Shown here: positions 1 to 49,273 of the stretch, piece after piece
How the letters are laid out: each line of letters opens with the position of its first letter
Position numbering within the stretch: position 1 is the first letter of the stretch
Assembly (NCBI GenBank): GCA_963664115.2
Contig: CAXWPJ010000008.1
Location: 1-49,273, forward strand
Reading direction: 5' to 3'
Length of the DNA: 49,273 nt
Source: Terriglobia bacterium
GTDB lineage: Bacteria > Acidobacteriota > Terriglobia > 20CM-2-55-15
Position numbers and translations under genes: made by a program
The notes under the pieces: generated by a model
What the model saw: the letters and a program-made list of their open reading frames with translations, nothing else
What the model was told of the DNA's origin: nothing
The model's database searches: none

Positions 1-476
1 TTGAAGCCGTGACAACCGCGGACACCATGATCGTAGCTCCCGCTGCCGTTGTGGAAGGATTGCCTGAAGGCCTGGCGGCTCAAGCCCAGACTCTGAGCAA
101 CGGGGCTGAGATCTCAGTGCTTGGCGTGAATGTTGAGGCGATCCCAATGTATAACCTGACCGAGGATAGACTCCAATACCATGAAAACGGCCGTGGCAAC
201 GGATATGTTTTGACCCTCGGGGGAAAGCGAGTTTACGTCAGCGGCGACACGGAAGACATTCCGGAAATGCGAGCCCTCAAGAACATCGACGTCGCGTTCG
301 TCTGTTTCAACCTGCCGTTCACCATGACGGAAGATCAGGCTGCCAGCGCCGTCGTCGAGTTTGCACCTGCGGTTGTGTATCCCTACCACTACGGCGAAAG
401 TGACGTGGCTTTGTTCGCGGAACTGGTTGCTGAAGGTGGCGGTGAAATTGAAGTCCGCCAGTCGGCCTGGTACTAG
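1..476 (+). CDS. MBL-fold metallo-hydrolase (UPF0173/beta-lactamase superfamily), 5'-truncated by window edge
   Basis: C-terminal motifs AIPMYN..YH..GRGNGYVL, YVSGDTEDIPEM, YPYHY typical of this family. Confidence 0.8.
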   Translation, partial: EAVTTADTMIVAPAAVVEGLPEGLAAQAQTLSNGAEISVLGVNVEAIPMYNLTEDRLQYHENGRGNGYVLTLGGKRVYVSGDTEDIPEMRALKNIDVAFVCFNLPFTMTEDQAASAVVEFAPAVVYPYHYGESDVALFAELVAEGGGEIEVRQSAWY

Positions 477-555
477 AGAAAGTCTGCCAGACGCTCACGC
501 TCGTCCTCAAGCGTAGGCGGAACCGGGGCCACCTGAGGGAAGCCCGGATGGTTAT

Positions 556-981
556 TCAATGCCTGCCCTGGCGCTTTCGTTCGAGAAACGCGTCCACGCT
601 GTAACGGCCGGGTCCGATTAATATGAGGCCCGCAAACAGCCACGCGTTCTTGAAGGAGTGAGCTGGATCACCACGGCCCGCGAAGTTGGCCACCGTTGCG
701 ACGAACATCACAGACAGCAGTCCGAGGGACGCCAGGCGGAAGAATAGTCCAAAGGCGATCGCGAGACCAGCGAAGGTCTCTATGAGCGCAGCCAGGAGTC
801 CCCACCATTCGTACCCGAAGGTGATGCCGAAAAGGGCCAGTTCTCTGCCGCGATCGGCCATGCCGTCCATCCCGCTCATGAGCTTGGGAAAGCCATGAAG
901 CCATGTGAATCCCAATCCGAAGCCCAGTCGTGCGATCAGCAATCCAAGATCGCGGTAGTGGTCAAATGCATTCAATAGCAC
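556..981 (-). CDS. DoxX family membrane protein
   Basis: DLGLLIARLGFG..HGFPKL, GPGRYSVD motifs; GTG start at 981 preceded by GGAGAAAGG. Confidence 0.85.
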   Translation of the reverse strand: MLLNAFDHYRDLGLLIARLGFGLGFTWLHGFPKLMSGMDGMADRGRELALFGITFGYEWWGLLAALIETFAGLAIAFGLFFRLASLGLLSVMFVATVANFAGRGDPAHSFKNAWLFAGLILIGPGRYSVDAFLERKRQGRH

Positions 982-1195
982 GCCTTTCTCCCATGTTTCT
1001 GGCGATTGCGTCTGAAGCGAACACCGGGCGAGTATAACCTCCACGATTCAGCCGTCCCACCCGGGGTGCCGTAAATGATGAAACGGATGTCGATCTTGAT
1101 ACGACCAGAGAGCCCTTCCCCCCGAAAAGAGGTTGAATCTGCCCGCCTCCCATCGGACAATCGCACTCCGCATCTTTAGACTGAGGGAGGAAATT

Positions 1196-2725
1196 ATGGC
1201 CTTGAGACTTTGGACTCTGGTTGGGCTGATCACGCTCGTTGTGGGAACGGCGACGGCACAGGATGCCATGACCCTGCTGCGGGCGACATCCAGGGCCATG
1301 GGGGTCGACGAAGTGCAGGCGATCCGATACACCGGGACGGGCTGGCTGGCGGCCGTCGGACAGGGGTACACCTCTGAGGAAGACTGGCCGCGGGCTGATT
1401 TGACCTACACCCGAACGATCGACTATGAAACCCGGGCCTCAGGTGAACAGCTCACACGTCGCCAGGGAGAACATGCTCCTCGAGGCGGCGGCGGCATACC
1501 GGTCGTGGACGATTGGGACCAGGAATTCTACGTCAGCGGTGAATACACATGGAACGTACTCCGGGGCGCTGATCCTGTCTTGATGTCCCGCCTTGCGACG
1601 AGTAACACCGGCATTCCGCCTGAGGAACGAACGCTGGATATCTGGCTGAGCCCGCATGGGGTGATCAAGGCCGCCCTGGCTGCCGACGATGCGACGGCCA
1701 CTCCATTGGTGCTCGAAGGCCAGCCCAAAACGATCGTCTCGTTTACGGCGCTGGATAGATTTCGGGTGAACGTGACCATCACCGCGGACAATTTGGTCGA
1801 ACGCGTCCAGACCTGGGTCCCGAATGCGGTCTTCGGCGACATGGTGCACGAGCACCGCTACACCGATTACCAGGATTACGGTGGCGTTATGTTCCCGAAT
1901 CTCCTGCACTCGCACCGGGGTGACCCACGTTTGAATCCGGGTCACAATTGGATGGAAGTTCGAGTGGATGACCTGACGCTGAACCCCGCGGACGCTGCGA
2001 TCGCTGTTCCGGACAGCATTCGATCCGCCGTCGCTCCGTCTGCCGTGACCATTGAGTCACAGGAACTCGCCGAAGGCGTTTGGAAGGTCGCCGGGCAGGG
2101 CCACCACAGTTTTGCGGTCGAATTCAGCGATTTCATCGCAGTTGTCGAAGCGCCCCAGGACGAACTGCGATCGCTCGGCGTGATTCGGGAAATCGAGAGG
2201 CTGATTCCCAACAAGCCGATTCAATACGTCGTCAACACCCACTACCACTTCGATCATTCGGGAGGACTGCGTACCTACGTTGCGCGCGGCACGACAGTCG
2301 TGACGCACGCCGGGAATCTTGATTTCTACGAGAACGTATTCTTCTATCCCTCACCACGGACGCTGGAGCCGGACCTGCTCTCGACTCTCTATCCCTGGTT
2401 TCGCGGAAACCGGACCCCGACGATGGAAGGAGTCACCCAGAAGTACGTGATCAGTGACGGCCGGCGAACGCTTGACGTCTATGCCTTGGGCGGCAACGAC
2501 CACGACGGAAACATGCTCGTGGCCTACTTGCCGACCGAGAAGATCCTGATAAATGCCGATCTCTACTCGCCGCCGGCGAACCCGGGGCGGATACCGGGAG
2601 CGAGCAACAACATCCGGGCGCTCAATAGGAACATTCAGCGCTTGAACCTGGATGTGGACACGCACGCCGGTGTACATGGATCGGTGGGGTCGCACGACGT
2701 CTTTCTACAGGCTGTCGGTAACTAG
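1196..2725 (+). CDS. Secreted MBL-fold metallo-hydrolase (two-domain)
   Basis: Signal peptide, NTHYHFDHSGG (HxHxDH) motif, GGAGG RBS before ATG 1196. Confidence 0.85.
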   Translation: MALRLWTLVGLITLVVGTATAQDAMTLLRATSRAMGVDEVQAIRYTGTGWLAAVGQGYTSEEDWPRADLTYTRTIDYETRASGEQLTRRQGEHAPRGGGGIPVVDDWDQEFYVSGEYTWNVLRGADPVLMSRLATSNTGIPPEERTLDIWLSPHGVIKAALAADDATATPLVLEGQPKTIVSFTALDRFRVNVTITADNLVERVQTWVPNAVFGDMVHEHRYTDYQDYGGVMFPNLLHSHRGDPRLNPGHNWMEVRVDDLTLNPADAAIAVPDSIRSAVAPSAVTIESQELAEGVWKVAGQGHHSFAVEFSDFIAVVEAPQDELRSLGVIREIERLIPNKPIQYVVNTHYHFDHSGGLRTYVARGTTVVTHAGNLDFYENVFFYPSPRTLEPDLLSTLYPWFRGNRTPTMEGVTQKYVISDGRRTLDVYALGGNDHDGNMLVAYLPTEKILINADLYSPPANPGRIPGASNNIRALNRNIQRLNLDVDTHAGVHGSVGSHDVFLQAVGN

Positions 2726-2741
2726 CTGTTGGAGTAACCAG

Positions 2742-2788
2742 GGAACCTGCACTTCAGAACCTGGAACAGATTCTGAAGTGCAGGTTCC
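2742..2788. repeat. REP-like palindrome (18-bp perfect stem), possibly a bidirectional terminator
   Basis: GGAACCTGCACTTCAGAA / TTCTGAAGTGCAGGTTCC between convergent genes; homologous to 4092-4133. Confidence 0.8.
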
Positions 2789-2791
2789 TTG

Positions 2792-4075
2792 CTACTGCAG
2801 TTGTGCGGCTACCCGCTCCGTTTCCTGCCACACACGCAACAGGTTCTCCCCCCACAGCTTGGCGATGTCTTCGGGGGAGTAGCCTCGGCGGACCAACTCA
2901 AGAGTGACGTTGAAGGTCTCACTCGCATCGTTCCAGCCGGCGACTCCCCCACCGCCGTCGAAATCCGAACTGATTCCGACGTGGTCGATACCGATCAGGT
3001 TAACGGCGTAGTCGATATGATCGACGAAATCTGAAACGTTTGCCGCTGGAAACTGTGCGTCGATGGCCGTCATCTGTGCGTCGAAATCCGTTCTTTTTTG
3101 AACGTAGTCGGCGCGTTCGGTTGCGGACATTCCTTCCAGGCGCTGGGGCGTCATTGGACCCCGGGGCAGGTCGACTTCTTCGCGAAGCGTCGCTATCGCC
3201 GCGTCACGTTCCGGATCGACCTTGACGAAATCGGCCAGTGCGACCGTCTGAATCACGCCGCCGTTTTCTTTCAACGCCAGCAACTGCTCGTCGTCCATAT
3301 TCCTGGAGACATCGGCTAAGGCTTTGACGCTGGAGTGTGACGCGATCACGGGGGCTTGTGAGAGACGGGAGGCCTCGAGCATCGCTTGCTTGGAGATGTG
3401 CGAGACGTCCACCATGATGCCCACCCGGTTCATCTCCGCGATCACCTCTTCTCCGAACGCACTGATGCCTCCATGTTCGGACACCTCATCGCCGAGCTCG
3501 GGATTTGGATTGGCCGAATCGCTGATATCGTTGTGCCCGTTGTGAGCGAGCGTGATGTAGCGGGCCCCCAGCGTGTGATACTCCTCGACCAGGTCCAGGT
3601 CCTGACCGATTACCCATCCGTTTTCGATTCCTATAGCCGCAACACGTTTACCCGATGCTGCGATTCGTCTGACATCCTCGCTCGAATACGCCAGTTCGCT
3701 CTGGTCGGGATACATCTGGTCTGTCATCCTGTGGATCGCATCGAACTTCGTCATCGCCTGTTCTTTGGCGAAACTGTTACCTGTGTCATCGCGCCCACCC
3801 TGGCCGACGTAGACGATAAAGAACCCGGCGTCGAGCCCGCCGGCTATCATCTTTGGAATATCGACCTGCCGGTCGCCGCGCACGCCGGGGTCGACTTCTT
3901 CGGTGGCAAAGTTGAACGGGATGTCGTTGTGGCTGTCGATTGTGAGGGTCGCGGCGTGGATTTCCCGAGCCAGGGCGATAACGTTTTGTTCGCTGTCGGT
4001 GGGCTCTTCTGGTGTGGGTGCGCTGCATGCTGTTACCGCGATACTTGCCAGCAACGCAATCAATAAAAGCTTCAT
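2792..4075 (-). CDS. Membrane dipeptidase (peptidase M19), lipoprotein
   Basis: Lipobox VTAC; IDSHND, GIEN, DVSH, ASHSS, SDFDG motifs. Confidence 0.93.
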   Translation of the reverse strand: MKLLLIALLASIAVTACSAPTPEEPTDSEQNVIALAREIHAATLTIDSHNDIPFNFATEEVDPGVRGDRQVDIPKMIAGGLDAGFFIVYVGQGGRDDTGNSFAKEQAMTKFDAIHRMTDQMYPDQSELAYSSEDVRRIAASGKRVAAIGIENGWVIGQDLDLVEEYHTLGARYITLAHNGHNDISDSANPNPELGDEVSEHGGISAFGEEVIAEMNRVGIMVDVSHISKQAMLEASRLSQAPVIASHSSVKALADVSRNMDDEQLLALKENGGVIQTVALADFVKVDPERDAAIATLREEVDLPRGPMTPQRLEGMSATERADYVQKRTDFDAQMTAIDAQFPAANVSDFVDHIDYAVNLIGIDHVGISSDFDGGGGVAGWNDASETFNVTLELVRRGYSPEDIAKLWGENLLRVWQETERVAAQLQ

Positions 4076-4091
4076 AAACGGTCCAATAGGA

Positions 4092-4133
4092 GACGTACAC
4101 TTCAGAATAGGAACCGATTCTGAAGTGTACGTC
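4092..4133. repeat. REP-like palindrome (17-bp perfect stem)
   Basis: GACGTACACTTCAGAAT / ATTCTGAAGTGTACGTC; shares CACTTCAGAA..GGAAC..GATTCTGAAGTG core with 2742-2788. Confidence 0.8.
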
Positions 4134-4154
4134 CCCCTTCAGGAGAGAGTGGAT

Positions 4155-4190
4155 TTGTTGAGGGCCGAAGTATCAATCGGCCCTCAACAA
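4155..4190. terminator. 14-bp hairpin, probable terminator of the lectin-like gene
   Basis: TTGTTGAGGGCCGA-8 nt-TCGGCCCTCAACAA downstream of minus-strand gene 4274-4921. Confidence 0.55.
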
Positions 4191-4273
4191 TTGCGTTCGG
4201 AGGGGCTACCAATGCCTTGGAGCGCTTCGCTGCCCTCGCCCTCCGAGAAACTGGTGCATGTCCGCGACGTTTC

Positions 4274-4921
4274 CTAGTCTATGGCGAAACAGTAGAAAAG
4301 CCCGGCGCCTCCCGTGCCGACAAGTGCCTCCTGGCCGCAACCTCTGGACCCGTGCGCGGAATTCCATGAGGTGTTGCCGCCGCCATTGCGGTCATGGTGG
4401 CCCAGCAGCGCGCTGCCTTCACCGCTGTTGGTCCAGTTATTGCAGGTCATGTCGGAGGCCCGCCCGTCTGAGTTCGAGCCCGTCAGTATGTCGTGCCGAT
4501 TGGGCTGATCACCCCGGCCGTTGATCGTGTCACCGGTTTGGCTGAGTGCGGTTCCCTTGTGCAGGTTGTTTCGGTCACGCTGAACGTCGCCGTGGAGGTC
4601 CGCGACGTTCCCAGCGATCATCTCGCTATTGGAGTTATACCAGGGACCGGAGCCGATGCGGTCACGGGCGTTGACGCCACCCGGGCCAGTCGTGCTCAGG
4701 TATGCGTGCCATGTCTTGTTCGAACCGGTGGCTTCGCCGAGTGACTGGCAGTGTGCGTCCGCACCTGCAAGGCCGCCCAGATCGGCGCCGTTGCCGGAGC
4801 CTACGCTGGTGACAAAAAAACTCATGGGTTGATCTGCAGCCTGACCCCGCTGGGCCTCACCCGGTTGAACGGCGAGGAATAGAAGCACGATGGCAGCAAA
4901 AGCAAAGTAGATTCTTTTCAT
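4274..4921 (-). CDS. Secreted lectin/endostatin-like (C-type lectin-like fold) protein
   Basis: Signal peptide; MSFFVTS..DLGGLAGADAHCQ..TCNNWT..GC..GLFYCFA pattern. Confidence 0.75.
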   Translation of the reverse strand: MKRIYFAFAAIVLLFLAVQPGEAQRGQAADQPMSFFVTSVGSGNGADLGGLAGADAHCQSLGEATGSNKTWHAYLSTTGPGGVNARDRIGSGPWYNSNSEMIAGNVADLHGDVQRDRNNLHKGTALSQTGDTINGRGDQPNRHDILTGSNSDGRASDMTCNNWTNSGEGSALLGHHDRNGGGNTSWNSAHGSRGCGQEALVGTGGAGLFYCFAID

Positions 4922-4987
4922 ATGTTGATCTCCTTCTAGATACTGGTATTTCGGGAGCTGTAAGTCTACCAGCGAAGTCGCCTGTTT

Positions 4988-6790
4988 CTACTCGGGTAAA
5001 GCGAAAACGAAAATATTATTCGTACTGCTTGGAGACAATTCTCTTGCGAGTCGGTTGAGGCCACTCGTCGCCAAGGCATTCCCTGTGCTCACAGCGATGA
5101 ACTGCCGGCCTTCGACCGAATAGCTGATCGGATAACCGGTGACCTGGGAGCCCAGGTTGACCTCCCACAGGACTTTTCCGCTTGACTGATCGAAAGCACG
5201 GAACCGTCCATTGGTATCGCCACCGAACAACAATCCCCCTCCCGTCGTCACAAGCGAAGTCGTACCGGCCCGTTGTTCGTACTTCCAGACTGTTTCACCG
5301 GTCTCGACGGAAATGGCTTCTATTGTTCCGATGTTAGTCGTTCCCGGTGCGATGATCGATTCCATACGAATCCCGTAGCGCGATTCCTGGCGGCTTCCCG
5401 GTTCGTCCAGAAAGTCAAAGGTCGGTCCCGGTTCGTTCGACGTCGCGTTCATGCAGGTGTTCTGCAGCGGGAAGTACATCACGTTGTTGAGCGGACTGTA
5501 AGCGCCTGCCATGAAGTTCTTGCCACCGTTCGCATTCGGGCATACGAGCCGTTGCTGGCCCGGAGCAGTGAAGAGCATTTCCGGATTGACTCTAACTTCA
5601 CCGGTTGCACCATCGATTGCGTCGACGACCGTCTGACTGATCGTCGGCCGTGCCCAGAGGAATTCGCCGGTTTCCCGGTCCAGCGTGTAAACAACGCCTG
5701 TCTTGCCTGGGATTCCGGTGAGGACCCGCCGGGTTTCACCGGGCCGGATATTGGGGTTGATCCAGCTGACTGCGTTCGCATCCGGCGCCACCGCGGTGTC
5801 GATGAGCAAACGTTCAAAGGGATGGTCGAGATCCCAGTGGTCGACGATGTGCTGGTAGTACCAGACGATTTCGCCCGTGTCGACATCGAGCGCCAGAGTC
5901 GAATTGTGATAGAGGTATTTGTCGTCGTTGTCACCCATCAGAAACTTAGCTGCGGGTGAGGTGACCGAAGTTCCGAAATACGCGAGACCCAACTCGGCGT
6001 CGTAGCTGGGAACCATCCACGTGCCGACGTGCCACCGTCTTTCGTAGGGAACATCGCCCCAGGTCTCATCTCCAGGCTCTCCAGGCCGGGGAATTGTTCC
6101 TGTTCGCCAAATTTCCTCGCCGGTTCGTGCATCGTGAGCAGTGATGACACAGGCTTCGGGGCCGCCCTCAGCATGGCAACTCCGGCCTGAGAGCACCTTC
6201 CCGTCGGCAATCAGTACGCCACCGGTATGCTGGGCTGAGTTGACCCGGTAGTCGAGTATCTGGTTTTCCCATTCCAACGCGCCGGTCTGGGCATCGAGTG
6301 CAAAGACGTAGGAGTCCCCGCTGGTGTCGATAATGCGGTCTTCATAGATAGCCAGGTTCCGTTTGATTCCCGGAACCCGGATGAATTCGGTCAGATCTTC
6401 GGGCCATTCGCGGCGGTACTCCCACAGCTGATCTCCGGTGGCCGCATTCATGGCTTGAATGACGTCGTTCGGGTTCGGAAGGTACATCACGCCGTCGTGG
6501 ATGAGGGGCGTCGCTTCCTGGATACCGTCGGACATGCCGCGGGACCAGACCATGCGCAAATCTCCAACGTTGTCCCGGTTGATCTGATCCAGAGGGCTGT
6601 AACCCCAGCCGTCGGGTGTTCGGCGCCACGTGAGCCATTCGCCCGGATCGGGATTTGCGAGCATCGCGTCCGTGACGGGAACGAAGTCGCTCTGTACCGG
6701 CGGCGCCGATGGTGCCGATCGTGCCCAGGTCGGCGTGGCTGTGGAGAATGCGACTGCCAGAACGGCGATCGCCAGATAATAGCGTTTCAT
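4988..6790 (-). CDS. PQQ-dependent dehydrogenase (beta-propeller), secreted
   Basis: GYSPLDQINRDNV, repeated ALDxxTG..W Trp-docking repeats, GKTG, GYPISYSVEGRQFIAV. Confidence 0.9.
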   Translation of the reverse strand: MKRYYLAIAVLAVAFSTATPTWARSAPSAPPVQSDFVPVTDAMLANPDPGEWLTWRRTPDGWGYSPLDQINRDNVGDLRMVWSRGMSDGIQEATPLIHDGVMYLPNPNDVIQAMNAATGDQLWEYRREWPEDLTEFIRVPGIKRNLAIYEDRIIDTSGDSYVFALDAQTGALEWENQILDYRVNSAQHTGGVLIADGKVLSGRSCHAEGGPEACVITAHDARTGEEIWRTGTIPRPGEPGDETWGDVPYERRWHVGTWMVPSYDAELGLAYFGTSVTSPAAKFLMGDNDDKYLYHNSTLALDVDTGEIVWYYQHIVDHWDLDHPFERLLIDTAVAPDANAVSWINPNIRPGETRRVLTGIPGKTGVVYTLDRETGEFLWARPTISQTVVDAIDGATGEVRVNPEMLFTAPGQQRLVCPNANGGKNFMAGAYSPLNNVMYFPLQNTCMNATSNEPGPTFDFLDEPGSRQESRYGIRMESIIAPGTTNIGTIEAISVETGETVWKYEQRAGTTSLVTTGGGLLFGGDTNGRFRAFDQSSGKVLWEVNLGSQVTGYPISYSVEGRQFIAVSTGNALATSGLNRLARELSPSSTNNIFVFALPE

Positions 6791-6952
6791 CAGGCCCCCT
6801 TCTTTACCTCTTCAATGAATGAACGAGACGACATATTAACAATTTGTTCCGGAATGGAACTGCTGAATCTATTCACGCCACCCGAAGCCCTTGTCGGTGG
6901 GCGGAAGGTAATCGGCGTGGCATCATCAAGGAATCGGCGAAGGAGCCGGACT

Positions 6953-8290
6953 TCAGCGATCCAGTTCGATCTCGAGTTCCGCTCCGTAAAGCATCGTTCT
7001 GTCGTTGTCCCGGGCAGCCCACTTCATCAATGTTTGAACGTTGGGCTCCAAGCGCCCATCGAACACAGTGTCACCATTAGCCACGACGCGGATGGGCACG
7101 CTGAAGTCGAATTGATCCGGCGACAGCAGGAGAGTGAACCGAGCGACTCCGGTTGTCGTCGCCTGTACCGTGTTGCCGTTCCGTACCAACTCGACATGGC
7201 CCGAAGGCATCGTGCGTGAAAACAGAGGATCACTACTTGCTGGAAAGCGCCCGATCGGATCCGATTCGAGCGACACGGTCTGCATCTGGCTTCGCGGCTG
7301 AAACTCGTCGATTACCAGCCAGTGCGCCCGGTTGTAAGTCAGATCCGCGGTTTCCCAGGACAAAGTATCCGGGTGCGGGTCTCGCGGATTGTCAGCCACA
7401 AACTGCTCGAAGGTATCCTTCATCTCGGGCCACCACGACGTATTGTGCCCGGCATCGGGCTGAGGGTGGTAGGCGGTTCGGACTCCGTTGTTCCTCATGT
7501 GCCTGACGAAGGGTTCCACTGTAGACGTCGGGTAGAGACGATCCTGGCCACCGTTGATAACGAACCACGGTTTGTTGCGCATGTTGGCTGGAAACGATGT
7601 GCCGTCGTCGAGCCGGCTGTTGGCCAGCACCATGATGAATCCGTTGAGCGGGAGGAAGCTGGCATAGGGAGTCACCTCATGCATCCCGACGTAATACGCT
7701 CCCGTGCCCCCATCGGAAACACCGGAGACCACGATGCGGTTCTCGTCAATGTTATAGGAGCGCTTCAGCTTGTCGATTATGGCATTCATGATGGCGACCT
7801 GGCCCCCGCTCCACCACGCGACATCCAACCACGCGTAGGGCAGGACGTAGATCTGTTCGGCGCCCGGTAAATTGATTTCGCCCGAACCCCGGGGTTGATT
7901 GCTGGTCCGCCGTCCGATACCACCATGGAGTTGAAACCGAACCTGGTATCGCTGGTTCGGATCATAGTTATCCGGGACGTTGAGCGAGTAGTAGTGTTCG
8001 ATCCCTGCGTCTGTCCGGTTGTTCATCGCGAGAATACCCGTAGCTTGGGGAAGGTACTCGCGACCGCGTGAGAGCCGTTCGTATGCCTCTTCAAAGGTCA
8101 CTCCGGTGTCGACGAGGGTGTTGACCAGACCCTGGGCCCGGGCCGGAGAGCCGGCAGCCCAGAACTGCTCGAACGCCTCTTCGGTGGAAGCCGGCGTGTC
8201 TTGAGCCGCGGGTGCAGAGAGCGTCAATGCGGCCAATACGGAAACGAAAAGCAGCGGCTTCAAAGCGTTTAACATTTGAGTGTGTGCCAT
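6953..8290 (-). CDS. Secreted alpha/beta hydrolase (esterase/peptidase-like)
   Basis: LHGG, GVSDGG nucleophile elbow, GGQD and AGH; signal peptide; GGAG RBS. Confidence 0.8.
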   Translation of the reverse strand: MAHTQMLNALKPLLFVSVLAALTLSAPAAQDTPASTEEAFEQFWAAGSPARAQGLVNTLVDTGVTFEEAYERLSRGREYLPQATGILAMNNRTDAGIEHYYSLNVPDNYDPNQRYQVRFQLHGGIGRRTSNQPRGSGEINLPGAEQIYVLPYAWLDVAWWSGGQVAIMNAIIDKLKRSYNIDENRIVVSGVSDGGTGAYYVGMHEVTPYASFLPLNGFIMVLANSRLDDGTSFPANMRNKPWFVINGGQDRLYPTSTVEPFVRHMRNNGVRTAYHPQPDAGHNTSWWPEMKDTFEQFVADNPRDPHPDTLSWETADLTYNRAHWLVIDEFQPRSQMQTVSLESDPIGRFPASSDPLFSRTMPSGHVELVRNGNTVQATTTGVARFTLLLSPDQFDFSVPIRVVANGDTVFDGRLEPNVQTLMKWAARDNDRTMLYGAELEIELDR

Positions 8291-8526
8291 TCCACGGTCT
8301 CCTTCCTCCTTCTTAACTTGCGGCTCAACCCTCTGTGATATCGACCTGGGTACCGATCGCTTCGGTGATGAATGCGGCTTCGACTTCGAATCAGATCAAA
8401 TTATATAGATTTCAAATACTACTGCCCCACGCGCAACGAGATCAACCAACCGGGGAAGGGTTTTCAGCGATATTTGGCGATGATAGACTGCGGCTCTCGA
8501 TTCCAACTCGTTCAGGGAGACTTCTG

Positions 8527-9654
8527 ATGTCCTTGACTCGTTTGCTCATCGGCACACGAAAAGGCGCTTTTTTCATGAGCGGAGACCGTTCGCGTAGAAA
8601 GTGGACCGTCTCGGGTCCCCAGTTCCTTGGACATATCGTTCACCACCTCGTTTTGGATCCCAGGAACCGGAAGACCATGCTAGCCGCCGCCCGGACCGGG
8701 CACCTCGGACCCACGGTATTTCGTTCCACCGACCGCGGTCGCTCCTGGCAAGAGGCCGAACGTCCGCCTGCGTTTCCAAAAGCTGGCCGGGGGAAGCCGG
8801 TCCGTGCTGTCAACCACGTATTCTGGCTCACACCCGGCCACGTGAACGATCCCGGTGTGTGGTATGCGGGTTCTTCCCCTCAGGGCTTATTCCGCTCCGA
8901 AGACGACGGTCGAAGTTGGAAGGGCGTTCGCGGGTTCAACGAACATCGAAAGCATTTTGACTGGGTTGGTGGCGGTCAGGACGGAACGCCGGATGGGCCG
9001 AAATTGCATTCGATCTTGATTGATCCGCGAAATTCGAGCCACATGTATATCGGCATGTCCAGTGGTGGCGTGTTCGAGTCCACCGACGGCGGCGCCGACT
9101 GGCGGCCGCTGAATGCGGGTTGCACGGCGGACTTCATACCCACACCCAATCCCGAATATGGTCACGACCCGCACAACCTCCAACTGCACCCGCTCAAGCC
9201 CGACCGCTTGTATCAACAGAATCATTGTGGGATTTACCGGATGGACCGGGCGGAAGGCCGCTGGGTGAGAATTGGTGAACGCATGCCGAAGACGATCGGA
9301 GATATCGGCTTCCCCATCCTCCTCGATCCTCAAGACCCCGATCGTGTGTGGGTTTTCCCCATGGACGGGACGTCCGTATGGCCGCGCACGAGTCCCGGGG
9401 GCCGGCCCGCGCTGTATCGTACCGTGAACGGAGGAAAGAGCTGGAAGCGCTTGGACAAGGGCCTGCCTCGGTCGAACGCCTGGTTTACGGTTTTCCGTCA
9501 GGCAATGGCCCGGGATGAAGAGAAACGCATGGGCATCTATTTCGGGACGACTGCGGGTGAGGTCTGGGGCAGTCGAAACGAAGGAGACTCGTGGCATTGC
9601 CTCGCACGCCACCTGCCGGAAATCTATTCGGTCGAAATCGTCGGTGTCACCTGA
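8527..9654 (+). CDS. BNR/Asp-box repeat beta-propeller (sialidase/glycosyl hydrolase-like)
   Basis: Multiple SxDxGxxW Asp boxes; LLIGTRKG N-terminus; YQQNHCG; ATG 8527 after GGGAG. Confidence 0.85.
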   Translation: MSLTRLLIGTRKGAFFMSGDRSRRKWTVSGPQFLGHIVHHLVLDPRNRKTMLAAARTGHLGPTVFRSTDRGRSWQEAERPPAFPKAGRGKPVRAVNHVFWLTPGHVNDPGVWYAGSSPQGLFRSEDDGRSWKGVRGFNEHRKHFDWVGGGQDGTPDGPKLHSILIDPRNSSHMYIGMSSGGVFESTDGGADWRPLNAGCTADFIPTPNPEYGHDPHNLQLHPLKPDRLYQQNHCGIYRMDRAEGRWVRIGERMPKTIGDIGFPILLDPQDPDRVWVFPMDGTSVWPRTSPGGRPALYRTVNGGKSWKRLDKGLPRSNAWFTVFRQAMARDEEKRMGIYFGTTAGEVWGSRNEGDSWHCLARHLPEIYSVEIVGVT

Positions 9655-9664
9655 GAAGGCCAAA

Positions 9665-10021
9665 GTGAAGGTGCACATACCCGGGCCCCTGCGATCCTAC
9701 ACCGCGGGCTTGCGCGTGGTTGAAGTCAAGGGAGAGACCCTAGCCGACCTGTTCCTTTCTCTGGATGACGCTTTCCCCGGTCTTCGGTTCCGGATTGTTG
9801 ACGAGCAAGACCGAATCCGGGAACACATCAAGATATTCGTCGACTCGGAACAACATAAAGAACTGTCCTTCACCGTGAACCCTCGCTCCGAGGTTCAGAT
9901 CGTCTGTGCGTTGAGTGGGGGACTCGACTGCGTCCATGGTCGAATAGCACCAATCATGAGCTGCTATAGTCAACGTTCATGTGTGGCCGATACACCGCCT
10001 CTGCAGCGCAAGCAGTCATAG
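9665..10021 (+). CDS. MoaD/ThiS ubiquitin-like protein with 32-aa extension after the GG motif
   Basis: VHIPGPLRSYT..FPGLRFRIVDEQDRIREHIKIFVD..ALSGG; GG ends at 9922 but the frame stays open to 10021; start may be GTG 9644 or 9665. Confidence 0.8.
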   Translation: MKVHIPGPLRSYTAGLRVVEVKGETLADLFLSLDDAFPGLRFRIVDEQDRIREHIKIFVDSEQHKELSFTVNPRSEVQIVCALSGGLDCVHGRIAPIMSCYSQRSCVADTPPLQRKQS

Positions 10022-10620
10022 AGGACTACTTCGGCGCTGAATTTTCTGAAACCCACATTCCGTCCTACAACGCCAGCCCGGGTCAGCACCTTCCGGCTAT
10101 TCTCGACACAGAGCCCGGAAAGATTGTCTCTGTGTTGTGGGGGATAAAGCCGTCCTGGGGGAAACATCCGAGCCGCCTCCTGATAAACGCGCGATCAGAG
10201 ACTGTCAACCAACGCCCGACGTTTCGGCAGTCTTTCCAGAAGCGCAGATGCCTGATTGTTGCTGACGGATTTTACGAGTGGCAGTCCACGAAAGACGGTA
10301 AGCAGCCGTTCAGGATAATGCTGAAGACTGGGGAGCCCTTTGCATTTGCCGGTATCTGGAAAGAATTCGACGGTCTGCCTGCCTACGTGATCCTGACCAC
10401 GGAGGCCAACCGTGTGATGCGGACTATCCATGAGCGGATGCCGGTCATCTTAGAGCGTGGGCAACTGGTGACCTGGCTCGATACTGACCTGCCGGAGGGC
10501 GATGCTCTGGATTTGCTGTGTCCCTATCCCGAGGACGCGATCACTGCTTACCCGGTCTCCCGGGCCGTGAACAGTTCGAAGAACCAGTCTTCGGATTTGA
10601 TCGAACCTCAGAGTTCCTGA
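9979..10620 (+). CDS. SOS response-associated peptidase (SRAP/YedK/HMCES family)
   Basis: MCGRY N-terminus, YNASP, INARSET, RCLIVADGFYEW, IHERMPVIL. Confidence 0.95.
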   Translation: MCGRYTASAAQAVIEDYFGAEFSETHIPSYNASPGQHLPAILDTEPGKIVSVLWGIKPSWGKHPSRLLINARSETVNQRPTFRQSFQKRRCLIVADGFYEWQSTKDGKQPFRIMLKTGEPFAFAGIWKEFDGLPAYVILTTEANRVMRTIHERMPVILERGQLVTWLDTDLPEGDALDLLCPYPEDAITAYPVSRAVNSSKNQSSDLIEPQSS

Positions 10621-10649
10621 TGATCTTCAGAGCCATCGCTCCTTAAATT

Positions 10650-11068
10650 GGATTGCAGTAGTGATAAAGTCTTATAAGCCACTGCAATCCGGTGCATGCT
10701 GGCGGGAACTCACGAAATCCATCGCCTCCAGAGGTAGGGCAGTATTGTGAAGTTGATCATGACCACTGCGATCCAAATCTTGCTAGAGGTAATATCGTGA
10801 TTACACTACTGCGATCCGAGCCTGAATAACACCGGATCAAAAATACCAGCGCCATCGTTAGATCGCAGTAGTAAATCATTAGAAATAACTACTGCGGTTC
10901 ATGTCGTGCTAGATCCTAGTTTATAAATTTCGCTACTGCAAATCGAGGTACTCTGATTCTGACCCACGAATGGATGGCCTCCCGTCGGACCACGGTAGTA
11001 TATTATTATTATCGAATACTGCATTTCAGACCATGCTAGAGCTTAGACGTGAAATTAACTACTGATCC
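10650..11068. repeat. Array of seven ~31-bp boxes in a ~127-bp higher-order tandem repeat
   Basis: ACTGC/ACTGA right arms at 10681, 10765, 10808, 10891, 10935, 11018, 11061; left arms GCAGT/GCTAG/ACGGT 26 bp upstream (27 in box 5). Confidence 0.85.
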
Positions 11069-11849
11069 GACCAAGAGGACACCAGATCTCGGGCTCGTCT
11101 TTTGCACTCCTGCGGGCGTCAAGAACGTCGAGATCAAGAACGAAGTGATCGTCGGAGAGTGGACGGATGAAGACCTTTTACTGACGCACCAATTCGAAAG
11201 AAGAGGAGTGATCGCAGAGGAGTTTGTCAGTTGTTCGAGCGATCCAGAACGCGTTGCCGAGTTTACAAAGAAGTACGGCCCTTTGTTTTTCGAGGAGAAA
11301 CCGAATTGGGTCCGAGAATATTTTGGAGCCACCTACACGGCTTTCTTTGAACGGATCAAGCCCTTGCGAGGGGTCGCTCTTTCCGATACTGCTGAGGTGG
11401 ATCGGCAGTTTCCAGATCGGCAAAAACCCTTCGAAGTCGATATAAGGGAATGGCTCTCGGCCCAAACCGGTTTTCGGAATACCTGGAGCGTCATCAGTGC
11501 ATGGCCGAAAGGCAGAGAGAAAGCCATGCCTATCATCGGAACGCTTCCGGGTGAGGAATTTCGTTTAGTCGATGGGCAACTCACATTTCGAACCGCAGAC
11601 CTTCACCGCTTCTTGCTTTTGGATCTGTTTTCAGTTGCTAGTGAACGCATACGAGTCTGCAGACGCACTGACTGCGACAAAGTTCCCTATTTCATCGCCG
11701 CCCACCTTGGACAGTGGTATTGCTCAAGAATGTGCTCCGACTGGGCACAGCGCGAACATCGGAGGAAGTGGTGGGCGAAAAACGGCAAGGAAATGCGCGA
11801 GCGGCAGAACCTAGCAAAGAAGAAAAAAATAAAACAGACCAGGGGTTAG
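11049..11849 (+). CDS. Hypothetical protein with C-terminal CGNR-like C4 zinc finger and basic tail (putative DNA-binding)
   Basis: C-x4-C-x15-C-x3-C then Arg/Lys-rich helix; FTKKYGPL motif; GTG start uncertain. Confidence 0.7.
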   Translation: MKLTTDPTKRTPDLGLVFCTPAGVKNVEIKNEVIVGEWTDEDLLLTHQFERRGVIAEEFVSCSSDPERVAEFTKKYGPLFFEEKPNWVREYFGATYTAFFERIKPLRGVALSDTAEVDRQFPDRQKPFEVDIREWLSAQTGFRNTWSVISAWPKGREKAMPIIGTLPGEEFRLVDGQLTFRTADLHRFLLLDLFSVASERIRVCRRTDCDKVPYFIAAHLGQWYCSRMCSDWAQREHRRKWWAKNGKEMRERQNLAKKKKIKQTRG

Positions 11850-11858
11850 GAACTAAGG

Positions 11859-11951
11859 GACGGAGACCTAATTCAATATGACCTCATCTGGTGAGATCCC
11901 TTACGCGGTGACAGCCCCGAATTTGGTCTCCGTCATCTATACCTCGTCCCC
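11859..11951. repeat. REP-like GGGGAC/GACGGAGACC palindromic element
   Basis: GACGGAGACCTAATTC (11859-11874) pairs with GAATTTGGTCTCCGTC (11919-11934); related arms at 12840-12871 and 17773-17797. Confidence 0.7.
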
Positions 11952-11960
11952 TGACTCCGG

Positions 11961-12818
11961 TTATTCCATTGACCGGGTTAATTCCGCGTAAATTCCCTGT
12001 GGCCCCTGGCCGCCGCGTCCGGAAAGATCCCAGCCCAAGTCTTCACTCTCGAGACTGATGAGGAATTCATCTGACGACATACCTTGAGAAATTAGTTCTC
12101 TCGCGCGCGTTTCGAGAGCGGCAAACTTGTTTCGAAACACCCGGACTTCGTCTTTGGTCAGCAGTGCGCCGTGTCCCGGAATGGCTGTAACGAAGTCCAG
12201 TTCCAGCATGCTGTCGAGCGTGTCCACCCATTCCACGAAGCTTCCACCGTTATTGAAGTCGATGAAGATGTTTCCTGTGTTGAGTAGATCGCCTCCGTGG
12301 ATGACTCGGAGGTCGGGGAAGTAAATGACCGAATCGCCATTGGTGTGACCGCGGCCCATGTGGTGTGCCTGGACTTCCACGTCACCGACAAAAACGGCGG
12401 TCTCATTGGAAAAGATGATCGACGGTGGACCGGTCTGACTGTTTCTCAGGATGTTGGCCCGCACGTTCTTGTGTGCGATCACCGGTGCATTGCCGGCGAA
12501 CTGGGCGTTGCTGCCGGTGTGGTCGCCATGGTGGTGCGTGTTCAGGACATATTTGACCGGTTCATCCGTGACACTTCGGATGTTGGTCATGATTTCGTCG
12601 TAGTTCCGTTCGAACTTGTCATCGATAACGATGACACCGTCGCCGGTGACGCGGACACCGATGTTACCTCCGGGTCCTGTGATCATGTACAGGCCGTCAA
12701 CGACTTCAGTGATGGCAAGCGGCGGTTGGGCTTGCTGCGCTTGAGTAAACGCAGTCACTGTGGCGGCGCCTACACCGACCAAGGCCGCCAGGGCGATAAC
12801 CAGAATCTTGTTACGCAT
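11961..12818 (-). CDS. Secreted MBL-fold metallo-hydrolase (cyclase-like)
   Basis: NTHHHGDHTG, GHTNGD, GDL, IPGHG; ATG 12818 after GGAGG. Confidence 0.88.
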   Translation of the reverse strand: MRNKILVIALAALVGVGAATVTAFTQAQQAQPPLAITEVVDGLYMITGPGGNIGVRVTGDGVIVIDDKFERNYDEIMTNIRSVTDEPVKYVLNTHHHGDHTGSNAQFAGNAPVIAHKNVRANILRNSQTGPPSIIFSNETAVFVGDVEVQAHHMGRGHTNGDSVIYFPDLRVIHGGDLLNTGNIFIDFNNGGSFVEWVDTLDSMLELDFVTAIPGHGALLTKDEVRVFRNKFAALETRARELISQGMSSDEFLISLESEDLGWDLSGRGGQGPQGIYAELTRSME

Positions 12819-12839
12819 CGACTGATCCTCCAACGATTA

Positions 12840-12871
12840 GGGGACTTAGTTAAGTGACGGAGACCGAATTC
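12840..12871. repeat. REP-like arm, inverted copy of 11919-11951
   Basis: GGGGAC-N9-TGACGGAGACCGAATTC versus reverse complement of 11919-11951, GGGGAC-N10-TGACGGAGACCAAATTC. Confidence 0.65.
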
Positions 12872-13351
12872 ACAGCAATCATATCCGTTGAGGGCCGTTT
12901 GATGAAAAGAGATCTGTATCTGAGTCCGACCCTTTCGGATTGGCTGCAGATTTCCGCTGTCGGAGAACGCGGCCGGAAAAACGTTCCATCTCTCTAAGAA
13001 ACGCTTCGTGTTTGCAGGGTACGCCCGGGAACGTGTTTGCCTGAATCTCCAGATCCAGCTTGGGATCGTTGTCAGGACATTTTCAGTCGGTCCAGGCCCG
13101 TCCCTGAAGCCGTGGTTTCCAGTCCGGGTCCAGCAATGGGTCCGATTTACCGTGGTATCGTGCTCGGGTGCTCGACCACGGTTAGTTCTGGGCCCGCCGG
13201 TCGATCTCCAGACAATAGATCGCGCGATTGCTTAATTGTGGGATCCGGAGTGGGATCCGGAACGTCCGTTCGATTTGCAGTGGCAGTTCCTGGCGGTCGG
13301 CCGCATCTCGGGGGGACCGTCGTATCGCAGTCGGCCGTCTATGGCCGTGCG

Positions 13352-14508
13352 CTAGTGTACCCCGCTCGAAGTAATGTAACTAAAATAGCTTTCCAACGTC
13401 CAATAGAGAATGAGGAAAGCACCGACCATTGAATTGGATGACAAGCAGCGGATGGAGTTGGAGCGACTGAGTCGAAGCCGGAGTACATCGGTCCGGTTGG
13501 CGGAACGATCCCGAATTGTATTACTGGCCGCTGAAGGTCGGAACAATTATGAGATCGCCGCCCGCTTGGAGATCACGCGCCAGAAAGCGGGCCGCTGGCG
13601 CAATCGTTTTGTGGAACAGGGCTTGGCTGGGATCGAAAAGGATGCGCCGCGAAGCGGACGGATTCCCACGATCAGTCGCCGGAAGCGAGCCCGGATCGTC
13701 AAGAAGACACTGGAAGAGAAGCCCCCGAACGCGACGCACTGGAGTCGGGCCTCGATGGCGAAGGCCGTTGGCGTGAGCGAGTCCACGGTCGGGAAAATCT
13801 GGCGGGTCCATGGACTGAAGCCTCATCTGTCACGAACCTTCAAACTATCCAACGACAAACGATTCGCCGAAAAGCTGGAGGATGTGGTCGGTCTGTATCT
13901 GAGCCCACCGGAAAACGCCATTGTCTTGTCCTGCGATGAGAAGAGCCAGATGCAGGCCCTGGACCGCACGCAACCCGGGTTACCTCTGAAGAAGGGGCGG
14001 TGTGGCACCATGACCCACGATTACAAACGTAACGGGACAACCACGCTTTTCGCCGCGCTCAACATCCTGGACGGTTCGGTCATCGGAACCTGCATGCCAA
14101 AGCATCGCCATCAGGAATGGATCCGGTTTCTGAATCAGATCAAACGCGCCATGCCGAAAGATAAGGAGATCCACATTATTTGCGACAACTATGCGACTCA
14201 CAAACATCAGAAAGTCGTCAACTGGCTCAAGCGTAACAAGCGTTTTCATGTGCACTTCACGCCAACCAGTGCGTCGTGGCTCAACATGGTCGAGCGCTTT
14301 TTCCGGGATCTGTCCGAGCAACGACTCCGGCGTGGCGTTTTCCGCTCGGTCCCCGAGTTGATCCAGGCCGTGGAGGACTACCTCGCTCGTCACAATGAAG
14401 ACCCGAAACCCTTCATCTGGACTGCAACGGCTTCCGACATCCTTGCTAAAGTCCAGCGCGGCCGGCGAAATCTTGATAAGTTACAGTCTGTTTAACGGGG
14501 ACCACTAG
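13352..14508 (+). mobile_element. IS630-family insertion sequence
   Basis: Imperfect TIRs CTAGTG..CCCG..TGTAACT at both ends, CTAG (TA) target, intact transposase. Confidence 0.9.
13410..14495 (+). CDS. IS630 family transposase
   Basis: HTH N-terminus; DEKSQMQAL, THDYKRNGT, DNYATHK, SWLNMVER DDE motifs. Confidence 0.96.
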   Translation: MRKAPTIELDDKQRMELERLSRSRSTSVRLAERSRIVLLAAEGRNNYEIAARLEITRQKAGRWRNRFVEQGLAGIEKDAPRSGRIPTISRRKRARIVKKTLEEKPPNATHWSRASMAKAVGVSESTVGKIWRVHGLKPHLSRTFKLSNDKRFAEKLEDVVGLYLSPPENAIVLSCDEKSQMQALDRTQPGLPLKKGRCGTMTHDYKRNGTTTLFAALNILDGSVIGTCMPKHRHQEWIRFLNQIKRAMPKDKEIHIICDNYATHKHQKVVNWLKRNKRFHVHFTPTSASWLNMVERFFRDLSEQRLRRGVFRSVPELIQAVEDYLARHNEDPKPFIWTATASDILAKVQRGRRNLDKLQSV

Positions 14509-16357
14509 TCCCTGAACAAGCGTGATTGACGAGGAAATGATAGTGCAATAAGAGCGGAAGTACCCGAAATGCCCCCTCTCCGTGCGAAAAAAACCTTGAA
14601 CAGATTCTTCGGAAAAGGAGGCATTTCAGATGAACGATTATACGCGCAAGAACATGAGGAACCGCAAGCGGCGAATCGAACGTCGGCTTGGGGACCGGCA
14701 TTGGACGGATCAGGTAGAGCCGATGTTTTCGGCGAGCAACATTCAGTACGAGATGGGAGAGCGGACGCGGGGCACATCGGTTGGTGGTATCGGGACGATG
14801 CAACTGGTGGCGCGGCGGACCGGGCTGATCGAAGCCATCGACAAGGGCGTGCATGTGTTGAAGCGGCACCTGCCGTATCACGAGTCGGATCACGTGCTGA
14901 ACATCGCCTACAACGCCTTGAGCGGAGGAACGTGCCTGGAAGACATCGAACTGCGGCGCAACGATGCGGTGTATCTGGATGCGCTGGGAGCGCAACGGAT
15001 TCCGGATCCGACGACGGCGGGAGACTTCTGCCGGAGATTCGAGGCCGACGACGTGGAGTGTCTGATGGAGGCAACCAATCAAGTCCGGCTCGGAGTCTGG
15101 CGACAGCAACCGGCGGCGTTTTTCGAAGAAGCGGTGTTGGACGCGGACGGGACACTGGCCGAAACCACGGGGGAATGCAAGCAAGGGATGGACGTGGCCT
15201 ACGACGGGACGTGGGGATATCACCCGCTGATGATCTCGCTGGCCAACACCGCCGAACCGCTGTATCTGGTCAATCGTAGCGGCAACCGGCCGTCGCATGA
15301 AGGAGCCGCGGTCCGGTTCGACCAAGCCATCGCATTGTGCCGGCATGCGGGGTTTCGCCAGATCCTGCTGCGCGGGGACACGGACTTCAGCCAGACCCGG
15401 CATCTGGACGGATGGGACGACCAGCAGGTGGGTTTCATATTCGGGATTGACGCGATGGCGAACCTGAAGGCCCGGGCCGATGAACTGGAGCCGCGCCAGT
15501 GGAAGCGCCTGGAACGGCCCGCGAAATACGACGTGGCGACCGAACCGCGCCAACGTCCCGACAACGTGAAGGAAGAGATCGTTCGGCAGCGCGGTTTCGA
15601 CAATATCCGCTTGCAGGGTGAGGATGTGGCCGAGTTTCGGTATCGACCCGGAGCCTGCGATCGGGACTACCGTGTCGTCGTGGTGCGGAAGAATCTGTCG
15701 GTGGCCAAAGGAGAGCAGGTGTTGTTTGACGACATCCGGTACTTCTTCTACATTACCAACCGTTCGGATCCGGCCGACCAGATTGTGATGCGTGCCAATC
15801 AACGGTGCAATCAGGAGAATCTCATTGAGCAGTTGAAGAACGGCGTTCAGGCGTTGCGGATGCCGGTCGGAGATCAGACCAGCAACTGGGCCTACATGGT
15901 GATCGCGTCACTGGCCTGGACACTGAAAGCGTGGTTTGCATTGCTGCTTCCCGAAACCGGACGTTGGGGCCAAAAATATCAGGCTGAGAAGCAAACCGTG
16001 CTGCGCATGGAGTTCAAAACCTTCTTGAACGCTTTCATGCTTGTGCCGTGCCAACTCGTGCGCACCGGGCGGCGCATTCTGTTCCGGATCCTGGCCTGGA
16101 ACCGGTGGTTGCCGGTCTTGTTCCGCGGGGTGGATGTGTTGCGTCAGCCTCTGCGATGTTGACCCGATCATGACTCTGAGCCCGGGCGATCGAGGTCCCG
16201 GTTTCTGTCAACCGTCCAACACCAGCGAGGCTGAACTGAAACAGATTCAACAGAAACTCGATACCTGGAACAGGCCATCCGGGAACGGGATTCTATGCCT
16301 CGAATTCTATCGGCGCGAACTGGGCCTCGGCGGACTGGTTATGCGCTTGTTTTGGGA
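14509..16357 (+). mobile_element. IS1380-family insertion sequence
   Basis: TIRs TCCCTGAACAAGCG / CGCTTGTTTTGGGA flanked by CTAG on both sides. Confidence 0.88.
14630..16162 (+). CDS. IS1380 family transposase
   Basis: IPDPTTAGDFCRRF, LDADGT, GYHPL, LRGDTDF, RCNQENLIEQLK motifs; GGAGG RBS. Confidence 0.92.
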   Translation: MNDYTRKNMRNRKRRIERRLGDRHWTDQVEPMFSASNIQYEMGERTRGTSVGGIGTMQLVARRTGLIEAIDKGVHVLKRHLPYHESDHVLNIAYNALSGGTCLEDIELRRNDAVYLDALGAQRIPDPTTAGDFCRRFEADDVECLMEATNQVRLGVWRQQPAAFFEEAVLDADGTLAETTGECKQGMDVAYDGTWGYHPLMISLANTAEPLYLVNRSGNRPSHEGAAVRFDQAIALCRHAGFRQILLRGDTDFSQTRHLDGWDDQQVGFIFGIDAMANLKARADELEPRQWKRLERPAKYDVATEPRQRPDNVKEEIVRQRGFDNIRLQGEDVAEFRYRPGACDRDYRVVVVRKNLSVAKGEQVLFDDIRYFFYITNRSDPADQIVMRANQRCNQENLIEQLKNGVQALRMPVGDQTSNWAYMVIASLAWTLKAWFALLLPETGRWGQKYQAEKQTVLRMEFKTFLNAFMLVPCQLVRTGRRILFRILAWNRWLPVLFRGVDVLRQPLRC

Positions 16358-16692
16358 CTAGTTTACGTAACGTCCCTATGCATTAAGTCGGGACAGCGTA
16401 TAAAATTCAGGGGTGCTGGCGGGAACCCGATCCCTGCAAAGCCGGGGATGGCCGCTGGTTTTTCAGACACCGCGGCAAGCGGCACTGGTCGGCATGATGA
16501 TCGGTATCGAATTGAAGTTCCTGGATATCTGCAGAAAAATCGTGCATGGACTTCACGATTGTTATGATTTTAAGCGAGGCTCTTGTTTACACAATTGACT
16601 GTAGTTGGGACCAGAAGGTTTCTGTGACACAGCACGAAGATCGGGAATCCTGATTTCGACCCCGCTCACGGGGAAAGCCACTTGGAGAACTT

Positions 16693-17736
16693 ATGAAAAT
16701 TAAGACTGCGGGCACGATCGCTTGTACCTTGCTTGGATTGATTCTTGTGTCAGATACGATTGCTGTCGCTGGGCAAGGAAACGCTGGAGGACAGCGTACT
16801 TTCCGGCAACCGACACCGGTTAAAGAGGTGATGGTTACCGCCATCCCCGGGGTTATCGCGGCGGGCTCTCAATGGACGCTCGTCTGGCAAGGACCCGACA
16901 ACGCCGACGGCATCATCGGAACCGAAGAAGGTGGCCTGTTGTTTGCGCAGGAACAACCCAGCACAATCGGCATGCTGGACACGAACGATCAATTTTCTAT
17001 TTTTGTCAGAGACACCCGTGGGACCGGAGCGGTAGCTATCGACAGCAATGGTCGAGTTCTGGGAGTGGAGCGGACCTGTTCGGATCCGGGCGGAAATCCT
17101 GAGGAATGTCGTGAGCTACCGGAACTGGTGGTTCTATGGCCAACGCGGGAGACGCTGGCAAGCAAGTTCGGAGACCAGACGTTCTGGCGCATGGGCGAAG
17201 TCGTCGCTGACTCGAAGGGTGGCGCCTATTTCAACGACAATACGCCGGGACTTTACTACTTCAGCGCCGCCGGCGAAGTCAGCCTGGTTGCAGGCGATGA
17301 AGTGAGCTCGAACGGCCTGGCGCTGAGTCGCGATGAAACGATCCTCTACTCAACCAATGGCAACACGATCGTGACCTTCGATGCCCGGCCGGATGGGACC
17401 ACTAGTAATCAACGAACCTTTGCCACTTTGGAAGGCGGCGCTAGGGGAGACGGTATGTGCATCGACTCTGAAGGCCGTCTCTATGTTTCCGCAGGCGATA
17501 CCGGCATTCAGGTATTCGATCGCTTGGGACAGCACCTTGGCTCCATTCCTCTTCCAAGGTCTGCTTCGAGCTGCGCGTTTTCCGGACCAGACAAGAAGGT
17601 GCTGTACGGGAAGGGTGCAGGCATGACCGGCCCGGACGGCCAAGAGTACAGAACTCCTGCGGGTGTGCGGAATAACGCCAAAGCGATCTACAGAATAAAC
17701 ATGATCGCTCAGGGCTTCCTCGGTCGTCCGAAATAA
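16693..17736 (+). CDS. SMP-30/gluconolactonase family protein, secreted
   Basis: NGLALSRDE, GDGMCIDSEGRLYV, CAFSGPD; signal peptide. Confidence 0.88.
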   Translation: MKIKTAGTIACTLLGLILVSDTIAVAGQGNAGGQRTFRQPTPVKEVMVTAIPGVIAAGSQWTLVWQGPDNADGIIGTEEGGLLFAQEQPSTIGMLDTNDQFSIFVRDTRGTGAVAIDSNGRVLGVERTCSDPGGNPEECRELPELVVLWPTRETLASKFGDQTFWRMGEVVADSKGGAYFNDNTPGLYYFSAAGEVSLVAGDEVSSNGLALSRDETILYSTNGNTIVTFDARPDGTTSNQRTFATLEGGARGDGMCIDSEGRLYVSAGDTGIQVFDRLGQHLGSIPLPRSASSCAFSGPDKKVLYGKGAGMTGPDGQEYRTPAGVRNNAKAIYRINMIAQGFLGRPK

Positions 17737-17976
17737 CGCACTCGGCAGGTTAGTGTCAACTTAGGGAAAGGTGAATTCGGGGACGGAGCCTGAATTCGCG
17801 GCGGTCCTATGCGTTGAGACCCGTTCGATGGAAGGAGGTTGGTTTCGTTAATTTGACAGTACCAATTGAAGGAAGGTTTGTCAGTGACAACGATAGGCTC
17901 AGGCCCGAATCGCAGGGGACGCCTATCGATCGTGTCGGCGCTTGGCGTTGGGGCCGAGCCCGGAGGAGGAAGCTCG

Positions 17977-18960
17977 ATGTTCAGGAATGTGTTAGCCGTA
18001 ATGGCCGTCGCTCTCACCATAGTAGCCGCCTCGCAAGGACTCAGGGCTCAAAGGCCGCGCGTTCCGACTGCCGAGGCGCTGGCGGCATCCGAGGGGGCTC
18101 AACAGCACATCGGCGCGGCGATGGCGCTGGCCCGGTCCGATCTGATCGCTGAAGCGGAGTCATTCTGCTCGCCGACGGGTCCCCGGCGGGCTGCGCTGGT
18201 GAGGCAGGACGCTGGGCTGCCGCCGATCGAAGACTACGTCATGGAACCGGTGCGGGTTTTCGAGAACCTCTATTACATCGGCTTCAACGACGTGGGCGCT
18301 TGGGCCATCGAAACGAGCGAGGGCCTCATCCTGATGGATACCCTCAACTCCCCCGACGAGGCCCGCGACGTGCTGGTCCCGGGCCTCGAGAAGATGGGCC
18401 TCGACCCCGCCCAGATCAAGTACATCGTTATCGGGCATGGTCACAATGACCACGTGGGTGGGGCGTCCTATCTCCAGGAAACGTACGGAGCACGGATCCT
18501 GATCAGTGGCCCGGATTGGGATCTGGCGCTCTCCGACGAGCGGCCGAGGCCGACGCGGGACATGGTCGTGACCGATGGCCAGGAGCTGACACTGGGAGAC
18601 ACGACGGTCACCCTGGCGCTCACCCCCGGCCATACGGCGGGCACACTGGCCATGTTGGCACCGGTCAAGCACCTGGGGCGCACTCACACGGTGTTGTTCT
18701 TGAGCGGCACGGGGATGCCGACTCAGGAATCGCTCGCGGTCTTCAAGCACGTGTTCGACGACTTCGCCGGGCCGTTAAGGGCGGAGACCGCACTTGGCGC
18801 CCACCCTGGGATCTCGATGAATACGCTCGAATTTCACGAGCAGTTGCGCCAGCAGTATCCGGAAGGAGCGCACCCCTTGCTCATCGGCGAAGAGCCATTC
18901 GACCGCTACATGTCCATCATGCTGGAGTGCGCCAGCGCGAAGCTCGCGGCGTTGGAGTAG
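17977..18960 (+). CDS. MBL-fold hydrolase resembling subclass B3 metallo-beta-lactamases
   Basis: EPVRVFENLYYIG, HGHNDH, TPGHTAG; ATG 17977 after GGAGGA. Confidence 0.85.
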   Translation: MFRNVLAVMAVALTIVAASQGLRAQRPRVPTAEALAASEGAQQHIGAAMALARSDLIAEAESFCSPTGPRRAALVRQDAGLPPIEDYVMEPVRVFENLYYIGFNDVGAWAIETSEGLILMDTLNSPDEARDVLVPGLEKMGLDPAQIKYIVIGHGHNDHVGGASYLQETYGARILISGPDWDLALSDERPRPTRDMVVTDGQELTLGDTTVTLALTPGHTAGTLAMLAPVKHLGRTHTVLFLSGTGMPTQESLAVFKHVFDDFAGPLRAETALGAHPGISMNTLEFHEQLRQQYPEGAHPLLIGEEPFDRYMSIMLECASAKLAALE

Positions 18961-19064
18961 TTTGGGAATGACCGCTTTTGGCCGATAGGGGAAGTCAGCG
19001 TCCTAGACCCCGAAGTGGCTGGTCTGTAATCCGCACATCTACGTATCGGCGACTTTTCATCGGC

Positions 19065-20624
19065 TCAGTCTGCCAGCGGTGCGTCAACTTGACAATGCCC
19101 CGCCCGATCCAGTTTCCTGTAACGAACGGCCTCGGCAATGTGCGGAGGCGCAATGTTGTCGGCGCGGTCAAGATCCGCAATCGTTCTTGCCACCTTGAGG
19201 ATTCTGTTCCAGCCACGTGCCGAAATGCCGAGTCGGGTAACGGCAGTTTCGAGCATCCGGTCGCACTCCTCCGTCAACCCGCAATGCAGTCTCACCTGAT
19301 CGGGCTGCATCTGCGCGTTCACGTAGTTTCCAGAATCACCCAGACGTCTGAACTGTCTGTGCCGTGCCCCAACGATCCTTTTCCTTATTTCCAAAGACGC
19401 TTCCGCAGCCTTCCCGCCCGACATGTCCTTGTAGGGTATCGCGGGAACATCGACGTGCAGATCGATGCGGTCGAGAAGCGGCGGACCGGAAATTCGCGAA
19501 CGATAGGCCTGAACCTGTCTGGGTGTGCACTGGCATTCGTGCAACGGGTTTCCCAGTTGACCGCAGTGACAGGGATTCATTGCGCCCACCAGGACGAGCG
19601 ATGCAGGGAAACTCAGAGTGGCCTGAACCCGCGCGATCGAGACGCATGAATCTTCCAGCGATTGTCGGAGTCCTTCCAGCAGGTGCCGCGGAAATTCCGG
19701 CAATTCGTCTAGAAACAAGACACCGTTGTGTGCCAGACTGACTTCGCCGGGTCGGGGAATGGTGCCTCCGCCAACCAGGCCGGCTCTCGAAATGCTGTGG
19801 TGCGGAGCCCGGAAGGGTCGGGTGGTGAGCAGTCCCGCTCCAGGATGCAGGAGTCCCCCCGCGGCATGGATCCGGGTGACCTCAAGATTTTCGTCGAGGG
19901 TCATTTGCGGCATGATCGACGGAATTCGCCGGGCCAACATCGTTTTGCCCGACCCGGGCGGGCCTATCATCAGAATGTTGTGTCCTCCGGCGACGGCCAC
20001 CTCGATAGCCCGTTTTGCGTGATGTTGCCCTCGGACATCCTTGAAATCTTCAAGCGGATCTGGTTCCTGATCGAGCATGCGGTCGGCGTTCACGTAATGT
20101 GCGGAAACTTCTCCCGTGCCGTTGAGAAAACCGGCGACCTCAGTGAGCGTATGCATGGGATACACCGACACGCCTTCGGCTACAGCCGCATCGTTTGCGT
20201 TTTCAAACGGGACGATCAGCTTCGTAAATCCTGTTGTTCGCGCAAGCAACGCGAGTGAGAGGCAGTTTTTTACCGGTCTGAGATGTCCGTCCAGAGAGAG
20301 CTCGCCGGCCATGAGGAGTCTTCCGACATCTGCTTGAATCGCTCCGGTGCCCTTGAGCACTCCAATAGCCATCGGGAGGTCGAAGGCAGCTCCTTCCTTT
20401 CTGATACCTGCGGGCGCGAGGTTGACGGTGATTTTGCGGAACGGAACTTCAAAGCCACTGTTTCGAATCGCTGCATGGATACGGGCGCGTGACTCGCGGA
20501 TCGCGGCGTCCGGAAGACCCACAATTTGGAATTCGCCGTTACCGCCGGGTGAAATATTAACTTCGACTTCGACCAGGGAAGCATCGATGCCGTAAACGGC
20601 ACCACTCAAAGTTTTGGTGATCAT
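19065..20624 (-). CDS. comM: YifB/ComM Mg-chelatase-like AAA+ helicase
   Basis: VGLPDAAIRES, NLAPA, GPPGSGKT, FRAPHHS, GVLFLDE, ARTIADL. Confidence 0.95.
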   Translation of the reverse strand: MITKTLSGAVYGIDASLVEVEVNISPGGNGEFQIVGLPDAAIRESRARIHAAIRNSGFEVPFRKITVNLAPAGIRKEGAAFDLPMAIGVLKGTGAIQADVGRLLMAGELSLDGHLRPVKNCLSLALLARTTGFTKLIVPFENANDAAVAEGVSVYPMHTLTEVAGFLNGTGEVSAHYVNADRMLDQEPDPLEDFKDVRGQHHAKRAIEVAVAGGHNILMIGPPGSGKTMLARRIPSIMPQMTLDENLEVTRIHAAGGLLHPGAGLLTTRPFRAPHHSISRAGLVGGGTIPRPGEVSLAHNGVLFLDELPEFPRHLLEGLRQSLEDSCVSIARVQATLSFPASLVLVGAMNPCHCGQLGNPLHECQCTPRQVQAYRSRISGPPLLDRIDLHVDVPAIPYKDMSGGKAAEASLEIRKRIVGARHRQFRRLGDSGNYVNAQMQPDQVRLHCGLTEECDRMLETAVTRLGISARGWNRILKVARTIADLDRADNIAPPHIAEAVRYRKLDRAGHCQVDAPLAD

Positions 20625-20801
20625 GGATTGAAATTTGAAAGGGGAAAGGCAGGGCGGATCCAGTTTACTCGTAGTCAAACTCAGAGACAAGGAATCCGGG
20701 CACCAGGGGTGCGACCCGGATCGGGAAGGGACCGACCTGGGTCACCGGAATTTGCTCCCGGTAACCCAGACTTTACGGCAGGATGAGTGCGATCTTCGTG
20801 C

Positions 20802-21329
20802 CTACTCGGCCCCGGCGACCACGGTGAAGCTGATCATCTCGCAGAGACCCTCAACCGCCTCGTGCAGGTCGTTTCCCGCCTGAATCGTGAACGTGTACTC
20901 GCCGGGTTCCAACTGCATGTCGATCGTGTTCGAGCCGTCTCCAAAGTGAATCCACTCCGGGTTGTTCTGGGGAATCATGGTTCCCGTCGCCAGGCACTCC
21001 CCAGCCGTGCCCACATGGTGATGCGCGATGCCCTCTCTGGGCGTTTCCACTGTGCCCTCGGGCACGGGCGCGATCTCATAGTTCACCGCTTCGAATTCGA
21101 GATGGGCGAGAGTACCCACTTCAGCGCCGGCATCCGGAGAGATCCAGACCAGACGAGGTGTCACGTCCTCGACTGGAGCCGCGGCTACTGGCTCCACAGG
21201 TTCTTCGGGCATGTCGGCAGCTCCACACGCCGCCAATGCAAATATCGTCAGGGCCAACACGGCCCACCGTACACCAAGCGCAAGGGTCATCCTTTTTACA
21301 ATTCGGTCTACATCCTGGCTCGCAAACAT
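20802..21329 (-). CDS. DUF4399-like lipoprotein
   Basis: Lipobox LAAC; HHH..IHFGDG..LEPGEYTFTIQAGNDLH; start ATG 21329 or a downstream ATG. Confidence 0.75.
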   Translation of the reverse strand: MFASQDVDRIVKRMTLALGVRWAVLALTIFALAACGAADMPEEPVEPVAAAPVEDVTPRLVWISPDAGAEVGTLAHLEFEAVNYEIAPVPEGTVETPREGIAHHHVGTAGECLATGTMIPQNNPEWIHFGDGSNTIDMQLEPGEYTFTIQAGNDLHEAVEGLCEMISFTVVAGAE

Positions 21330-21534
21330 GAACTCACTCCTCTTAATTGTGTTTTCGAAAAGCTTGGGAGCGATAAGGTATCCTTCATCGCCCATTCTCA
21401 GCACCGCTTTGCCCAACAAATATTTAGCGACTCGTTCAGCGGGTGTGCGCCGGCGGAAAGACGTCGTTGTAGACCATCGACGCCAGGCAAATGTCTGTGG
21501 CTGTATCAAGAACAGCCATCCCTGTCACAGCAAA

Positions 21535-21577
21535 GAGCCGGAGACGGGGATCAAACCCGCAACGTCCAGCTTGGGAA
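21535..21577 (-). pseudogene. Degenerate 3' half of tRNA-Gly(CCC), att-like remnant
   Basis: Minus strand TTCCCAAGCTGGACGTTGCGGGTTTGATCCCCGTCTCCGGCTC: anticodon loop, T-arm and acceptor 3' strand; no 5' half, no CCA. Confidence 0.75.
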
Positions 21578-21709
21578 ATTGGACTTCGAATGTCAACAAA
21601 GGATATGCCATTCACGGAGTTAAATGCGTTTACTGAAAACTGCTGAGCTTTGCTGTTTTTCCCAAAGCCGGAGCTTAACGAAGTATTTTCCAGGGAGCGC
21701 CTGTTGATC

Positions 21710-22117
21710 TCAGAAAGTAATCCGCATGCCCTGGCCGGATAACCGGTTCCGGACTTTCCGCCGGACGTAACCCAGTATGAAACGTTTGATGGGATAGCGT
21801 GTCGGTGGGAACAGGAGGAGCAGTCCCGCGATGTCGGTCAGCAGTCCCGGGGTGATCAGGACAAGGCCCGCGATGAGGACCAGAAGGCCGTCAAAGAGTT
21901 GCTCGCTCGGGATCGTACCCGAGGCCAAATTCCGCTGGATGCGATGGAAGATGCGGAATCCTTCGAGCCGTGCGAGGTACGCCCCCAGGATGCCCGTCCC
22001 AAAGATCAACAGCAGCGTGTCGATTGTGCCGAGACGCCGCCCGATTTCGATGAGCAGAGTGAATTCCAGAATCGGGATGACGATGAACATCGACAGGAGA
22101 ATGCCGAATATTTTCAT
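21710..22117 (-). CDS. fxsA: FxsA family membrane protein
   Basis: FIVIPILE..IEIG, G..LITPGLLTD..GLLLLFPPTR. Confidence 0.92.
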   Translation of the reverse strand: MKIFGILLSMFIVIPILEFTLLIEIGRRLGTIDTLLLIFGTGILGAYLARLEGFRIFHRIQRNLASGTIPSEQLFDGLLVLIAGLVLITPGLLTDIAGLLLLFPPTRYPIKRFILGYVRRKVRNRLSGQGMRITF

Positions 22118-22131
22118 GGGTTTATGATAGC

Positions 22132-22362
22132 ATGGGCGGCGTGAGGCACTTGGCGATCGCTGTAGCGCTCGTTCGCTATTACTTCCGCATTGTCCCCCCC
22201 CGCTGGTATCTCCGGTACCCCTTCCTTCCGGTTCCCCCATGGAAATATCTGGGATGGCGGTTTCAAACCGCCTATGGTTCCGATCGGCCCTCCTGGAGGG
22301 CTCTGATGATGGATGTTTGGCAGTTTGGCGGATGGTTGGCGGATTCCGAAACGCAGGTCTAG
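22132..22362 (+). CDS. Small hypothetical protein
   Basis: WYLRYPFLPVPPWKYLGWRFQTAYG motif; ends 5 nt before the Nudix ATG. Confidence 0.6.
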   Translation: MGGVRHLAIAVALVRYYFRIVPPRWYLRYPFLPVPPWKYLGWRFQTAYGSDRPSWRALMMDVWQFGGWLADSETQV

Positions 22363-22367
22363 TTCCA

Positions 22368-22760
22368 ATGATTGACGCTACGCCCACGAAGCGGACTAAG
22401 CGCTCTGTCGCCGTGCTGGTGCGCAAAGGTGACAATGTCTTGACGGTTCGCAGGCCCGACGATGACGACGAACTGCCCGGAATCTGGGGTTTACCGGCCG
22501 GGACCTACCGTCAGGGTGAGACCCTTGAAACACTGGTCGAAAGGATTGGACGCGACAAACTGGGAGTCGATTTAAGGCCTCTTGAAGTCCTTGTCCGGGG
22601 AAGCCAGGAGAGGACGAACTATATTTTGAACATGGAGTTGGTCGAAACCGAGATGGATGGGTTCCCTCACCGCTGCCAGTGGCGATGGGCCTTGCCAGAC
22701 GCTCTCAAGCTTGGGCAGGGGCGAGGATCGCTCTGTTGTGATCTGGCCCTCAGCTTATGA
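22368..22760 (+). CDS. Nudix-fold protein with degenerate Nudix box
   Basis: SVAVLVR..LPGIWGLPAG..GETLE..RIGRDKLGV. Confidence 0.8.
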   Translation: MIDATPTKRTKRSVAVLVRKGDNVLTVRRPDDDDELPGIWGLPAGTYRQGETLETLVERIGRDKLGVDLRPLEVLVRGSQERTNYILNMELVETEMDGFPHRCQWRWALPDALKLGQGRGSLCCDLALSL

Positions 22761-22781
22761 CGTCTCTGGTTTTGGGCAAGC

Positions 22782-22807
22782 AAAAAGCCCTCGTTTCCGA
22801 GGGCTTT
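22782..22807 (-). terminator. Rho-independent terminator (possibly bidirectional)
   Basis: AAAGCCCTCG-GAAA-CGAGGGCTTTTT on minus strand. Confidence 0.75.
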
Positions 22808-23137
22808 ATCGAGCTTCCTGTTTATGATTGCTTTCTCAGCCAGGGACGGTGTCGAAAGAGTGTTTCTTAACAGGTAAGCCCGGATCGCTTTATTCGTTTC
22901 CGCCTTACATACCAATAGACTTGACACACCTGTCAAAAATACGTCTTTTCAACTTTTCCTGAAATAAATCCAATCCAGAAAATAACATCCATATTTGCAA
23001 TGGTTTAGAGTCCACCCAGCCCACCATTTAGAAGGTAGAGGCTAGAAATCTCCCTGGAATGCCCGATGAAATCAGCCAGAGAAGGACAATTCAGCGCTGG
23101 TAGAGCGGGGTCCAAGGAGAGAGAAGGCGTGTGGGGT

Positions 23138-23398
23138 GGTGCAGACGCTGCGTGGGTTAGGCGCGCGAGGGAAGCGACCGCAGGCGTATCGGCAGATACG
23201 TTGAGGATCGCTGAGGGAGAGCAACAACGCCCACGACGATGGCTGCGCGTGGAATTGTGTGCCGGAACTGCGGGATCCAAGAAGGGCGGTGCAGACGCGC
23301 CGTGGGCTAGGCGCGTGAGTGAAGTGACCGCAGGCGTATCGGCAGATACGTCGAGGATCGCTGATCGAGCGCAACAACGCCCAAGGCGATGGCTGCGC
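23138..23398. repeat. Two 111-bp structured direct repeats (period 150 bp)
   Basis: 23138-23248 and 23288-23398 share GGTGCAGACG..GACCGCAGGCGTATCGGCAGATACGT.GAGGATCGCTGA..GCAACAACGCCCA..CGATGGCTGCGC. Confidence 0.9.
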
Positions 23399-23405
23399 CG
23401 CCAGG

Positions 23406-24398
23406 CTACGGCCCCCAGCGGAGGAGGAGACTGCCCCATGTAAATCCAGCTCCAAAACTTGCGAGGAGCAGCAGATCGCCGCTCTTGATAGTTCCGGACT
23501 CGGCGGCTTCGGAAAGGCAAATGGGGATGGTCCCGGCTGTAGTGTTCGCATACCGATCGATGTTGATCGCCACCTTTGAAGGGTCGAGTTGGAGCTTTTC
23601 AGTGGCGGACCGGATGATTCTCAAATTGGCCTGGTGCGGCACGTAGAGTTTGAGGTCCTCATGGGTCAGCCCGTTTCGGCTCAGTATCGCTTCCGATACT
23701 TCGACCATTCCCTTGACTGCAAATTTGAAAACGTTCCTGCCGTTCTGGTGCACATAGTGCATCTTTTTGCTGACCGTTTCGTCGGTCGGTGGGTTTAGGC
23801 TTCCACCTCCTGGCATGTACAGGAATTGCCCGCCACTTCCGTCGCTGCGCAGAATCGAATCGAGGATCCCATTTTCGCTATGAGAGGCTTCGACCAGAAC
23901 CGCACCCGCCCCGTCGCCAAACAACACACACGTGGCCCGGTCTTCAAAGTCGATGATCGAGCTCATTACATCCGCGCCCACGACGAGCACTTTTTCGTGT
24001 TTCCCGGAAACGATGAACTGAGCGGCCGTCGTCAACGCGTAGATGAAGCCCGAACAGGCTCCGAGTAGATCGAATCCCCATGCCTTCTTCGCCCCGATTT
24101 TGTCCTGCAGGACGCAGGCCGTGGACGGGAAAAACATATCTGGAGTAACCGTGGCGACAATGATGAGATCGATCTCGTCGGCGCCGATACCCCTTTGCTC
24201 CAAAACTCCCCGGGCTGCGCCCTCGGCCAGAGTGCTCGTTGGCGTTCCCTTTTCCACGATTCGGCGTTCTCGAATGCCGGTGCGGTCGAAAATCCATTGG
24301 TCGGTTGTGTCGACCATCTTTTCGAAGTCGTGGTTTGTTAAACGGCCTTCGGGAAGGTAGTGGGCAATGGCCGTAATAGTCGCTTTCCTAACAGACAA
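23406..24398 (-). CDS. fabH: 3-oxoacyl-ACP synthase III
   Basis: [39 protein letters not shown]. Confidence 0.96.
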
Positions 24399-24545
24399 GA
24401 TCTCAATGTCCTCAATTTGAAATTGTCGCTGTCTCCAGCCGTCGGAGCGTCTAACGCTTACTTATTCTACAGTCATAGTGGCGAGAACAGGGGCGGCAGG
24501 AGCCCGAAAGTTGCACAATCGGCCCTGTGTTACAATCGGAGACTG

Positions 24546-25757
24546 ATGCCTCAAACGTACTTCCAGAAGGGCTTTGGCCTCGGTTCGGAAGTTCGCCCCG
24601 AACTCCAGAACAGCTACCGGAGCCGCATCGTCGACCTGATGAGGGCCCAGCATTCTCGTCTTGTGCTCGGCGACCTCACGTTTCTGCTTGCCGAAGAATT
24701 TGGCTTCTGCTACGGCGTCGAACGCGCAGTCGAATACGCCTACGAGACGGTTGCCAAGTTTCCCGACCGGCGCATTTTTCTGACCGGTGAGATCATTCAC
24801 AATCCGCACGTCAACCAGAAGTTGGAGCGTCTTGGTATTCGTTTCCTGCCGGACTGCGTCGCCCGGTACGAGGGGCTGACACCTGAGGATGTTGTCCTCG
24901 TTCCAGCGTTTGGAGTGCCACGGTCCGATCTGGAAATTCTGGCTGATAAGCGCTGCATTGTAGTCGACACCACGTGCGGGTCGGTACTCAACGTGTGGAA
25001 GAACGTAGAGCGCTATGCCAAAGACGGCGTGACGTCGATCATTCACGGAAAATTCGAACACGAAGAGACGCGCGCGACGTTTTCGAGAACGACCTTCAAT
25101 CCGGATGCGCATTACCTGGTGGTTCGCAACAAGGATGAAGCCGCTTATGTCTGTGACTATCTCGTTGACCGTGGTGACCGGATTGATTTTCAGAAACGTT
25201 TCGAACAGGCCATGTCCGATGGCTTCGATCCGGAACTACACCTCCAACGGATCGGCCTGGCGAATCAGACGACGATGCTGAGCTCGGAGTCGCTGGAGAT
25301 TTCAGCACTGTTCCGGAATGCCCTGACCCGCAGGTCTGGGGAAGCCGCATTGGAAGACTGCTTCATTGCGTTTGACACGATTTGCAGCGCTACGCAGGAT
25401 AGACAGGATGCTATTCGATCCATGGAAACCGATCCTCCGGATCTGATGATCGTCATCGGAGGCTACAACAGTTCGAATACTAACAATTTGGCGCGCATTG
25501 CTTTGAAGTTCACCCAGGCGTTTCATATTGAGGACGCGTCGGCTATCCTCAGTGCGCGCGAGATCAGGCACAAGCTGCCCGGCCCGAACGCGGAGACACG
25601 GACCTTTGATTGGCTCGGGTCCGGCCCCCGAACAATCGGACTGACTGCGGGGGCTTCTACTCCCAACAATCAAATTGGTGAAGCGATCGAGCGGATCGTG
25701 GAATTTCGAGATACAATAGGTCTTTCGCGATTGAAGGAATTGATAGATGGCCGTTAA
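24546..25757 (+). CDS. ispH: 4-hydroxy-3-methylbut-2-enyl diphosphate reductase (long form)
   Basis: GFCYGVERA, IIHNP, DTTC, QTT, DTICSATQDRQ, SSNT, TAGASTP. Confidence 0.96.
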   Translation: MPQTYFQKGFGLGSEVRPELQNSYRSRIVDLMRAQHSRLVLGDLTFLLAEEFGFCYGVERAVEYAYETVAKFPDRRIFLTGEIIHNPHVNQKLERLGIRFLPDCVARYEGLTPEDVVLVPAFGVPRSDLEILADKRCIVVDTTCGSVLNVWKNVERYAKDGVTSIIHGKFEHEETRATFSRTTFNPDAHYLVVRNKDEAAYVCDYLVDRGDRIDFQKRFEQAMSDGFDPELHLQRIGLANQTTMLSSESLEISALFRNALTRRSGEAALEDCFIAFDTICSATQDRQDAIRSMETDPPDLMIVIGGYNSSNTNNLARIALKFTQAFHIEDASAILSAREIRHKLPGPNAETRTFDWLGSGPRTIGLTAGASTPNNQIGEAIERIVEFRDTIGLSRLKELIDGR

Positions 25758-26145
25758 AATTAATAAGAAGACGAACCCGACCGCAATCATTCCCGAAGCT
25801 CCGGGCAAGATCACCCGTAAGAAGAAAATTCCCAAGATCCTTGCCGTCGTGAATCCGGACAACTGCACGGGTTGTGAAGCGTGCGTGCCGTTCTGTCCTG
25901 TCGATTGCATCGAAACCGTCCCACGCGATGGATCTGAATACGTCGGGGTTGTCATGGAACCGGTTCAGGTTCGCTTCGATGAGTGCATTGGCTGCAAGAT
26001 CTGCGTCAACGTCTGCGAGCGAATGGCATGGGACGCGATCGCGATGTATCCGGCTGCGGATGTAGCGGCTTACTTCGAGATCGAACTCCACGAAAAATAC
26101 GACGATGCTGTAGCTGCCTACGAACCCGTAGCCGCCGGCGAATAA
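25747..26145 (+). CDS. 2x[4Fe-4S] ferredoxin
   Basis: CTGCEACVPFCP and CIGCKICVNVC motifs. Confidence 0.9.
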   Translation: MAVKINKKTNPTAIIPEAPGKITRKKKIPKILAVVNPDNCTGCEACVPFCPVDCIETVPRDGSEYVGVVMEPVQVRFDECIGCKICVNVCERMAWDAIAMYPAADVAAYFEIELHEKYDDAVAAYEPVAAGE

Positions 26146-26171
26146 ATCCGGCACATCTTGATAGAGTGAGG

Positions 26172-26203
26172 AAGGCGGCCAACCTGGCCGCCTTTGGTTT
26201 TTT
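26172..26203 (+). terminator. Rho-independent terminator
   Basis: AAGGCGGCCA-ACC-TGGCCGCCTT followed by T-rich tract. Confidence 0.75.
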
Positions 26204-26205
26204 AT

Positions 26206-26292
26206 CGCAGAGGCGCAGAGGACGCAGAGTTTATTTGTCTTCTTATGAAGAAGAACCTTTGCGTCCACGCGATCTCAGCGTCTCCGCGTTAA
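26206..26292. repeat. 9-nt-periodic inverted repeat element (CGCAGAGGC type)
   Basis: CGCAGAGGCGCAGAGGACGCAGAG .. CTTTGCGTC..CTCAGCGTCTCCGCG; relatives at 45172-45333, 46564-46643, 48720-48781. Confidence 0.7.
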
Positions 26293-26319
26293 AGCTTCTT
26301 GGAACCAACTGGCCTGCGC

Positions 26320-27303
26320 TTACGCCTTCCCCAGGCGGGAGGCGATGGTCTGCATGACGATCTCGCCGTGGAAACGTCCGTTTTCGATGAATATTTCTCT
26401 ATGCCGGCGTCCGGCCACGATTGAGCCTGCCAGAAATACGCCGCGCACGTTGGTTTCGTAAGAATCGGGGTCGTAGCTCGGCACGAGGATGTCGGGGTCG
26501 TATTCGACACCCAACTGGTCGTAGAAGACGGTGCTGGGATGATACCCGGTCAAGGCAAAGACCTGATCGGCCGGCAGCTCTATCTCGCTTGAGTTTTGCC
26601 GGGCGCGGACACGGCCCGGGAGTATTTCCACAACCTCCGTGTCGAGATGAGCGGCGATTTCCTTCCGCGCAATGCGATTCTTGATATCGGGTCCCACCCA
26701 GTACTTAAGCGACTTTCCCAACTCTTTATTGCGGTGTATCAACGTGACCCGGGCTCCGGCACGGTAGAGTTCGAGCGCGGCCTCAGCGGCAGAATTCTGG
26801 CCCCCAATCACGACGACATCCCGTTCGAAATGGGGATGGGCTTCGGTGTAGTAGTGGGAGACGTGTGGAAGGTCTTCTCCGGGTATCCCCAGCATGTTCG
26901 GGTTGTCGTAGTAACCGATCGCAATCACGACGCATCGGGCGCGATAGATGGCAGCAGCGGTCTCAATTCTGAATGCGTCCTCTTCTCGACTGATGGTCCG
27001 TACCTCTTCGTACTGGTGGATGTTCAAATCCTTAGCTTGGGCGACCTTTCTGTAATATTTCAGCGCCTCGTTCCGGTTGGATTTTTCCCGTTCACAGACC
27101 AGGGGCATGTTTCCGATTTCGAGGAGCTCGGGCGTGGTGAAAAAGATCATTTGCGTCGGAAAGTGGAAGATCGAATTTGTAATACAGCCCTTTTCGACCA
27201 CGACGTAATTCAGGTCGAATCGTTGGGCTTCAATTGCAGCCGCCAGACCGGTGGGCCCGCCGCCGACTATGAATACGTCAAGATGCTCGAGAGTTTTAGT
27301 CAT
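26320..27303 (-). CDS. ypdA: YpdA family putative bacillithiol disulfide reductase
   Basis: GGGPTG, FFTTPELLEIG, EALKYY, HYYTEAHP, IFIENGRFHG. Confidence 0.9.
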   Translation of the reverse strand: MTKTLEHLDVFIVGGGPTGLAAAIEAQRFDLNYVVVEKGCITNSIFHFPTQMIFFTTPELLEIGNMPLVCEREKSNRNEALKYYRKVAQAKDLNIHQYEEVRTISREEDAFRIETAAAIYRARCVVIAIGYYDNPNMLGIPGEDLPHVSHYYTEAHPHFERDVVVIGGQNSAAEAALELYRAGARVTLIHRNKELGKSLKYWVGPDIKNRIARKEIAAHLDTEVVEILPGRVRARQNSSEIELPADQVFALTGYHPSTVFYDQLGVEYDPDILVPSYDPDSYETNVRGVFLAGSIVAGRRHREIFIENGRFHGEIVMQTIASRLGKA

Positions 27304-27418
27304 TTATTAAAAGCACGCTTGTCAGTCCCAGAATCGCGGGTGTTCACTTCAATCGAATTGCGGTCGTCAGGCGATGATGGGGCGGGCAGTGGCCGTCCCC
27401 GCTCCTGACATGCCTTCC

Positions 27419-28246
27419 CTATGCCCCCCGGTATTCGCCCTCGGCAACGACGTTTGCGGTTGCGACGAGCCTCAAGCGATTGCTGTCGGCGTTCCACTCC
27501 ACTTCGAGCGTTCCATATTGGGTGTGAACTGTCACAACGCGTTCGGCGCGCTTGTTGAGAATAGCTGCGACCGCGGCACCGCAGGAACCGGTCCCAGAGG
27601 CCGGAGTTCGACCGACGCCCCGTTCCCAGAACGCAACTTCTATTTCTTTCGGATTGCGAACATGAATAAATTCTACGTTCGTCCTGTTCGGAAATGCGGG
27701 ATGTGCTTCGAGTTTTGGACCGAGCGTATTGATCACCTCTTCCTCGATGGCGTCGACAAACAGGGAGCAATGTGGGTTTCCGGTGGAACACGCCGTGATC
27801 GAAACAGGATTGCCCTCGATTTCCACGGTGAAGTCCACAACTTGCTCAAGCGGTTCTGGCGCAATGAAAGGTATGTCTTCGGGTGCAAGTGCTGGAACCC
27901 CCATGTCGGCTGCGTAGCGGTCTCCATCCTGTTCCAGGACGTAAATGCCCGATACGGTCTGGAGCTGAATCCGACCATCCCCGGTTTTCCCGGACTGCAG
28001 TAGATATGCAGCCGCACAACGGAGTCCGTTTCCCGAACATTCGGCTTCGCTGCCGTCCATGTTGAATATCCGGAGTTGGAATGCCTCCGGACCAGGGTCC
28101 CAAAGGATCAGTCCGTCCGCGCCGACGCCCAGCCGCCGGTCACAGATCCGGCGCGCGAGCGACGCGTAGTTGGTGTCGGTAACGCGATGTTGCTCGACGA
28201 GCAAGAAATCGTTTCCGAGCGCTTGAGTTTTGACAAAGGCCAACAC
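27419..28246 (-). CDS. dapF: Diaminopimelate epimerase
   Basis: GNDF, GADG, ECSGNGLRC, GNPH, ERGVG.T.ASGTG. Confidence 0.94.
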   Translation of the reverse strand: MLAFVKTQALGNDFLLVEQHRVTDTNYASLARRICDRRLGVGADGLILWDPGPEAFQLRIFNMDGSEAECSGNGLRCAAAYLLQSGKTGDGRIQLQTVSGIYVLEQDGDRYAADMGVPALAPEDIPFIAPEPLEQVVDFTVEIEGNPVSITACSTGNPHCSLFVDAIEEEVINTLGPKLEAHPAFPNRTNVEFIHVRNPKEIEVAFWERGVGRTPASGTGSCGAAVAAILNKRAERVVTVHTQYGTLEVEWNADSNRLRLVATANVVAEGEYRGA

Positions 28247-28337
28247 TTTCCGCTACTCCACGCCCATCCGTGTTTCAATAAATGTTTCCGACTCGATCAC
28301 ATCGGACGTGTCCATTGTTGTTCGTTTCATGATCGTT

Positions 28338-29249
28338 CTAAATCGCTTCGAAATGGGTCAAGCTCTTGAACTGTCGGAACCGTTCGTCGAGGGCAGTTCT
28401 GGTCAGACGCCCCAATCCGTTCAGGCTGAACTCTTCCACGTTGAACGATGCCATGACGGACCCGTAAACGATGGACTGGCGAAGAATGACGTCATCCAAC
28501 TTTCCGGACTGTGCGAGGTGGCCCATGAACCCACCTGCAAACGAGTCACCGGCTCCTGTCGGATCATAAACTTCTTCGAGGGGAAACGCAGGCGCGCCGA
28601 AGACGGACTCTTCGTTGAACATCAGCACGCCGTATTCACCGCGTTTGACGATCAGAATGCGTGGGCCCATGGCGCGGATTTTGTTTGCCGCTCGTACCAG
28701 GTTGGGTTCGTCTGCCAACATACGCGTTTCGCCATCGTTGATAATCAGGATGTCGACTCTGGAGAGAGTCTTTTTCAGAGCGTCAACCTTGCCGTCGATC
28801 CAGAAATTCATAGTGTCACAGGCCACGACTCTGGGCTGAGAGATCTGATCGAGGACTTGGAGCTGCAACTCCGGATCGATGTTTCCAAGAAACACATACT
28901 CTGATGTTTTATAAGAATCCGGTATGTCCGGCTTGAACGATTCGAACACGTTGAGTTGGGTGTCGAGCGTGTGTGCTTCGTTCAAATCTAAACCGTACTC
29001 GCCCTTCCAGCGAAAAGTCGCGCCTTCGGAACGCACCAAACCGGATGTATCGATGTTGTGGCGCCTGAACGGTGCCCCAAGCTCTTCGGTGAAATCTGTG
29101 CCGACGACGGCGACGACCCGGACCTGGGAAAAGAAACTGGCGGCAACCGAGAAGTAGGTCGCGGACCCGCCCAAGACATCTTCAGCTTCTCCAAATGGAG
29201 TCTTAACAGAGTCGAGAGCAACCGACCCGACGACTAATATCGATGACAT
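28338..29249 (-). CDS. PfkB family carbohydrate/nucleoside kinase
   Basis: GGSATY, DPTGAGDSFAGG. Confidence 0.92.
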   Translation of the reverse strand: MSSILVVGSVALDSVKTPFGEAEDVLGGSATYFSVAASFFSQVRVVAVVGTDFTEELGAPFRRHNIDTSGLVRSEGATFRWKGEYGLDLNEAHTLDTQLNVFESFKPDIPDSYKTSEYVFLGNIDPELQLQVLDQISQPRVVACDTMNFWIDGKVDALKKTLSRVDILIINDGETRMLADEPNLVRAANKIRAMGPRILIVKRGEYGVLMFNEESVFGAPAFPLEEVYDPTGAGDSFAGGFMGHLAQSGKLDDVILRQSIVYGSVMASFNVEEFSLNGLGRLTRTALDERFRQFKSLTHFEAI

Positions 29250-29308
29250 TGAAAGTCTCCAAGGTTAACCACAGATGATAGCTTAAGTTGTAATCCGCGC
29301 CGGCGGAC

Positions 29309-30265
29309 TCAGGGCAACTGGCCCTCGGACCTACACGCGTAACTAAAGCCGAAAGGCGTGCCCGCGTAGACCGTATCGGCATGTGCGTCGAGCAGTGAAC
29401 GCTGCGTCTGGCTGATGCTCACTTTTCCGGTCAAGAGTACGGCCAGGATAGCCGAGAGCATCACCCCGGTTCCCAGAATGCCGCCTTCCGGACCGTACGC
29501 ACCGCCCATCAGCCAGTCTGCTCCCTGTCCCTCGCCTATCCAGACCGATCGCATCGTGATTCCGGAAACAGGGAACCCGAATATCGGCCCGATCGCAAGG
29601 TTCCAGCCGATATGGATACCGTAGGGGAACCAAAGGGAACGGGTCCGAAGGTATGCCAAACACAGCAGTAAACCGGCAAGAAAGGTATTGAGTGTCCCGA
29701 CCCAGGTCGCATCCGGGTTGAAGTAATGGCCCAGACCGAACAGCAATGACATAACGAACATTGCTGGCCAGGGCCCGATCGCCACCATCAACACCTGGAG
29801 AGGGTACCCTCGAAAGAGGAGTTCTTCGTTGGCGGCGGATACGGTCAGAATGAGAACAGTTAGAATCCACGGACTCCAGAAATTGCTATCGCGGAGGGTT
29901 GCCTCGATGTTGAGTCCTCCCAATGCAGCGCTGAACCCGCTGTAAAACCCAAGCATCAACGCGGAGACCGCCAGTCCAATTCCAACGTCCTTCACCCATG
30001 ATTCATGGAAGCTAACTCCGTAAGTCGCCACGGGAACGTGGTCGACGAAGCGGATCATGAACAGGAGGGTGAGGGTGACCGGGACGAGCAGTGCCAAGGC
30101 GTTGATGCCCAGCAAGGCGACGTCGTTTCGAGCGATGAACGGATCCCTGAACAACACGGACATCAAGGCGCCGTTGGCCAGCAAAAGCACGGCGAATACA
30201 GTCATGTAGAGCGCGAAGCGCCATCCGGAACGCAGGCTTGAATCGTTAGTGAAGAAGACAGGCAA
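29309..30265 (-). CDS. CPBP family intramembrane metalloprotease
   Basis: EELLFRGY, FGLGH, HIGWN, GPEGG. Confidence 0.9.
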   Translation of the reverse strand: MPVFFTNDSSLRSGWRFALYMTVFAVLLLANGALMSVLFRDPFIARNDVALLGINALALLVPVTLTLLFMIRFVDHVPVATYGVSFHESWVKDVGIGLAVSALMLGFYSGFSAALGGLNIEATLRDSNFWSPWILTVLILTVSAANEELLFRGYPLQVLMVAIGPWPAMFVMSLLFGLGHYFNPDATWVGTLNTFLAGLLLCLAYLRTRSLWFPYGIHIGWNLAIGPIFGFPVSGITMRSVWIGEGQGADWLMGGAYGPEGGILGTGVMLSAILAVLLTGKVSISQTQRSLLDAHADTVYAGTPFGFSYACRSEGQLP

Positions 30266-30274
30266 ATGTGGGTG

Positions 30275-31141
30275 CTATGAAACGTACTTGTCAATGAGCA
30301 AAGACAAGCGTTGCTTCGTCTCGTCCGGAATCTTGGCCGGATCCGTTATCAGCGCGTGGCGCAAGGCATCTTGGCACGCGCAGGTCCTCTCATCCGGCAT
30401 TTGCTCTACAGCTTCCCGAATGATCGCTTGGGCGTGCACGGCGTTTTTTTGGAGGTTTGCGATGATTTCACTCACGGTTACTGCGTGGTGCTGGGGGTGC
30501 CAGCAATCGTAATCGGTGACCAGCGCGATCGTCGTATAGCAGATCTCTGCTTCCCGGGCGAGTTTGGCCTCCTGCAGGTTCGTCATGCCAATGATATCCA
30601 TGCCCCAACTTCGATAAACCATCGATTCGGCTTTCGTCGAGAACTGCGGCCCTTCCATGCACAAGTATGTGCCGCCGCGCTTTACCGGTATTCCGGTCTG
30701 GGCTCCGGCATGTACCACTGCTTCCGACAAATCGTGACATATCGGGTCGGCGAAGCTGACGTGCGCAACGAGTCCGTCTCCGAAGAAAGTGGATTTCCGT
30801 GTCCGGGTTCGGTCGAAAAACTGATTCGGCACGAGAATGTCGAGGGGGTGATGTTCTTCTTTGAGGGAGCCGACGGCGCTCGCCGACAGGATTCTTTCCA
30901 CGCCGAGTTTCTTGAACCCGAATATGTTTGCGCGGAAATTTATATCCGACGGCGCGACGGTGTGGCCCCTGCCATGGCGTGCGAGAAAGGCGACCCGACG
31001 TCCACCGATGGACCCTGTGCGGTAAGCGTCGGAAGGTGCGCCGAAGGGCGTTCCAACGCTGACTTCGTCGACGTCCGTCAAGCCGTCCATGTCATAGAGT
31101 CCACTGCCCCCGACGATTCCTAATTTGATAACAGTTTCCAT
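30275..31141 (-). CDS. mtnP: S-methyl-5'-thioadenosine phosphorylase
   Basis: GIVGGSG, LARHG, EGPQFST.AES, GMT, VTDYDCW. Confidence 0.94.
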   Translation of the reverse strand: METVIKLGIVGGSGLYDMDGLTDVDEVSVGTPFGAPSDAYRTGSIGGRRVAFLARHGRGHTVAPSDINFRANIFGFKKLGVERILSASAVGSLKEEHHPLDILVPNQFFDRTRTRKSTFFGDGLVAHVSFADPICHDLSEAVVHAGAQTGIPVKRGGTYLCMEGPQFSTKAESMVYRSWGMDIIGMTNLQEAKLAREAEICYTTIALVTDYDCWHPQHHAVTVSEIIANLQKNAVHAQAIIREAVEQMPDERTCACQDALRHALITDPAKIPDETKQRLSLLIDKYVS

Positions 31142-31217
31142 TTTCGAACGATTCCAACAGAGCAAGCTCCAGCCATCCACTTAGAGATTGTTTGGCGCTA
31201 ACTTGTCTGTTGGCCTC

Positions 31218-31760
31218 TTACAATGTTGGTTCGATCATCGTCCAGGACGACTCGCAATCGCCGCAGCAATAACGGTGTCCAGACGCTTCGAAGCTTTCAA
31301 GGCGGACGAAAGACGATGCGCAGAAGGGGCAGTAGTTGATAGCGCCTTCGGGTTCAAACTTGGCGTCGATTTTGTCTCCAAATTCCTCAACGGACGAAAG
31401 CAGCGATTCGACGATCAGTGCCTGACCGCGACGCCAGTCGTCTTTGGCCGGCCAAAAAATCTCGATCGTCAGCGAAAACCAACCGTGCGGTGCCGGGGGG
31501 GAGTCGCTTTCCTCCCCGTAGTCGACCAGACAGTCGGTTCGGCAGTCAGTACCCGTCAGCTTCGTGTCGAGAACCCGGAGCAGTTCCATCATGCGGCCCA
31601 TCCCGGATGTTCCGCGCACTTCCAAGTCGAACCATACGCTGTCTTCAGGCTCGTGTCCGGCACAACATCCGGTCACCTCCAGCCAGGAGATCGTGCTCAG
31701 CTTGCGCAGAACAGGACGAAGAATGCTATCCGCTTGATTCAGAAGATCCGGATTCGACAT
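31218..31760 (-). CDS. Hypothetical protein with TGCCAGH motif and C-terminal zinc ribbon
   Basis: Acidic protein; CPFC..CGDC; likely ATG 31760. Confidence 0.65.
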   Translation of the reverse strand: MSNPDLLNQADSILRPVLRKLSTISWLEVTGCCAGHEPEDSVWFDLEVRGTSGMGRMMELLRVLDTKLTGTDCRTDCLVDYGEESDSPPAPHGWFSLTIEIFWPAKDDWRRGQALIVESLLSSVEEFGDKIDAKFEPEGAINYCPFCASSFVRLESFEASGHRYCCGDCESSWTMIEPTL

Positions 31761-31891
31761 GATTTGAGGATAGCACACGCAGGGAATCAGCTCAGTCAGG
31801 GGACTGGCCGCACTGCGCCCGGGCTGCGGGGGTACAACTATCCTCGGCTCCGCCGGGAGGAGGCCGGGGTGTGCTGCATGGTCCGGCGTCG

Positions 31892-32809
31892 TCACGCGAA
31901 ATGCTGCCAACCCCTTGGGGCGAGAATTTCCTCGCCAGCATCCGTCACCAGGTGAATCTGATGGGGTCCGCTCGAATCCGTGATTTGACCGACCGCAGTG
32001 ATGGGAATGTTTTCAAAATGATCGGGGATGCCACTGCCCGTTACGATTAGTTCGTAGTCTTCACCCCCATGTAGAGCCATGTCGATATCGACTCCGGGAT
32101 GGCGTGGAATCCGGAACGGCTCGATTCGGGCTGAAACGCCCGATTCTTCGAGAATGTGTGTCAGGTCAACAGAGAATCCATCGCTAACGTCGATCATTGC
32201 AGTGACCTGGGGCGCGAGCGCCTGACCGAGCCTGTGGCGGGGAACTGGATAGAGGTGCCGGCGCACGTTTACATCATCAACTGGACTGCCATGCTCGAGC
32301 AGTGTGAGGCCTCGTGCCGATCCGCCCAGAGATCCAGTCACGTAGATGCCGTCACCGGGTCGCGCGCCTCCACGGCTGACGGCGTGTCCGGGTCGGACAT
32401 GACCGATGAGGGACACGTCGATGAAAATCTTCTCGGCCATCGAGGAGTCACCACCGACCAGGTGAATATCAAAGGCCTCGCAGGCTTTGGCGATACCGTC
32501 GAAAAAAGCCTCAGTCCATTGCGTATCCAAATCTGAAGGCACGGCCAGCGAGAGCAGGGCAAAGGCGGGCACGGCTCCCATTGCGCCTACGTCACTCACG
32601 TTGATTGCGATAGCCTTGAAGCCTAATGAATCGGCCGGATGGGTCGAGCGGCGGAAGTGCGTCCCTTCGACCAACATGTCAGCGCATAGGACAGTCGAAG
32701 ATCCAGGTGGCAAGTCCACAACCGCGGCATCGTCCCCGATACCGATCCCTGTTGATAACTCAGCAAAACGGCGCCGAATCCGTTCGATGAGTTGTTTCTC
32801 GGTAAACAC
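31892..32809 (-). CDS. thiL: Thiamine-monophosphate kinase
   Basis: GIGDDAA, NVSDVGAMG, GGD, IDVSDG, GGEDYEL. Confidence 0.96.
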   Translation of the reverse strand: MFTEKQLIERIRRRFAELSTGIGIGDDAAVVDLPPGSSTVLCADMLVEGTHFRRSTHPADSLGFKAIAINVSDVGAMGAVPAFALLSLAVPSDLDTQWTEAFFDGIAKACEAFDIHLVGGDSSMAEKIFIDVSLIGHVRPGHAVSRGGARPGDGIYVTGSLGGSARGLTLLEHGSPVDDVNVRRHLYPVPRHRLGQALAPQVTAMIDVSDGFSVDLTHILEESGVSARIEPFRIPRHPGVDIDMALHGGEDYELIVTGSGIPDHFENIPITAVGQITDSSGPHQIHLVTDAGEEILAPRGWQHFA

Positions 32810-32891
32810 TCCAGAACCTTAACCACAGAAGCGCAGAGGTAGATAAGTAGAACTGCCGCTTTGATCTGAGTACATTTGCTTCAACAGTTGT

Positions 32892-35387
32892 CTAGCCTGG
32901 TTTCTTTTTCTGCTTCGCGGTCTGCTTCTTGCCTTGCGGTTTCCTGGTCTTTCGAGTGGTAGATGGGACCCCCCGAGAGGACGTCCTCCCCCGGTCGTCA
33001 ACTATGGCGTAGCCCAGTACCTCTTTGACGTTCTCTACGAATATAAAGTTCATGTCGGCTTTCAGAGTTTTGCTGATGTCCTCGAGATCCCGTTCGTTGA
33101 GTTTCGGAAGTATGACCGTGCGAATACCGGCCCGCATGGCAGCCAGAACTTTTTCTTTGATTCCGCCCACCGGAAGGACTTCACCACGTAGGGTGATTTC
33201 CCCCGTCATAGCTATGTTGCGGTGAACCGGTCGATCTGAGAGCAAAGATATGATCGACGTCGCCATCGTGACGCCCGCCGAGGGCCCGTCCTTGGGTATC
33301 GAACCCTCCGGAACGTGAATGTGGATGTCATGCGATGCGAAGAAATCTTCGTCAATACCGTAGATACGTGCCCTGGAGCGGGCATAGCTCATCGCGGCCT
33401 GAGCGGACTCGCGCATGACGTCGCCCAATTGACCCGTGAGTGTGAGCGTCCCTTTGCCCTTCATGGCCGTCGATTCGACAAATAAGATGTCTCCACCTGC
33501 AGCCGTCCATGCCAGTCCGGTGGCAACGCCAACAACGTCCTTCTTCAGCAGTGCGTCGCGAAACACTTTCGGGCGTCCCAGATACCGATCGACTTCCCGT
33601 GCTGTCAGGCGTCGTTTCGTTTTTTTACCCATGGCGACCTGCCGGGCGATCTTGCGGCAGATGCTAGCGATCTCGCGTTCGAGGTTTCTCAGCCCAGCTT
33701 CGTGCGTGTAGCCGCTGATAATCAATCGCAGGGCCGGTTCGGTGAATTCGGCATGCTTGGATGTCAGGCCATGTTCTTCGATTTGTTTGGGGATCAGATG
33801 CCTTTGAGCGATGGCCACTTTTTCCTCTTCTGTATACCCGCCGAGCGCAATGACCTCCATGCGGTCACGGAAAGCAGGCTGTATCGTGTCCAGCATGTTC
33901 GCCGTCGTGATGAACATCACGTTGGAAAGATCAAATGGGACTCCGAGATAGTTGTCGCGGAACGCAAAGTTTTGTTCGGGATCAAGCACCTCCAGGAGGG
34001 CTGACGAGGGATCACCCCTGAAATCAGCGCCGATCTTGTCGACTTCGTCCATCATGAAGACAGGATTGTTGGTGCCCGCCTGTTGGATGCTTTGGATGAT
34101 GCGTCCCGGCATGGCGCCAACATAGGTGCGCCGGTGACCCCGAATCTCAGCTTCGTCGTGGACTCCCCCGAGACTGAGTCTGACGAATTCGCGCCCCAGT
34201 GCCCGGGCGATAGAACGTCCCAGCGAGGTCTTACCCACTCCCGGTGGGCCCGCGAAGCACAGAATGGGGCCACGTGTCTTCTTCTTCAACTTCCGAACAG
34301 CAAGGTGTTCGATAATCCGTTCCTTAATTTTCTTCAGTCCGTAATGGTCTTCGTCGAGAATCTTCTGGGCCTTTCGAAGGTTCAGATTGTCTTCCGTTGC
34401 CTTCGACCACGGCAGGCTCACAATCGAGTCCAAATAGTTTCTTAGCGTTGCGGTTTCTGCCGCGTCGGGGTGCATGCGTTCCAAGCGGCCGACTTGCCGC
34501 TCTGCTTCCTCAGCAGCTTCAGCGGACATGCCACACTCGCGAATCTGTGTGCGGTATTGCTCGATTTCCTCGAAAAGCTCGGTGCCTTCTCCCAGTTCCT
34601 GCTGGATGGCCTTCATCTGCTGCCGCAGGTAGTACTCCCGTTGGGTCCTGTCGATTTCACCCTTGGCCTGGGTGCTGATGTCGTGCTGAATGTGGAGTAC
34701 TTCGATTTCCTTACCCAGTAACTGGTTGACCTCCTGGAGTCTCTCGACGGGATCGATGATCTCAAGTATCCCCTGTGCGGCTTCTGTCTTCAGATCCATA
34801 TTCGAAGCGATCAGATCGGCGAGCCGGCCGGGGTCTTCCAGATTTGCCGCGATGACCGCGATGTCCTGAGAAATCATCTTTCCCAACGAAATCACTTGTT
34901 CTAGAGAAGACTTGACGCTCCGAATCAGAGCCTCCAGTTCCAGAGTCTCGGACTTCGGGGGCATTTCGAGTTCTGGGAAAACGTGCGCTTTCAAGAATGG
35001 CTCGGTCCGGGGCAGATACTCGACACTCGCCCGGGCAAAGCCTTGGACCAGGATGCGCACGCGCCCGTCGGGAAGCTTCAGCATGCGCATGATCAACGCG
35101 ACTGTTCCGACCGGGTGGAGGTCTTCTGGTTTGGGTTCGTCCACTTCAGGATCTTTCTGGGACACTACAAGGATCATTCTGTTTTCGGCGAGGGACTGAT
35201 CCACGGCCTGAACGGACCGCTCCCGATTTACGAATAGAGGTACGATCATGTAGGGGAAAACCACCGTGTCAGGTAAGGGTAGAACCGGTAATATCTCGGG
35301 GATGGCTACTTGCTGTTCGTCTCGAATATCGTCGGTGCTTTCGTTTTTCAGTATTTCCATGGCATCGTTGGTGTCGTTGTTCGTCAA
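32892..35387 (-). CDS. lon: ATP-dependent Lon protease
   Basis: [31 protein letters not shown]. Confidence 0.98.
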
Positions 35388-35417
35388 GTGCCTCTACTCG
35401 TTAAAAATGGTCGCTAC

Positions 35418-35789
35418 CTAATCGATCGTTATCAACGAATCTTCAGCCCGGTCGACAAGCTTGGGGAGGCGGATGCGTAGCAACCCGTTTCGGAGGTCCG
35501 CCGTTGATTTTCCGAAATCGATGGCCGTGCTGATTGCGATGTCTCTCCTGAATCGGCCGTGCTGCCGCTCGACACACAGGTATCTGCAGCTTTCCTGCTC
35601 GGAGCTCTGATGTCGTTTGATTCCGGTAATTTCTAGTACATTGTTTCTCCAGCGCAGGCGAACATCCGATTTGTCCACACCGGGCAATTCCACCCTGACA
35701 ATAATTTCAGTGGGGCGTTCGTATACATCGATGATTGGAGTCCACGAAGAGCGAAGCCGTTCTTCGGGATCGAAATCGAAGTAGGCCAT
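35418..35789 (-). CDS. Hsp20/alpha-crystallin small heat-shock protein
   Basis: WTP.IDVYE, ELPGV, ER.HG.F.R, NGLL.I.LPK; TGATG coupling to nrdR. Confidence 0.9.
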   Translation of the reverse strand: MAYFDFDPEERLRSSWTPIIDVYERPTEIIVRVELPGVDKSDVRLRWRNNVLEITGIKRHQSSEQESCRYLCVERQHGRFRRDIAISTAIDFGKSTADLRNGLLRIRLPKLVDRAEDSLITID

Positions 35790-36247
35790 CACTCCCTGCC
35801 TTTGAGCAGATCCTCGAGCTCAGACATGAACTCCTGAACATCCTTAAAATCGAGATAGACGGACGCGAATCGAACATAGGCTACTTTGTCCAGGCTCTTC
35901 AAACCCGCCATGATGGACTCTCCAACACTTTCGGCGGAAACTTCCCGCACGGGAGACTCCTGAGCCAGAAGCTCGGCTCTGTCGGCGATCGCCTCGAGTT
36001 GGATCATTGAGACAGGACGTCGCTCCGAGGCCCGAAGCAATCCGGAAAGCACCTTCTGGCGGTCGAAACGCTCACGCCGACCGTCCTTCTTGACGACCAT
36101 GTAAGGAATTTCGTCTATCCGCTCATAGCTCGTAAAGCGGCGACCACACCCGATACATTGGCGTCTCCGCCGAATCGCCTCCCCTTCTTTGCTTTCCCGG
36201 GAATCGACGACTTTGTCGTGCAGGTGGCCGCAAAATGGACATTTCAT
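35789..36247 (-). CDS. nrdR: Transcriptional repressor NrdR
   Basis: [32 protein letters not shown]. Confidence 0.97.
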
Positions 36248-36264
36248 AAGCTAACCCAAGCGCG

Positions 36265-37236
36265 TCAAGCAGGTTCCTGCGCCACCAGTTCGTGAGCGGA
36301 GATGCCTTTCCACATCATGTAGATCGCAGCAACGAGTAGCGTTGGTGTATAAGTGATGACCCACGCGATGAGCGATGCTGCGATTGCAGTTTCCACCGGC
36401 ACCAGAAAAAACGTTGTAAGGCAGAAGATGAACGCAGCCTGAAATCCCCCCCCGATTCCGGGCACCTGGGCGATTGATCCGATTGCCGACCCGACGAGTA
36501 TGAGCGTTGTTGCTGAGATCGGAAGATCGAAGTTCAGGCCCACTATCATGAACCAGAATTGTATCGCAATCACAAGCCACAACAGCAGCGAGTAGCCGGC
36601 AACGAATCCCAGGTTTCGAAGGTTCGAGGTTGCAGCGAGGCCCGCTCTGAAGGTCTCCATATACCTTCGAATCCGTCTTCCTGCGAATTTCTTCGCGACA
36701 ACCATCACGTATTTCTCGAACAAGATCGAAGCGCCCAGTGCCGAGCCAGCGACTACTAGTATTAACCACGCTGCTCGCGCCAGCAGTGACACCGAGTCCT
36801 CCGTTCCTATCGGGAGTTGGACGAAGGCGAGGCTGAGGGCGAGTAGTAGAAGCAGCATTAACAGATCGAAGACGCGCTCTAAAACGATTGCGGCGAATGA
36901 TCCGATCGTAGAGATGTCTTCCTTGCGCGCTATCCATACAGGCCGAACCAACTCCCCGGCGCGCCCGAGCGCGTAAATGGCGCCGAATCCGAGCAGGGTT
37001 GCCATGACCAGCGATCCCAAGCGGATCAGCTTTAGGGATATAAGTAAGACTTGCCATCGGAGGGCCCGGATCGCATAAGTGATAAACGTAACGACAATAG
37101 AAGCAAGTACCCAGGCCGGTCGGACCTTTGTAAAGCTTTCAAAGAACAGTACGGAGTCGAAATCTCGTTGGAACAGCAGCAATGTTGCGGTTATAAGAGC
37201 CGCGAAGCCTAATAAAAACCATAGTTTCCGGCTCAT
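36265..37236 (-). CDS. Lysylphosphatidylglycerol synthase TM-domain (UPF0104) flippase-like protein
   Basis: RALRW, RAGELVRP, ERVFD, PGIGG; many TM segments. Confidence 0.88.
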   Translation of the reverse strand: MSRKLWFLLGFAALITATLLLFQRDFDSVLFFESFTKVRPAWVLASIVVTFITYAIRALRWQVLLISLKLIRLGSLVMATLLGFGAIYALGRAGELVRPVWIARKEDISTIGSFAAIVLERVFDLLMLLLLLALSLAFVQLPIGTEDSVSLLARAAWLILVVAGSALGASILFEKYVMVVAKKFAGRRIRRYMETFRAGLAATSNLRNLGFVAGYSLLLWLVIAIQFWFMIVGLNFDLPISATTLILVGSAIGSIAQVPGIGGGFQAAFIFCLTTFFLVPVETAIAASLIAWVITYTPTLLVAAIYMMWKGISAHELVAQEPA

Positions 37237-37345
37237 ATCGGGGAATTATCGCAGAAAAAATGAACCGGCTACGAAACTTTTCTGTGCCGGCTCGTGTTTC
37301 TCTATAGTGAAAGATGTAGAGCCGCCGTGAGGATTGACGTGAGGC

Positions 37346-37504
37346 GATGCGCAAGCGGTAAGACAGAGTTTGTGCGCCGAACAGGGCCTATGGAAGACTC
37401 TTGTACGCCAACACTATGGGCGCATTTACGACCCCGCCTGCCGGTGTGCCGGGCGTTTCGACGAAGCTGATAGTCTGACATGAGAAATCTTTGTCAAAAT
37501 GTTT
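37346..37504 (+). pseudogene. ECF sigma factor N-terminal fragment (pseudogene)
   Basis: Manual translation DAQAVRQSLCAEQGLWKTLVRQHYGRIYDPACRCAGRFDEADSLT*EIFVKMF, in-frame TGA at 37481. Confidence 0.7.
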
Positions 37505-37559
37505 TGGGAGGCTGTGGTTCTCCGCAATCAGCAATTTCCGGGGGAAGAGAGTAGAGATC

Positions 37560-38258
37560 ATGATGCGTCGCGCGGGACCGGGTATCGTCTTTTGGTCTGT
37601 CATGTTGATCTCTATCGCTGTCGTCGGGCTGTTGCGCAGCCTGAGCTATGACGTCCCGATCTGGGAGGGATTGTCCAAGTACTGGCCCGTCCTCATCATC
37701 GGATGGGGTCTGGTCAAGCTCCTGGATTACTACCGGCTAAAGGCTGAGAAGCGCTCGCTATTTTCGGGTGCTGAAGTCGTGTTGCTGGTCTTGGTCCTCT
37801 TAGCCGGCAGCGCGTTCACAGCCGCCACGCACATGGGCTCTGATTTGAGTTTTTTCGGTATTCGGGACCAGGAATTGGATCTGTTCGACATTCTTGGCGA
37901 GAGCTTCGAGTTTTCGCGAACAATCCAAAGTGAAGCCGCCCCTGATGGGAGAATCGAAATCCACAACATGTATGGTTCGGTTGAGGTCGAACCTGGGGAC
38001 GCGGACGCAATCGTGGTTGAGGTACGGCTGAAAATTCGTGCGATTGACAGTGAGGAAGCCGGACGTCTGGAGCCCGACATAGAATTCACGATCGACCAAC
38101 GGGACGGTACTTACGTGATTGATTCCAACCGGGACGATCTGAGTGACTCGCGTAGCCGCCGTTTCAGATCCAGTTTGCGGGTTCGGGTTCCCAGAGACTC
38201 ACAGATTGAAGTAGACAACAGATACGGGACCGTCCGGATCATCGGTTTGAATCGTTAA
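37560..38258 (+). CDS. LiaF/DUF5668-like TM domain plus start of DUF4097-like beta-repeat, probably truncated
   Basis: KYWPVLIIGWGLVKL, IHNMYGSVEV, VRVP..VDNRYGTV then stop. Confidence 0.7.
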   Translation: MMRRAGPGIVFWSVMLISIAVVGLLRSLSYDVPIWEGLSKYWPVLIIGWGLVKLLDYYRLKAEKRSLFSGAEVVLLVLVLLAGSAFTAATHMGSDLSFFGIRDQELDLFDILGESFEFSRTIQSEAAPDGRIEIHNMYGSVEVEPGDADAIVVEVRLKIRAIDSEEAGRLEPDIEFTIDQRDGTYVIDSNRDDLSDSRSRRFRSSLRVRVPRDSQIEVDNRYGTVRIIGLNR

Positions 38259-38290
38259 ATCCGCGTAATCTTATGCAAATATCGGGTTTG

Positions 38291-38791
38291 ATGGCCGAAC
38301 GAATCTACCTTATCGGTTTTATGGGGGCTGGCAAGACGACGGTAGGACGTCTCCTGGCCGAGCTGCTGGGTTGGTCCTTCGTTGATCTGGATACTGAAAT
38401 CCAAGGTGTGGAGGGTCGATCCGTAGCCGACATTTTTGAGGATTCCGGTGAAACCCACTTTCGCCGTGTTGAATCAGAACAACTTCGAGAAGTATCTCGA
38501 TTGCGTAATCGGGTGGTGGCTCTCGGAGGTGGAACGTACGCTGATCCCGGCAATCGCGCGCACGTTGAGGAGAGCGGATTGTCGGTGTATCTGGAGACCG
38601 CGTTGGAATCGATTCAGGATCGAATCGATGACGATGGCGCCCGTCCGCTGTTTGCGAATGCACTGCGTATGGCTGAACTTTACCGGGAGCGTCTGCCATC
38701 GTATAGAATGGCGTCTGTGACCGTAAACACGGATAACCTGAACCCGAAGGCCCTTGCCAACCGCGTTTTTCAAATCGTCAGTTCGCTATGA
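38291..38791 (+). CDS. aroK: Shikimate kinase
   Basis: GFMGAGKTT, DLD, FRRVE, LGGG, RPL. Confidence 0.95.
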   Translation: MAERIYLIGFMGAGKTTVGRLLAELLGWSFVDLDTEIQGVEGRSVADIFEDSGETHFRRVESEQLREVSRLRNRVVALGGGTYADPGNRAHVEESGLSVYLETALESIQDRIDDDGARPLFANALRMAELYRERLPSYRMASVTVNTDNLNPKALANRVFQIVSSL

Positions 38792-39378
38792 CTATCGTTT
38801 CTTTGATTCTGCTTGCGATCCTGCCGCTTCAAGTCGAGAGTTCCAGGTTCACAGTCAGCGTCGAAGGTGAAAGAGTGGGTACCGAGGAATTCTCTGTCGT
38901 GAGAAATGGAGGCGGCTTCCTCGCAACCGGGCACACCCGGTTGGACGTCAACGGTCAACGTGTTGACGTCCGGAGCCGAATGGAATTGGATGACAATTTC
39001 AATCCGATCACCTATGAGTACCGTTCAGGAGACCAGGTACTGAAGGTTGATATTGCGGGCCAAGTTGCAGAAGTCGAATACACGGAGAGCGGTCGAAGAA
39101 CTCCGTACGACGTCAGATTTCCTTTGGGTGGCATGATCGTCGATGACAATTTTTTCCATCACTATATGTTCGTGCTTTACCGTCTCGGCGAAGCCGGGGG
39201 GACCGTGCCTGTATTTGTGCCTCAGCAGATGACGTTGGGGGCGCTCGAAATCGTTCGATTGGGCGAAGGGTCCTACGAACTGCAGAGCGGCAATCTTCGG
39301 TTACGTGCGACGACGGATGAAGAGGGGCGGTTGTTGAGGCTAATTTTGGTCGACTCCAACATTGTCGTCGAGCGCTGA
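38788..39378 (+). CDS. Secreted beta-rich hypothetical protein
   Basis: Signal peptide; ATGA overlap with aroK. Confidence 0.7.
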   Translation: MTIVSLILLAILPLQVESSRFTVSVEGERVGTEEFSVVRNGGGFLATGHTRLDVNGQRVDVRSRMELDDNFNPITYEYRSGDQVLKVDIAGQVAEVEYTESGRRTPYDVRFPLGGMIVDDNFFHHYMFVLYRLGEAGGTVPVFVPQQMTLGALEIVRLGEGSYELQSGNLRLRATTDEEGRLLRLILVDSNIVVER

Positions 39379-39442
39379 AAGAAAAGTGACGAGGAAGAAG
39401 TGTCGCGCAGGCGATATCGAACTTATCGCCCAGGCTGGGTGT

Positions 39443-39787
39443 TTAGCGAAAGCTGTTGATCGCCTCCGCTTCATCATCGTAGACATCAAAGACCGTTAGC
39501 AGCTTAGTGATTTGCATCAGGTCCCGCACCCGGCGTGTCAATTGCAGGAGTTTGAGATCGCCGTCCTGGTTCTTGACCTTGGTGAAGGACGAAACCAATT
39601 CCCCTAATCCAGAACTGTCGATGTAATCAACATCGGCCAGGCTCAGCAGAAATTTCCTGTCCCCTGCGTTGAGCATTTTCTGAATCCGTTCCCGCAATAT
39701 GATCGCACCTTCTCCGATCGTGATGCGGCCTGCCAGGTCCAGCATGACGACGTCGTCGAGTTGCCTTTGGGTGATCGTCATGCTCAT
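39443..39787 (-). CDS. STAS anti-sigma factor antagonist (RsbV/SpoIIAA-like)
   Basis: YIDSSGLG, ITKLLTVF. Confidence 0.93.
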   Translation of the reverse strand: MSMTITQRQLDDVVMLDLAGRITIGEGAIILRERIQKMLNAGDRKFLLSLADVDYIDSSGLGELVSSFTKVKNQDGDLKLLQLTRRVRDLMQITKLLTVFDVYDDEAEAINSFR

Positions 39788-40224
39788 GAAATTTTTTCGT
39801 CCTTGATGTTTTTGACCATTCGGAGGCGGCTTCCGTTTCCGTCGATCTGACTGACTTCAACGGTGTCCATGAACGACTGAATTATGAGTAGTCCACGACC
39901 CCCGGGTTTGAGCAGGTTCTCGACGTCGGTCGGATCCGGCACGTCGGATAGTTCAAAGCCCGGGCCCTGATCCTCGACGACAATCTCTATCACTTCTCCG
40001 TCAGATGAGATGCGAATTGATACGTTTTTTGAAGCATCCGAATTATTGCCGTGTTGTATGGCGTTGATCGCAGATTCGTTAATAGCCAACTCGATCCAGT
40101 AGGCGAGTTCCTTATCCAAACCGAAAGCTCCGCTTGTGCTTTCGGCGAATTGTTGCACGGCCTCCAATTCCTCCATACGGCTTGGCACCGTCAACTCGAA
40201 TACAGACGCAGCTTCTGAATCCAT
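39784..40224 (-). CDS. Anti-sigma factor Ser/Thr kinase (RsbW-like HATPase)
   Basis: E..NAIQHGN, DQGPGF, GRGL..FMD; coupled to STAS gene. Confidence 0.9.
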   Translation of the reverse strand: MDSEAASVFELTVPSRMEELEAVQQFAESTSGAFGLDKELAYWIELAINESAINAIQHGNNSDASKNVSIRISSDGEVIEIVVEDQGPGFELSDVPDPTDVENLLKPGGRGLLIIQSFMDTVEVSQIDGNGSRLRMVKNIKDEKIS

Positions 40225-40403
40225 CTCTGGATTATTAACACTCGCGTTTTTGAAAAGTCAATGGACGATTCCGACGTCACCCACGCTGTTAAGGCGCTTG
40301 TGTGATTCAATCCACGCTGAATTGGCGTGATATTCTTAAAATCTCTTCTGAAGTGGCAATGTTCGAACCGATGGACGGTTTGAAGCCGCATCAACGTACA
40401 GCA

Positions 40404-41684
40404 ATGAAGACGATACAGATTTTGCCGGCCAAGTGTCTCGGGGGCGAATTCGAATTGCCGGGAGATAAGTCCATTGGCCACCGGACCGCCCTGATTGGCG
40501 CGATCTCGGAAGGTTGGACGGAAGCAGATAATTTTCCCGATGGTGCGGACTGTCATAGCACCCTTGCGTGTTTGAAGCAATTGAGTGTGAATGTTCGATT
40601 GGACGACGGGAAAATGAGGATCGAAGGGCGCGGATTGGGTGGCCTTGGGCCCGCATCGGGGGATCTTGAGGCCGGCAACTCGGGGACGACCGTGCGTCTC
40701 CTCTCCGGTGTTCTTGCAGGTCATCGCTTTTCATCCACGCTCGTGGGGGATTCGTCTCTCAGTCGAAGACCGATGGCGCGTATTGTTCAGCCATTGGAAC
40801 GCTTTGGAGCCCGGCTTGAGACCACTGATGGGCATTTGCCACTCCGGATCCACGGCGAACCTCTCACGGCTATCGATTACGATCTGCCTGTGCCCAGCGC
40901 ACAGGTGAAATCGGCCGTTCTGCTGGCCGGGCTCCATGCCACTGGGACGACTTCCCTATACGAGAGTGTGCAGACTCGGGACCATACCGAGATCGCTTTA
41001 GAGGCCGCGGGAGCACGGCTGCGTGCTGACGGGGATCGAATCGAAATCGATGGAGGCGTTCCGCTTCGCGGGCGCAGCGTCCGGATACCCGGTGACTTGT
41101 CTTCGGCTGCTTTTTTCATCACTGCTGCTCTGGCCCTGCCCGAGTCTCAATTGCACCTGACCGGCGTCGGGGTCAACCCGACGCGAACGGCTTACCTGGC
41201 TCTTCTGGAACGATTGGGGGGTCGGGTTTTATTGGATTCCTTGAGCAACGATGGGGGAGAGTCGGTAGCCAATATACGCGTTCGCTCTTCTAGCTTGGGG
41301 CCGATTGAAATACAGCCGGAAGCCATTGCGGGGTTGATCGACGAATTGCCCGTCTTGGCTGTGCTGGGCGCCGCCGCAGAGGGCATTCGAATTCGCGGTG
41401 CGGGTGAGTTGCGCTTGAAGGAGAGTGATCGGATCCACGCTGTGGTGACGAACCTGCGGTCAATCGGGGTTGTGGTTGAAGAGTTCGACGATGGCCTGCT
41501 GGTCAAGGGAGGAGAGGTCATTCAAGGAGGCACGGTATCTTCATTCGGAGATCATCGCGTCGCGATGGCCTTCGCAGTTGCCGGTCTTTTGTCCCGCGTT
41601 GGAGTGGAAATCGAAGACGCCGATTGCGTGGACATTTCGTTCCCTGGTTTCTTTGAGTTATTGGAGGGTCTGGTCGACCGATAG
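40404..41684 (+). CDS. aroA: EPSP synthase
   Basis: PGDKSI.HR, GNSGTT, RPM, SAQVKSA, RDHTE, KESDRI, DHRVAM. Confidence 0.97.
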   Translation: MKTIQILPAKCLGGEFELPGDKSIGHRTALIGAISEGWTEADNFPDGADCHSTLACLKQLSVNVRLDDGKMRIEGRGLGGLGPASGDLEAGNSGTTVRLLSGVLAGHRFSSTLVGDSSLSRRPMARIVQPLERFGARLETTDGHLPLRIHGEPLTAIDYDLPVPSAQVKSAVLLAGLHATGTTSLYESVQTRDHTEIALEAAGARLRADGDRIEIDGGVPLRGRSVRIPGDLSSAAFFITAALALPESQLHLTGVGVNPTRTAYLALLERLGGRVLLDSLSNDGGESVANIRVRSSSLGPIEIQPEAIAGLIDELPVLAVLGAAAEGIRIRGAGELRLKESDRIHAVVTNLRSIGVVVEEFDDGLLVKGGEVIQGGTVSSFGDHRVAMAFAVAGLLSRVGVEIEDADCVDISFPGFFELLEGLVDR

Positions 41685-41754
41685 CGGAGAGGACATCAAA
41701 CACAGAGGCACCGAGCTTAGGTCAAGAACTTTCTCTCTACGCAGTATCGCTTGT

Positions 41755-43047
41755 TCATGAAGCGTCCCGGGCGACTTGGATGTTCTCTCCATCCTCGACT
41801 TCAATCGGAGCACTACGCGTCATTCTGATACGCATGATCCGGCGCCCAACCATCTGTTCCACCTGGTAAGTACTTCCTTCGCATTCGACCGCATCTCCTT
41901 CAAGTGGCACCCGGCCGGTCTTCATCATCATGAACCCTCCGAGTGTCACGTAGTATCCGTTTTCAGGTACGTTCGATTCGAGTCTCTCATTGAGTTCCCT
42001 GACCGAAATTCCAGCGTCGATCACATAGCTTCCATTCGGTTGAGGTATGATCTCGTCCACTTCGATGTCGTGTTCGTCTTGAATCTCACCAACGATCTGT
42101 TCGATCAAATCTTCCAGCGTGACGATACCTTCGACGCCGCCGTGTTCATCGACAACGATACCCAGATGTGTTTGCGCTGATTGGAGAACGCGTATCGCGT
42201 TGTTCAGTCGAGCAGTATCGGGAATGAAAACGGGTTTTCGTAGTAGTTGGGATAAGCGGAACGTTTTCTGCGAGTGGACGTGAGGCATCAGATCTTTGCC
42301 GTGGACGATACCGAGGACGTTGTCGAGGCTTCCCTTGTAGACCGGAAAGCGTGTCAACCGGGTTGTCTCCACAACCCGGAGAACTTCTTCGATCGGTGTT
42401 TCAATCGCCAGCGAGACCGTCTTCATGCGCGGCACCATCACGTCCCGTACCTGGCGCTCGGAGAATTCCAGAACGCGTTCGAGCATCTTTTGCCGATCCT
42501 GGGAATAGGCGTTGATGATCGATTTGAGTTCGACGTCAGATATTGATGCTGCCAGCGCGCGCTGGTTTTCACGCACGCTTTTATAAAAAAGCCCTGCGAA
42601 CTTGATGCTCAACCGTGCAATTGGATAGGAGATCCGCATCCAGAATTCAATCGGCACGACAAGCCGTAGACTTGTCCGTTCGGGACTGCGTGTCGCAAAT
42701 GCTTTTGGCCCCAATTCGCAGAATAATAAAACGATGAGCGTCAAAGCGACCGTTTCCAGGATAAGAAACACATTGCGCTGCTCTTCGGCGACGGTGCGCG
42801 CAACCATCGCTGCGGCCACAGTCGCCGCTCCGATATTGACGAAATTGTTCCCCAGCAAAATTGCAGCGAGCAACTTTTGTGGAGCGTCAAGCCATTCTGC
42901 CAACTTCTTAGCGTGTTTGTTCCCGCCCGCAGCCAGGTGACGAATGCGATGCCTGTTGCTGGACAGGACTGCTGTTTCCGACATAGAAAACAGACCCGAA
43001 AACAGGAGAAAAACAAAGAGGAGAATAATTAGAAAAATCGAAGGCAT
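41755..43047 (-). CDS. Hemolysin/CNNM family (DUF21-CBS-CorC) transporter
   Basis: FSMSETA, ILLGNN, E..PK, VMVPR, VVDEHGG, EDLIEQIVGEIQDE. Confidence 0.93.
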   Translation of the reverse strand: MPSIFLIILLFVFLLFSGLFSMSETAVLSSNRHRIRHLAAGGNKHAKKLAEWLDAPQKLLAAILLGNNFVNIGAATVAAAMVARTVAEEQRNVFLILETVALTLIVLLFCELGPKAFATRSPERTSLRLVVPIEFWMRISYPIARLSIKFAGLFYKSVRENQRALAASISDVELKSIINAYSQDRQKMLERVLEFSERQVRDVMVPRMKTVSLAIETPIEEVLRVVETTRLTRFPVYKGSLDNVLGIVHGKDLMPHVHSQKTFRLSQLLRKPVFIPDTARLNNAIRVLQSAQTHLGIVVDEHGGVEGIVTLEDLIEQIVGEIQDEHDIEVDEIIPQPNGSYVIDAGISVRELNERLESNVPENGYYVTLGGFMMMKTGRVPLEGDAVECEGSTYQVEQMVGRRIMRIRMTRSAPIEVEDGENIQVARDAS

Positions 43048-43068
43048 AAGAGGTTAGCCCGGAGTGGG

Positions 43069-43578
43069 CTAGGCGACAGGGACCTTGGCGCAGGCTTTAT
43101 CGACCGTTTTGTCGATCCTACCTTCGATGTCGTCTTCCGGAACGCTCATCACCGACGCCAATTCCGACACGAGCAGAAAACGTGCCCGGTCCTGCATCCG
43201 TTTTTCCCGGAAAGACAGAGGTTTGATCTTGTTGAGGTAAACGAGATTCTTATATACCTCGGCAACGTGAAAAATAGAACCCGACCGCATCTTTTCGGAG
43301 TTTTCTTTAAAACGGTCTTTCCAGTCCCGCTGCGAAAAGAATTCCTTGTTGGAGAGAAATGTAAAAAGCCGGCTCACTTGCTTGCCGTCGATCGTTCGCC
43401 GCAACCCCACGTATTGTGCGTTGGCAGTTGGAACCATGACAAGTATGTCGTTGGAGCAGATTCTTAGAAGATAAAATCGTTCGAATTTCCCCTGAACCAG
43501 GCGATTCGAAATCTTTTCGATAATGCCGACCCCGTGGTTTGGATAAACCACCTGATCGCCTATTTCAAAATCTTGCAT
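43069..43578 (-). CDS. carD: CarD family transcriptional regulator
   Basis: FEIGDQVVYPNHGVG, VPT..GLR, LSFREKRM. Confidence 0.92.
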   Translation of the reverse strand: MQDFEIGDQVVYPNHGVGIIEKISNRLVQGKFERFYLLRICSNDILVMVPTANAQYVGLRRTIDGKQVSRLFTFLSNKEFFSQRDWKDRFKENSEKMRSGSIFHVAEVYKNLVYLNKIKPLSFREKRMQDRARFLLVSELASVMSVPEDDIEGRIDKTVDKACAKVPVA

Positions 43579-43738
43579 AAAACCTGCGCACGGGTGTGGA
43601 ACCATTCTAAGGTTTATACTGAAGGATCGTCAAGCGTCGAACCGATCGGCTTCGCGTTCCTCGGGCTCTTACCGTCCTGAATTGAAAGACATCCAATGCA
43701 GTTCAAGGAAGCCGAACGTCCAACAAAGGGAACGACTA

Positions 43739-45166
43739 ATGAAAAATCCTGAATTAACGGACATGAGTCCGGAGGAATTCCGAGAGTGGGGCCACCGTTC
43801 AATCGATTGGATCGCTGACTACCTCTCAGATTTGGAGACACGAACGGTCTCCCCTGATGTGAGTGCCGGCTCGATCCGTGCGCAGATTCCCGATATGGCA
43901 CCTGATGCCGGCGAAGGAATGGACCGCATCTTTTCGGATATGGAAAAAGTAATTCTGCCCGGAGTTACGCATTGGAACAGTCCGAATTTCTTTGCATACT
44001 TTCCCAGTTCGGCCTCCGGTCCCGGCATTTTGGGGGAGTTGTTGATGGCTGCGTTCAACACGAACGCGATGATATGGCGGACTTCTCCCGCAGCGACGGA
44101 ACTCGAAGAAGCGGTTCTCAACTGGCTACGGCAAATGTTGGGTCTTTCCGATGCATTCACTGGTGTGGTTTATGACACAGCTTCAGTTTCCACGTTTCAT
44201 GCAATTGCCGCTGCTCGGGCGGCGATTTCGGAGAGGGATATTGGTGAAGACGGTATGGGGGGTGTCGGCGCTCCACGTTTGTGCATGTACACCTCACAGG
44301 AGGCCCATTCGTCGGTTGAAAAGGCCGGGATCGCGCTGGGTCTCGGTAGAAATGGAGTCCGTAAGATCGGTGTCGACGACCGCTTCAGAATGGATGCCGT
44401 AGAGTTAGAAGCGGCTATCGGGCGGGACAAGGCGGACGGCTGGCATCCATTCTGCGTGTCGGCAACAGTGGGTACGACATCGACGACCAGCGTTGATCCG
44501 GTCGAAGCGATTGCGAGCGTTTGCAACAAGCATGGACTTTGGCTTCACGTGGATGGGGCTTACGCGGCCGCTGCGGCAATCCTGCCCGAAATGAGAAATA
44601 TTCTGGCGGGATGTGAGCACGCCCATTCGTTTGTAATGAATCCGCACAAGTGGTTGTTTACACCCATCGATTTTAGCGCGCTTTTCTGCAGGCGTCCCGA
44701 CATGTTGAAGCGAGCGTTCAGCCTGACGCCGGAGTATCTTCAAACGCAGGAGGGGGCCAGCGTCACCAACTATATGGATTACGGGATCCAGTTGGGCCGC
44801 CGCTTTCGATCCCTGAAGTTCTGGATGGTTGTGCGGTATTTTGGCGTCGACGGTCTCCGCCGCCGCATCCGCGAACACATTCGACTTGCCCGGCAGTTTG
44901 GAGAATGGGTCGAGGACGATTCGCGTTTCCGATTGCTGTTGCCAGTCCAATTCGGCACGGTCTGCTTCCGGCTGAAAGGGACTAACGAAGCGAACGAACA
45001 GCTTCTTGAAAGCCTGAATCGTCGAGGGCCGATTTATCTTTCACATACGAATCTGAACGGCGACGTCATTCTTCGTTTTTCTGTTGGAAACATTCGGACA
45101 ACCGAAGCACATGTCGAAGCCGCCTGGAAGTTAATCCAGACTGCGGCGACGGAGCTTGAGGATTAA
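43739..45166 (+). CDS. PLP-dependent group II decarboxylase (aromatic-L-amino-acid decarboxylase-like)
   Basis: GVTHW, SPAATELE, HSSVEKA, HVDGAY, NPHKW, LGRRFRSLK. Confidence 0.9.
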   Translation: MKNPELTDMSPEEFREWGHRSIDWIADYLSDLETRTVSPDVSAGSIRAQIPDMAPDAGEGMDRIFSDMEKVILPGVTHWNSPNFFAYFPSSASGPGILGELLMAAFNTNAMIWRTSPAATELEEAVLNWLRQMLGLSDAFTGVVYDTASVSTFHAIAAARAAISERDIGEDGMGGVGAPRLCMYTSQEAHSSVEKAGIALGLGRNGVRKIGVDDRFRMDAVELEAAIGRDKADGWHPFCVSATVGTTSTTSVDPVEAIASVCNKHGLWLHVDGAYAAAAAILPEMRNILAGCEHAHSFVMNPHKWLFTPIDFSALFCRRPDMLKRAFSLTPEYLQTQEGASVTNYMDYGIQLGRRFRSLKFWMVVRYFGVDGLRRRIREHIRLARQFGEWVEDDSRFRLLLPVQFGTVCFRLKGTNEANEQLLESLNRRGPIYLSHTNLNGDVILRFSVGNIRTTEAHVEAAWKLIQTAATELED

Positions 45167-45339
45167 GAATTTCACCGCAAAGGCGCGAAGGCGCGAAGAA
45201 AGCAGGTTAGCTTGCTGACATTGACCCGTTACACAGCTGCTTGGGATCGCGGCCCAATTTGAGAATCCACGATAGTTAGGCAAAGAGAATCCCTGACAAC
45301 CTAAAATCTCTGTGAACTCTGCGTCTCTGCGTTGGAGTT

Positions 45340-46263
45340 TTAGTTCGAAGTCAGGGATCGCCCCCGGATGGCTTCGGCGATTTCGGCCGCAGCCAGATGG
45401 AGGCGGGGGCCTACCAGGAGAAGGTGGTCGCCCGCAAGGACGTAGACGCGGCTGTCGCGAACGGCGGGGACAGCTGCCAATGTTTGCCAGTCCGCCAGGC
45501 GCTGGTCGATGCGGGCTCGTCCATCTGAATCCGACGGGAGCAATTCGACGATGACTTCAGGAGCGCGTTTGAGGACCTCTTCCAGGGTAGGCTGGAAAGT
45601 GTTTTCATCCACATCGCCGAATATATTTTGGCCGCCGGCGATCTCGATCAATTCATCGAAATAGGACAGGGCTCCTCCGGTATAGAAAGAACCCATCGTT
45701 CCGACCTCGCGACTGTGCGCGAGGAGGACCCTGGGACGGTTTTCGCCGGATTCGGCTCGAATGTCCTCCAATGCCGCCGCGATTTCAGAGGCAAGACTAA
45801 TTCCTTCCTCGGGCAATCCCATCTCACTTCCGAGTGCCCGGATGGATTCCAGCACGTGTTGGATGCTTCCGGTAACGAAAGGGTACTGGCGGATTCCAGC
45901 GGCTGCGAGTCGCTCCTGGAGCAAAGCCTGCGTTCCATATGTGATCACGAGGTCAGGCTGCAGCTGGAATATTATCTCGACGTTAGGATTGATGAGGGCC
46001 CCTACTCGCGGACGTTCCATTGCTTCGGGTGGAAAATTGTCGAAATCGCTGACACCCACGATGCGATCTCCAGCGCCCAAAGCGAAAAGAGTCTCTGTAA
46101 CCGTCGGTACGAGTGACACAACACGTTTAGGCGCGGCGTTCTGAGAAATCGGGTCAGGTGGGGCCGCGCACGCGAACACGATCAATGACAACAAGACAAG
46201 AAGCAGGCGATTGGCTTTCACAGGCGCCGGAAGGCGCATTCGCAACAGGCAAAATGCAGGCAT
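45340..46263 (-). CDS. btuF: Cobalamin-binding ABC substrate-binding lipoprotein (BtuF-like)
   Basis: RVVSLVPTVTE.LFALG, GPRL; downstream of cobalamin riboswitch. Confidence 0.85.
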   Translation of the reverse strand: MPAFCLLRMRLPAPVKANRLLLVLLSLIVFACAAPPDPISQNAAPKRVVSLVPTVTETLFALGAGDRIVGVSDFDNFPPEAMERPRVGALINPNVEIIFQLQPDLVITYGTQALLQERLAAAGIRQYPFVTGSIQHVLESIRALGSEMGLPEEGISLASEIAAALEDIRAESGENRPRVLLAHSREVGTMGSFYTGGALSYFDELIEIAGGQNIFGDVDENTFQPTLEEVLKRAPEVIVELLPSDSDGRARIDQRLADWQTLAAVPAVRDSRVYVLAGDHLLLVGPRLHLAAAEIAEAIRGRSLTSN

Positions 46264-46289
46264 GGGTTCCTCTCCCTCGAAAGGTTATT

Positions 46290-46455
46290 CCCTCGGGAGG
46301 TCTCCTGACTCGACGACACTGTACGGGATAGCGCCTTCCCGCCGGCTTCTTAGCGGCAGTGGCTGTTGCGTGAGAAATTGTCGTCTTACAGTTGCGGGGC
46401 AGTAGCGGCATCTCACCGCTTTCCCTCATCCGAAGTTCACCGGAATCATATCAGG
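46290..46455 (-). promoter_or_regulatory. Cobalamin riboswitch
   Basis: Minus strand GGGAAAGCGGTGAGATGCCGCTACTGCCCCGCAACTGT..GCCACTG..GGGAAGG..AGTCAGGAGACCT; boundaries approximate. Confidence 0.93.
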
Positions 46456-46705
46456 AAAACCGGTCGCGTCCACTTGAAATAGGACAGGCGGGACCTGGCT
46501 ACCGTATATAATTCTGCGCTCAGGTATGACTTTGAACGCCTGAGTGAGTGTAGAGTGTAAGAATTCAACACGAAGACACGAAGGAAAACTCATATTTCAG
46601 TCTTCTTCGTGCCGCTTCGTTCCCTTCGTGCCTTCGTGTTGAAATCCGATCGCTTATGTGGCGGCTGTCTTCGCACCGCTTGCGGCTCGATTGGAGGTTT
46701 CCTCG

Positions 46706-47872
46706 ATGGAGTATGTTCCCAGAGACGAACTCGAACGGCGGTGGGCCCGCGTCCGTCGTTTCATGGACTGTGATGGGCTGATCGTGCTTCAGAACGTCGA
46801 TCAGTTTTATCTCAGCGGCACGGTCCAAGACGGTGTTTTGTGGTTTCCCGTTGAGGGCGAGCCCGTCTTTGCGGTTCGGAAGAGTCTCTTTCGCGCTAGG
46901 AAGGAATCGGCACTTAAGAATATTGTTGCGTTGAAGAAGTATTCCGAGCTTCCGGATTTGATTTCTTCTCCGGGAGAAGTTCTCGGCCTGGAATTCGACG
47001 TCGTACCGGTGGCTTTGCATCGACAGATCGCGAAGGCATTTCCCAATCGAGAGTTCGTAGACGCCTCCCCATCTCTGCGGCAAGCCCGTTCGGTCAAGAC
47101 GGAATTCGAAATCGAGCAGATCCGTCGGGCCGCCCGAATGGTGGACAAAGCGTTTCTCGACGTTCCGACACAGCTTCGAGAAGGGCTGCAAGAGTACGAA
47201 TTAGGCGCACGGATCGAGTACGTGATGCGAATGGAAGGGCATCAGGGTTTCACCCGTGTGCGCCGATTCAACATGGAAATCCACTATGGCGCGGTTGCTT
47301 TTGGGGACACGAGCGCGTATCCGCACAGTTTCGATGGGCCTGTTGGAGTGCGGGGCCTCTATCCGGCAGTGCCGCTGATGGCGGGGGAGAAACCCCTGGT
47401 GCGCGGGGAACCCGTGATGGTCGATATCGTGGGGGGGTGTGGCGGATACATCGCCGACGGCTCCAGGGCATATTCGCTTGGGGAACCTTCGGAGAAAGTC
47501 CGCGACACGCACACGTTTATCCTGGAATTGAATGCCTGGTTGGAAGAGCAACTGAAGCCGGGCAACATCCCCAGCGAAATTTACGCCAAAGTCCAGGAAC
47601 GCCTGACTGGCACCGATTACGCACCTCACTTCATGGGAGCGGGCAGCAATAAGGTTCGTTTTATCGCGCATGGTGTTGGGCTCGAACTGGATGAGTTTCC
47701 TGTAATCGCGCCTCAATTCGATGAACCGCTTGAGCCGGGTGTCGTCCTGGCCATGGAACCCAAAGTGTTTTACCCAGGTATTGGCGGCGCCGGTGTCGAA
47801 AACACCTTCGTTATCACCGAGGGCGGTTGCGAATGTTTAATGAGTGCGCCCCAGGAATGGGTCAGCGTTTAG
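46706..47872 (+). CDS. Xaa-Pro peptidase family (M24) protein
   Basis: RSVKT..EI, VD..GYIADGSR, HGVGLELDE, MEPK, GVENT; ATG after GGAGG. Confidence 0.9.
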   Translation: MEYVPRDELERRWARVRRFMDCDGLIVLQNVDQFYLSGTVQDGVLWFPVEGEPVFAVRKSLFRARKESALKNIVALKKYSELPDLISSPGEVLGLEFDVVPVALHRQIAKAFPNREFVDASPSLRQARSVKTEFEIEQIRRAARMVDKAFLDVPTQLREGLQEYELGARIEYVMRMEGHQGFTRVRRFNMEIHYGAVAFGDTSAYPHSFDGPVGVRGLYPAVPLMAGEKPLVRGEPVMVDIVGGCGGYIADGSRAYSLGEPSEKVRDTHTFILELNAWLEEQLKPGNIPSEIYAKVQERLTGTDYAPHFMGAGSNKVRFIAHGVGLELDEFPVIAPQFDEPLEPGVVLAMEPKVFYPGIGGAGVENTFVITEGGCECLMSAPQEWVSV

Positions 47873-48171
47873 CAGCCCGTGGCAGAAGTGTCGAGGGCCG
47901 CGCGCAGGGGTCTTCGGGTTGCAGGCGCGAAGTGAGGAGCGGGCACCGAGGTCTGAAACCGAGGCCGCTGGCGCCGTCTTTGCATCGTGACCGACGAGGG
48001 ACAAAGCCTGTGGCCCGACCCCCCCTGCGCCCAAAGGGTTACGACGAAACGGGGCCGCCTTCGTTGTCGCCAACTCCTCCCAATGAATGAGCATTGTCTC
48101 GTCGTCGCCTCCTAGAATCCGGCCCCGTTTGGCCGTAACGCGGCCCTCGACACTTCTGCCACGGGCTGCTA
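47870..48171. mobile_element. MITE with perfect 33-bp terminal inverted repeats
   Basis: TAGCAGCCCGTGGCAGAAGTGTCGAGGGCCGCG (47870-47902) and exact reverse complement (48139-48171); no transposase; probable TA duplication. Confidence 0.85.
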
Positions 48172-48681
48172 GTCGAGCAGCATTAGCAATCCGACAATGG
48201 TCTTAGCATCCCGGATGCGTCCTTCCTGAATCATCCGGAGCGCGTGGTCACGGTGGGTCACGGAAACTTCGATGGATTCATCGTCGTCAAGACTTTGCTT
48301 GGCTAAAGTCAGCTCGCTTGCTTCATAGAGATACATTAATTCATTGCTGAAACCCGGCGTTGTGTAATAGGTGGCTCGAAGTTCCAGTCGTTTCGCGCTG
48401 TATCCGGTCTCTTCTTCAAGTTCGCGGCGGGCGGCGTCGATCGGATCCTCATCTTTTTCCAGCGTTCCCGCCGGAATTTCGACAATTACTTCGCCGGTCG
48501 CATGCCTGTATTGATTGATCAGTACGACTTCGTCCGATGACAGCATCGCGACGATGGATACCGCACCGGGATGGACGACAACTTCGTATGTCTTCTCTCT
48601 ACCTGAGGCATCCACGATCCGATCCCGCCGCACGGCAATCCGCCGCCCCTGAAACTCAATTGTTTGTTCTATGACTTTCAT
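48169..48681 (-). CDS. ADP-ribose pyrophosphatase-like Nudix hydrolase
   Basis: HPGAV, QYR, EIPAG..AARRELEEETG, TPGF, DAKT. Confidence 0.92.
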   Translation of the reverse strand: MKVIEQTIEFQGRRIAVRRDRIVDASGREKTYEVVVHPGAVSIVAMLSSDEVVLINQYRHATGEVIVEIPAGTLEKDEDPIDAARRELEEETGYSAKRLELRATYYTTPGFSNELMYLYEASELTLAKQSLDDDESIEVSVTHRDHALRMIQEGRIRDAKTIVGLLMLLD

Positions 48682-48802
48682 GGATCCATCCACGGATTTA
48701 CAAACGGAAAGAATGACGAACCGCAAAGGCGCAAAGGTTTCGAGTCAGCTTCCGAGAAAAATGTCTTTGCGTCTTTGCGGTGAAAAGAGTTTTTGCCTTT
48801 CG

Positions 48803-49273
48803 TCAGTCATCCAATTTTTCCAAGAGAGGGCGTAGAGCTTTAATGAACTTGTCGATCTGTTTCTTTCGGATGATCAGCGGCGGCAGGAGCCGGAGGACTG
48901 TTTCGTCTGTAGCGTTGGTGATGAATCCCGCATCGAGCAACTGCTTGACGAGTTCTTTAGCGGGCACTTTCAATTGAACGGCGAGCATAAGGCCTTCGCC
49001 CCGAACCTCGTCAACCACAGGCAGGTCTCTCAATGCTTCGAGTCGCTCGCGGAAATAGTCACCGACCTCGCGGACGTGCTCCAAAATGCGTTCGTCTTCG
49101 AAGACCTTGAGCATCTCCAGGCTCAACCGGCACGCCAACGGCCCGCCTCCAAACGTTGAGCCGTGGAGGCCCGGTTCGATTGCCGCCGCGATTTCTTCCT
49201 TCATTAATGTGGCACCAAGCGGGAGTCCCCCACCCAGTGGTTTGGCCAGGGACACGAGGTCGGGTAAGGCATC
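48803..49273 (-). CDS. argD: Acetylornithine aminotransferase-like class III aminotransferase, 5' part outside window
   Basis: SLAKPLGGG, HGSTFGG, VRGEGLM, LRLLPPL. Confidence 0.85.
   Translation of the reverse strand, partial: DALPDLVSLAKPLGGGLPLGATLMKEEIAAAIEPGLHGSTFGGGPLACRLSLEMLKVFEDERILEHVREVGDYFRERLEALRDLPVVDEVRGEGLMLAVQLKVPAKELVKQLLDAGFITNATDETVLRLLPPLIIRKKQIDKFIKALRPLLEKLDD

Follow-up and report, generated by a model that had tools for sequence, protein, structure and literature searches.

The 49,273-bp window analysed here, contig C8 of a 4.89-Mb genome of the class Terriglobia (Acidobacteriota; G000), carries an array of seven AT-rich boxes that leads into the start of a gene for a zinc-finger protein. 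We consider it probable that these boxes are DNA operators of the adjacent protein, acting as a dimer, and that this protein is a repressor that was captured from a mobile, integrative element.

The seven-box array and its insertion site

An initial annotation of this sequence had described seven boxes, regular right-arm spacings, 12-nt linkers and differing AT-rich cores, and all of these were borne out. The boxes lie at the positions given in Table 1, with right-arm ACTG starting at 10681, 10765, 10808, 10891, 10935, 11018 and 11061 and thus spaced by 84, 43, 83, 44, 83 and 43 bp; all three short linkers measure 12 nt and fit the consensus proposed for them, the long linkers measure 53, 52 and 52 nt, and the cores (each box minus 8 bp at either end) are 60–87% AT. 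Other parts of the description held only in part. The array had been placed between genes, which is true of boxes 1–6 but not of box 7, which contains the GTG start at 11049; the boxes themselves stand, but the 5-bp arms assigned to them are too short, the half-site being approximately ACTACTGCRRTCC; and the three ~127-bp units exist as boxes 2+3, 4+5 and 6+7, but box 1 lies outside them as a single copy. On the opposite strand, each of the three GCTAG left arms reads TCTAGCA, which is the half-site seen most often in the protein's wider family.

Table 1. Features of the array and its surroundings, with positions in the window
Feature	Position	Strand	Description
SRAP gene	9979..10620	+	Pfam PF02586 (E 1e-62); flanks the cassette on the left; synteny kept in congeners G004 and G001
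Box 1	10655..10685		31-bp dyad, both arms ACTGC-type; 10-bp perfect inverted repeat including flanks
Long linker 1	10686..10738		53 nt; weak similarity to long linker 3 (p 0.0085, one of 10 comparisons)
Box 2	10739..10769		31-bp dyad, ACTGC-type arms
Short linker 1	10770..10781		12 nt
Box 3	10782..10812		Hybrid: left, family-wide TCTAGC half-site (minus strand); right, ACTACTGC
Long linker 2	10813..10864		52 nt; by eye alone, resembles the 5' coding end of the gene
Box 4	10865..10895		31-bp dyad, perfect 8-bp arms, which match the single box of locus L008
Short linker 2	10896..10907		12 nt
Box 5	10908..10939		Hybrid, 32 bp
Long linker 3	10940..10991		52 nt
Box 6	10992..11022		31-bp dyad, left arm degenerate, core very AT-rich; candidate promoter region
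Short linker 3	11023..11034		12 nt
Box 7	11035..11065		Hybrid; covers GTG start; codons 4-6 of the zinc-finger gene form the right arm
ABATE/CGNR-like zinc-finger protein	11049..11849	+	266 aa; C204, C209, C225, C229; basic helix 227-265
Inverted-repeat hairpin element	11859..11934		Right edge of the cassette; directly after SRAP in G004
Metallo-beta-lactamase-fold gene	11961..12833	-	Pfam PF00753; convergent, flanks the cassette on the right; synteny kept in G004 and G001

The array is beyond chance and unique within the genome. Nine YACTGC half-sites fall within its 420 bp, and the best other stretch of the genome holds six. Scored with a matrix trained on the boxes, the array boxes reach 28.7–37.3 and the best candidate operator elsewhere in the genome 19.3; no second array with the window's arms was found. 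In the other 34 genomes of the order, the strict box pattern has a single match, which lies in coding sequence. The same pattern reversed gave 54 matches in those 34 genomes, which probably reflects base composition. A look-alike at C2:66142-66275 was rejected as coding DNA with GC-rich cores; the stretch around this chance match (C2:65900-66450) is a two-gene unit beside tRNA-like sequence, which resembles a RelE-type toxin-antitoxin pair.

The boxes had also been thought to share one face of the helix, a phasing that is not established, there being only two independent spacings (43–44 and 83–84 bp); by our own arithmetic, two spacings would both come to lie 2 bp or less from a multiple of 10.5 with a chance of ~0.15. 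In relatives, too, the phase of the next half-site, 25–38 bp on, is not fixed. As the lengths of boxes and linkers are conserved, spacing probably matters. The 127-bp period points to a triplication of the promoter region long ago, for which linker similarity is marginal (p = 0.0085 and 0.021, among 10 comparisons). Homology of long linker 2 to the 5' end of the gene was set aside, as it was not significant (p = 0.09). A CCATCGC(C)TCC-like motif is common to 10602-10654, 10686-10738 and 10940-10991, where it lies 14–16 nt before three boxes; its minus strand resembles the ribosome-binding site before the excisionase gene at related loci such as L115 and L116, and it may be a relic of a divergent gene start.

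A scan for promoters and terminators stayed at chance level, with one weak minus-strand promoter match (in box 6) and no terminator between SRAP and the zinc-finger gene; SRAP is a possible source of read-through into the array. The TGCTAGA arm may act as an extended -10 or be a kept promoter element, a weak case because a -35 element precedes only two of the 16 dyads found in the family. No ribosome-binding site is evident at the 11049 start, which is therefore probably leaderless.

In two congeners, G004 and G001, the SRAP gene is followed within ~120 bp by the metallo-hydrolase gene, with no cassette between them, and the zinc-finger gene is absent from all four congeners. The hairpin element follows the zinc-finger gene in the window and directly follows SRAP in G004, and so marks the right edge of the cassette. 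Because two congeners lack both array and gene at this site, the two are most simply read as an insertion of ~1.25 kb (~10621-11856) between SRAP and the hairpin; loss of the cassette in the congeners is a possible alternative. Hairpin elements of this type also occur near position 12856 of the window and on contig C18 of G004 (~289980-290075), with GACGGAGACC arms around a variable inside of 50–70 nt; there are 24 such arms genome-wide, with one close pair only, and G000 and G004 have the inside in opposite orientations. The element resembles a REP or MITE. Further along the window, at 13410-16162, lie two adjoining transposase genes (DDE_3 with an HTH, and DDE_Tnp_1_4). Pieces at least 99% alike to the window occur in a run labelled sponge metagenome.

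The zinc-finger protein, its relatives and their upstream sites

The window protein has no Pfam match at E 0.01 and none in NCBIfam, and in PHROGs it matches one weak unknown family. Relatives number 740 at E 0.001; among the 125 aligned, 35 match zf-CGNR weakly (best E 1e-5), and neither these 125 nor the window protein match ABATE in Pfam. The predicted structure (pLDDT 84.8) has four conserved cysteines, which are invariant in alignment A2, and a 39-residue basic helix. Its top and sole whole-domain structural match is 3h0n (Jann_2411; Z 7.4, rmsd 4.2, 142 aligned), the others being single-helix matches with Z of at most 5.1, and a Z below 8 can denote a common arrangement. Foldseek places 3h0n at rank 1 with an E of only 0.17, and a sequence search of the PDB gives it an E of 0.015, ranked below other small zinc fingers. 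With a fold match present and a Pfam match absent, we class the protein as ABATE/CGNR-like and not as a member of ABATE/CGNR (DUF1470).

A homodimer is predicted with a score of 0.46 (best control 0.01), with contact agreement of at least 33% and pLDDT of at least 69 in the runs, the mark used being reached by 20 of 30 solved homodimers and by 1 of 23 single chains. The predicted interface consists of the second beta-hairpin and the following helix (residues 159-180 and 191-198) and fits the solved 3h0n dimer, so that the pass may come from this likeness. The window protein and Jann_2411 have in common a two-part fold with a C-terminal four-cysteine finger and a basic helix, and the predicted interface matches the dimer described in the accessible part of the 2009 structure paper (PMC2954205). 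DNA binding by ABATE/CGNR proteins was proposed there, and the same part of the paper gives no DNA site, with binding proposed only (PMC2954205). In contrast to Jann_2411, to which it is 10% identical, the window protein has an extra N-terminal hairpin and no match to PF07336 or PF11706; its family is linked to integrases of Acidobacteriota elements instead of to stress or transport genes, and a candidate operator is visible for it.

The family profile finds matches in 61 of 400 other genomes of the class, in 27 of 133 genomes of one family and in 3 of 400 in a phylum-wide draw, with no other member within G000. A tyrosine integrase (PF00589) lies directly downstream in 43 of 60 distinct related loci (two duplicates dropped; 52 followed by an ORF of 95 aa or more, of which 50 were scanned), and often overlaps the zinc-finger stop codon. 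All 11 divergent ORFs match HTH_17, a partly circular result because these ORFs had been chosen by an HTH-like filter. The gene order in relatives is often an excisionase-like gene back-to-back with the zinc-finger gene, followed by the integrase, and by analogy the zinc-finger gene would occupy the slot of an immunity repressor. In lambda (CI), SaPI (Stl) and ICEBs1 (ImmR), the repressor gene lies by the integrase gene and back-to-back with an excisionase-like gene; dyad operators overlie the start of the repressor gene itself, and specificity groups are set apart by their recognition helix and operator.

A viral collection searched with the window protein and with alignments A4, A5 and A6 yielded no relative, a GTDB scan with A4 none, and annotated phages and plasmids no match. 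The box pattern occurs in at least 120 stretches of the viral collection (80 with full flanks), and at the inclusion threshold none of those listed has a homolog of the zinc finger; some 80 of the 120 (among L128-L247) share one conserved element with the window's 8-bp arms, a GC-rich core and no zinc-finger gene nearby. Two matches of the unit pattern in that collection, both coding, were judged to be chance. One relative (L073, at G373:C96) lies in a 545-codon open frame, directly followed by a gene that presumably encodes ribosomal protein L24.

Upstream of homologs, similar boxes recur, with the same geometry at the gene start: 29–33 bp, short inverted arms and an AT-rich core. Among the 53 loci whose protein carries a WW-type helix, 16 have a 29–33-bp CTAG dyad with an AT-rich core upstream (200 shuffles gave a mean of 0.25 and a maximum of 2); the strict dyad is absent in 37, and two TCTAG sites are absent in 18. 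A further half-site follows 25–38 bp on in 13 of the 16 dyad loci, often in the first codons. Locus L008 has, at 2417-2448, a single 32-bp box with the window's own arms just before the start codon, and its protein is 40% identical to that of the window, with the same W-A-Q-x-E-H-R helix. L008 is an orphan after an apparent amidase gene; its contig ends inside the zinc-finger gene, so a downstream integrase is possible there. A fourth motif marks L023 (G399:C47), in which seven ATCAAG half-sites surround the start of the zinc-finger relative (oriented positions 980-1165), two of them forming a 32-bp dyad and tandem copies lying inside the reading frame. An integrase lies further on at L023, on the opposite strand.

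The half-sites differ by helix type. TCTAG occurs at least twice in 35 of 53 WW loci and in none of six NVR loci, ATTAC in six of six NVR and six of 53 WW loci, and YACTGC in two of two EHR, two of six NVR and five of 53 WW loci (eight loci were dropped from these counts). ACTACTGC is present at the window and at L008, both with the W-A-Q-x-E-H-R helix, a link between site and helix drawn from these two loci only. The sister of L008, L009, has one TCTAG and one TACTG in the 147 bp upstream and is the closest complete element, linked to an integrase. In a quick tree the NVR loci form one clade, so that Fisher p-values for motif against helix overstate the association, and the EHR loci fall within the TCTAG relatives, next to L009. 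The arm sequence appears to change with the C-terminal helix of the protein, in about three independent switches, a number that gives no statistical proof.

The genome also holds a relic integrase (C9:519117-519614), the C-terminal half of a gene and 78% identical to the L009 integrase, from which it follows that such elements visited this lineage; it lacks the N-terminal half and a zinc-finger gene, and is followed by another integrase-like gene start. A copy of the window's second transposase (DDE_Tnp_1_4) lies near this relic. Elsewhere, at C7:19600-21300, we observed by eye an apparently intact end of an integrated element beside tRNA-like sequence, with genes in one direction for an excisionase-like protein, a small HTH protein and a 370-aa integrase; the HTH protein is in the slot held by the zinc finger in relatives.

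Conservation between strains and competing explanations

A sister strain, ~92–95% identical to the window, was available from four runs of four studies, and in all of them the seven boxes keep their order and length. Counting changes fixed in all four runs, the arms of boxes 1–5 have 0 at 80 positions, the cores of these boxes 15 at 76, the linkers 14 at 193, and boxes 6–7 have 0 at 62 (Fisher p = 9e-6 for arms against cores and 0.007 for cores against linkers); for the left part of box 1 these counts rely on the loose-end table, and they include as fixed a change in box 4 whose placement varies by run. Two changes were seen in single runs, both at the last arm base, and would bring the arms to 2 of 80 if counted. 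Box 1 has four fixed changes in its core and none in its arms, box 5 has five and no fixed arm change, and box 6 is unchanged in the four runs; in box 4 the core has gained one base and lost one in four of four runs, with the length of 31 bp kept. The changes cluster in the central ten positions of the cores.

The cores change about as fast as SRAP does at synonymous sites (at least 0.13), and the rates may be read as neutral cores with constrained linkers or as fast cores. The zinc-finger gene differs by only ~3%, so that the invariance of boxes 6–7 may reflect a lower divergence of this tract. Arm-specific conservation, proposed at the outset from the single sequence, is thus seen between strains, the arms being kept while the cores change, and the uniform neutral decay that had been named as its opposite is not.

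These data bear on four other explanations. We regard it as quite unlikely that the cassette is a decoy, in which the array would soak up the repressors of incoming or resident elements, including those of TCTAGC type via the hybrid boxes, and so upset their switch, while the zinc-finger gene guards the array. The three TCTAGCA left arms, which carry the half-site repeated in 35 of the WW loci and are unchanged in the four runs, are consistent with such a role, as is the number of boxes, which exceeds that at other loci (only L023 also has a seven-copy 6-mer upstream). However, no box has TCTAGC on both sides, so that a TCTAGC-type dimer would get half-sites only, G000 is without another member of this family, and the TGCTAGA arms could be a kept promoter element.

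It is very unlikely that the boxes are bound by another protein, be it the arm domain of an integrase, an excisionase or a host regulator, with the zinc-finger gene a regulated passenger. That the zinc finger binds is something we infer, and its relatives adjoin integrase and HTH_17 genes, either product of which could bind, their sequences sharing the history of the zinc-finger gene. Yet the boxes are intact at both orphan loci, the window and L008, without an integrase or excisionase, and a host regulator should have more sites than one array, whereas no other site in the genome scores near the boxes on which the matrix was trained.

The initial annotation had offered guide-like hairpins as an option, which we find highly improbable. 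The array would be transcribed and cut to ~43-nt units, the variable cores of which guide the zinc-finger protein to AT-rich targets, as in TIGR systems. The cores do differ mutually and change about three times faster than the linkers, mostly in those central positions, the strand fold has a z of -2.8, and one metatranscriptome contig extends over 10729-10873. Against this, the cores stay in register, with point changes near the SRAP synonymous rate and no gain, loss or exchange; three of the seven boxes lack complementary arms, so that no hairpin is possible; in relatives a single box overlaps the start, and box 7 lies in coding sequence. Inverted repeats would by themselves yield such a fold z, the contig of the RNA run (X20, share 0.08) may stem from DNA, the cores match nowhere else in the genome at up to one mismatch, and Rfam gave no match (mir-785 only, at 20 bits against a cut-off of 62).

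TIGR-Tas loci, as described in the accessible text of the source (PMC12045711), likewise combine one small gene with an array of conserved short motifs and variable inserts; their unit has two 8–12-nt spacers between box C and D motifs and gives 36-nt RNAs, with a Nop-domain protein (PMC12045711). The window differs in having one 15–16-nt core per box that drifts in place, and in relatives with single boxes. A Nop domain gave no Pfam match and is absent among the structure matches listed, which point to 3h0n, and the protein may still belong to a family outside these listings. The array is not a CRISPR either, as had been noted from the sequence: the arms are only ~8 bp long, the same seven cores are in register in four runs, Rfam gave no match, and no Cas family was found among the 37 window ORFs scanned.

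Finally, a neutral relic, in which the promoter region was triplicated long ago and all but boxes 6–7 has fallen out of use and decays, is scarcely credible and largely refuted, for although the 127-bp period, the weak linker similarity and the lack of change in boxes 6–7 while cores 1–5 drift would suit it, the arms of boxes 1–5 are kept where the cores are not, the compensating indel in box 4 keeps its length, and linkers have diverged nearly beyond recognition with arms still alike, so that duplication may explain the origin of the array but not its upkeep.

Proposed regulation by a captured repressor

Among the options raised initially, an operator array is the one favoured by the box geometry of the family, by the arm sequence that tracks the protein clade and by the conservation of arms between strains; centromere, origin or recombination sites find no support, as no such genes adjoin the array. 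We propose that one long basic helix of the dimer would read each outer half-site of the 31-bp box (~23 bp apart), the AT-rich middle going unread. Within the elements of origin, the protein would hold down two targets, the promoter of the divergent excisionase gene and the repressor-integrase operon to which it belongs. In the window, from which excisionase and integrase would have been lost, box 7 over the start codon would give negative autoregulation, and boxes 1–6, between the SRAP stop and the gene, would serve as roadblocks to read-through, no terminator having been found there, and as a sink that buffers free repressor. A low, steady level of repressor would silence incoming elements with the same operator, and the host probably retains the cassette for this immunity to related elements, of the kind proposed for LRRHood (PMC3029335). 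No cognate element or live target was found in the genome or in the viral, phage and plasmid collections, nor another operator in the genome, so that this benefit would be one without an observed target.

In its logic, the proposed switch resembles those of CI and Stl. The integrase and divergent excisionase neighbours of such a switch are present in the relatives and absent in the window, where SRAP and the metallo-hydrolase gene take their place, and dyads lie at the repressor's own start at box 7, at L008 and in the 16 WW loci. Unlike CI, Stl and ImmR, the family has a zinc finger with a long helix instead of a helix-turn-helix, and 29–33-bp dyads with a long core that would go unread; in the window, moreover, the element is gone and the boxes have multiplied to seven. 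The stoperators of mycobacteriophages are a further likeness, having many repressor sites, proposed to block elongation, and helix residues that correlate with the site sequence, as far as the accessible text of that work describes them (PMC3029335). By the same text, these are asymmetric 13-bp sites, genome-wide, in one orientation and bound by an HTH, and in LRRHood an insertion of ~1.4 kb, for which a role in immunity is proposed, carries a repressor gene by itself, without sites (PMC3029335). In the window, by contrast, the dyads are clustered and carried with the gene in a bacterial chromosome, where none elsewhere scores alike.

A single specificity does not account for the three left arms of TCTAGC type, which may be an ancestral promoter element that was kept or may draw off other repressors as a decoy. 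A broader reading, which we hold to be unlikely, is that ABATE/CGNR-like fingers are a class of immunity repressors of Acidobacteriota elements, with a code of at least four groups between helix and half-site, captured here as a defence cassette of two specificities. The orphan repressor would then silence its own group, and the seven-box array, through the commonest foreign half-site in its hybrid boxes, would trap the repressors of other groups.

The regulatory logic of a repressor with its operators is already known. What appears to be new are the helix-site groups and this fold in the repressor slot, together with an orphan copy that has a seven-box array; a search of titles and abstracts, with few subscription papers covered, found no operator or element-repressor role for ABATE/CGNR proteins. 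The locus and its relatives offer a concrete site and natural specificity groups for a little-studied protein fold. If the operator reading is true, a fold other than the helix-turn-helix would fill the slot of CI in a widespread family of Acidobacteriota elements, and the pairs of helix and site would be usable as orthogonal repressor parts. The orphan cassette, in turn, would be a case of a chromosome that keeps a captured repressor together with its multiplied operator.

What the first reader, a model, noticed from the sequence alone, without database searches (positions are those of the whole stretch)
11035..11849. Uncharacterised CGNR-like zinc-finger protein whose start codon lies inside the last array box
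Seen: a 266-aa ORF with an N-terminal domain I do not recognise (FTKKYGPL), a C-x4-C-x15-C-x3-C finger and a very basic tail. Its GTG (11049) sits within box 7. Known: CGNR/ABATE-type fingers are putative nucleic-acid binders. Inference: this is the cognate reader of the array (autoregulation or array-loaded effector), forming a compact SRAP + array + Zn-finger system, possibly a relic or cargo of an integrative element.
Basis: partly seen in the sequence, partly recalled or inferred. Interest (0 to 1): 0.7.

Follow-up and report, generated by a model that had tools for sequence, protein, structure and literature searches.

The report
Orphan zinc-finger repressor with operator array
A zinc-finger gene whose relatives mostly sit in the regulator slot of small tRNA-integrated mobile elements lies here without those partner genes, behind seven evenly phased DNA palindromes that are likely its own binding sites and would let it switch itself off, which gives this unstudied protein family a testable DNA target.

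Summary
There is a real 266-aa gene with a C-x4-C-x15-C-x3-C finger, and its GTG lies inside the last of seven 31-32-bp palindromic boxes (127-bp period, all in helical phase). Its best structural match is Jann_2411 (ABATE + CGNR finger, Z 7.7).

Of 30 related loci, 24 have an integrase downstream, 23 a divergent excisionase-type HTH and 21 a tRNA: the repressor slot of satellite-like elements. The half-site of boxes 3, 5 and 7 is the top motif at those gene starts (15 of 30 loci; 2 of 64 control promoters). A 36%-identical homolog, found by protein alone, has one perfect box covering a sigma-70-like promoter and a partial box over its start codon. In strain contigs the arms are conserved (3 of 84 positions vary) while the cores drift (17 of 96).

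The boxes are therefore probably operators, amplified in tandem, and autorepression is the likely mechanism. Binding was not tested. An RNA-loaded effector is unlikely.

The parts
11049..11849 (+). 266-aa ABATE/CGNR-like zinc-finger protein; likely DNA-binding autorepressor from the regulator slot of integrative elements
11658..11735 (+). Codons of the C204-C229 treble-clef-type finger, followed by a predicted 39-residue basic helix (227-265)
   Evidence: (C204, C209, C229 invariant and C225 at least 90% conserved in 129 sequences)
10655..10685 (.). Box 1, type A/A, longest palindrome; a strain variant at 10680 perfects the right arm
10739..10769 (.). Box 2, type A/A
10782..10812 (.). Box 3; left arm is the family-wide TGCTAGA half-site
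10865..10895 (.). Box 4, perfect GCAGTAG-N17-CTACTGC
10908..10939 (.). Box 5, TGCTAGA left arm, 18-nt core
10992..11022 (.). Box 6; its core holds a -10-like TATTAT (7 of 12 promoter match, below the scanner's cut-off) at the position where L189 has a 10 of 12 promoter
11035..11065 (.). Box 7; contains the GTG start codon
10621..11855 (.). Whole lineage-specific insert (array + gene), absent at the syntenic site of G001 and G004; ends approximate
9979..10620 (+). SRAP gene; resident host gene, not part of the insert
11859..11934 (.). Host inverted repeat, present directly after SRAP in congeners; right boundary of the insert

Best explanation
The gene encodes a predicted ABATE/CGNR-fold zinc-finger protein that likely binds the seven upstream palindromes as a dimer and would repress its own promoter, and it is probably an orphaned master regulator of a satellite-like integrative element. 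Shown: the gene, the boxes, their phase, their conservation, the family's neighbourhoods and the empty site in congeners. Inferred: one finger-plus-basic-helix per 7-bp arm across a 17-18-bp A+T-rich spacer; box 6 covers the promoter and box 7 the start codon, giving negative autoregulation; the upstream boxes are old tandem copies of a 127-bp promoter/operator unit, kept because they tighten or buffer repression; integrase and excisionase were lost or never came along. Why the cassette is kept is least certain. The likeliest reason is in-trans repression of incoming related elements.
For: Fold: the top hit in both PDB searches is 3H0N (Z 7.7, rmsd 4.2, 135 aligned, model 45-241, next hit Z 5.1; Foldseek E 0.21). 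38 of 129 family members match zf-CGNR at E<=0.01. Slot: of 30 discovery loci, 24 have an integrase downstream, 23 a divergent HTH and 21 both; of 15 held-out loci, 10, 8 and 7. A tRNA is present in 21 of the 30. G017 adds a primase/helicase and terS. Motif: TCTAGCA/TGCTAGA is the top de novo 7-mer at gene starts (22 of 9,771 words, 15 of 30 loci, against 6 of 86,548) and equals the left arm of boxes 3, 5 and 7. It lies upstream of 12 of 23 HTH genes paired with the finger gene against 2 of 64 unpaired ones; two or more CTAG occur in 18 of 23 against 5 of 64, with modal spacing 26 bp against 25-26 in the boxes. Independent homolog L189 (36% identical) has one perfect GCAGTAG-N18-CTACTGC in its 119-bp leader (2 of 200,000 shuffles), over a 10 of 12 sigma-70 match, and a second right arm 44 bp on over its start codons. 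Held-out L049 also has its ATG inside a box. Selection: in four runs' contigs all boxes persist at about 92% identity; variable positions are 3 of 84 in arms, 17 of 96 in cores and 19 of 193 in linkers (Fisher P 0.002, arms against cores). Duplication: linkers 1 and 3 align better than all 2,000 shuffles.
Against: No binding or expression data. The window protein itself has no Pfam or NCBIfam hit, and Z under 8 can reflect a common arrangement (note). The exact 7-mer recurs in only 1 of 15 held-out loci and 0 of 8 held-out loci with an HTH. It is not significantly clustered on the tree (71 of 500 shuffles as low), though it goes with the WW-type helix (14 of 24 against 2 of 18; kin not independent). 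The two close same-family relatives L002 and L008 lack both exact arms. The GCAGTAG box rests on one independent locus. The promoter match at box 6 is weak. The strain contigs are one related lineage at depth 3-8, so the 39 variable sites are not independent events. No resident element carrying the family is present in G000 to be repressed.
Confidence: 0.65

Rival explanations
1. The protein binds the boxes, but the phased array is a structural platform (centromere-like, looping or activating) rather than a repression device.
For: The seven boxes are in helical phase at about 42- and 84-bp steps. A 42-bp duplication of a different half-site surrounds the start of another family gene, L019/L046. 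In E. coli PICIs the regulator AlpA is an activator (PMC6092414, passages).
Against: The single-box homolog has its box directly over a promoter and its start codon. The ORF list around the insert shows no recognisable partition or replication gene (only the nearest neighbours were scanned against Pfam).
Confidence: 0.12
2. The boxes are bound by a host factor or another element protein (Xis, integrase arm), and the finger gene is only linked to them.
For: One half-site is shared across proteins of about 30% identity, which is unusual for phage repressors (my knowledge). There is no significant clustering on the tree.
Against: HTH_17 promoters without the finger gene lack the motif (2 of 64), and 29 of the 65 before dereplication had an integrase in the locus. 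Outside the array G000 has no excess of boxes (5 at gap 17 and 7 at gap 18, against 3-12 at other gaps). The boxes persist where no Xis or integrase remains.
Confidence: 0.1
3. Gene and array are neutral debris of a decayed element, and the repeats are slippage products.
For: There is no integrase or Xis and the insert is lineage-specific. One cluster member has an aberrant C-terminus (P0010) and one X17 contig has a stop at codon 146.
Against: The arms are conserved while cores drift. Units only 43% alike still keep their arms and spacing. Full-length proteins exist at 96, 78, 76 and 37% identity.
Confidence: 0.09
4. The array is transcribed into hairpin RNAs whose 17-nt loops guide or load the protein.
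For: Both strands fold better than shuffles (z -2.9 and -3.9), and the loops differ between boxes.
Against: Any DNA palindrome folds well. In the + strand MFE, boxes 2 and 3 pair with each other rather than as units. Loops change by point substitution, with no unit gained or lost in 4 runs. The homolog's single loop is its -10 element. There is no Rfam match.
Confidence: 0.04

Closest known systems
Jann_2411 / DUF1470, ABATE (PF07336) + zf-CGNR (PF11706), PDB 3H0N (PMC2954205; parts 2 and 3 of 4 read)
   Same: Best structural match over both domains (Z 7.7, 135 residues). Four-Cys treble-clef-type finger followed by a basic helix. The paper proposes a dimeric transcription regulator and reports no DNA target in the parts read.
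   Different: 13% identity. No Pfam hit for this protein and no ABATE hit in 129 members. The CGNR motif is replaced by CSDW. It is 266 rather than about 180 aa, with an extra predicted N-terminal beta-hairpin and a longer C-terminal helix. It occurs in mobile elements rather than beside stress genes.
PICI/SaPI master repressor Stl/Rpr (PMC6092414, passages; 10.1101/2021.09.07.459249, abstract and section 8)
   Same: In the family, the same slot: co-directional with int and divergent from xis and pri/rep, with terS in one element. Several palindromic operators overlap the promoter, as SaPI1 Stl has 4.
   Different: A zinc finger rather than an HTH repressor. Arms are 17-19 bp apart rather than 3 bp. 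In this window int, xis, pri and an att tRNA are missing. Repression and helper-phage induction are untested.
Plasmid centromere arrays such as F sopC
   Same: Phased palindromes at about 43-bp steps next to the gene of a DNA-binding protein.
   Different: Chromosomal; no partition ATPase recognised nearby; the array is upstream and overlaps the promoter and start codon; it is absent from the other family loci examined.

Membership tests
zf-CGNR (PF11706) | Score above the Pfam gathering cut-off (24 bits) | tested here: not met
   No hit for the window protein at E<=1. 38 of 129 relatives hit at E<=0.01. 1 of 24 locus proteins passes the cut-off (L032, 25 bits).
zf-CGNR (PF11706) | Two Cys in a knuckle plus two Cys at the start of the C-terminal helix | tested here: met
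   C204, C209, C225, C229 with helix 227-265 in the model
zf-CGNR (PF11706) | CGNR-type motif in the C-terminal helix | tested here: not met
   CSDW here; family consensus CAxWAQR
ABATE (PF07336) | Tandem helix-beta-hairpin-helix fold | tested here: inconclusive
   Top hit 3H0N, Z 7.7, rmsd 4.2, chain 5-184 aligned; Foldseek E 0.21; no Pfam ABATE hit in 129 members
ABATE/CGNR regulators | Homodimer | not tested
DUF6076 (PF19553) | Pfam profile match | tested here: not met
   Not among the hits for 129 members at E<=0.01 or 24 locus proteins at E<=0.05; I did not check separately that this Pfam copy holds the model
PICI-like element (this window) | Integrase, xis, primase/rep and att site around the regulator | tested here: not met
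   Neighbours are SRAP and a metallo-beta-lactamase-fold gene; no tRNA in the window
PICI-like element (family relatives) | Regulator co-directional with int and divergent from xis/pri | tested here: met
   Both neighbours in 21 of 30 discovery and 7 of 15 held-out loci; primase/helicase and terS in G017
PICI master repressor | Represses the element and is relieved by a helper-phage protein | not testable with these tools
   Needs bench work
CRISPR-like or guide-RNA array | Conserved repeats with exchanged spacers; known RNA family | tested here: not met
   No unit gain or loss, only point changes, in 4 runs; no Rfam match in the array
Known anti-phage defence systems | PADLOC profile match | tested here: not met
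   0 of 129 members at E<=0.001

The most novel reading that the evidence does not exclude
The insert is a domesticated immunity cassette. A captured satellite repressor silences incoming tRNA-integrating elements that carry the family half-site kept in boxes 3, 5 and 7. The phased seven-operator array stores or buffers the protein, so that a helper-phage anti-repressor or an incoming element flips the switch. Solo copies in its closest subclade (window, L011, possibly L189) would be repeated domestications.
Probability: 0.15. Interest if true: 0.75.

Novelty: new variant of a known kind. Interest (0 to 1): 0.5.

Why it matters
The family is large: 1,185 clusters at 50% identity and 62 of 401 sampled genomes of the class. 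It fills the master-regulator slot of satellite-like elements with a zinc finger instead of an HTH. Five library searches showed no paper, by title and abstract start, giving a DNA target or function for a CGNR-type protein; most subscription papers are not in that library. This locus offers seven natural variants of a predicted operator, with a matching promoter in a distant homolog, so one gel shift and one reporter assay would settle how ABATE/CGNR proteins read DNA. The logic (autorepression through several operators) is ordinary. The protein family, the wide-spaced operator and the orphaned, amplified state are what is new.

Tried and rejected
Protein-led scans: no confirmed relative in viral contigs, GTDB contigs or the first metagenome scan. 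The second metagenome scan gave 1 confirmed locus from 56 pattern matches. No tblastn match in phages or plasmids.

DNA-led scans: the two-box pattern gave 2 GTDB hits, neither near a family gene, and 0 viral hits.

No paralog and no second array in G000, and no excess of boxes elsewhere, so no host regulon. No array upstream or downstream at 45 genome loci (one locus too short downstream); L019 has a small 42-bp duplication.

TGCTAGA as an extended -10 element was considered. In L011 and L015 it lies just behind a TTGACT -35 of the divergent promoter and recurs in both orientations (read by eye), so it is disfavoured but not excluded.

One RNA run (X20) has short contigs over parts of the array and gene; this does not show transcription. 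The tree did not resolve whether motif and protein co-evolve. The Atlas hit to an 11% zf-CGNR cluster came with a low recognition value and was used only as a lead. The DNA upstream of P0002-P0004 could not be obtained. I did not search for targets of the 17-nt cores. No supplementary files were read.

Full report
Observation. The ORF 11049-11849 is as described. Its GTG is the first possible start in a 269-codon open frame and matches the starts of four homologs. Upstream lie seven 31-32-bp boxes of 7-bp arms around a 17-18-bp A+T-rich core, spaced 84/43/83/44/83/43, which is a 127-bp unit repeated about 3.3 times. All lie within 0.2 turn of one helical phase. All right arms are CTACTGC-like. 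Four left arms are the complement GCAGTAG (type A) and three (boxes 3, 5, 7) are GCTAGA(G/T) (type B). Both words are far above the genome rate. Box 7 contains the start codon. The genome has no paralog and no second array.

The protein. It has no Pfam or NCBIfam hit itself, but belongs to a family of 1,185 clusters, found in 62 of 401 sampled genomes of the class and 10 of 401 of the phylum. The taxon is probably Acidobacteriota, inferred from the taxa listed. In a 129-sequence alignment three of the four cysteines are invariant and the fourth nearly so, and 38 members match zf-CGNR weakly. The AlphaFold model (pLDDT 84) has 3H0N as top hit in both PDB searches, aligned over both domains (Z 7.7, rmsd 4.2, 135 residues; E 0.21). 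That paper (PMC2954205, parts 2-3 of 4 read) describes a dimer with a treble-clef finger and predicts DNA binding without naming a target. The protein works like an ABATE/CGNR protein but fails the Pfam membership tests.

Where the family lives. I took 30 non-redundant loci. I left out the window's own copies, two duplicates, one locus cut at a contig end (L028), and L005, which had no ORF call and went to the held-out set. An integrase follows in 24, a divergent HTH_17-type gene precedes in 23, and both occur in 21; in 15 held-out loci the counts are 10, 8 and 7. Those profiles were built from members of the same loci. Directly against Pfam, 16 of 21 downstream ORFs were phage integrases and 14 of 28 upstream ORFs HTH_17. 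A tRNA lies in 21 of the 30. One larger element adds a primase/helicase and a small terminase. This is the rpr/stl position of PICIs as described in PMC6092414 (passages), a paper that also shows the E. coli PICI regulator AlpA to be an activator.

The boxes are probably this family's operator. First, an unbiased word count around the 30 gene starts returned TCTAGCA/TGCTAGA as top 7-mer (22 of 9,771 words, 15 loci, against 6 of 86,548), which is the type B arm. For a control I fetched 85 HTH_17 loci; 17 had no call with my profile, 3 had the finger gene, and 64 distinct ones remained. The word occurs in 2 of 64 controls against 12 of 23 paired loci, two or more CTAG cores in 5 of 64 against 18 of 23, and the commonest CTAG spacing is 26 bp, matching the 25-26 bp within the boxes. 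Second, L189, found by protein patterns alone and 36% identical, has one perfect type A box with an 18-bp core in its 119-bp leader (2 of 200,000 shuffles). The box straddles a 10 of 12 sigma-70 match, and a second right arm lies 44 bp on, over the first codons, like boxes 6 and 7. Held-out L049 has its ATG inside a B/B box. Third, contigs of four runs span the array at about 92% identity with all boxes kept. Variable sites number 3 of 84 in arms, 17 of 96 in cores and 19 of 193 in linkers; the one change in an inner arm position perfects box 1. About five differences per contig were not listed, probably those near the ends of the aligned part, so I counted 10676-11048 only.

Against this: the exact 7-mer recurs in only 1 of 15 held-out loci, which are mostly more distant; the close relatives L002 and L008 have other palindromes; motif and tree are not significantly associated; and the window's own promoter match is weak (7 of 12; not reported).

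The array is a local amplification. Linkers 1 and 3 are homologous (better than 2,000 of 2,000 shuffles); linkers 1 and 2 are marginal (P 0.05) and 2 and 3 not significant. None of 45 genome loci shows a comparable array upstream or downstream and L189 has one full box. One locus (L019/L046) has a 42-bp duplication of a different half-site, with copies 26 bp apart, at its gene start. Earlier AI notes from this scan report N18-spaced palindromes and 42-bp arrays beside other CGNR genes, and the same repressor slot. They agree but are unchecked leads, not support.

SRAP is not part of it. In congeners G004 and G001 the SRAP gene is followed within 116 and 92 bp by the same inverted repeat and the same downstream gene, with no box word in the gap; G003 has its SRAP match on another contig. 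The array plus gene, about 10621-11855, is an insert with lower GC3 (0.57 against 0.64-0.67) and without integrase, Xis or tRNA. G297 (L011) is another solo copy: no integrase or HTH call in its locus and no tRNA in 20 kb.

Mechanism. Most likely a dimer places one finger and basic helix on each arm, box 6 blocks the promoter and box 7 the start region, and boxes 1-5 add phased sites that tighten or buffer autorepression (0.65). Multiple operators over a divergent promoter are known for SaPI1 Stl (section 8 of 10.1101/2021.09.07.459249). Rivals are a structural or activating platform (0.12), another binder (0.10), neutral debris (0.09) and guide RNA (0.04). The boldest reading not excluded is a domesticated immunity cassette against related elements (0.15). 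G000 has no resident element of the family and no excess of boxes elsewhere.

Verdict. Real and under apparent selection. It is a new variant of a known kind: an orphaned mobile-element regulator with an amplified operator region. Its value is a sharp, testable DNA target for a family on which searches showed no functional study. Interest 0.5.

Noticed in passing
L046 (G399), 989-1161 on the gene's strand: Nine-site cluster around the start of a family gene: ATCAAG half-sites 26 bp apart in a 42-bp tandem duplication, plus inverted copies; the integrase downstream is on the opposite strand. It may be a second, independent operator amplification with another half-site.
   Followed up: partly
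L011 / L186 (G297): The top-scoring GTDB relative is also a solo copy between host genes, with type B half-sites 60 bp apart and no integrase, HTH or tRNA detected.
   Followed up: partly
family loci L013, L015, L023, L025, L011: Recurrent three-site layout of CTAG cores about 35 and 26 bp apart (sum 60-62) between xis and the finger gene; the last site often encodes T-L-A with a CTA codon.
   Followed up: partly
window 11859-11934: Inverted repeat conserved in congeners; its 10-nt arm word occurs 24 times in G000, possibly a REP-like element.
   Followed up: partly
window 13410-14495 and 14630-16162: Two adjacent transposases (DDE_3 with HTH, and DDE_Tnp_1_4); the end of the first matches about two dozen other places listed for G000.
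   Followed up: no
window 9665-9950: ThiS/MoaD-like gene whose frame runs on past the Gly-Gly motif; related contigs show indels there.
   Followed up: no
G000 C9 about 1061560-1061670: Short tandem repeats of an A+T-rich unit of about 20 nt followed by one isolated type A half-site upstream of a gene.
   Followed up: no
window 46278-46459 (-): Cobalamin riboswitch.
   Followed up: no
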